In this document: positions 1 through 47,623 of the stretch, in pieces
Layout: each line of letters starts with the position of its first letter
How positions within the stretch are numbered: position 1 is the stretch's first letter
Virus record (IMG/VR): IMGVR_UViG_2541047816_000005
Location: 1 to 47,623 of that record
From: a virus
Taxonomy: Duplodnaviria; Heunggongvirae; Uroviricota; Caudoviricetes
Length of the DNA stretch: 47,623 nt
Direction: 5' to 3' (one strand)
Notes under the pieces: generated by a model
What the model was told of the DNA's origin: nothing
Databases searched by the model: none
Seen by the model: only the letters and a program-made list of their open reading frames with translations
Translations under genes and position numbers: made by a program

Positions 1-221
1 ACCCGCAAACCACACTTCCCTTTAAAACGCGTAACATACATTGCTTGCGTTTAACTTTCTTTGAACTCTTGCAGAAAAATGAGAATTCGTGAGTACGATC
101 ACTCAAAATCGCCTGGCAAAAATAAAATCACCCTATAGATGCACAAAAAACGGGCAAAACTACCTGGTTCGCAAAACTGCGTCTAAAGTTAAACCGGGAC
201 CTCGCGAGCAAGGGTGAGACG

Positions 222-290
222 ATGGCGCTTTACACAATTGGTGAAGTGGCGTTGCTTTGTGATATTAACCCTGTCACGTTACGCGCGTGA
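222..290 (+). pseudogene. mlrA: 5' fragment of MerR-family regulator (MlrA/YehV-like), 22 codons then TGA; likely prophage junction
   Basis: ATG at 222 preceded by AGGGTGAGA; translation MALYTIGEVALLCDINPVTLRA then stop at 288-290; matches the N-terminal HTH of MlrA as recalled, and similarity ends abruptly. Confidence 0.45.
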
Positions 291-483
291 CGCAACATTT
301 TTAAAAATCGACGAAGATCGTCCAGGAGCGCCATTTTTCAAGGGTTGGACAGATGATTCGTTTTCGATGTCGACGAACTTCGACGGATTTCGCCGATAAA
401 AAGTGTCCCATACATGCCCCATAGATGCCCCATAGGCAATATTACCAATTGACACTGGTTATCCACACAGCCAAAAATAACAC

Positions 484-499
484 CTGTACATAACTACAG
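484..499 (+). promoter_or_regulatory. putative LexA (SOS) box CTGT-N8-ACAG upstream of dinI-like gene
   Basis: cCTGTacataactACAGtt read directly; AGGAGGG RBS at 504-510 and ATG at 515. Confidence 0.55.
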
Positions 500-514
500 T
501 TACAGGAGGGGGTT

Positions 515-763
515 ATGCGTGTTGAGATCTGTATCGCTAAAGAAAAAATCAGCAAAATGCCGAAAGGTTCTGTTCCTGCTCTGCAGCAAGAAATGCTGCG
601 CCGCATAGGTAAGCGATATGACGATGCAGATGTGATCGTTAAATCTGCCAGCAATGATGGACTCACCATTTTAAGAGCCGTCGATAAAGAATCAGCACTG
701 GAGTTCGTACAGGAAACACTACAGGAAGTCTGGCAAACCGCGGACGACTGGTTTATGCAATAA
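515..763 (+). CDS. DinI-family DNA-damage-inducible protein
   Basis: 82 aa; [10 protein letters not shown]...[12 protein letters not shown] resembles DinI along its length (recalled); strong RBS; LexA box upstream. Confidence 0.75.
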
Positions 764-880
764 CGGGATCATAATCACTGTAATGACCTGTTTTGTATGA
801 CATTCTTAAAAGGCATAACAACGAGCTTGTCGTTTCAAGCGACTTCTTCTGGTTGGGGAGCCTGAGTGCTCCCCTTTTTT

Positions 881-1177
881 TCAGCTAAAAATCAGCATAC
901 AGCCATACAATCCCGCACAGGCCACCACCGGCACCACAAAATCCATCAGACTGGCCACATTCCACACACGCGGATCAAAACCGCCCCACCACGGCATGTT
1001 CTGTCTGTGACCATCACCAAAACGCTTAATCCAGCGATATTCTGCCTGGGTATGTTCTCGGGCAATAAAGAACGTACAACCCGCTATCGCTCCGTAAACC
1101 CAGTCACCGGTAATGCACCCGACCAGCCCCTGCACGGCTACTGCACAAATTGCATGAAGTATCGGCGTGATATCCAT
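881..1177 (-). CDS. small hydrophobic membrane protein, unknown function
   Basis: 98 aa ORF with hydrophobic Cys/Gly-rich segments (AVAVQGLVGCITG, VVPVVACAGLYGCMLIF); follows the 92 aa ORF in the same orientation. Confidence 0.4.
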   Translation of the reverse strand: MDITPILHAICAVAVQGLVGCITGDWVYGAIAGCTFFIAREHTQAEYRWIKRFGDGHRQNMPWWGGFDPRVWNVASLMDFVVPVVACAGLYGCMLIFS

Positions 1178-1186
1178 CTGCTCCCC

Positions 1187-1465
1187 TTAAAACCACTCCC
1201 TGAGCGGGCGCTCTGGTGTAACCACCCACTCACGGAACACGGATTCATCAAAGCCATCGTCAAGAAGACGAATATTAACAAAGTACCCTTCGTCTCGCGT
1301 GTATTCAGGCTCCCCGTCAGCAGAAACACCTGACTCACTGAACGTAAAACCAATCTCATCAACCAGAATGGCATTCTGCAGCTCTTCGTCCTCTTCCCAG
1401 TTAAGTTTCCTGAGAAATGCCCTGAAATCTGCTTTATCACTGAAACGCAACGTGAAATCTCTCAC
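1187..1465 (-). CDS. small acidic protein, unknown function (sits where a tail fiber assembly gene is expected)
   Basis: 92 aa, very D/E-rich; start overlaps the tail fiber stop (1462-1465); not recognisably Tfa-like. Confidence 0.4.
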   Translation of the reverse strand: MRDFTLRFSDKADFRAFLRKLNWEEDEELQNAILVDEIGFTFSESGVSADGEPEYTRDEGYFVNIRLLDDGFDESVFREWVVTPERPLREWF

Positions 1466-3522
1466 TCCACAACCTCCCCAAGCTGCGCATCTGTTAGCTC
1501 TTTATGCCAGAGACGAAAATTCCTCACATGCCCAAATAAATGGCGTAATCCTGCTGTAGTTTGTCCACCAATGCGAATGATTGCTGTACTCCGGATATAT
1601 TCCCATGTGGTTTTTGTTTCGCTGGATATACGCCCGTTACTTACTGCACATGTAGACTGATCTGACTTTACACGCATCCCCATAACCATTTTTTTCAACG
1701 ATGCGTTTTCGTTAACACGCCTATTTGATCCACCAATATCGCAATAAGGAAATCCGTCTGGCCCATCTGCCGAAGATCCGAAGCCAAGAATAATAGCCGC
1801 TCCGGTTTGATGACCGCCGGTATCAAAAACACGTGGCGCTGCATTTGGCGTTTTATACCAGTTCTTATGTACCTCACAAAGAACCGTAAAAGGAAGATTA
1901 TAAAGATTATTCTTAATCGGAACTGTAACCATATCGCTTGCGCGCGTCGCCGCCGTCGTTCCTGATATAATAAAAGATGATACACACGAACCATCCTCAA
2001 CCTGAGGGGTGGCCAGATAAATATAGTCACCAGATTCAACGACACCACCTTTTTTTGGTGCGTATTGTATTGCAGAGGTTATGTAAGTTTCTTTACTTGC
2101 TTGAATCGTTGCCTCTACAAAAATCCAGCCCGTAGCTTCATCTTTGCTAACTCGTGCGGTGAGCCTGTCGGCAGCTACACCGGTGATTTCAACCAATAAA
2201 GACCGCGTATTAACAATGGCATATCCAAGATTAGATGAAGCGCTGCCATCGAAGGCTTCAAACCTGATCCTTAACAGGAGTTCCAAATCCGTTTTAAATC
2301 TGCACGATGTCGTCACACACTTATTATCGCCTGATACATCGACAGCCCCCGAGGTTGAAACTACTGCCATATTAAGGGTTGTACTTTGCCCAATTAATGA
2401 TTCATTACAAACAAACTTTCCATAAGTAAAACCAAAACTATCAGTTCCAACCTCAGCGACATTCATATTTGCAGATTTACCCCAAGAAGCTGGAGTTGCT
2501 GAATTCAACATGTAGTTGGTTCGCTGACCTTCAATCAATAAACCTTCTTTTTCAAATCGTGGCTCATTAATTTCCGCCGTTTTCAGTTCGCCAGATTTGT
2601 TGATATATGTTGCCGTTGATGCGCGACTGAAATTAACCTGTTTATCACTGGCAACCTGAACCACATTATCACCAATCTTCACTTTTTTATAACCCGGAGA
2701 ATAGCCCGTAATCATATCCAGCGAATCATTAAAGGGTATCCACACATCCGGCAGCGGCTGTAAAACATATCTGTACGGCTCTGCTGTCTGGTTTGCGTAT
2801 TCTCTGGCAGCATCTTCACTTGCTTTTGCTGCCGTCTGGCTTGCTGCCGATGCTTTCGCCGAGTTCGCCGCCGCTGTTTCGCTCACCTTTGCGTTGGCTT
2901 CACTGTCTTTGGCATTCGTCTCACTGGTTTTCGCTGCCGTCTGGCTGGATTTTGCGTTTTTTTCGCTGGCCTTTGTGGCTGTCTCGCTATTTTTCGCGCT
3001 GGTTTCTGATTTTTTGGCTGCTGTCGCGGAGTTTGCCGATGCAGTCTGCGAGGCCGCTGCCGCCTGTGCGCTGTTAGCTGCATTCGTTTCTGAGGTTTTC
3101 GCCGCATTCTTCGATGAGGCTGCTGCCGTTTCGGATTTCTTTGCCGCCGCTGCACTCTGTGATGACGCTCCGGCATGACGTGCCACTTCATTCACCATCA
3201 GCTCAAAACGGCGCAGTGCCTCCGGACGAACATCATCCTCCGTCATGGCGCCGAGAAAATCATTCAGCGTACCTGGTCTGGAACCTTCATAGACGGTAAT
3301 GGTCCCGGCATGTGAAGGCGGAAAATCTTCAACCAGCAGGGTGACGCTGTACTGGCCATACTCAACATCCATGCTGTAACGCCCGGCTTCATCCGGATTT
3401 TCAGAGGCCACCGTGTTCACCACCACCGTGCTGCTGGTCCGTCTGGCCTTCAGCACAATGGTGCAGTTCTGTACTGGTTTTCCTGTGCCATCTTTAAGCA
3501 CGCCAGAAATTTTTACTGTCAT
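1462..3522 (-). CDS. stf: side tail fiber protein (lambda Stf-like N-terminus, Ala/Ser/Thr/Lys-rich repeat shaft, divergent C-terminus)
   Basis: 686 aa; N-terminus MTVKISGVLKDGTGKPVQNCTI...GRYSMDVEYGQYSV matches lambda Stf as recalled. Confidence 0.85.
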   Translation of the reverse strand: MTVKISGVLKDGTGKPVQNCTIVLKARRTSSTVVVNTVASENPDEAGRYSMDVEYGQYSVTLLVEDFPPSHAGTITVYEGSRPGTLNDFLGAMTEDDVRPEALRRFELMVNEVARHAGASSQSAAAAKKSETAAASSKNAAKTSETNAANSAQAAAASQTASANSATAAKKSETSAKNSETATKASEKNAKSSQTAAKTSETNAKDSEANAKVSETAAANSAKASAASQTAAKASEDAAREYANQTAEPYRYVLQPLPDVWIPFNDSLDMITGYSPGYKKVKIGDNVVQVASDKQVNFSRASTATYINKSGELKTAEINEPRFEKEGLLIEGQRTNYMLNSATPASWGKSANMNVAEVGTDSFGFTYGKFVCNESLIGQSTTLNMAVVSTSGAVDVSGDNKCVTTSCRFKTDLELLLRIRFEAFDGSASSNLGYAIVNTRSLLVEITGVAADRLTARVSKDEATGWIFVEATIQASKETYITSAIQYAPKKGGVVESGDYIYLATPQVEDGSCVSSFIISGTTAATRASDMVTVPIKNNLYNLPFTVLCEVHKNWYKTPNAAPRVFDTGGHQTGAAIILGFGSSADGPDGFPYCDIGGSNRRVNENASLKKMVMGMRVKSDQSTCAVSNGRISSETKTTWEYIRSTAIIRIGGQTTAGLRHLFGHVRNFRLWHKELTDAQLGEVVE

Positions 3523-3534
3523 ACTTTTCCACCA

Positions 3535-3567
3535 ATAAAAAAAGCCCGCAGCAGTGACGCCACGGGC
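3535..3567 (-). terminator. rho-independent terminator downstream of lom
   Basis: minus strand GCCCG-loop-CGGGC followed by a run of 9 T. Confidence 0.5.
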
Positions 3568-3673
3568 TTCAGGACAGTGTAACTTTACGTTTCCTCAAAC
3601 GCAGTTCACCCCATAAGGCGGATGAACCTGCGTATCATAACAATATTTACAGAAGATAAATCGGCGTCTGTTG

Positions 3674-4273
3674 TCAGAAACGGTATCCGATACCAACAAT
3701 AAATGCATCCGTTCGCCAGTCGCCACTACCGGAACCTTCATAAGCAATATCAATGGTCACGGATTCGGTCGGGTTAAACTGCACGCCAGCTCCCCACGCC
3801 AGAGACGTGTTGCTGTGGCGATCGTCATCACTTCCGGTCAGCACATCGTGCGTTTTCCCCTTGTTGTCAGTTACGCGGAGATAATCCCCGGAGAACGTCG
3901 ACACACGGCTGTAAGCCACACCTGCCATCGCATAAGCACTGAACCATTCATTCACGCGCACAGACGGCCCCGCCATCACGCTGAACCAGCGGTTACGCAC
4001 GGAATCTTCATGCCAGCGGGTATCGCTGTAGTGCGTTTTTTGCTCATCCTCAGCATTGGCATAACTGAAGGACGTAATCAGCCCCAGCGCGTCCGTAAAC
4101 TCATAACGGTATTTCACGTTAATCCCGTTCAGATTATCGCTGCCTGGCATATCAGTGTGGGTCTGAAGATACCCGGCGCTTAGTGTGGACTGATGCTCTG
4201 CTGCGCTCGCTGGCGTACCAGCGGCAACCAGCCAGACTACTGCGGACAGAATAACAGCACATAATTTACGCAT
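3674..4273 (-). CDS. lom: Lom/Ail-family outer membrane protein
   Basis: 199 aa with signal peptide; near-identical blocks to lambda Lom (NGINVKYRYEFTD, WHEDSVRNRWFSVMAGPSVRVNEWFSAYAMAGVAYSRV). Confidence 0.9.
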   Translation of the reverse strand: MRKLCAVILSAVVWLVAAGTPASAAEHQSTLSAGYLQTHTDMPGSDNLNGINVKYRYEFTDALGLITSFSYANAEDEQKTHYSDTRWHEDSVRNRWFSVMAGPSVRVNEWFSAYAMAGVAYSRVSTFSGDYLRVTDNKGKTHDVLTGSDDDRHSNTSLAWGAGVQFNPTESVTIDIAYEGSGSGDWRTDAFIVGIGYRF

Positions 4274-4297
4274 AATTACCTCTCGCTTTTCTGCAAT

Positions 4298-4321
4298 AAA
4301 AAAGGCGCCATTTCTGGCGCC
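4298..4321 (-). terminator. rho-independent terminator between J and lom
   Basis: minus strand GGCGCCA-GAAA-TGGCGCC followed by TTTTTT. Confidence 0.5.
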
Positions 4322-4340
4322 CGTATTGGGGTTATAAAAT

Positions 4341-7300
4341 TCAGCTAATCGTGATGCCTGCAGTGGCTTTCTTCATCACAACAACCAGCAAATCGCTGAT
4401 ACTTGCTGTGGGATACCAGCCATTTACCCACCATGCTGATACAGAAAACTCCAGCGTCATGTGGCCGTGACCGGCAGGCATATCAATAACACCACTGTAA
4501 ATCAGCGTATTATCCAGCGCGGTACGGTTATAAATTTCAGCACCGTTTTTCCGTACTATCAGGCGGCATGACGAATAAATATCGTTATTCTCCCGCTCAT
4601 GTCTGGCACCGCTGAATGCCACCGCCGGAATAACAATTTGCCGGTCAAACGGCTGATCGTCATAAACCCTGACGGTAATGGTCCCTGATGGCCACCTCTC
4701 CGGTGCACGGGAGTCACGGGGGAAAGCCTTACCCACTGTTTTAACGAGATCGCCTTCAATCTGGTTTGCAGACAGTTTTCCTCTGATGACACAGTTCTCG
4801 TTAATGGTGACATTATTGAGCGTGCCGGTATTCGCCGTGATGGCTCCACTGATATCCGCATTGCGGGCTGTCAGCCTGCCATCCGGCGTCAGGGAAAACG
4901 TCGGAGGATTGCCGGATGACGTGATGCTCACCGCAAACAGTCGCTTCAGGAACACGTCGTTCATGAACAGCTGATTCCCCTGCGCCACAAACAGCGGCGT
5001 GGTGTTGCCGTTCTCCGGGGTAATCATCGCGATACGGTCCGCCTGCAGCAGAATACTGCTCAGCGTCTGACCATCAACATCCTCAATCCCCGCGCCAATC
5101 CCGGCCACATAGGGAATACCGTTTTTTGTTTTCTGCACCTTCAGCATATACATGGCATTCAGCTCATTGCGCGTGTCTGACTGAACCCGCTGGATTTGCT
5201 GTATGGTCACGGCCTGGTCACCCAGCTTTTTATCCGTGGTCGAGGTAATTTCACTCCCTTTTTTATCCACGTACTGGCGGACCTGTGCTATCTGTCGGGC
5301 GTTTTCTGACTGCCCCTGGCTGACAGTCTGTGAGATTTCACTGCTCACCCGGTCCACTTTCTGGCTCACCTGCGCGATGGCCAGTGTCTGGTCCTCATTC
5401 TTTTTCGCAACCAGCTGCGTGAGGCTGTTTTCCGCCTCCCCGATTTTCCGGGTCACTTCTGCGATATCCGTGTCCATCCGCTGACGGATGTCTTCTTCCA
5501 GTTGCGTGACCTCCGTACGCAGCGCTGAAGCATCAATGCGCTCTTTCAGTGCCTGACCCAGAAGCGTCTCATCTATCAGCCCCCGGAAAATTTCCAGATA
5601 CCCTTCACCATCATTGCTGGGCTGCCCGCTGGCTTCCACAAAAGCAGATTTTCCCACCAGGTTGACGCTTCGCACGTAAAACCAGAAATCCGTCCCCGGC
5701 TTAATCCGGCTCCCCTGGACAGTCCACTGACTGCCGGTCCCCAGATAACGGGCAGATTTTTCCACCTGTGCCGTGTTCGTGATGCGTTTTTCTGAGAACC
5801 AGAATTCAAACTGTACCGTCGGGTCATACACCGCAAGACGCGGGACCGCCGTTATCTGAAAATACCCCGGCGTCAGCTCAATGGTGGCGGGTTTTGCAGG
5901 TGCGTTAATCCGGAAGGTGGTGGTGGCAGGTTCACCCTGCTGGCCATAGCTGTTTATCGCCCGCACCGTCAGGGTGTATTCCCCGAGCGGCAGGCCGCTG
6001 AAACGGTGCTCCGTGTCTGCGGTGATGGCAGTGGTCACCAGTCTGGCATCCGTTCCCTTACCACTGGTCAGGCGCAGACTGAAGCGCACGCCCTTCACCA
6101 CCCGCGGCGTGTCCCATTTCGCCTGCGCCAGATACTGGCCATCAGCTGCGCTCACCTCCACCGTCAGGTGCTGCACTGCCGGTGGGATAACGCTGTTCAG
6201 GGTGCCTGACTGCGGCTCAAAGCGGGCACCGTTATCCACGATGGCTTCTTTTTCCGGTACGTGCTGCACCGCCGTGATGGCAAAGGTGCCGTCCGTGTTT
6301 TCCCGGATGGAGACACAGCGGAACAGGCGACGGCGCAGTGACGGCAGGGAGAGTCCCCACACCCCGTATGTCTCCACACCATCAGGCAGGGTACTGACCT
6401 GTATCCGGTCCGGCGCGGGGTGTGCGGTGATGTCCACACTCACCGGCTTACCGCTGCCGTTAATCAGGTTCACCGCTGATGTACCTGTCTCCGGCAGGGT
6501 AACCTCACGGTCCAGCGTCAGGGTGCGGGTGGCAGCATCAATGGACAGGACACGTCCGCCGGTCAGGGTCCCGGCATAGTCATTATCACAGATTTCAATA
6601 ATGTCACCGGGTGTGTGACGCAGCCCCTGTGACCCGAGCGTGAAATCCACCGTCTGCGTTTCCAGCAGTTCGGTCTTTATCACCCACAGCCCGGCACGGT
6701 GGGCCTGACCGCGGCTGGTACAGCCGAACGCGTCCATCTTCAGCAGGTTGCGTCCGTAGCGCAGTATGGCTTCCGGGTCTTCCACCAGTTCCGTGGAGGT
6801 CTGCCAGCCGTTCTGCGGGTCGGTGTAATTCACCTCCACCGCCGTGTGCCGGTCCTTCAGGGCACTGAAGCTGTAGCGGAAACCCACGCCGTTATCATCC
6901 ACCACCACATCGCTGCTGGTGTACGGCCACACCACATCCGACGGGCGGTCCTGAACAAACGTCAGCGTCTGACCGTTCCATACCGGCATACAGCGCATCG
7001 CAGAGCAGAAATCACTGAGAACGTCCCACGCCTTACGCTGTTGTGCCAGGTACGCATTAAAGGTCATCCGCGGCTCGGTCCCCCCGAAACCATCCGGGAC
7101 CGTCTGGTCGCAGTACTGCCCGATGGCATACAGCGCCCACTTGTCCACATCCGCCACCCCCAGACGTTTTCCCATGCCGTAGCGCGGGTGAGTCAGCATG
7201 TCCCACAGGCACCAGGCCGGGTTGTTGCTGTATGCCGGTTTCAGACTGCCGTCCCAGATACCACTGTACGTGCGTTTTTCCGGGTCATAGTTTGACGGCA

Positions 7301-8033
7301 CCTGGATGATGCGACCGCGGATATGGTAGTTCACCGTCATCTGCTGGCCGCCGAACTGCTCCGCATCCACCTGCAGCCCCACAATGGCCGTGTTCGGGTA
7401 GCACTGTTTCACATCGATGATTTCGGTGTATGACGACCACAGCGTCTTATTCTGCAGCTGGTCCGTGGTGTTGTCCGCCGTCTCCCTGACCATCCGGATG
7501 TTAAAGGGCCGGGGAGGCAGATTATCCAGAATCACCGAGGCCAGGAACTGCGAGGTGGTCTTGCCGTTAATGGTGACATCCTTTTCCGTCACCCAGCGAC
7601 CATTACGCTGTAACTGAATCAGAATCCGGACAGAGGAAGGATTACGGTCGCCCTTTGACGTGGTCTGCACCAGTGACTGCACCCCGAAGGTAACCCGCAG
7701 GCGGTCAATGTTCGCGGACGTAATGGTGCGCGTCACCGGTTTTGCCTTCGTCACTTCCACGCCCAGTCCGGTTTCAGCTCCGGAGGACTCAAAGCCTTCC
7801 GGTGGTGTCTGCTCCTGCTCCCCGGCGCGCCAGACCGCGGTCACACCGTGTATCACGGGATTACCGTCCGTGTCCGTCAGCGGGGTTTTGTTCACCAGGA
7901 TACTCTGCAGTCCCTTCACCGGACCTTCTATCGGTCCCTCACCAATCGCATCAATCACACTCATCATCTGCGTGGATTTGAGATTATCCTTCGCCTCGCG
8001 AGGCGTGTGTGCCTTACCGCCACCTTTTCCCAT
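4341..8033 (-). CDS. J: tail tip / host specificity protein J
   Basis: 1230 aa; start [20 protein letters not shown] and long blocks colinear with lambda gpJ (recalled). Confidence 0.95.
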
Positions 8034-8376
8034 ACAGCCTTCCCCTGAATAAATTAACCGCCACTTGCCATTCCGTACAGAAGTCGGATATCCTTCGCCC
8101 GAAAAGCATGAAACACATTTCTGCCATGCTAAAGAGAAACCCCGGTATCAGCAGATACCGGGGTTTTCTTTCATGCCCACCGATAATCCTGTTGGTTAAA
8201 ACCGGTAATGGCATAAAAATTCTGAATATCTTCACATTTTCACAAACTGACTGTGGCGCGTATAATTTCTCTGCGTTAATTTTTTTGTCGTGATATAAGA
8301 ATAATTCCTTACACTTAATCTTCGTAACTCTCCCGCAGTTCCTGTCCGCGATCACTGCGGGATTTTTTTATTCTTT

Positions 8377-9057
8377 TTACCCCTGCCGCCCGATAACCAC
8401 GACCTTTCCGCCCCCGCCTTCATCACGGGTGCTGATGTCCTGGGATATACGGCGGGAGCCAACCAGCATTTCCCCGTAAGGCACCGGCATCGGGTTCCCC
8501 TGGGCAATCATGTTATCCAGCGAGGAAAAGTACGTGTTCTGTCTGCCGTTATCCGTTGCGCGGTAATCCGGTGTTTTTGCCTTCGGGGCCAGCATCTGGG
8601 CCACACCGCCCAGTATCATGCTGGCACCCAGTGAAAACAGCATCGTGGTGGCAGAAAAACCGCCGGCACTCAGGGCTGTACCCCATAACGCCATCGAGGC
8701 ACCGGCAGTGAAGAAAGAGCCCACGATGGCTGCCGCCCCCAGCACAATCTGCAGTCCACCCTTTCCGGCCCCGGCCAGTCGCGGCACAATGTGGATGACC
8801 GTTCCCTCACCCAGCTGTTCGTGAAGACGGGCATACACCGCCTCCGGTGCCGTGTCATCACCGGCAATACGTATCTGGTACCAGCCTTCGTTCATCTGAC
8901 GGCGAAAGCCCGGCATCTGCATCGACAGGGCGCGAATGGCTTCCGCTGCCGTGTTCACATACAGGCTGAGGCGGCGGCCAAATCGTTGTAAATCCCCGTA
9001 AAGGCGGATGCGTGCCAGTGGCGGTGACGCCAGACTGAATGCGTTCGTCGTTGCCAT
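8377..9057 (-). CDS. I: tail tip assembly protein I
   Basis: 226 aa; GDLQRFGRR, QIVLGAAAI.GSFFTAGA, QNTYFSSLDNM.AQGN as in lambda gpI. Confidence 0.9.
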   Translation of the reverse strand: MATTNAFSLASPPLARIRLYGDLQRFGRRLSLYVNTAAEAIRALSMQMPGFRRQMNEGWYQIRIAGDDTAPEAVYARLHEQLGEGTVIHIVPRLAGAGKGGLQIVLGAAAIVGSFFTAGASMALWGTALSAGGFSATTMLFSLGASMILGGVAQMLAPKAKTPDYRATDNGRQNTYFSSLDNMIAQGNPMPVPYGEMLVGSRRISQDISTRDEGGGGKVVVIGRQG

Positions 9058-9698
9058 TTTTCGGAATACCTCTCCCGTTTACTCAGTTGTTCAGGAATAT
9101 GGTGCAGCAGCTCGCCGTCACCACAGTAAACGGCGGCATGATTCGGCACCGATGAACCAAAGCAGCACAGCAGCACATCGCCTGCCTGTGCAGAGGACGG
9201 AGACACCCGGCAAAAGCCGTTTTCCGCCAGGTTGTCCAGGTACAGGTTCTGGCCGTTGCGCCACCAGTCATCCTCGCGATGAAAATCCGGCATTTCAGTC
9301 CCCGCCAGATGATAAGCATCCCGGAACAGCGTGTAACAGTCCGTCACCCCGTGCTCAAAGCGCCGTCCCGTCAGATGTGGCACACAGCGGAATTTGTGAA
9401 TGTCACCCCGGCAGACCAGCCACCAGGGCAGTGCGCTTTTTATCTGCAGCCGCCGGTCAGCCTCGCTCAGCCAGGGCAGCCCACCGGGATGACTGTGGAC
9501 CAGTGCCACAATCTCCCCCTGCATCTCTGCCCGCAGCCAGTCTTCCGGTGCGATACGAAAATACGCCTCCGGCTCTGCGGAAATATTCACACAAGGGATA
9601 TACCACTCCCCCTCCGGCGTGCTTATCACGAAGCCGCACGACTCCGCAGGCGCACACCGCCGGGCATGCGCCAGAATCGCTGATTCAGTCTGTGTCAT
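8955..9698 (-). CDS. K: tail tip assembly protein K (MPN/JAMM plus NlpC/P60-like)
   Basis: start placed at internal MTQTESAILAHARR (ATG 9698) within the 334 aa ORF; HSHPGG JAMM motif; 3' end overlaps the I start. Confidence 0.8.
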   Translation of the reverse strand: MTQTESAILAHARRCAPAESCGFVISTPEGEWYIPCVNISAEPEAYFRIAPEDWLRAEMQGEIVALVHSHPGGLPWLSEADRRLQIKSALPWWLVCRGDIHKFRCVPHLTGRRFEHGVTDCYTLFRDAYHLAGTEMPDFHREDDWWRNGQNLYLDNLAENGFCRVSPSSAQAGDVLLCCFGSSVPNHAAVYCGDGELLHHIPEQLSKRERYSEKWQRRTHSVWRHRHWHASAFTGIYNDLAAASACM

Positions 9699-9708
9699 AA
9701 ACCGGGAT

Positions 9709-10407
9709 TTACTGCGAAAGTTTATTAATGGAAAGGAAACCGCCAAAATTGCCGACATTCCTGCGCAGTTCACACCCGCGCATGCACTTGCTGCATCTGT
9801 CCTTACGGATATCCGTGGTGGGTTTATCGAACTCATCCGCCACAGCCCCGCCCGTGTAACCACACTCATCAGAGCGGTAGGTCCACATACAGGTGTTCGC
9901 CAGCATGATACGACCGGGAAACAGCGCCCCGTCCGTCTCGGTCGGTGTGGCCAGCACAAACGAGGCCGTCATGGCTGTCAGCTGCGACATCTGCTCCACC
10001 ACCCAGCGGTCACTCAGCTCCTGCTCCGGGTCCGCCTCCGGATTGCCCGCAACGAAATTCACCGCATCCAGAAAACGGGCATACACCCGGCGGCGGACCA
10101 CCGTGGCCCCCACCAGACTCTGCAGGTCTTCCGCCATCCCGGTGACCAGACCAAACAGATTGGACACCGTCAGCGATGGTCTGGCACTGCTGCCCTTCCC
10201 GTTCATCTCAAAGCCACTCCCCTCAATCGGGTACGCCTGATATTCACGCCCCTGCCAGGTCACCGGCTCCCCTTTTTCATTCAGCTCATTGCAGAAAAAA
10301 TACCGCTCACCGCCCTGCACCGTCAGGTCGATTTCCCAGAGTACCACCCGCGGTGACTGCTCTGACTTAACCGACTCGTTCAGACTTTCTTCGTGAATAT
10401 CCTGCAT
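9709..10407 (-). CDS. L: minor tail / tail tip protein L
   Basis: 232 aa with gpL-like blocks and a C-terminal Cys cluster. Confidence 0.9.
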   Translation of the reverse strand: MQDIHEESLNESVKSEQSPRVVLWEIDLTVQGGERYFFCNELNEKGEPVTWQGREYQAYPIEGSGFEMNGKGSSARPSLTVSNLFGLVTGMAEDLQSLVGATVVRRRVYARFLDAVNFVAGNPEADPEQELSDRWVVEQMSQLTAMTASFVLATPTETDGALFPGRIMLANTCMWTYRSDECGYTGGAVADEFDKPTTDIRKDRCSKCMRGCELRRNVGNFGGFLSINKLSQ

Positions 10408-10748
10408 CAGTTCACCACCTGCTCAATCGTACAACTGAAATCACTGTACCTGGCGTTATCTGTGACGCTCCACTCCCGGCATACCACCCTCACCGTCCGG
10501 TTATGTTTCGGCGGTCGCCACAAAAAGGCACGGTAACCACCATGCCAGGATAAAAATTCATCCAGCCAGCGCCGGGTTGGTTCATCCGTCACCCGGAACA
10601 CCGCCTGAAACGTCTTCAGTCTGGCATTAAGTCCCGTCGGTCGGCGCTGTTCATAACCGTCACCAAACCGAACCCTCACCACCGACGGTTTCTCACTCAC
10701 CTGCATCCCTTCACGCGGGACCAGATGCAGCGTTTTTATCTCAGCCAC
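10407..10748 (-). CDS. M: minor tail protein M
   Basis: 113 aa; VRFGDGYEQR...FLW.PP...EQVVN as in lambda gpM; start overlaps the L end. Confidence 0.85.
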   Translation of the reverse strand: MAEIKTLHLVPREGMQVSEKPSVVRVRFGDGYEQRRPTGLNARLKTFQAVFRVTDEPTRRWLDEFLSWHGGYRAFLWRPPKHNRTVRVVCREWSVTDNARYSDFSCTIEQVVN

Positions 10749-13700
10749 TCAGCATTCCTCCGTCACGTCGCATGGACAGCATCACCGCCTGCACCCGCTG
10801 GTCAATCAGCTGCACAAGACTGCCTGCCGCCTCCGGCCCTATCTGTCCGTTAGCCCCGTCATTCTGAATGGCGATGTGGTAGACCGGGGAATACACCAGA
10901 CCGGCACTGCCGTTCATACTGCCCACCGCGCGTACGCCCAGCGAGCCATCCGCCGCCCGGGTCAGGGGCATAATGGCTTCAGGTCCGGCTTCCCCCATCA
11001 GCCCGGCCCCTTTTGCAAACGCAAAGTACGTGGGCGTGTCCACAATGCTGTTGCTGTACGCACTCAGGTTTGCCGAGGTATACACGCCGCCTTTTGCATT
11101 GGCCACCGCACCGCCCAGCCAGTCACCAATGCTGCCAATAAATCCTCCCGCACCGGACATACCGTTTGCCGCCGTCTTAATTCCGTTGACAATCGCGGCA
11201 TTCATAAGAACTTTTGAGATTTCCTGCAGTACGGATGAGGCCCAGTTGCGCCATTCCACTTTGTTTCCGTTCAGCATCTCCGTGATGTTATTCACCAGTC
11301 CTGAAATCCCCTCCGTTGCCAGCTGTGCTGCCTGAGAGGCGTAATCGGATGCATTGTCCACCCAGTTACTGAGCCCCTCCTGCAAGCCTTTCTGCCAGTC
11401 CGCACGCTGCGCATCCGATTCGGCATAAAAGGCTGCCTGGTCCTTAAGGCGTTCGCTCAGATACTGCGCGTTCTGTGCCCGTGCCTGTCTGTAAAAATCC
11501 TCACTGATATCCCCGGTCTGATACTGAGACTGAAGGTCCGCATCCTTCTGGCGGAAGCTGTCGCGGATCTGCTGCAACTCCCGCATGCGTTCCCTGGCTC
11601 GTTCTCCCTGCCCGTACCCCAGCAGTTCGGCTTCATTTGATGCACGCGCAGCCACATTATCATTCTTCAGGGTCTCTTCCCGGGATCGCAACTGTTCCCG
11701 GATTTTTTGCTGGTCAATCAGGGCCGCATTGCGCAGCAGTTCCTGCTTCTGTATCTCCGTCAGGGTTTTCAGTTCGCCCTGCGCTGTCTGGTACTTCAGC
11801 TTCGCCAGCTCTGTATTCTGACCCGCCAGTGCCAGTTGCTCTTTCTGCTGCTTCAGTAGCCGGGAAAAACTGTCTTCCGCTTTTTCCGTCTCTGATTTTC
11901 CACCCCGGGATTTGGTTTTATTCGCCTCGTTATTGCGCCAGGCTTCCAGGGCATTACTGATATAACGTTGTCTCGCCTCCTGATACGGATCACCCACAAA
12001 ACCGAGGTCATCCGCCGCATACCCCAGTCGGACACGCTCTTTTTCTTCCCCTTTCAGTCTGGACAGGGCCAGCTCACGCTCTGTTTTTGTCAGGGCACTC
12101 TGCTGTTTATCATCCAGAGTGGCCTGTGGCAGCCGTAACGGCACATTCACCAGTCCCTGCCGCTGCTGAAGCAGTTCATTCCCCAGCCCCAGCAGACGGT
12201 TGAATTCCGTATGCTGAACATTCGTCTGCAGTAATGCCTGGTATGCCCTGTTCTGCTCTGCCGCCTCCTCACGTATCCTCGCCACACGGTTGTATTCCAG
12301 TGACGCCAGCGTTTCCTGTACAGACTTCGCCTTTTCCTGTATCTGTGTCAGGCGTGACTGCTCGACCGCCAGCCTGCCGGTTGCCTCCGCAAGGCCGTGG
12401 GTTATAATCTCCGCACCTGAACCACCCTGTGGATTTTCCTGCAGCCAGCGCTGATAGTCAGCAATCTGTGTTTTCAGTCCCCGGACTTTACTTTCCTGCT
12501 CAGCAATCAGACGATTCTGCTCTTCCAGTGCCTCGCGGGTTTTACCCTCATTATCAGCCAGTTCCGGAAGGGTCATTCCCGGTACCTTTGCCCGGATTTC
12601 ATCAATCGTCGATGCATACTGACGGGCGGACTCCCTGGCCTGTTCCTGATTCTGGTACACCGTGTACCAGGCACCGGCTCCCAGCATCAGTAAACCGGGT
12701 ATCCCGCCGACAAGCGAAAGCAGGGATGCCGCGCCACTTTTCAGCATTCCCGTAACCGACGTGGCATTCTCCAGCGCCTTCCTCGAGGCCGCCACCGCCT
12801 GATTCGACTGTACCAGTGCGGCATTGGCCACAATCATGGCCCGGCGTTTTGCGACGGCATTCTGTGTGGCCAGCGCCTCCGCACTGGTGTTTCTGGCCAG
12901 TGCAAGTTCAGCCTGTGCCAGTTGCCAGGCACGTTCTGCCGCCAGCGCGTCAGCTGCCGCCTTACGCTGCACCTGAACAGACGCATCTGCCTGTGCGGCT
13001 GCCAGGGCAACCGTCCCGGACTTCGCCGCGATCAGCTCTGTGGTGGCCTTTCCCACGCCTGCGGCCATATTGCCAAAGTACCGGGCCACCCCGACAGCAA
13101 CCAGCACGCCCGCCGCCGCGGCCACATTATCAATATGTCCGGCCACACCATTCAGCACGCCGGAGAGCGTTTTCGTCGAGCCGCTGGCCTCATTCACACC
13201 GCCCACCCAGGCCATAAAGGCGTTTTCCACCTTTGTGATACTACCGGAAACCGTTTCCGGCATGGCCGCATATTCATCACGTAATATCCCCAGCTGGCTG
13301 ATTAACGCGGGGACCACTTTATCCGCTGTCAGTTTTCCGTCATCCGCCATTGCCTTCAGATCTTTACGGGCCACACCCATCCCCGCAGCAAGCGCGCGGA
13401 TCACCCGGTCGCAATTTTCGTTAACAGCATTAAATTCTTCGCCACGCAGTACACCCTGTGCCAGTGCCTGGCTGAACTGGGTGATCACCGAACCGGATTC
13501 CGCAACTCCAGCCCCTGACAGTTTCAGTCCTGTCGAAATGGCCTCCGTCACCTTCAGCACATCATCAGCACTGTAACCATATTCACGCATCGAGGCAGCC
13601 GAACGGGCAAACAGGGCCGCATTATCCGAAAACGCGGTACCTGTCCGCTGACTGATATCCATCAGCACTTTCTGTGATGACGAAAATTCATCGGATGACT

Positions 13701-14007
13701 GCGACGCCTGTTTCAGACGGGCATTTACGGAACTCCACTCATCCGCCAGTGAAATCAGGTGTCCGGTGGCAAAGGCACCGGCAAATGCGCCAGCCACTCC
13801 GACAGCAGAACCGCGAATTTCCGTCAACTGGCTGTTCAGCTCAGCCAGGGCGCGTCGCTGCTCCCGGGCGACTGCGGCAGCCTGACGCCCGCCATTCTGC
13901 AGGGTCCGGTAATATTCACTGCCCATGCGGGAAGCCCGCTGGATCTCCGACTGGAATGACTGCGAATTTGCCGAAATTTTGATAATCAGTTCACGTAACG
14001 TCGCCAT
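10741..14007 (-). CDS. H: tail tape measure protein H
   Basis: 1088 aa, coiled-coil rich; C-terminal NDGANGQIGPEAA...RDGGMLSG matches the lambda gpH C-terminus. Confidence 0.85.
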   Translation of the reverse strand: MATLRELIIKISANSQSFQSEIQRASRMGSEYYRTLQNGGRQAAAVAREQRRALAELNSQLTEIRGSAVGVAGAFAGAFATGHLISLADEWSSVNARLKQASQSSDEFSSSQKVLMDISQRTGTAFSDNAALFARSAASMREYGYSADDVLKVTEAISTGLKLSGAGVAESGSVITQFSQALAQGVLRGEEFNAVNENCDRVIRALAAGMGVARKDLKAMADDGKLTADKVVPALISQLGILRDEYAAMPETVSGSITKVENAFMAWVGGVNEASGSTKTLSGVLNGVAGHIDNVAAAAGVLVAVGVARYFGNMAAGVGKATTELIAAKSGTVALAAAQADASVQVQRKAAADALAAERAWQLAQAELALARNTSAEALATQNAVAKRRAMIVANAALVQSNQAVAASRKALENATSVTGMLKSGAASLLSLVGGIPGLLMLGAGAWYTVYQNQEQARESARQYASTIDEIRAKVPGMTLPELADNEGKTREALEEQNRLIAEQESKVRGLKTQIADYQRWLQENPQGGSGAEIITHGLAEATGRLAVEQSRLTQIQEKAKSVQETLASLEYNRVARIREEAAEQNRAYQALLQTNVQHTEFNRLLGLGNELLQQRQGLVNVPLRLPQATLDDKQQSALTKTERELALSRLKGEEKERVRLGYAADDLGFVGDPYQEARQRYISNALEAWRNNEANKTKSRGGKSETEKAEDSFSRLLKQQKEQLALAGQNTELAKLKYQTAQGELKTLTEIQKQELLRNAALIDQQKIREQLRSREETLKNDNVAARASNEAELLGYGQGERARERMRELQQIRDSFRQKDADLQSQYQTGDISEDFYRQARAQNAQYLSERLKDQAAFYAESDAQRADWQKGLQEGLSNWVDNASDYASQAAQLATEGISGLVNNITEMLNGNKVEWRNWASSVLQEISKVLMNAAIVNGIKTAANGMSGAGGFIGSIGDWLGGAVANAKGGVYTSANLSAYSNSIVDTPTYFAFAKGAGLMGEAGPEAIMPLTRAADGSLGVRAVGSMNGSAGLVYSPVYHIAIQNDGANGQIGPEAAGSLVQLIDQRVQAVMLSMRRDGGMLSG

Positions 14008-14054
14008 TCACCTTTCTCCGGACGAAAAAAAACCGCCTCAGCGGTTCTCATCAT

Positions 14055-14761
14055 TTATGACTGTGCAGCAAGGCTCAGCGCGTCTTCCAGTCCCGCAAAA
14101 GGATCCGCTTCCGGCTTGTCCTCATCCTCGCCCCAGCAGAGCATGGCGTCCTTCAGTGAAACATTCATCCCCTGCGCCCCGAAAACCGCTTTCACGATCT
14201 GCGCATTACGGATATCCCCGCGCTCATCGCCCAGCGGGGACACCCTGTCGAACTCCATCCACATCATCGCCTCGCTCGCACTCAGACTGTGGCGCAGTTC
14301 GGATAAGGTGCGCCCCAGACGGAGCGCAAGTCGCATCAGAAAGCGAATTTCCGGGCGGGCTACTTTTTTCTTGCCGACTCAGCATCGGTGATCAGTTCCA
14401 GTGCCTGACGCAGCAACCGGGCATGCACCGGACCATAGACAGCCAGCACCTGCTCGCGATCATCTGCGGTGAACACACGTTTCATGTCCTTATCACACAG
14501 AACATCACAGAACAACGTCACATCCGCCTCCAGGTTACGGCGGGTTTTTGCCACCACCGACAGGGTATCGTCACCCGCATCATCGCCATTAAGAACTTCC
14601 CGCCAAAGATACCAGGCCTCTGCCGAAGGCTCGCGCAGCACCACGCTGACATTCCCCCATTCCGGCACCTTCACCGTTTTATGACGAAATCCGGACAGTC
14701 TGGCCAGCGCCAGTGTTTTCAGATCTTTTGCCATCGGATTATCCTTATCAACCTGCGCCAT
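14055..14761 (-). CDS. tail assembly chaperone G-T fusion made by programmed -1 frameshift
   Basis: slippery heptamer AAAAAAG (plus 14363..14369 as CTTTTTT); the -1 frame stays open to 14055; frame arithmetic checked by codon position. Confidence 0.55.
14360..14761 (-). CDS. G: tail assembly chaperone G (upstream frame)
   Basis: 133 aa between major tail protein and tape measure; ends ...ESARKK with slippery A AAA AAG immediately before the stop. Confidence 0.7.
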   Translation of the reverse strand: MAQVDKDNPMAKDLKTLALARLSGFRHKTVKVPEWGNVSVVLREPSAEAWYLWREVLNGDDAGDDTLSVVAKTRRNLEADVTLFCDVLCDKDMKRVFTADDREQVLAVYGPVHARLLRQALELITDAESARKK

Positions 14762-15461
14762 TTACCGTTACCGTGCACGCGTCAGAGGTAATTCTCTGCG
14801 GCTGTTCTGCAGAATCCGTTACCATGCAGGTATAAGCCCCCTTATCACCTGACTGCGTATTGGCTTTACTGAAAGTGTCAGTAGTCTGTCCCTCGACCGG
14901 CTGACCATCCTTCTTCCAGGCGTATTTATAAGGCGGCGTTCCCCCGTTGACACTGACTGACATTGTCAGCAGCGCACCGGTATTCACGGTAAGCTTCGCC
15001 TCCGGCTTTTTAACAAACGCCAGCGGTACCACATAGGACACCGGTTTGCCTTTCAGACGCAGTGAAAACGTTGCTGCCACCACGCCGTTGGTACCGGATG
15101 ACCAGGTGTGCTGACGCACTTCCGCCAGGAACTTAAAGCCCTTACCGGACGGAAACTGCACCTTAAACGCATACAACGAGTCATTGTCATAGGCATCACG
15201 CAGGGCGTTCTGGGCCTGATTCAGATAAAAATTACCCGACATGGAAATCTCAGACGACGCCCCCAGACCGTTGATGTTCTCCTGCTCGGTGGAGCAGAGC
15301 GTGGTCACATCAATATCCTGTTTCTGACCGGCGGTGAACTGGACTTCCTTGATGGTGCAATCCAGGCGCAGATATTCCGCCTTATCCATAGTTTCAGCAG
15401 TCGCCGGGGCAGATGAAATCATCACCTGCGTCAGCTGTGAGCGTTCATACAAAGCAGACAT
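14748..15461 (-). CDS. V: major tail protein with C-terminal Ig-like domain
   Basis: start set at internal ATG 15461 preceded by AGGAGG; position before G/T; C-terminal Ig-like repeat typical of major tail proteins. Confidence 0.75.
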   Translation of the reverse strand: MSALYERSQLTQVMISSAPATAETMDKAEYLRLDCTIKEVQFTAGQKQDIDVTTLCSTEQENINGLGASSEISMSGNFYLNQAQNALRDAYDNDSLYAFKVQFPSGKGFKFLAEVRQHTWSSGTNGVVAATFSLRLKGKPVSYVVPLAFVKKPEAKLTVNTGALLTMSVSVNGGTPPYKYAWKKDGQPVEGQTTDTFSKANTQSGDKGAYTCMVTDSAEQPQRITSDACTVTVNGAG

Positions 15462-15525
15462 TCTGCCTCCTGATAATAAAAAACCCGCACGCGGCGGGGT
15501 ATGGTTTTGTAGAAAAAAGAAAAAG

Positions 15526-15870
15526 TCACACCGTGACCTGAAACTCCAGGGTTGCACGGTAACAGCGGTTTTCCGGAATATAGTCCTGCATTTCACTGAC
15601 GGATCCCGGGGCCAGCAGCATTATGGCTTCACGGGCGTCCTGACGTATCTGACGCGCCTGCGTCACAGTCCCGGCATAAACGTCTATCTGCACCGACACT
15701 GAGGACTCCGCCTGCCCGCCCATCACGTCCGCTGACACCGATGAAATCAGGCTGAAAACCACCCACGGAAGCGCCACCGACGGCCTGCCATCCAGCAGGG
15801 GGACCACATACGGGTACACCTGCCCGCCGGCAAGATGCGCCAGATGAGGATACAAATCCGCCTCCGTCAT
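15526..15870 (-). CDS. tail terminator / tail completion protein (U-like position)
   Basis: 114 aa ORF immediately upstream of the major tail gene, overlapping the next gene; assigned by synteny. Confidence 0.5.
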   Translation of the reverse strand: MTEADLYPHLAHLAGGQVYPYVVPLLDGRPSVALPWVVFSLISSVSADVMGGQAESSVSVQIDVYAGTVTQARQIRQDAREAIMLLAPGSVSEMQDYIPENRCYRATLEFQVTV

Positions 15871-16313
15871 CGTCTCAGTACCTCATCAATGGCCCGGTTC
15901 ATCCGCGCAATCGCCACCTGAGCTGCCTGTTCACTGCGCACATCAAACGCCGGGCGCACAAACGGGTGCGGTGGCATATTCACAGTCCCCATTTCCACAA
16001 ACCGCCAGTAGAAAGCATTGCGCGGGTTATCCGCCTTCATAGTGTTATCGCTGTTACCGGTGTCCGGATTAACACCACGGATATGGACACCGGATTCCAT
16101 CCCGCCATCGCGGGAGCGCCGGGAAAGGATCACCACATTGCGGCGCAGTTTTCCCCTGCGTACCGGTGCCCGTGACACCACTTCTTCTTTCAGCACATTC
16201 GCACCCGCACGGGTTGCCTCACGCAGCACCCGGTTATTTTCCGCACCACTCAGAAGCTGCAAATCGCGGCTGATGTCCTCCAGCCCCGAAAAATCCAGCA
16301 GGGTTTCGATCAT
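15867..16313 (-). CDS. HK97 gp10-family tail component
   Basis: 148 aa; synteny between head-tail joining genes and tail terminator. Confidence 0.5.
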   Translation of the reverse strand: MIETLLDFSGLEDISRDLQLLSGAENNRVLREATRAGANVLKEEVVSRAPVRRGKLRRNVVILSRRSRDGGMESGVHIRGVNPDTGNSDNTMKADNPRNAFYWRFVEMGTVNMPPHPFVRPAFDVRSEQAAQVAIARMNRAIDEVLRR

Positions 16314-16660
16314 TTTTCCCCTCCCAGCCGACAGAGAATTTCCAGACGCCCGCCGGTCGCATCCGGCACGGGCAGCCCGACAACGTTCAGGATCCGGTCA
16401 CGCCATGGACCACTCAGCACATGAAGTCGTGACGCTGCCGTGATTTCCCGACCGGACTGACCGCGCACCCAGATGCGGATTTCCGCCTGCGCCATTTCCG
16501 CACCGGACTGCATCCGCTCCCGGCTGCTCCTGCCACGGATATCCGCATGAATTTTCCCGCATGACACCCATTCTTCCGTCATTTCTCCGGCAGCGTTACG
16601 GGTTAACACCGGATTCAGAACACTTATCATCTGTGTCAGACGACCTGCAGATATTGCCAT
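16310..16660 (-). CDS. head-tail adaptor / head closure protein
   Basis: 116 aa; synteny and size. Confidence 0.5.
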   Translation of the reverse strand: MAISAGRLTQMISVLNPVLTRNAAGEMTEEWVSCGKIHADIRGRSSRERMQSGAEMAQAEIRIWVRGQSGREITAASRLHVLSGPWRDRILNVVGLPVPDATGGRLEILCRLGGEK

Positions 16661-16669
16661 TCCCCCTCC

Positions 16670-16996
16670 TCATAACACCGTCGGACAACGCAAATCGTAA
16701 ATCAGCACGGAAACAGAAAACGGCAGCTCCCCCTGAAGCAGTTCTTCCCGCTCCGCAAGATCCGGATTCCGGTACAGCATCCCGGTCAGTCGCATGGCAG
16801 CCCCCTTCATCCGGGTTAATGCCTCGCCCGGGATCAGTTCACCGTCCTCACGGATCACTTTATCCCGGCTGCCCTGAATGTAGGCCAGCAGCACGGCGGT
16901 AGCCTGACGAACCTTGTCCATCAGCATGTCATCATCCGCGTCATGGTCGACACGCAGATGTGCCTTGATCTCTTCCAGTGTCAGTAATGCCGTCAT
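16670..16996 (-). CDS. gp6-like head-tail connector protein
   Basis: 108 aa; MTALLTLEEIKAHLRVDHDADDDML is the typical N-terminal signature of this family. Confidence 0.55.
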   Translation of the reverse strand: MTALLTLEEIKAHLRVDHDADDDMLMDKVRQATAVLLAYIQGSRDKVIREDGELIPGEALTRMKGAAMRLTGMLYRNPDLAEREELLQGELPFSVSVLIYDLRCPTVL

Positions 16997-17892
16997 TTTC
17001 CGCCTCCTGCATCCCGCCCACGTTTTGCAGCCAGGGTCCAGGCTGATGAATGAGCTTCTCCGGGTTTATCTTCGGTCATACTGTTGCAGTGCCACAGCGA
17101 GCCCCCCCACGTCACCGTATCGCCGGGGTGGTAGGTTTCACCGGCTCTGAACACACCGCGGTAGAGCATCACCGGCAGGGAAAATGTTTTTTCCGTACGC
17201 TGGCCACTGCTCTGCCGGACCACCACAGAGAACAACCGCTCACCCGTCATGCTGACGTCAATATCCGCCACCCCGTCAACCAGGCATTCCCATCCCCGCA
17301 TCCCGTGCGTTTTTTCATACGCCCGCCAGAGTCCGCCCTGGTGTGTGGCATACGTGCCCCGGGGAAAGGATTTTTGCTCATCAATCGCCGGGAATATTTC
17401 CAGTGCCGTGGCATCACGCCCGTCCTGTGGAGCCGGCAGGGCACTCACCGCATCCAGAACCGCCTTCTGCAGAACTTCCGGATCGTAGTCACGACCGTCG
17501 CGCGGAACGGGGATATGACTCACTGCGTCCTTCACCATCTGCTCGATCATCGGGCGTACATCATCCGCAGTGACACTTTTACCGTCCGCCGGTACCGGTA
17601 TTTTCGCGACCGCATCATTCACCGCCTGCTGCAGCACCTCCGGATCATAATCACGACCATCGCGCGGTACCGGAATGGCCCCCACGGCGTCATTCATCAT
17701 CGCCTGCAGAACAGGGCGCACCTCATCCACCGTCACATGCTTCTGTAACAGAGCAGACAGGGAAGCCAGTTTCTCTTCAAACGCCCCCGACTGTGCGGCC
17801 ATCTTCTCCTCAAATGTGCGCTGTAAATCCGCCAGCACCGTGGCGAATTCTTCACCCAGCGCACGGATAATGGACAGTTCACGCTCTGTCAT
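16993..17892 (-). CDS. head-associated protein with internal tandem repeats (possible decoration protein)
   Basis: 299 aa; repeated IPVPRDGRDYDPEVLQ.AV.DAV units and N-terminal coiled coil; mirrored by DNA repeats near 17460-17690. Confidence 0.5.
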   Translation of the reverse strand: MTERELSIIRALGEEFATVLADLQRTFEEKMAAQSGAFEEKLASLSALLQKHVTVDEVRPVLQAMMNDAVGAIPVPRDGRDYDPEVLQQAVNDAVAKIPVPADGKSVTADDVRPMIEQMVKDAVSHIPVPRDGRDYDPEVLQKAVLDAVSALPAPQDGRDATALEIFPAIDEQKSFPRGTYATHQGGLWRAYEKTHGMRGWECLVDGVADIDVSMTGERLFSVVVRQSSGQRTEKTFSLPVMLYRGVFRAGETYHPGDTVTWGGSLWHCNSMTEDKPGEAHSSAWTLAAKRGRDAGGGK

Positions 17893-19253
17893 TTTCGCAG
17901 TATCCCCCTGAACATCGCCTTCACCGCATCACGCTCTGTTTCGCTTATGGCCTTATTACCGTCAGATGCGCCGTCAGGCAGTTGTGATGAAACTGTTTTC
18001 CCGGTCGACGCGAACGGATCCTCACGGGCATCACGACGGGACAGCGCCTCCAGACTGTAGTTCTGCTGCTGAAGATACAGTGCATCACCGCCGGCCAGAG
18101 GCGGCAGGTTCTCCCGTTTACGGGCCTCATTGGGCGTGAGAAGCGTATTTTTCACCGCATCCCCCAGCGTTTTCATGCGCCGCTCACTGTCCATTCTCAG
18201 CAGCGTGGTGACATCAAATTCTGTACTCTCGTTTTCCCCCGTTTCCAGCGCCTCATCCAGTAACAGTTCAATGGACTCAATCAGCGTCTGCAGGCACTGG
18301 GAATAATACTGCTGCTCCAGCGCCTCCACGTTGTCACTGGAAGGCGGTTGTCCCACGCCAATCTTGTAGGCCGGGACACGGAACACCGAACAGACAATTT
18401 CAGCAGTCATCTTCAGTTGTTCCACCGTCTGCGCATCCACCGGTGAAAACGTCGTGGGGTTGTATTTTGCCCCGTTGCTCAGAATGGCCGTTTTCCCCGC
18501 ATTTTCGCCTGTATACCCGCTGTCCCAGTTGCTCTTCAGTTTTTTCGCATTTTCTTCCGTAATACTGCCGGGGATCTCAATCACCCCGGACGGCCTGCCG
18601 CCATTTCTGAAAAAAGACGTTGAATTTGCCTGAATATGATGCCCCTGCGTGGCCGCCAGCCCGGCAGCATACACCGGCGGCAGCCCCACAAGCGGATGAA
18701 AAAAACAGTTAAACCGGTCGTGGATCACTTCCCTGGCAGGCACCGTCACCGCCTCAGTGATCCCGCAGTTCCGGTCCGGTGTAATGCGATAGAACACCTC
18801 GCCGTCATCCGCCACCAGAGGTTCAACCCGGCTCCAGTCCAGAATACGCAGTTCTTTGATCTGCCCCCGGGAGTTACGGATTTTCAGCACCACCGTATTG
18901 CCGTGACGCAGTTTGGCGTTCAGCCACAGTTCAAAAAACTGGATACGATTCTGCTGTGCATTGGGACGACGACAGAGACGGGCAATATCCCCCTGCCGTT
19001 TTTCACGGCGGATCCCCTGTGTATCGGTCTGCATCAGGCGCAGCCGCATTTTGGCGATATCCTGGGATATCAGCGAAATGCAAGAAAACACCGCGTGAAA
19101 GGACAAAACGGTTTCCGGATCGGCTTTCACACCCTGCTGCCAGGCACCGGCAAAAGGCTCAGCCACCGCCTGAAACAGGCTGGTCCAGCCCACCTCTTTT
19201 ACATCACGTCCTGATTTCTGGTTTTTTCGGGTTCGCCACAAAAGGTTCCACAT
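17889..19253 (-). CDS. portal protein (HK97 family)
   Basis: 454 aa; SFHAVFSCISLISQDIAKM and FFRNGGRPSGVIEIPG...FRVPAYKIGV resemble conserved portal blocks. Confidence 0.75.
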   Translation of the reverse strand: MWNLLWRTRKNQKSGRDVKEVGWTSLFQAVAEPFAGAWQQGVKADPETVLSFHAVFSCISLISQDIAKMRLRLMQTDTQGIRREKRQGDIARLCRRPNAQQNRIQFFELWLNAKLRHGNTVVLKIRNSRGQIKELRILDWSRVEPLVADDGEVFYRITPDRNCGITEAVTVPAREVIHDRFNCFFHPLVGLPPVYAAGLAATQGHHIQANSTSFFRNGGRPSGVIEIPGSITEENAKKLKSNWDSGYTGENAGKTAILSNGAKYNPTTFSPVDAQTVEQLKMTAEIVCSVFRVPAYKIGVGQPPSSDNVEALEQQYYSQCLQTLIESIELLLDEALETGENESTEFDVTTLLRMDSERRMKTLGDAVKNTLLTPNEARKRENLPPLAGGDALYLQQQNYSLEALSRRDAREDPFASTGKTVSSQLPDGASDGNKAISETERDAVKAMFRGILRK

Positions 19254-19464
19254 TCGCCATGCTCCGCATCACGTTTCTTTTTCTGACCTGCCGGACGTCG
19301 CACTGTGATGTACTCCGCCTTCCCCAGGCGAACCAGCACCTCCGCACACGGCTGTGCCACATCACGGATATCCCCGGCCCGGGCATCATGCGTGCCCTGC
19401 AGATACTGGATTTTTGCCATCAGTTACTGCGGGAAGCTCGCGCCTCCCGCCCTCCTCATCAGAC

Positions 19465-47623: not shown

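Follow-up and report, generated by a model that had tools for sequence, protein, structure and literature searches.

Host DNA and the left junction in mlrA

The window, that is, the whole stretch of 47,623 nucleotides analysed here (IMG/VR record IMGVR_UViG_2541047816_000005), opens on bacterial DNA and continues as phage DNA from position 290. Two features make up its first 290 bases.

1-221, plus strand: host DNA, the btsS (yehU)-mlrA intergenic region with the ribosome-binding site and upstream region native to mlrA; identical to intact loci
222-290, plus strand: truncated mlrA, codons 1-22 plus a TGA stop (from the translation and a weak Pfam MerR match)

Positions 1-289 correspond to the uninterrupted btsS-mlrA intergenic region and mlrA codons 1-22 of E. 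coli, and the btsS (yehU) CDS has its boundary, with the btsS start codon, at the base immediately before window position 1. The initial annotation had read a short ORF with a good ribosome-binding site and an early stop as the start of an MlrA/YehV-like regulator, preceded by some 220 nt of ordinary upstream DNA. Both readings proved correct: the 221 nt are the btsS (yehU)-mlrA intergenic region, and the ORF at 222-290 (plus strand) translates as MALYTIGEVALLCDINPVTLRA followed by a stop, its 22 residues being residues 1-22 of the 243-aa MlrA. The stop codon is completed by the phage; base 290 (A) is phage DNA and converts GCG TGG (Ala22-Trp23) into GCG TGA. Pfam matches positions 1-17 of the MerR profile weakly to this ORF (E=0.00096, below the curated cut-off).

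Insertion into mlrA (yehV) had been proposed, with alignment to an uninterrupted locus as the check. We ran this alignment base by base against the intact locus of NZ_CP007275; the two sequences are collinear and perfectly identical through position 289 and show zero similarity from 290, which confirms the proposal. Among the genomes listed, identity between window 1-289 and the intact mlrA locus is 99.3-100%. A 700-base query taken from the window start found a match in all 5,426 complete E. coli genomes, mostly with only 1-289 aligned, under annotated mlrA. The same junction together with the phage arm recurs in 443 complete E. coli genomes, and in lysogens RefSeq labels the stretch equivalent to 222-290 as an incomplete CDS. 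The left boundary of the prophage in the window is 289/290, and 269-290 is the host-phage junction remote from the integrase and corresponds to lambda attR. In the host strain mlrA is disrupted.

The shortness of the ORF is the only point in favour of a chance reading frame, or of an mlrA gene cut without site-specific integration, through an IS element, a point mutation or a faulty assembly. Against such origins, the 289 bases of exact host identity end abruptly where phage records annotate an att site, the integrase present matches this site, and the core is directly repeated at the far end in relatives (see below). A chance ORF is excluded because the same junction and phage arm are found in the 443 genomes; this recurrence, the intact-locus comparison and the far-end core repeat together refute non-integrative truncation as well, and we give these origins practically no credence.

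Occupancy of the site was assessed with a 181-bp query across the intact sequence, which was at least 80% covered in 4,944 of the 5,426 complete E. coli genomes; about 9% lack an uninterrupted mlrA site. The listed partial match to this query breaks exactly at the core end. The xis-int region was found in 506 complete E. coli genomes. Published yehV junction primers A and F match the window exactly at 244-263 and 47152-47171, and the published phage-side primer E has no match in the window within 4 mismatches. The standard A/E junction PCR would therefore miss the left junction of this prophage.

Attachment core, phage arms and the integrase end

The elements of the integration system lie at the two ends of the window.

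269-289, plus strand: 21-bp attachment core CCCTGTCACGTTACGCGCGTG, common to attB, the left junction and the far junction
273-291, plus strand: candidate core-type integrase sites read from the sequence, an inverted repeat GTCACG (273-278) / CGTGAC (286-291) with a putative 7-nt overlap TTACGCG (279-285)
290-514, plus strand: DinI-side phage arm, corresponding to the lambda P arm and without similarity to attB from 290
403-434, plus strand: three tandem RTGYCCCATR repeats at 11-bp spacing, candidate arm-type integrase-binding sites (from motif count and conservation)
484-499, plus strand: LexA (SOS) box CTGTACATAACTACAG, upstream of the dinI-like gene
515-763, plus strand: DinI-like gene, the first prophage gene past the junction (Pfam DinI 6.7e-17; PHROG 189; RefSeq annotation in relatives)
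46049-46303, plus strand: excisionase of the xisR type (Pfam PF06806, 2e-29; annotated xisR in CU37RT-2)
46337-47623, plus strand: tyrosine integrase of 428 aa with an N-terminal arm-binding domain (Pfam), its stop codon ending the window
47589-47609, plus strand: two RTGYCCCATR repeats, both within int at its 3' end; candidate arm-type sites for the arm next to the integrase

The core CCCTGTCACGTTACGCGCGTG is present once in the window and twice in the locus fetched from the lysogen CU37RT-2 (L004, positions 133 and 47861). Window positions 270-289 are the 20-bp misc_recomb feature of VT1-Sakai (AP000400), annotated at both ends as 'attachment site of Enterobacteria phage VT1-Sakai', in a record that describes yehV as divided by the prophage. 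Similarly, the JLK-2012 record carries a 21-bp attR at the position aligned with window 269-289. From this shared sequence, strand exchange must have occurred within 269-289. The junction had initially been placed near 285-300, which is right for the last base shared with attB (289) but not for the crossover, which lies within 269-289 and not in 290-300.

GTCACG and CGTGAC form a perfect inverted repeat around TTACGCG, and the palindromic character of the core also emerged from the scans. (A promoter and terminator scan of positions 1-900 gave consensus-level matches only, and nothing of it was used except the palindromic core.) The arrangement GTCACG-N7-CGTGAC appears to resemble the lambda-type core sites that flank a 7-nt overlap; an alternative palindromic register within the core, centred at 284/285, is possible.

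The DinI-side arm at 290-514 shares 86-91% identity with its counterparts in VT1-Sakai, JLK-2012 and BP-4795. RTGYCCCATR occurs five times in the window, compared with 1.07 expected, and none of 100 shuffles reached five. All five copies are on the plus strand and confined to the two att arms, at distances from the core of 134-165 nt in the DinI-side arm and, with the second core placed as in relatives, about 50-72 nt in the integrase-proximal arm. Conserved copies of the repeats are present in VT1-Sakai, JLK-2012, phi330 and a yecE-integrating phage, and we infer that they are good candidates for arm-type Int sites.

The LexA-box pattern CTGT-N8-ACAG has a single match in the 47.6 kb, at 484-499, and the VT1-Sakai record annotates a putative SOS box at the homologous position. 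The distance from the prophage end to the box is 195 nt. The mlrA promoter of the host is directed into the dinI-like gene, and read-through from the host promoter is conceivable.

At the opposite end, the integrase contains Arm-DNA-bind_2 (PF12167, 3.3e-24) and Phage_integrase (PF00589, 5.4e-18) domains, and its cognate excisionase adjoins it at 46049-46303. Of its 428 residues, 418 are identical to those of the VT1-Sakai integrase (98%), which by sequence places it in the clade using the mlrA/yehV site. The statement in the initial annotation that Stx1-converting prophages use this site is borne out by the att annotation of VT1-Sakai together with this integrase identity.

A matching core and the remainder of mlrA had been expected beyond the integrase. 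BLAST of the 664 nt of the mlrA 3' part against the window gave no match, and no second core copy was found inside the window; both are missing because the window ends on the integrase stop codon. The far junction is known from two fetched lysogens, CU37RT-2 and AR_0013. CU37RT-2 (O16:H6, human stool) aligns with window 137-47623, its overlap with the fetched stretch, at 99.3-99.9% identity, and the left end of AR_0013 is 99.9% identical to the window. Past the integrase stop both carry 37 nt of phage DNA, CCCTGTCACGTTACGCGCGTG, mlrA from codon 23 onward and then yohO and yehW, as in the intact locus; counting the core, mlrA codons 17-243 are present at this end. The expected geometry is thus right, with the core at 269-289 and both missing pieces present in near-identical lysogens, but neither the second core nor the mlrA remainder lies in the window. 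From these near-identical genomes we would expect this prophage copy to be complete and the mlrA 3' part to be present, starting with GGCAGAGGCGTTACGG... at codon 23. Over the stretch compared, the sequence on either side of the insertion agrees exactly with attB, and precise excision would therefore rebuild the intact reading frame.

In lysogens, RefSeq labels the promoter-less mlrA 3' fragment as a normal 228-aa 'HTH-type transcriptional regulator MlrA' (L004 47859-48545; L003 1699-2385), with an ATC codon at the phage arm/core boundary as its annotated start. Gene-name surveys would overlook the disruption, since the fragment carries an ordinary 'mlrA' label. No in-frame ATG, GTG or TTG occurs between the preceding stop codon and the core. 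The idea that the phage rebuilds a functional MlrA 5' end, as the 228-aa CDS might suggest, was rejected on the ATC start, the lack of an in-frame ATG, GTG or TTG, and the loss of MerR HTH profile positions 1-15.

In the free-phage record phi330 (PV189401) int, core and dinI are contiguous, at 88% identity. That record contains the 20-bp core twice in tandem at attP (L006, about 1735-1780), and this 'complete genome' may have been built from prophage ends rather than from packaged DNA. It lends weak support to the reconstructed attP.

Prophage content and the stx slot

The remaining 47.3 kb of the window are one lambdoid prophage. From the junction the gene order runs from the dinI-like gene through tail-fibre, lom-like, J and other tail genes, head genes and terminase (tail to terminase on the minus strand) to lysis genes with a nanS-p-type esterase, two tRNA genes, a porin and the Q antiterminator, and then through a helicase/primase replication module and immunity genes to the excisionase and integrase. 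The structural half is about 93% identical to that of long-tailed Stx1/Stx2 phages and of the non-Stx phage JLK-2012. The early half is a mosaic, covered to at most about 35% by any single deposited phage. The features considered below are as follows.

16993-19253, minus strand: split portal region, two ORFs (299 and 454 aa) with a 4-nt overlap
28642-30603: nanS-p-type esterase
31202-31630, minus strand: 142-aa ORF, lipoprotein-like at the N-terminus (…LTTGC) and ending in a TolA C-terminal domain (Pfam 3.8e-23; PHROG 5772, of unknown function)
31909-32070, minus strand: two tRNA genes, tRNA-Arg(UCG) and a CAT-anticodon tRNA (Met by ARAGORN, Ile by RefSeq)
32840-33982, plus strand: OmpC-like porin gene beside Q

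The porin and tRNA genes are late-region cargo typical of Stx-type phages.

A Stx1-converting prophage of the Sp15 / CP-933V / VT1-Sakai type would share the attachment site and the 98% identical integrase described above, and a structural half about 93% identical to long-tailed Stx1/Stx2 phages fits it too, as does the Stx-typical late layout of Q, a methylase fragment, tRNA genes, a nanS-p-type esterase and lysis genes. The defining feature of such phages is the pair stxA and stxB, which follow Q and the tRNA genes and precede the lysis cassette. We inspected this slot, between the tRNA genes at 31909-32070 and the esterase at 28642-30603, and ran a Pfam search; there are no stx genes in the window. 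The only ORF between the tRNA genes and the esterase, the usual position of stxAB, is the 142-aa TolA-domain ORF. The annotated 99% identical prophage of CU37RT-2 likewise lists no Shiga toxin, and an early half covered to only about 35% by any deposited phage also speaks against this identity. The inspected slot and the annotation of the near-identical prophage refute it for the window, and it is barely credible. The most fitting description of the element is a non-Stx lambdoid prophage whose integration module is of the Sp15/VT1-Sakai type.

The TolA-domain lipoprotein could act as a TolA decoy affecting the entry of colicins or filamentous phages. Searching the literature for TolA-like cargo of lambdoid prophages that lack stx gave nothing relevant.

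The portal region is 324 bp shorter than in the 99% identical CU37RT-2 prophage, whose portal RefSeq calls frameshifted. Because the portal is split into two ORFs and shortened in this way, it is uncertain whether the prophage can form particles; how the junction is read does not depend on this. Two portal ORFs are also annotated in BP-4795 and JLK-2012, and the split may be native.

This bears on whether the insertion is reversible. Were the prophage a fixed defective remnant, the junction would be a permanent mlrA knock-out; the split and shortened portal, in an element whose closest relative has a portal flagged as frameshifted, would fit such a state, as would the rare recovery of cured cells from O157 lysogens (PMC5931665). 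However, the integrase and excisionase are both of full length and fit their Pfam families, the core and arm repeats are conserved, Sp15/VT1-Sakai, which has a 98% identical integrase, is reported to excise (PMC5931665), and the split recurs in BP-4795 and JLK-2012. We consider a permanent knock-out possible but rather unlikely, and favour a reversible insertion.

Predicted MlrA inactivation and related systems

In intact MlrA the MerR_1 HTH spans residues 4-72 (Pfam) and the break comes after residue 22, so that integration splits the MerR-type DNA-binding domain; the 3' fragment keeps only MerR profile positions 16-68. A lysogen would therefore be without functional MlrA.

In the mechanism that we favour, a lambda-type tyrosine integrase inserted the lambdoid prophage into the 5' end of mlrA (yehV), and recombination took place inside the 21 bp that phage attP shares with mlrA codons 16/17-23. 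The left end keeps the mlrA promoter and ribosome-binding site of the host along with codons 1-22, which run into a stop supplied by the phage, and the other 221 mlrA codons would be displaced by about 47 kb to a position just past the integrase gene. With the break inside the helix-turn-helix, the lysogen would lose the function of MlrA, the activator of csgD, and the production of curli and biofilm matrix should be impaired. Int/Xis-mediated excision would restore the wild-type gene exactly. Taken as a whole, from integration at the mlrA 5' end to restoration of the gene by excision, we hold this explanation with very high confidence.

The expected phenotype of the lysogen is drawn by analogy from published Stx1 prophages at the mlrA site. 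MlrA enhances RpoS-dependent expression of csgD. In two STEC strains outside O157, O103 and O113, curli and Congo-red binding returned when mlrA was supplied on a plasmid (PMC3874044), and a prophage in mlrA abolishes curli and biofilm, with excision restoring native mlrA (PMC3874044, PMC5931665). According to PMC5931665, which cites Uhlich et al. 2013 and 2016 and Shaikh & Tarr 2003, native mlrA and strong biofilm formation are regained once the Stx1 prophage has excised, and the distal mlrA fragment is transcribed by run-off from the induced prophage. The experiments on excision and restored function cited in PMC5931665 and PMC7192596 concern the Stx1 prophage of strain PA20 only. Recombinant truncated distal MlrA fragments restored some Congo-red binding, though not biofilm formation (PMC5931665), and for this reason 'null' may be too strong a word for the state of MlrA.

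Among known systems, VT1-Sakai (Sp15) / CP-933V, the Stx1 prophage in yehV of E. coli O157:H7, has the same 20-bp annotated att site, the same type of excisionase and the same orientation relative to mlrA. Its DinI-side arm, with the SOS box, is 86% identical to that of the window prophage and its integrase 98% identical. In contrast to the window prophage it carries stx1, and its early and regulatory half is largely different. The closest complete-genome lysogen of the window prophage is not O157 but the O16:H6 human stool isolate.

Non-Stx phages occupying yehV have been described in O157 and O55:H7 strains (PMC8309913; JLK-2012 record). JLK-2012 (O55:H7 DEC5E) and the occupant of O157 TW14359/TW14313 are, like the window prophage, stx-negative. 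JLK-2012 is 93% identical over 84% of the structural half and has its 21-bp annotated attR aligned, and TW14359 matches window 1-660 at 92.6%. JLK-2012 differs in that the espV effector gene adjoins dinI, whereas the window has no espV there and carries tail-fibre genes at most 1.5 kb from the junction.

Like lambda Int/Xis, the system combines a tyrosine integrase that has a separate arm-binding domain with an adjacent excisionase, candidate arm repeats in each of the two arms and, in the core, an inverted repeat that flanks a candidate overlap of 7 nt. The lambda attB is intergenic, whereas the mlrA target is a coding region that is inactivated. The integrase-proximal arm of the window prophage also departs from lambda in overlapping the int 3' end, with candidate binding sites.

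The yecE-integrating Stx2 phages (e.g. Stx2_EH2201, LC567829) have a DinI-side arm almost identical to that of the window prophage, with all three arm repeats present. Their integrase-coding DNA is related as well, intR lying in a region of about 87% mean nucleotide identity. Their core differs, reading CCCGTCACTTTAACTGCATG (L008 340-360, against window 269-289), with integration retargeted to yecE. Set beside the window prophage, these phages look like a natural example of retargeting through the core with the arms unchanged.

mlrA is counted among the known cases of 'regulated gene integrity' (PMC7192596). As in such 'active lysogeny' (comK, sigK, mutL, mlrA), a conserved domain is disrupted here and precise excision would restore the gene. 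For the window prophage, a role of excision as a physiological switch is hypothetical. One could imagine that this stx-negative prophage of non-O157, human-associated E. coli serves as a reversible MlrA curli/biofilm switch through non-lytic excision and reintegration and that, in addition, its TolA-domain lipoprotein is an unrecognised lysogenic-conversion factor, e.g. a TolA decoy that protects against colicins or filamentous phages. The support for both ideas comes from gene content, and we regard this reading as improbable.

The junction itself is not new; the identification is a correct one of a textbook, well-documented integration site, and publications since 2000-2016 have repeatedly described phages in yehV/mlrA, their effect on csgD and curli, and the restoration that excision brings. 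Its practical value is that the occupant is a non-Stx phage unmatched by one published junction primer and that RefSeq names hide the disruption. For the host strain, the disrupted mlrA predicts reduced curli and biofilm matrix.

Follow-up and report, generated by a model that had tools for sequence, protein, structure and literature searches.

The dinI-like gene described here lies close to one end of a stretch of 47,623 bp (referred to below as the window) that carries a lambdoid prophage inserted in mlrA (yehV). Host DNA occupies positions 1-289 and takes in the btsS-mlrA intergenic region together with the initial 22 codons of mlrA. Alignment against the intact mlrA of Escherichia coli K-12, to which identity stops at 289, places the bacterial/prophage junction between 289 and 290, beyond which the sequence follows the left end of VT1-Sakai; the insertion creates a TGA codon at 288-290. 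The preliminary description of this DNA had placed a DinI-like ORF just inside the junction, and the alignment bears this out, the distance from the junction into the prophage being about 195 bp for the LexA box and 225 bp for the ATG. A hairpin (TGTCACG...CGTGACG, 272-292) followed by a T-rich run spans the host/prophage junction and could serve as a terminator for transcripts from the promoter of the truncated mlrA, ahead of the dinI-like promoter. Further in, 14 bp 5' of the dinI-like -35 hexamer, positions 414-435 form an 11-bp perfect tandem repeat (two copies of ATGCCCCATAG); relatives that share the integrase have it too, and its copies are probably arm-type sites for integrase binding adjoining att. 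The first 1500 positions of the window match E. coli IAI39, and about 35 further complete genomes, at 99.9% identity. Colinearity with IAI39 (NC_011750.1 887600-890400) does not extend over the entire window, because art genes occupy the coordinates at which the integrase end would be expected; relative to the source of the window, a rearrangement has affected either the prophage or the chromosome of that strain.

To the right of the dinI-like gene the genes are convergent with it and lie on the minus strand: two small genes of unknown function, flanked by the dinI-like terminator and the tail-fibre gene, then the side tail fibre gene, a Lom-like gene and J. [quoted passage not shown] The free-phage genome of mEp460 directly shows the two genes side by side, integration being the event that parts them. 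In overall layout the prophage resembles a lambdoid phage of the Stx-phage type without stx, with Q, two tRNA genes, STnc100, a porin, an esterase, a helicase/primase replication module, xis and int. The STnc100 match and both tRNA genes lie downstream of the Q antiterminator gene (34171-34563), and no stx gene was seen downstream of Q, where Stx phages carry their toxin genes.

Features of the dinI-like locus and of the surrounding prophage. Positions are those of the 47,623-bp window; HI, approximate heterology index.
Feature	Position	Strand	Evidence or remarks
5' remnant of host mlrA (yehV), 22 codons, interrupted by the prophage	222-289	+	Alignment with K-12 mlrA and the VT1-Sakai junction; RefSeq pseudo-CDS in IAI39
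att core common to host and phage	270-289	.	Equals the 20-bp attachment site annotated in AP000400.1; divergence from K-12 at 290
-35 hexamer TTGACA (consensus), left edge of the conserved cassette	449-454	+	Promoter scan; column identity 0.99
LexA operator 1 (distal, predicted), core CTGGTTATCCACACAG at 455-470, filling the -35/-10 spacer	453-472	.	Second-best LexA score, approximate HI 11.5
-10 hexamer AAAAAT, 18-nt spacer	473-478	+	Promoter scan; conserved block tAAaAATaA
LexA operator 2 (proximal, predicted), core CTGTACATAACTACAG at 484-499, over the predicted transcription start	482-501	.	Best LexA score, approximate HI 8.0; 'putative SOS box' of AP000400.1
Shine-Dalgarno AGGAGG, 5 nt 5' of the ATG	504-509	+	Direct reading
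dinI-like CDS, 82 aa, predicted RecA-filament-binding protein; stop codon 761-763	515-763	+	PF06183, phrog_189, 1GHH/7YWA, dN/dS
3' UTR, lineage-specific, without a credible ORF	764-854	+	ORF scan, Rfam, folding, comparison with relatives
Intrinsic terminator GGGGAGC-CTGAGT-GCTCCCC (855-874) and T7	855-881	+	Terminator scan: 7 pairs, 6 of them G-C
Small conserved phage gene, phrog_1443, probable membrane protein, weak holin-like match	881-1177	-	Convergent with the dinI-like gene
Small conserved phage gene, phrog_1361	1187-1465	-	Convergent with the dinI-like gene
Side tail fibre	1462-3522	-	
DUF1737-SASA esterase, of a kind found in Stx phages	28642-30603	-	Cargo-like
STnc100 small RNA match	30826-31032	-	158 bits
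tRNA Arg(tcg)	31909-31985	-	
tRNA Met(cat)	31995-32070	-	
Truncated N6/N4 DNA methylase	32111-32449	-	Cargo-like
OmpC/NmpC-type porin	32840-33982	+	Cargo-like
Repressor at the CI position	39231-39686	+	HTH 39% identical to H-19B CI; C-terminal part DicA-like (NF007257, E 3.6e-10)
SPFH/Band-7 lipoprotein	42193-43020	+	Cargo-like
Integrase, last gene of the window	46337-47623		98% identical to the VT1-Sakai integrase

The assignment of the ORF to the DinI family, made from the letters alone in the preliminary description, is upheld by the Pfam and PHROG profiles, by sequence matches in the PDB and by the predicted fold. The protein (RefSeq WP_001261928.1, 'DinI-like family protein') covers the full DinI profile PF06183 from 1 to 63 with an E-value of 6.7e-17 and 62 bits against a cut-off of 24.2, and it matches phrog_189, 'RecA filament binding protein DinI', with an E-value of 6.7e-26, the alignment being confined to positions 71-149 of 151, in the second half of the profile. 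Sequence comparison with the PDB retrieves 1GHH and 7YWA (E 8e-11). An AlphaFold model built with 23 homologues (pLDDT 76, pTM 0.64) presents the elements E-H-H-E-E-H of the DinI alpha/beta fold with its long C-terminal helix, and in a Foldseek search of the PDB only 1GHH (TM 0.73) and 7YWA (TM 0.76-0.80) are significant, the next match being four orders of magnitude weaker. Pairwise dN/dS values against seven relatives are 0.06-0.20, which indicates purifying selection on a real, constrained gene. The chromosomal DinI equivalog model NF007893 of NCBIfam scores the protein at 61.7 bits, below its cut-off of 111, which assigns it to a paralogous DinI-like subfamily and not to the orthologues of chromosomal DinI; the activity of this subfamily on RecA may differ from that of DinI.

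The structure 7YWA shows DinI bound to the RecA filament, and the residues of K-12 DinI which contact RecA have been defined by cryo-EM and mutagenesis (Gao et al., 2023; PMC9926225) as a hydrophobic pocket (L13, L21, W71, W77 and F78) and an acidic patch (E24, E69 and D76). In the order L13, L21, W71, W77, F78, E24, E69 and D76 these align to M15, L23, W73, W79, F80, E26, E71 and D78 of the prophage protein, so that all eight positions are kept, seven by identity and one by a conservative change. Across the 23 relatives M15, L23, E26, W73, W79 and F80 are invariant and D78 is nearly so, while position 71 is E, D or N. Codon 74 (734-736) specifies Q in the window as opposed to the E found in at least 90% of the 23 relatives and in K-12 DinI (E72); this residue lies in the acidic C-terminal helix, beside the residues that contact RecA.

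The gene is preceded by a strong predicted promoter of the sigma-70 type whose two hexamers give 10 of 12 matches to consensus in the promoter scan, and which places the predicted transcription start at about 485-487, within the CTGTACATAACTACAG box. This box had already been proposed as a LexA site, and it is indeed the sole exact CTGT-N8-ACAG of the 47,623-bp window as well as its highest-scoring LexA match; the spacing of 15 nt given for it is correct to the ATG but not to the ribosome-binding site, since the box ends 4 nt before the strong Shine-Dalgarno sequence. LexA control of the dinI-like gene, as also proposed, is favoured by the placing of this operator so as to repress the promoter, by its conservation and by the corresponding annotation in VT1-Sakai; the promoter presents, however, two predicted operators and not one. 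Operator 1, which is absent from the preliminary description and was exposed by comparison with relatives, fills the spacer, while operator 2 starts 6 nt past the -10 hexamer, so that the two flank the -10.

Every 20-mer in the window (47,604 positions) was scored with a heterology-index (HI) matrix derived from 27 LexA operators of E. coli K-12. The resulting scale is approximate, although the matrix ranks recA, sulA, umuDC and polB in the order of the published tables. On this approximate scale the 27 known sites span HI 2.1-11.7, a range that includes both operator 2 (about 8.0) and operator 1 (about 11.5), which are the two best scores of the 47,604 positions; the third best, 13.0, lies elsewhere, and no further LexA site with an HI below 13 was found anywhere in the 47.6-kb window, the region upstream of an ORF6N-domain gene at 42989-43813 included. 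An HI of 8.0 or better was reached in none of 200 dinucleotide-preserving shuffles of the window, and sites with an HI of 11.5 or better arise 0.27 times per shuffled window, two of them within 60 bp in none of the 200 shuffles. The bare 16-mer, on the other hand, proves little alone because CTGT-N8-ACAG is expected 0.6 times per window by chance, and it occurred at least once in 40 of 100 shuffles. Operator 1 is weak in this strain, having a CTGG half-site and an approximate HI close to the upper edge of the known functional sites. Base 472, in the 3' flank of operator 1 just before the -10, is C in the window as against T in IAI39 and most relatives, a difference that shifts the approximate HI of this operator from 9.7 to 11.5.

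Relatives of the protein were gathered from IMG/VR, from GTDB genomes and from phage records. DNA similar to positions 296-880 of the window is found in 582 of 5,426 complete genomes, in up to five places per genome, and relatives of the DinI-like protein are encoded in 133 phage records. The clade of 82-aa proteins, with 61-100% protein identity to that of the window, provides 26 distinct upstream sequences; with L047 set aside, its whole promoter being replaced, 25 remain. In 24 of these both operators are present and rank first and second among the LexA matches, their distances from the ATG being -33 and -61/-62; the exception is L012, with degenerate sites, the proximal one at about 13. 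The distal operator in relatives, at -61/-62, is CTGTTTATCCATACAG with an HI of 4-7, and most relatives present operators stronger than those of the window, for example CACTGTTTATCCATACAGTT and TACTGTATACAAACACAGTA, with an HI of 4-6. In the alignment, the columns 5' of the -35 have a mean identity of 0.63, which rises to 0.99 at the -35 itself; operator 1 stands at 0.92, the -10 region at 0.87 and operator 2 at 0.88. Before the -35 the relatives present at least four unrelated sequence contexts; this, together with the rise in identity at TTGACA, indicates that the conserved unit begins exactly at the promoter. On the right side the match of phage relatives ends at the dinI stop codon.

In the window the intrinsic terminator begins 91 nt past this stop codon, and the transcript is predicted to be monocistronic, with a length of about 395 nt. 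The only ORF downstream of the dinI-like gene is one of 31 aa with a TTG start, which runs through the terminator; none has the size of an antirepressor.

From these features we consider it highly probable that the locus is an autonomous LexA-controlled DinI-like cassette, a moron carried at the att-proximal end of a lambdoid prophage in mlrA, whose product acts on RecA as DinI does. The unit has its own promoter and terminator, lies between att and the convergent tail-fibre cluster, and is found in relatives behind the unrelated upstream sequences described above. As long as the DNA of the lysogen is undamaged, LexA dimers on operator 1 in the spacer and on operator 2 at the transcription start would keep the promoter shut; upon DNA damage, RecA filaments would form, LexA would cleave itself, and the opened promoter would yield the short monocistronic mRNA. 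The DinI-like protein would then bind in the groove of the RecA filament, using the hydrophobic pocket and the acidic patch by which chromosomal DinI binds, and would add to the host DinI pool, which at a low dose would stabilize the filaments and at a high dose would damp coprotease activity, notably on UmuD. The anatomy of the locus, the site statistics, the conservation, the family assignment, the kept RecA contacts and the purifying selection are read from the data, and it is by analogy with characterized systems that we infer LexA binding, damage induction and RecA binding for this gene and its protein. Among such systems, the dinI homologues of the Salmonella Gifsy prophages are under LexA control and are induced 14-23-fold by nalidixic acid, and Gifsy DinI protein accumulates after mitomycin C (PMC3121763, PMC8072944); LexA ChIP has been reported on the chromosomal dinI of Klebsiella (PMC10907235). 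Our literature search returned no experiment or expression data for E. coli prophage DinI-like genes, relatives with more than 60% identity included. The promoter with two operators predicts a lower basal, tighter and possibly later SOS expression than that of chromosomal dinI.

Were the LexA-like sites instead due to chance or decayed, the gene would be constitutive or silent cargo. The expected frequency of the bare 16-mer, the weakness of operator 1 in this strain, the degenerate sites of L012 and the wholly replaced promoter of L047 all lean that way; yet full-length scoring ranks the two sites first in the window and recovers such a pair in no shuffle, both sit on core promoter elements, and both keep their positions in divergent relatives whose upstream DNA is unrelated, which leaves this reading very hard to credit. 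Attention to the 3' UTR is warranted by a precedent from Klebsiella pneumoniae, where the dinI mRNA gives rise to the small RNA DinR, which represses ftsZ (PMC10907235), and one may ask whether a DinR-like RNA is here the main product and the protein secondary. The UTR is long, measuring about 118 nt (764-881) where that of K-12 dinI has about 50 nt, and it ends with a strong terminator and a U7 tail. No Rfam match was obtained over 400-950 at E-values up to 5, however, and none above the gathering score near the locus; the fold of the UTR is no more stable than those of shuffled sequences (z -1.18); and the RNAduplex energy of 764-854 paired to the ftsZ leader of E. coli is -29.1 kcal/mol as against a shuffle mean of -30.6, with 61% of shuffles equal or better. 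On these three results we rejected a small RNA in the 3' UTR. The UTR is, moreover, not conserved beyond its own prophage lineage, unlike the promoter and the CDS, and it is the CDS that is under purifying selection, so that a small RNA as main product is most improbable.

A further question concerns the induction of the prophage itself, since the DinI-like protein had been suggested to tune RecA-dependent induction. This suggestion finds no support in the repressor, which has no S24 domain, or in the Gifsy prophages, where dinI deletions had no effect. Searches of the immunity-region proteins with Pfam and a six-frame scan found neither an S24 self-cleavage domain nor a G-x-S-M motif in the early region, a self-cleaving repressor of that class being rejected on these grounds, and RecA-stimulated cleavage of the repressor is thus probably not the induction route of this prophage. 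The C-terminal 80 aa of the repressor match nothing in any phage record; its neighbours in the immunity region lie at 38892-39137 (-) and 39790-40242 (+). A non-cleavable class of repressor has been discussed by Lemire et al. (2011; PMC3121763), who also found that non-polar deletions of dinI in Gifsy-1 and Gifsy-3 left induction unchanged. A general effect of the gene on the host SOS response is plausible. The early-left operon encodes an ORF6N-domain protein of 274 aa (42989-43813, +) that matches PHROG anti-repressor families (phrog_1726, E 1.6e-69), and no LexA box was found near its gene. Nor did we find a hidden antirepressor ORF of the Gifsy kind downstream of the dinI-like gene.

Taken together, a repressor of non-cleavable type and the lack of another LexA site in the prophage allow the DinI-like unit to be viewed as a coupler of DNA damage to induction. 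In one form of this idea the unit is the SOS sensor of the prophage, its protein or transcript inactivating the repressor directly or indirectly, in the manner of the LexA-controlled Tum of phage 186. Such a role would accord with the repressor's DicA-like C-terminus and missing S24 domain, with the want of an HI below 13 elsewhere in the window and of an antirepressor ORF after the gene, and with the relation between Tum and DinI, the C-terminal half of Tum being DinI-like (PMC3121763); the match to phrog_189 over 71-149 of 151 likewise fits a family which also includes longer, Tum-like proteins. In phage PSP3, however, the antirepressor activity resides in the half that is not DinI-like (PMC3121763), Gifsy-1 and Gifsy-3 lacking dinI showed unaltered induction, and the retention of all RecA-contact residues speaks for RecA as the target. 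Nor does the occurrence of the cassette follow the type of repressor, because it is also present in VT1-Sakai, with its own promoter and SOS box annotated, and H-19B-type Stx1 phages have genes annotated cI. We therefore regard a role for the unit as SOS sensor as quite improbable. Put more broadly, the sole, doubly LexA-locked SOS-responsive output of the prophage may couple damage to induction either via the repressor or through a state of the RecA filament that is read by another phage factor, which likewise seems a distant prospect; if true, a stand-alone DinI-type protein would hold the role held elsewhere by Tum or by GfoA-type antirepressors. The reading that we prefer remains that of a self-contained, LexA-controlled cassette whose product acts on RecA.

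Much of this arrangement is correct but already known, because the annotation of AP000400.1 at that yehV junction includes DinI (H0001) together with a promoter and a 'putative SOS box'; dinI is also annotated at the equivalent position in many phage records, besides being named by RefSeq. The only additions made here are the conserved distal operator, which is without annotation in the records examined, the boundaries of the cassette, and its standing as the sole predicted LexA-controlled unit of a prophage with a repressor of non-cleavable type. Though real, the arrangement is ordinary, and its importance hardly goes beyond sound annotation: LexA-controlled DinI-like genes are common cargo of the lambdoid prophages of E. 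coli. Such genes bring extra copies of a RecA modulator into the SOS network of the host, which could affect mutagenesis, survival under quinolones or cross-talk between co-resident prophages.

The closest known system is VT1-Sakai (Sp15), whose H0001 (AP000400.1) shares with the window prophage the yehV/mlrA site, the 20-bp att, the junction-proximal position, the promoter, the proximal SOS box and a length of 82 aa. The same gene is found in many Stx1 and Stx2 phages and in BP-4795, JLK-2012, mEp460 and the cdtI phage. The upstream DNA is 86-90% identical and the integrase 98% identical to that of VT1-Sakai, whereas the DinI-like protein is only 65% identical to H0001. In VT1-Sakai a second gene, H0002 (YkgJ-like), is assigned to the same promoter, while here a terminator follows after the 91-nt UTR; AP000400.1 annotates one SOS box and leaves the distal operator without annotation. 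With dinI-DinR of K. pneumoniae (PMC10907235) the locus has in common a LexA-controlled mRNA, predicted in our case, with an extended 3' UTR and an intrinsic terminator, but the UTR bears no likeness to DinR in sequence or structure and pairs no better than random with ftsZ. Tum of coliphage 186, also LexA-controlled and with a DinI-like portion (PMC3121763), is a protein of 146 aa with an N-terminal antirepressor half, compared with which the window protein is the DinI-like part alone.

[quoted passage not shown] They differ in the place of dinI, which in Gifsy belongs to the nin region, past the replication genes, and precedes the small antirepressor gene which is the actual trigger of induction (PMC3121763); downstream of the dinI-like gene of the window there is no antirepressor of the gfoA/gftA type and no irsA homologue, the next genes being convergent. 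Gifsy DinI is about 39% identical to the window protein. K-12 DinI (b1061; 1GHH, 7YWA), about 35% identical, belongs to the same family, with the same fold and the same eight RecA contacts, and in both genes an operator lies near the Shine-Dalgarno sequence. K-12 dinI, however, has one operator overlapping the -10, a different promoter and a short 3' UTR, in contrast to the two operators flanking the -10 in the window. Because of the single operator and the different promoter of K-12 dinI, we rejected an origin of the two-operator promoter by inheritance from chromosomal dinI. Gifsy-2 dinI likewise has a single operator overlapping the -10, and the conserved two-operator promoter of the clade described here thus contrasts with the single-operator promoters of both the chromosomal and the Gifsy dinI genes.

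What the first reader, a model, noticed from the sequence alone, without database searches (positions are those of the whole stretch)
881..1465. Acidic 92 aa protein plus small membrane protein in place of a tail fiber assembly gene
Directly after the Stf-like fiber, where tfa is expected, there is a very acidic protein overlapping the fiber stop and then a small hydrophobic Cys/Gly-rich protein. This could be a new fiber chaperone, or a cargo pair such as an exclusion or immunity function, close to the prophage end.
Basis: inference. Interest (0 to 1): 0.5.

Follow-up and report, generated by a model that had tools for sequence, protein, structure and literature searches.

The report
Tail-fibre accessory protein plus membrane moron
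The two small genes after the prophage tail fibre are real but unrelated: the acidic one is an uncharacterised partner of lectin-headed phage fibres found in many coliphage groups, and the membrane one is a widespread add-on gene of temperate phages and some bacteria.

Summary
Two minus-strand genes follow the 686-aa Stf-like fibre. ORF92 (1187-1465, pI 4.25) starts with a GTG that overlaps the fibre stop. ORF98 (881-1177) has three predicted helices. They are not a pair.

ORF92 (PHROG 1361, no Pfam or PDB relative) travels with the fibre's lectin-like C-terminal head. It occurs in 187 phage records, the head in 205, across lambdoid, T5-like, T1-like, rV5-like, Dhillonvirus and Queuovirinae phages. 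In most lineages a second, distal fibre gene starts about 10 nt after it. In DT57C the two fibre halves form one chain, with no head and no ORF92. ORF92 stays intact and under purifying selection here, where no distal fibre exists. It shows no Tfa homology or fold.

My best reading, by inference, is a cap or joint subunit at the fibre's head end. A non-structural chaperone remains possible.

ORF98 (PHROG 1443) follows unrelated receptor-binding proteins in P22-like, epsilon15-like, P2-like and Hapunavirus phages. It is also chromosomal in Aeromonas and sphingomonads. That makes it a moron-like membrane gene of untested function, not a chaperone.

Both genes are common "hypothetical proteins". 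Interest is moderate.

The parts
1462..3522 (-). Side-tail-fibre (Stf-like) gene, 686 aa. It comprises an N-terminal virion-attachment domain, an Ala/Ser-rich shaft, a GTA-head-spike-fibre-like domain and a lectin-like C-terminal head.
   Evidence: PF08400 at aa 1-131 (E 1e-67) and NF048003 at aa 329-528. PDB 6tb9 head spike fibre matches aa 298-543, and PDB 9e7m tail fibre matches aa 1-94. PHROG 1419 tail protein.
1465..2742 (-). Exchangeable receptor-binding cassette of the fibre (last ~425 aa). It contains the GTA-spike-like domain (about 1933-2742) and the lectin-like head (1465-1932), with a conserved C-terminal framework RIGGQ..G.RHLFGH.RN.R.WHKELTD.Q.
   Evidence: GC is 0.43-0.44 against 0.52 for the window. 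84% nt identity to the virulent phage VogelGryff lateral tail fibre (H16). Homologous ends occur on fibres of T5-like, rV5-like, Dhillonvirus and Drexlerviridae phages. Alignment of 13 divergent alleles. The same domain is called the 'lectin-like head D69' or 'galectin-like domain' in PMC12143355 and PMC11990801.
1187..1465 (-). ORF92, an acidic 92-aa fibre accessory protein (PHROG 1361). Its start is translationally coupled to the fibre stop.
1473..1477 (-). Shine-Dalgarno sequence GGAGG for ORF92, lying inside the 3' end of the fibre gene.
   Evidence: Read directly from the sequence.
881..1177 (-). ORF98, a 98-aa three-helix membrane protein (PHROG 1443). The segment FIAREHTQAEYRWI...MPWWGGFD is almost invariant.
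1181..1186 (-). Shine-Dalgarno sequence GGGGAG for ORF98, in the 9-nt spacer after ORF92.
   Evidence: Read directly from the sequence.
855..874 (.). GC-rich hairpin between ORF98 and the convergent DinI gene. Its T-run serves the plus strand (DinI), and it probably ends the fibre-ORF92-ORF98 transcript as well.
   Evidence: Terminator scan.
3541..3570 (-). Terminator-like hairpin between lom and the fibre gene. Fibre, ORF92 and ORF98 would be reached by antiterminated late transcription.
   Evidence: Terminator scan: 13 pairs followed by a T-run, and no sigma-70 consensus promoter on the minus strand in 600-3800. Phage 21 has an annotated terminator at the same place.

Best explanation
The region holds two independent modules at the end of the late tail operon of a lambdoid prophage.

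(1) ORF92 is an accessory subunit of lectin-headed lateral or side tail fibres. It is made in step with the fibre by termination-reinitiation at the overlapping GTGA. I infer that it binds the conserved C-terminal framework at the head end of the fibre trimer, as a small cap or joint. In the many phages that carry a second fibre gene directly after it, this cap is where the conserved N-terminus of the distal fibre docks, giving a branched two-specificity fibre. In this prophage the distal fibre gene is absent and only the capping or stabilising role remains.

(2) ORF98 is an unrelated small inner-membrane protein. It belongs to a Proteobacteria-wide family that temperate phages repeatedly carry just downstream of whatever receptor-binding protein they have. 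I infer that it acts on the cell envelope of the infected or lysogenic cell (superinfection exclusion or receptor masking), not on the fibre.

Shown: gene reality, conservation, gene order, co-occurrence, mosaic boundaries, and absence of Tfa homology. Inferred: physical binding of ORF92 to the fibre, presence of ORF92 in the virion, and any activity of ORF98.
For: ORF92 co-occurs with the fibre head:
- tblastn finds ORF92 in 187 phage records and the fibre's last 162 aa in 205, with the same taxon profile.
- In all 88 loci first collected, ORF92 directly follows a fibre ending in the homologous ~425-aa module.
- The same holds for divergent 88-aa homologues in AKFV33 and BRET.
- The lineages include strictly virulent T5-like, rV5-like, Dhillonvirus, Drexlerviridae and Nonagvirus phages. 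This argues against a lysogeny cargo.
- The start-stop overlap is conserved, at 1 or 4 nt.

ORF92 is linked to a distal fibre:
- A gene with the N-terminus M[VAT]T.T.IP.DI..LK starts 10-13 nt after ORF92 in IrisVonRoten, KarlBarth, orkinos, 2G7b, AKFV33 and BRET.
- The same is true in 80 of 81 loci of the 93-aa clade.
- For the dozen of the 59 phage records carrying that motif that I cross-checked by coordinates, it lies just downstream of an ORF92 homologue.
- ORF92 identity tracks distal N-terminus identity (Spearman 0.51) and not head identity (0.06).
- DT57C LtfA contains the proximal part (aa 1-205) and the distal part (aa 511-1073, 45% identical to Iris gp24) in one chain, with neither lectin head nor ORF92. 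ORF92 therefore sits exactly where the fibre is split into two chains.

ORF92 has a function without a distal fibre:
- No distal-fibre motif occurs anywhere in the window.
- ORF92 is nevertheless intact in 45/45 window-type and 34/34 phage-21-type loci, with dN/dS of 0.43 and 0.21.

ORF92 structure: a confident alpha/beta model (pLDDT 88). The conserved C-terminal tail (..PLREW, with invariant R88 and W90) is the least confident part of the model, as expected for a docking peptide.

ORF98 is separable and moron-like:
- It is absent from the virulent lineages. Only partial hits were seen in a few large or presumably virulent phages, including jumbo Aeromonas phages.
- It follows a P22-like tailspike (Gally), an epsilon15-like tailspike (phiv142-3), a P2-like fibre with Peptidase_S74 (Leclercia), a Tfa gene in phiHAP-1, a lambdoid fibre without ORF92, and a Chelativorans GTA-spike-like fibre.
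- In Gally it has its own terminator, promoter-like site and Shine-Dalgarno sequence.
- It is chromosomal in Aeromonas and lies after ligA in sphingomonads.
- Its GC is 0.525, like the prophage backbone, against 0.43-0.48 for the fibre cassette and ORF92.
Against: - No direct evidence shows that ORF92 binds the fibre or is in virions. I could not run a multimer prediction.
- Published AlphaFold-Multimer models join IrisVonRoten gp22 and gp24 without gp23, the ORF92 homologue (PMC11990801). An adaptor may therefore not be needed.
- Linkage alone could produce the ORF92/distal-N-terminus correlation, because the genes are adjacent and the recombination breakpoint lies in the conserved 3' end of the fibre gene.
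- rV5-like homologues lack the PLREW tail and have no distal fibre.
- Retention of ORF92 without a distal fibre fits a plain chaperone equally well.
- For ORF98, no promoter of its own was found in this window. Here it would be a late gene rather than a lysogen-expressed one.
- Chromosomal housekeeping-like copies of ORF98 do not obviously fit an exclusion role.
- No fold or family match gives ORF98 any activity.
Confidence: 0.45

Rival explanations
1. ORF92 is a non-structural folding or assembly chaperone for the fibre's C-terminal module. It would be a functional analogue of Tfa from a new family, released after assembly and absent from the virion. The distal fibre docks on the proximal fibre itself.
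For: - ORF92 lies immediately downstream of the fibre, is translationally coupled to it, and is always associated with the lectin-headed module.
- It is retained and under purifying selection where no distal fibre exists.
- Published models join the proximal and distal fibres without it.
Against: - No sequence or fold similarity to any Tfa, gp38, gp57A or intramolecular chaperone.
- ORF92 does not co-vary with the variable head it would fold (Spearman 0.06). Heads of 34-91% identity combine with the same ORF92.
- A Chelativorans fibre with the homologous GTA-spike-like domain has no ORF92.
- Beta-sandwich lectin domains generally fold autonomously (general knowledge).
Confidence: 0.3
2. ORF92 and ORF98 work together as a cargo pair, such as superinfection exclusion, immunity or anti-defence. 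ORF92 would be, for example, an acidic DNA-mimic or inhibitor, and ORF98 its membrane partner.
For: - Both sit at the prophage end, in the region where lambdoid phages carry morons.
- ORF92 is strongly acidic.
- The two genes are adjacent in 76 related loci.
Against: - The genes are separable in both directions.
- In the 93-aa clade a whole fibre gene lies between them.
- ORF92 is found in virulent phages inside the fibre operon.
- No PADLOC match for either.
- Their GC content differs.
Confidence: 0.04
3. ORF98 is a holin-like or lysis-timing membrane protein.
For: - Weak N-terminal matches to Phage_holin_8 (E 0.003, 18.1 bits) and to holin PHROG 198 (E 0.042).
- In phiv142-3 it lies two genes upstream of the holin-endolysin cassette.
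Against: - The score is below Pfam's cutoff of 26.4 bits and covers only a hydrophobic helix.
- The most conserved part is a charged loop, which is atypical of holins.
- Phages that carry it have their own annotated holin.
- Chromosomal copies lie next to ligA or pirin, outside prophages.
Confidence: 0.05
4. ORF98 alters or shuts off display of surface glycans (O-antigen or capsule pathway) from the cytoplasmic-membrane side. Progeny or rival phages that use glycan-binding receptor proteins would then adsorb less. This is a specific version of the exclusion idea in the main explanation.
For: - Every phage receptor-binding protein found upstream of it looks glycan-directed: a lectin-like head, a pectate-lyase-fold tailspike, an endosialidase-type fibre with Peptidase_S74, a P22-like tailspike and a GTA-spike-like fibre.
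- It occupies the slots that hold gtrABC in P22, the conversion genes in epsilon15 and fun(Z) in P2 (own knowledge of those genomes).
Against: - No similarity to any glycan-pathway protein.
- Sphingomonads, which lack LPS, carry chromosomal homologues.
- No experiment bears on the idea.
Confidence: 0.2

Closest known systems
Lambda Tfa, P2 gpG and Mu gpU tail fibre assembly proteins (Pfam Caudo_TAP and relatives)
   Same: The gene lies immediately 3' of the fibre gene and is expressed with it. These proteins act on, and in Mu stay bound to, the fibre's distal end. Fibre tip and partner move together between unrelated phages.
T4 long-tail-fibre joint proteins gp35 and gp36, sited between proximal gp34 and distal gp37
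   Same: In most lineages ORF92 is encoded exactly between a proximal and a distal fibre gene. It sits at the point where the single-chain DT57C LtfA is split into two chains.
   Different: No sequence relation was detected, and ORF92 is much smaller. Virion presence of ORF92 is unproven. In this window there is no distal fibre at all.
Branched L-shaped tail fibres of T5-like phages DT57C and DT571/2 (LtfA/LtfB; PMC4728585, PMC10713586)
   Same: The same overall idea of two receptor-binding fibres on one attachment point. IrisVonRoten gp24 and AKFV33 orf135 are homologous to parts of LtfA and LtfB.
   Different: DT57C has no lectin head and no ORF92. Its LtfB docks on an internal LtfA region. 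LtfC, which is annotated as 'assembly protein', is the collar at the tail and is unrelated to ORF92.
Alteromonas phage fibre chaperones proposed as transient 'caps' (PMC10579305)
   Same: A fibre plus its cognate small downstream protein is shared as one host-recognition module by distantly related phage families. The cap idea is also shared.
   Different: According to that paper's abstract, those chaperones resemble intramolecular chaperone domains. ORF92's alpha/beta fold gave no such match.
Morons and lysogenic-conversion genes next to receptor-binding protein genes (P22 gtrABC, epsilon15 conversion genes, P2 fun(Z), HK97 gp15, phi80/N15 cor; own knowledge)
   Same: ORF98 occupies the same slots downstream of the receptor-binding gene. 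In Gally it has its own terminator and promoter-like site. It is largely restricted to temperate phages.
   Different: No homology to any of these genes. In this window it has no detectable promoter of its own. Chromosomal non-phage copies exist. Its function is untested.

Membership tests
Tfa-type tail fibre assembly proteins (lambda Tfa / P2 G / Mu U; Pfam Caudo_TAP and related) | Sequence match to the family profiles | tested here: not met
   No Tfa-type family among the Pfam hits at E<=1 for ORF92, for ORF98, or for 31 ORF92 relatives. NCBIfam gave nothing.
Tfa-type tail fibre assembly proteins (lambda Tfa / P2 G / Mu U; Pfam Caudo_TAP and related) | Fold like solved Tfa structures or other fibre chaperones | tested here: not met
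Tfa-type tail fibre assembly proteins (lambda Tfa / P2 G / Mu U; Pfam Caudo_TAP and related) | Gene directly downstream of the fibre gene and co-expressed with it | tested here: met
   4-nt GTGA overlap with the fibre stop in the window. Overlaps of 1-4 nt in five other lineages.
Tfa-type tail fibre assembly proteins (lambda Tfa / P2 G / Mu U; Pfam Caudo_TAP and related) | Required for folding or trimerisation of the fibre tip | not testable with these tools
   Needs co-expression or knockout experiments.
Intramolecular chaperone fibres (Peptidase_S74) | C-terminal Peptidase_S74 domain on the fibre, making a separate chaperone unnecessary | tested here: not met
   The window fibre has no PF13884 match. 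Distal fibres of related phages carry it or are annotated 'chaperone of endosialidase'.
PHROG 1361 (unknown function) | Full-length profile match | tested here: met
   ORF92 aa 1-92 against profile positions 1-92 of 92, E 2.7e-39.
PHROG 1443 (unknown function) | Full-length profile match | tested here: met
   ORF98 aa 1-91 against profile positions 1-91 of 97, E 1.9e-48.
Fibre joint or adaptor proteins (T4 gp35/gp36 type, by function) | Encoded between the proximal and distal fibre genes | tested here: inconclusive
   Met in relatives: IrisVonRoten, 2G7b, KarlBarth, orkinos, AKFV33, BRET and 80/81 loci of the 93-aa clade. Not met in the window, which has no distal fibre.
Fibre joint or adaptor proteins (T4 gp35/gp36 type, by function) | Present in the virion at the junction | not testable with these tools
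   No proteomic or structural data were found. The rV5 proteome paper and the RBPseg cryo-EM maps (7-9 A) do not resolve the question.
Holins (Phage_holin_8, PHROG 198) | Profile match above the curated threshold | tested here: not met
   ORF98 scores 18.1 bits against a cutoff of 26.4, over aa 7-46 only. PHROG 198 gives E 0.042.
Morons (autonomous transcription unit inserted in a late operon) | Own promoter and terminator flanking the gene | tested here: inconclusive
   The homologue in P22-like Gally is preceded by a terminator and a promoter-like site. In the window there is a hairpin after ORF98 but no consensus promoter before it.
Known anti-phage defence or exclusion proteins (PADLOC-DB) | Match to any defence-system model | tested here: not met
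   No PADLOC family at E<=1 for either protein.

The most novel reading that the evidence does not exclude
ORF92 founds a new family of tail-fibre joint proteins. In this reading a 10-kDa cap binds the conserved framework of lectin-headed fibres and provides a universal socket for the conserved N-terminus of a second, interchangeable fibre. It would then be the element that lets lambdoid, T1-like, T5-like, Dhillonvirus and Queuovirinae phages build branched, dual-specificity fibres and swap either receptor-binding part independently.
Probability: 0.3. Interest if true: 0.6.

Novelty: new variant of a known kind. Interest (0 to 1): 0.42.

Why it matters
Lectin-headed lateral fibres decide which O-antigen types many coliphages can infect, and they are prime targets for host-range engineering. 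Current models of these fibres, such as the BASEL and RBPseg predictions, ignore the small gene that always follows them.

If ORF92 is a cap or joint, two consequences follow:
- Fibre-swap designs would have to carry it along.
- Its conserved interface would explain why the head and the distal fibre can be exchanged independently.

ORF98 is present in about a third of complete E. coli genomes, often in several copies, and has no known role. A defined envelope or exclusion function would annotate thousands of 'hypothetical proteins'. Neither gene is surprising enough to change a field, and both are ordinary in distribution.

Tried and rejected
- Homology to known families. Pfam, NCBIfam and PADLOC scans of both proteins, and Pfam scans of 31 ORF92 relatives and 10 distant ORF98 relatives, gave nothing. 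PDB sequence-profile searches were also negative.
- Programmed frameshift fusing ORF92 to the fibre. Rejected: there is no slippery heptamer before the stop, and the overlap is 4 nt in some phages and 1 nt in others, so the frame relation is not conserved.
- ORF92 as an acidic DNA mimic or anti-defence protein. Rejected on distribution, because it is always inside fibre operons, including those of virulent phages.
- A distal fibre hidden elsewhere in the window. The motif search of all six frames was negative.
- Literature. The BASEL papers, the DT57C papers, the RBPseg paper and the rV5 proteome paper do not mention the small protein. The svsR sRNA paper proved irrelevant, because svsR lies at cI.
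- Complex prediction of fibre plus ORF92.

Full report
**What is there**

The window is a complete lambdoid prophage of an E. coli IAI39-like strain. It matches NC_011750 at 99.9% identity and lies next to btsS. On the minus strand the late operon ends with these genes:
- J (4341-8033)
- lom (3674-4273)
- a 686-aa Stf-like fibre (1462-3522)
- ORF92 (1187-1465)
- ORF98 (881-1177)

A convergent DinI gene (515-763) and a 22-codon remnant of a MerR-type gene (222-290) follow. I read the remnant as the disrupted mlrA/yehV integration target.

The ORF92 GTG start shares four bases with the fibre's TGA stop, and a GGAGG sequence lies 7 nt upstream. ORF98 starts 9 nt after the ORF92 stop, behind GGGGAG. 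ORF92 has a pI of 4.25. ORF98 is hydrophobic, with 5 Cys and 11 Gly.

**Both are real, conserved genes without a known family**

- ORF92 matches PHROG 1361 and ORF98 matches PHROG 1443 over their full lengths. Both PHROGs are listed as 'unknown function'.
- Pfam, NCBIfam and PADLOC give nothing significant. PDB profile searches are also negative.
- AF2 gives confident models. ORF92 is an alpha/beta domain (strand, two helices, four strands; pLDDT 88), and confidence drops over its conserved C-terminal tail. ORF98 has three helices (pLDDT 94).

**ORF92 belongs to the fibre**

- tblastn finds ORF92 homologues in 187 phage records. In the listed records the match abuts or overlaps a tail-fibre gene.
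- The last 162 aa of the window fibre are found in 205 records with the same taxon profile.
- In all 88 loci first collected, ORF92 directly follows a fibre whose last ~425 aa are homologous to the window fibre. This module is a GTA-head-spike-fibre-like domain plus a C-terminal beta-sandwich head.
- These loci include a virulent Tequintavirus (IrisVonRoten), a Vequintavirus (JeffSchatz), a Dhillonvirus (KarlBarth) and a member of the Drexlerviridae (orkinos), besides lambdoid phages 21 and 2G7b.
- More divergent 88-aa homologues occupy the same place in AKFV33 and in the Nonagvirus BRET.
- The head is the domain called 'galectin-like' in the BASEL paper and 'lectin-like head D69' in the RBPseg paper, where it was seen in low-resolution virion maps. 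Neither paper discusses the small downstream gene.
- In the window this receptor-binding cassette has a GC of 0.43-0.44 against 0.52 for the prophage. It is 84% identical at the DNA level to the lateral fibre of the virulent phage VogelGryff, so it is a recently exchanged module.

**ORF92 sits at a fibre junction**

- In IrisVonRoten, KarlBarth, orkinos, 2G7b, AKFV33 and BRET, the gene starting 10-13 nt after ORF92 is a second fibre. Its N-terminus is conserved (M[VAT]T.T.IP.DI..LK). In most of them the C-terminus carries an endosialidase-type intramolecular chaperone.
- In 80 of 81 prophage loci of the 93-aa ORF92 clade, the order is proximal fibre, ORF92, distal fibre, ORF98.
- For the dozen of the 59 phage records with the 2G7b-type distal N-terminus that I cross-checked by coordinates, the motif lies just downstream of an ORF92 homologue.
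- Within that clade the same ORF92 (88-100% identical) is combined with heads that are 34-91% identical to the window's. Across 47 unique triples, ORF92 identity correlates with distal N-terminus identity (Spearman 0.51) but not with head identity (0.06).
- The breakpoint lies in the conserved 3' framework of the fibre gene (RHLFGH.RN.R.WHKELTD.Q).
- DT57C LtfA contains the proximal N-terminal part and a 563-aa region 45% identical to IrisVonRoten's distal fibre in one polypeptide, with no lectin head and no ORF92. Relative to DT57C, 'lectin head + ORF92' therefore behaves as an insertion that splits the fibre into two chains, and ORF92 is encoded exactly at the split.

**ORF92 also has a role without a distal fibre**

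- The window has no distal-fibre motif in any frame.
- In the window-type and phage-21-type prophages (76 loci), ORF98 follows ORF92 directly.
- ORF92 is nevertheless intact in all of them, with dN/dS of 0.43 and 0.21, compared with 0.32 in the two-fibre clade.
- rV5-like phages also have a divergent ORF92 and no distal fibre.

**Interpretation of ORF92**

The simplest model that fits all of this is a small subunit that binds the conserved framework at the head end of the fibre trimer. It would cap or stabilise that end, and it would be the docking site when a distal fibre is present.

This is an inference. No tool here could test binding, and published multimer models connect the two fibres without it. 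A released, non-structural chaperone is the main rival. I rate the cap or joint model at about 0.45 and the pure chaperone at about 0.3. A cargo or anti-defence role for ORF92 is very unlikely.

**ORF98 is a separate module**

- Its homologues are found in only 74 phage records, almost all temperate.
- They follow unrelated receptor-binding proteins:
  - a P22-like tailspike in Gally, before int
  - an epsilon15-like pectate-lyase-fold tailspike in phiv142-3
  - a P2-like fibre with Peptidase_S74 in a Leclercia prophage
  - a Tfa gene in Halomonas phage phiHAP-1
  - a lambdoid fibre without ORF92
  - a Chelativorans fibre with a GTA-spike-like domain
- In Gally the gene is preceded by a terminator, an AT-rich promoter-like region and its own Shine-Dalgarno sequence, which is the classic moron layout.
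- The family has 457 clusters at 50% identity among 1.8 billion proteins, and all are stand-alone proteins of roughly 65-145 aa. It spans Gamma-, Beta-, Alpha- and Deltaproteobacteria.
- Some copies are plainly chromosomal. In Aeromonas one lies between a pirin gene and a RIO1 kinase gene. In sphingomonads it lies directly after ligA.
- The most conserved part is the segment FIAREHTQAEYRWI...MPWWGGFD, which runs from the end of helix 2 into the loop before helix 3. By the positive-inside rule I infer that it faces the cytoplasm.
- In the window I found no promoter for ORF98. A terminator-like hairpin lies upstream of the fibre, so here ORF98 is probably expressed with the late genes.
- ORF98-like DNA occurs in 1763 of 5426 complete E. 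coli genomes, with a median of two copies. The whole window-type pair occurs in 364.

**Interpretation of ORF98**

It is not a fibre chaperone. It accompanies fibres and spikes of entirely different folds, including self-chaperoning ones, and it exists outside phages. Its constant position behind glycan-directed receptor-binding genes of temperate phages, in slots known for conversion and exclusion genes, suggests an envelope-directed function such as exclusion or receptor masking. No homology supports a specific activity, and the chromosomal copies are not explained by this idea. A holin role is unlikely.

**Verdict**

ORF92 is a new, widespread family of fibre accessory protein that is unrelated to Tfa and probably acts at the fibre's head end. 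ORF98 is an independent moron-like membrane gene. Both are common and conserved rather than exotic. The interest lies in the consistent fibre / ORF92 / distal-fibre architecture, which the papers I read on these fibres do not mention.

Noticed in passing
window 222-290 (+), with the flank outside the window start: A 22-codon remnant (MALYTIGEVALLCDINPVTLRA) with a MerR-type helix-turn-helix lies next to btsS/btsR. The prophage appears to be integrated into mlrA (yehV), a known lambdoid and Stx-phage integration site. RefSeq annotates the remnant as an incomplete hypothetical protein.
   Followed up: partly
window 1465-2742 (-): The fibre's receptor-binding cassette has a GC of 0.43-0.44 (GC3 0.35) against 0.52 for the prophage. 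It is 84% identical in DNA to the lateral tail fibre of the virulent phage VogelGryff, which indicates recent exchange between virulent and temperate phages.
   Followed up: partly
L093-L172 (E. coli prophage loci), about 5292-6330 in each: The distal fibre after the 93-aa ORF92 clade comes in at least two alleles that share only the first ~30 residues. One is ~345 aa, and the other is a shorter gene ending near 6000. Both are followed by an ORF98 homologue.
   Followed up: partly
L250 (DT57C) 3480-6710, compared with L004 (IrisVonRoten) 2614-7013: DT57C LtfA is a single-chain equivalent of IrisVonRoten gp22 N-terminus plus gp24. The distal fibre's 'N-terminal motif' resembles the shaft repeat IATTYTKVEVDSALADK of LtfA.
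   Followed up: partly
phage-collection records MG0656xx ('Campylobacter phage C11-C14, A116, A12a...') and OR84xxxx ('Listeria phage LM 4-14-1'): Records labelled as Campylobacter or Listeria phages carry E. coli-phage-type fibre, ORF92 and distal-fibre sequences at up to 86% protein identity (fibre C-terminus). They are probably mislabelled or contaminated entries.
   Followed up: no
window 28642-30603 (-), 31909-32070 (-), 32840-33982 (+): The prophage carries three further features: a NanS-p-like esterase (DUF1737 + SASA + DUF6645), tRNA-Arg(tcg) and tRNA-Met genes, and a full-length Gram-negative porin gene (Porin_1, E 2.5e-151).
   Followed up: partly
L234, L240, L243 (sphingomonads) and L173 (Aeromonas rivipollensis): ORF98-family genes lie directly after the NAD-dependent DNA ligase gene in several sphingomonads. 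In Aeromonas one lies between a pirin gene and a RIO1 kinase gene, near two lipid A acyltransferase genes. These are non-prophage settings.
   Followed up: partly
window 3541-3570 (-): A strong terminator-like hairpin (13 pairs plus a T-run) lies between lom and the fibre gene, as annotated in phage 21. The fibre, ORF92 and ORF98 therefore depend on read-through of late transcription.
   Followed up: no
L008 (phage 2G7b) 7587-7885: Two short ORFs annotated 'tail fiber assembly protein' lie beyond ORF98 in 2G7b. They look like remnants of a lambda-type tfa gene left after replacement of the fibre module.
   Followed up: no
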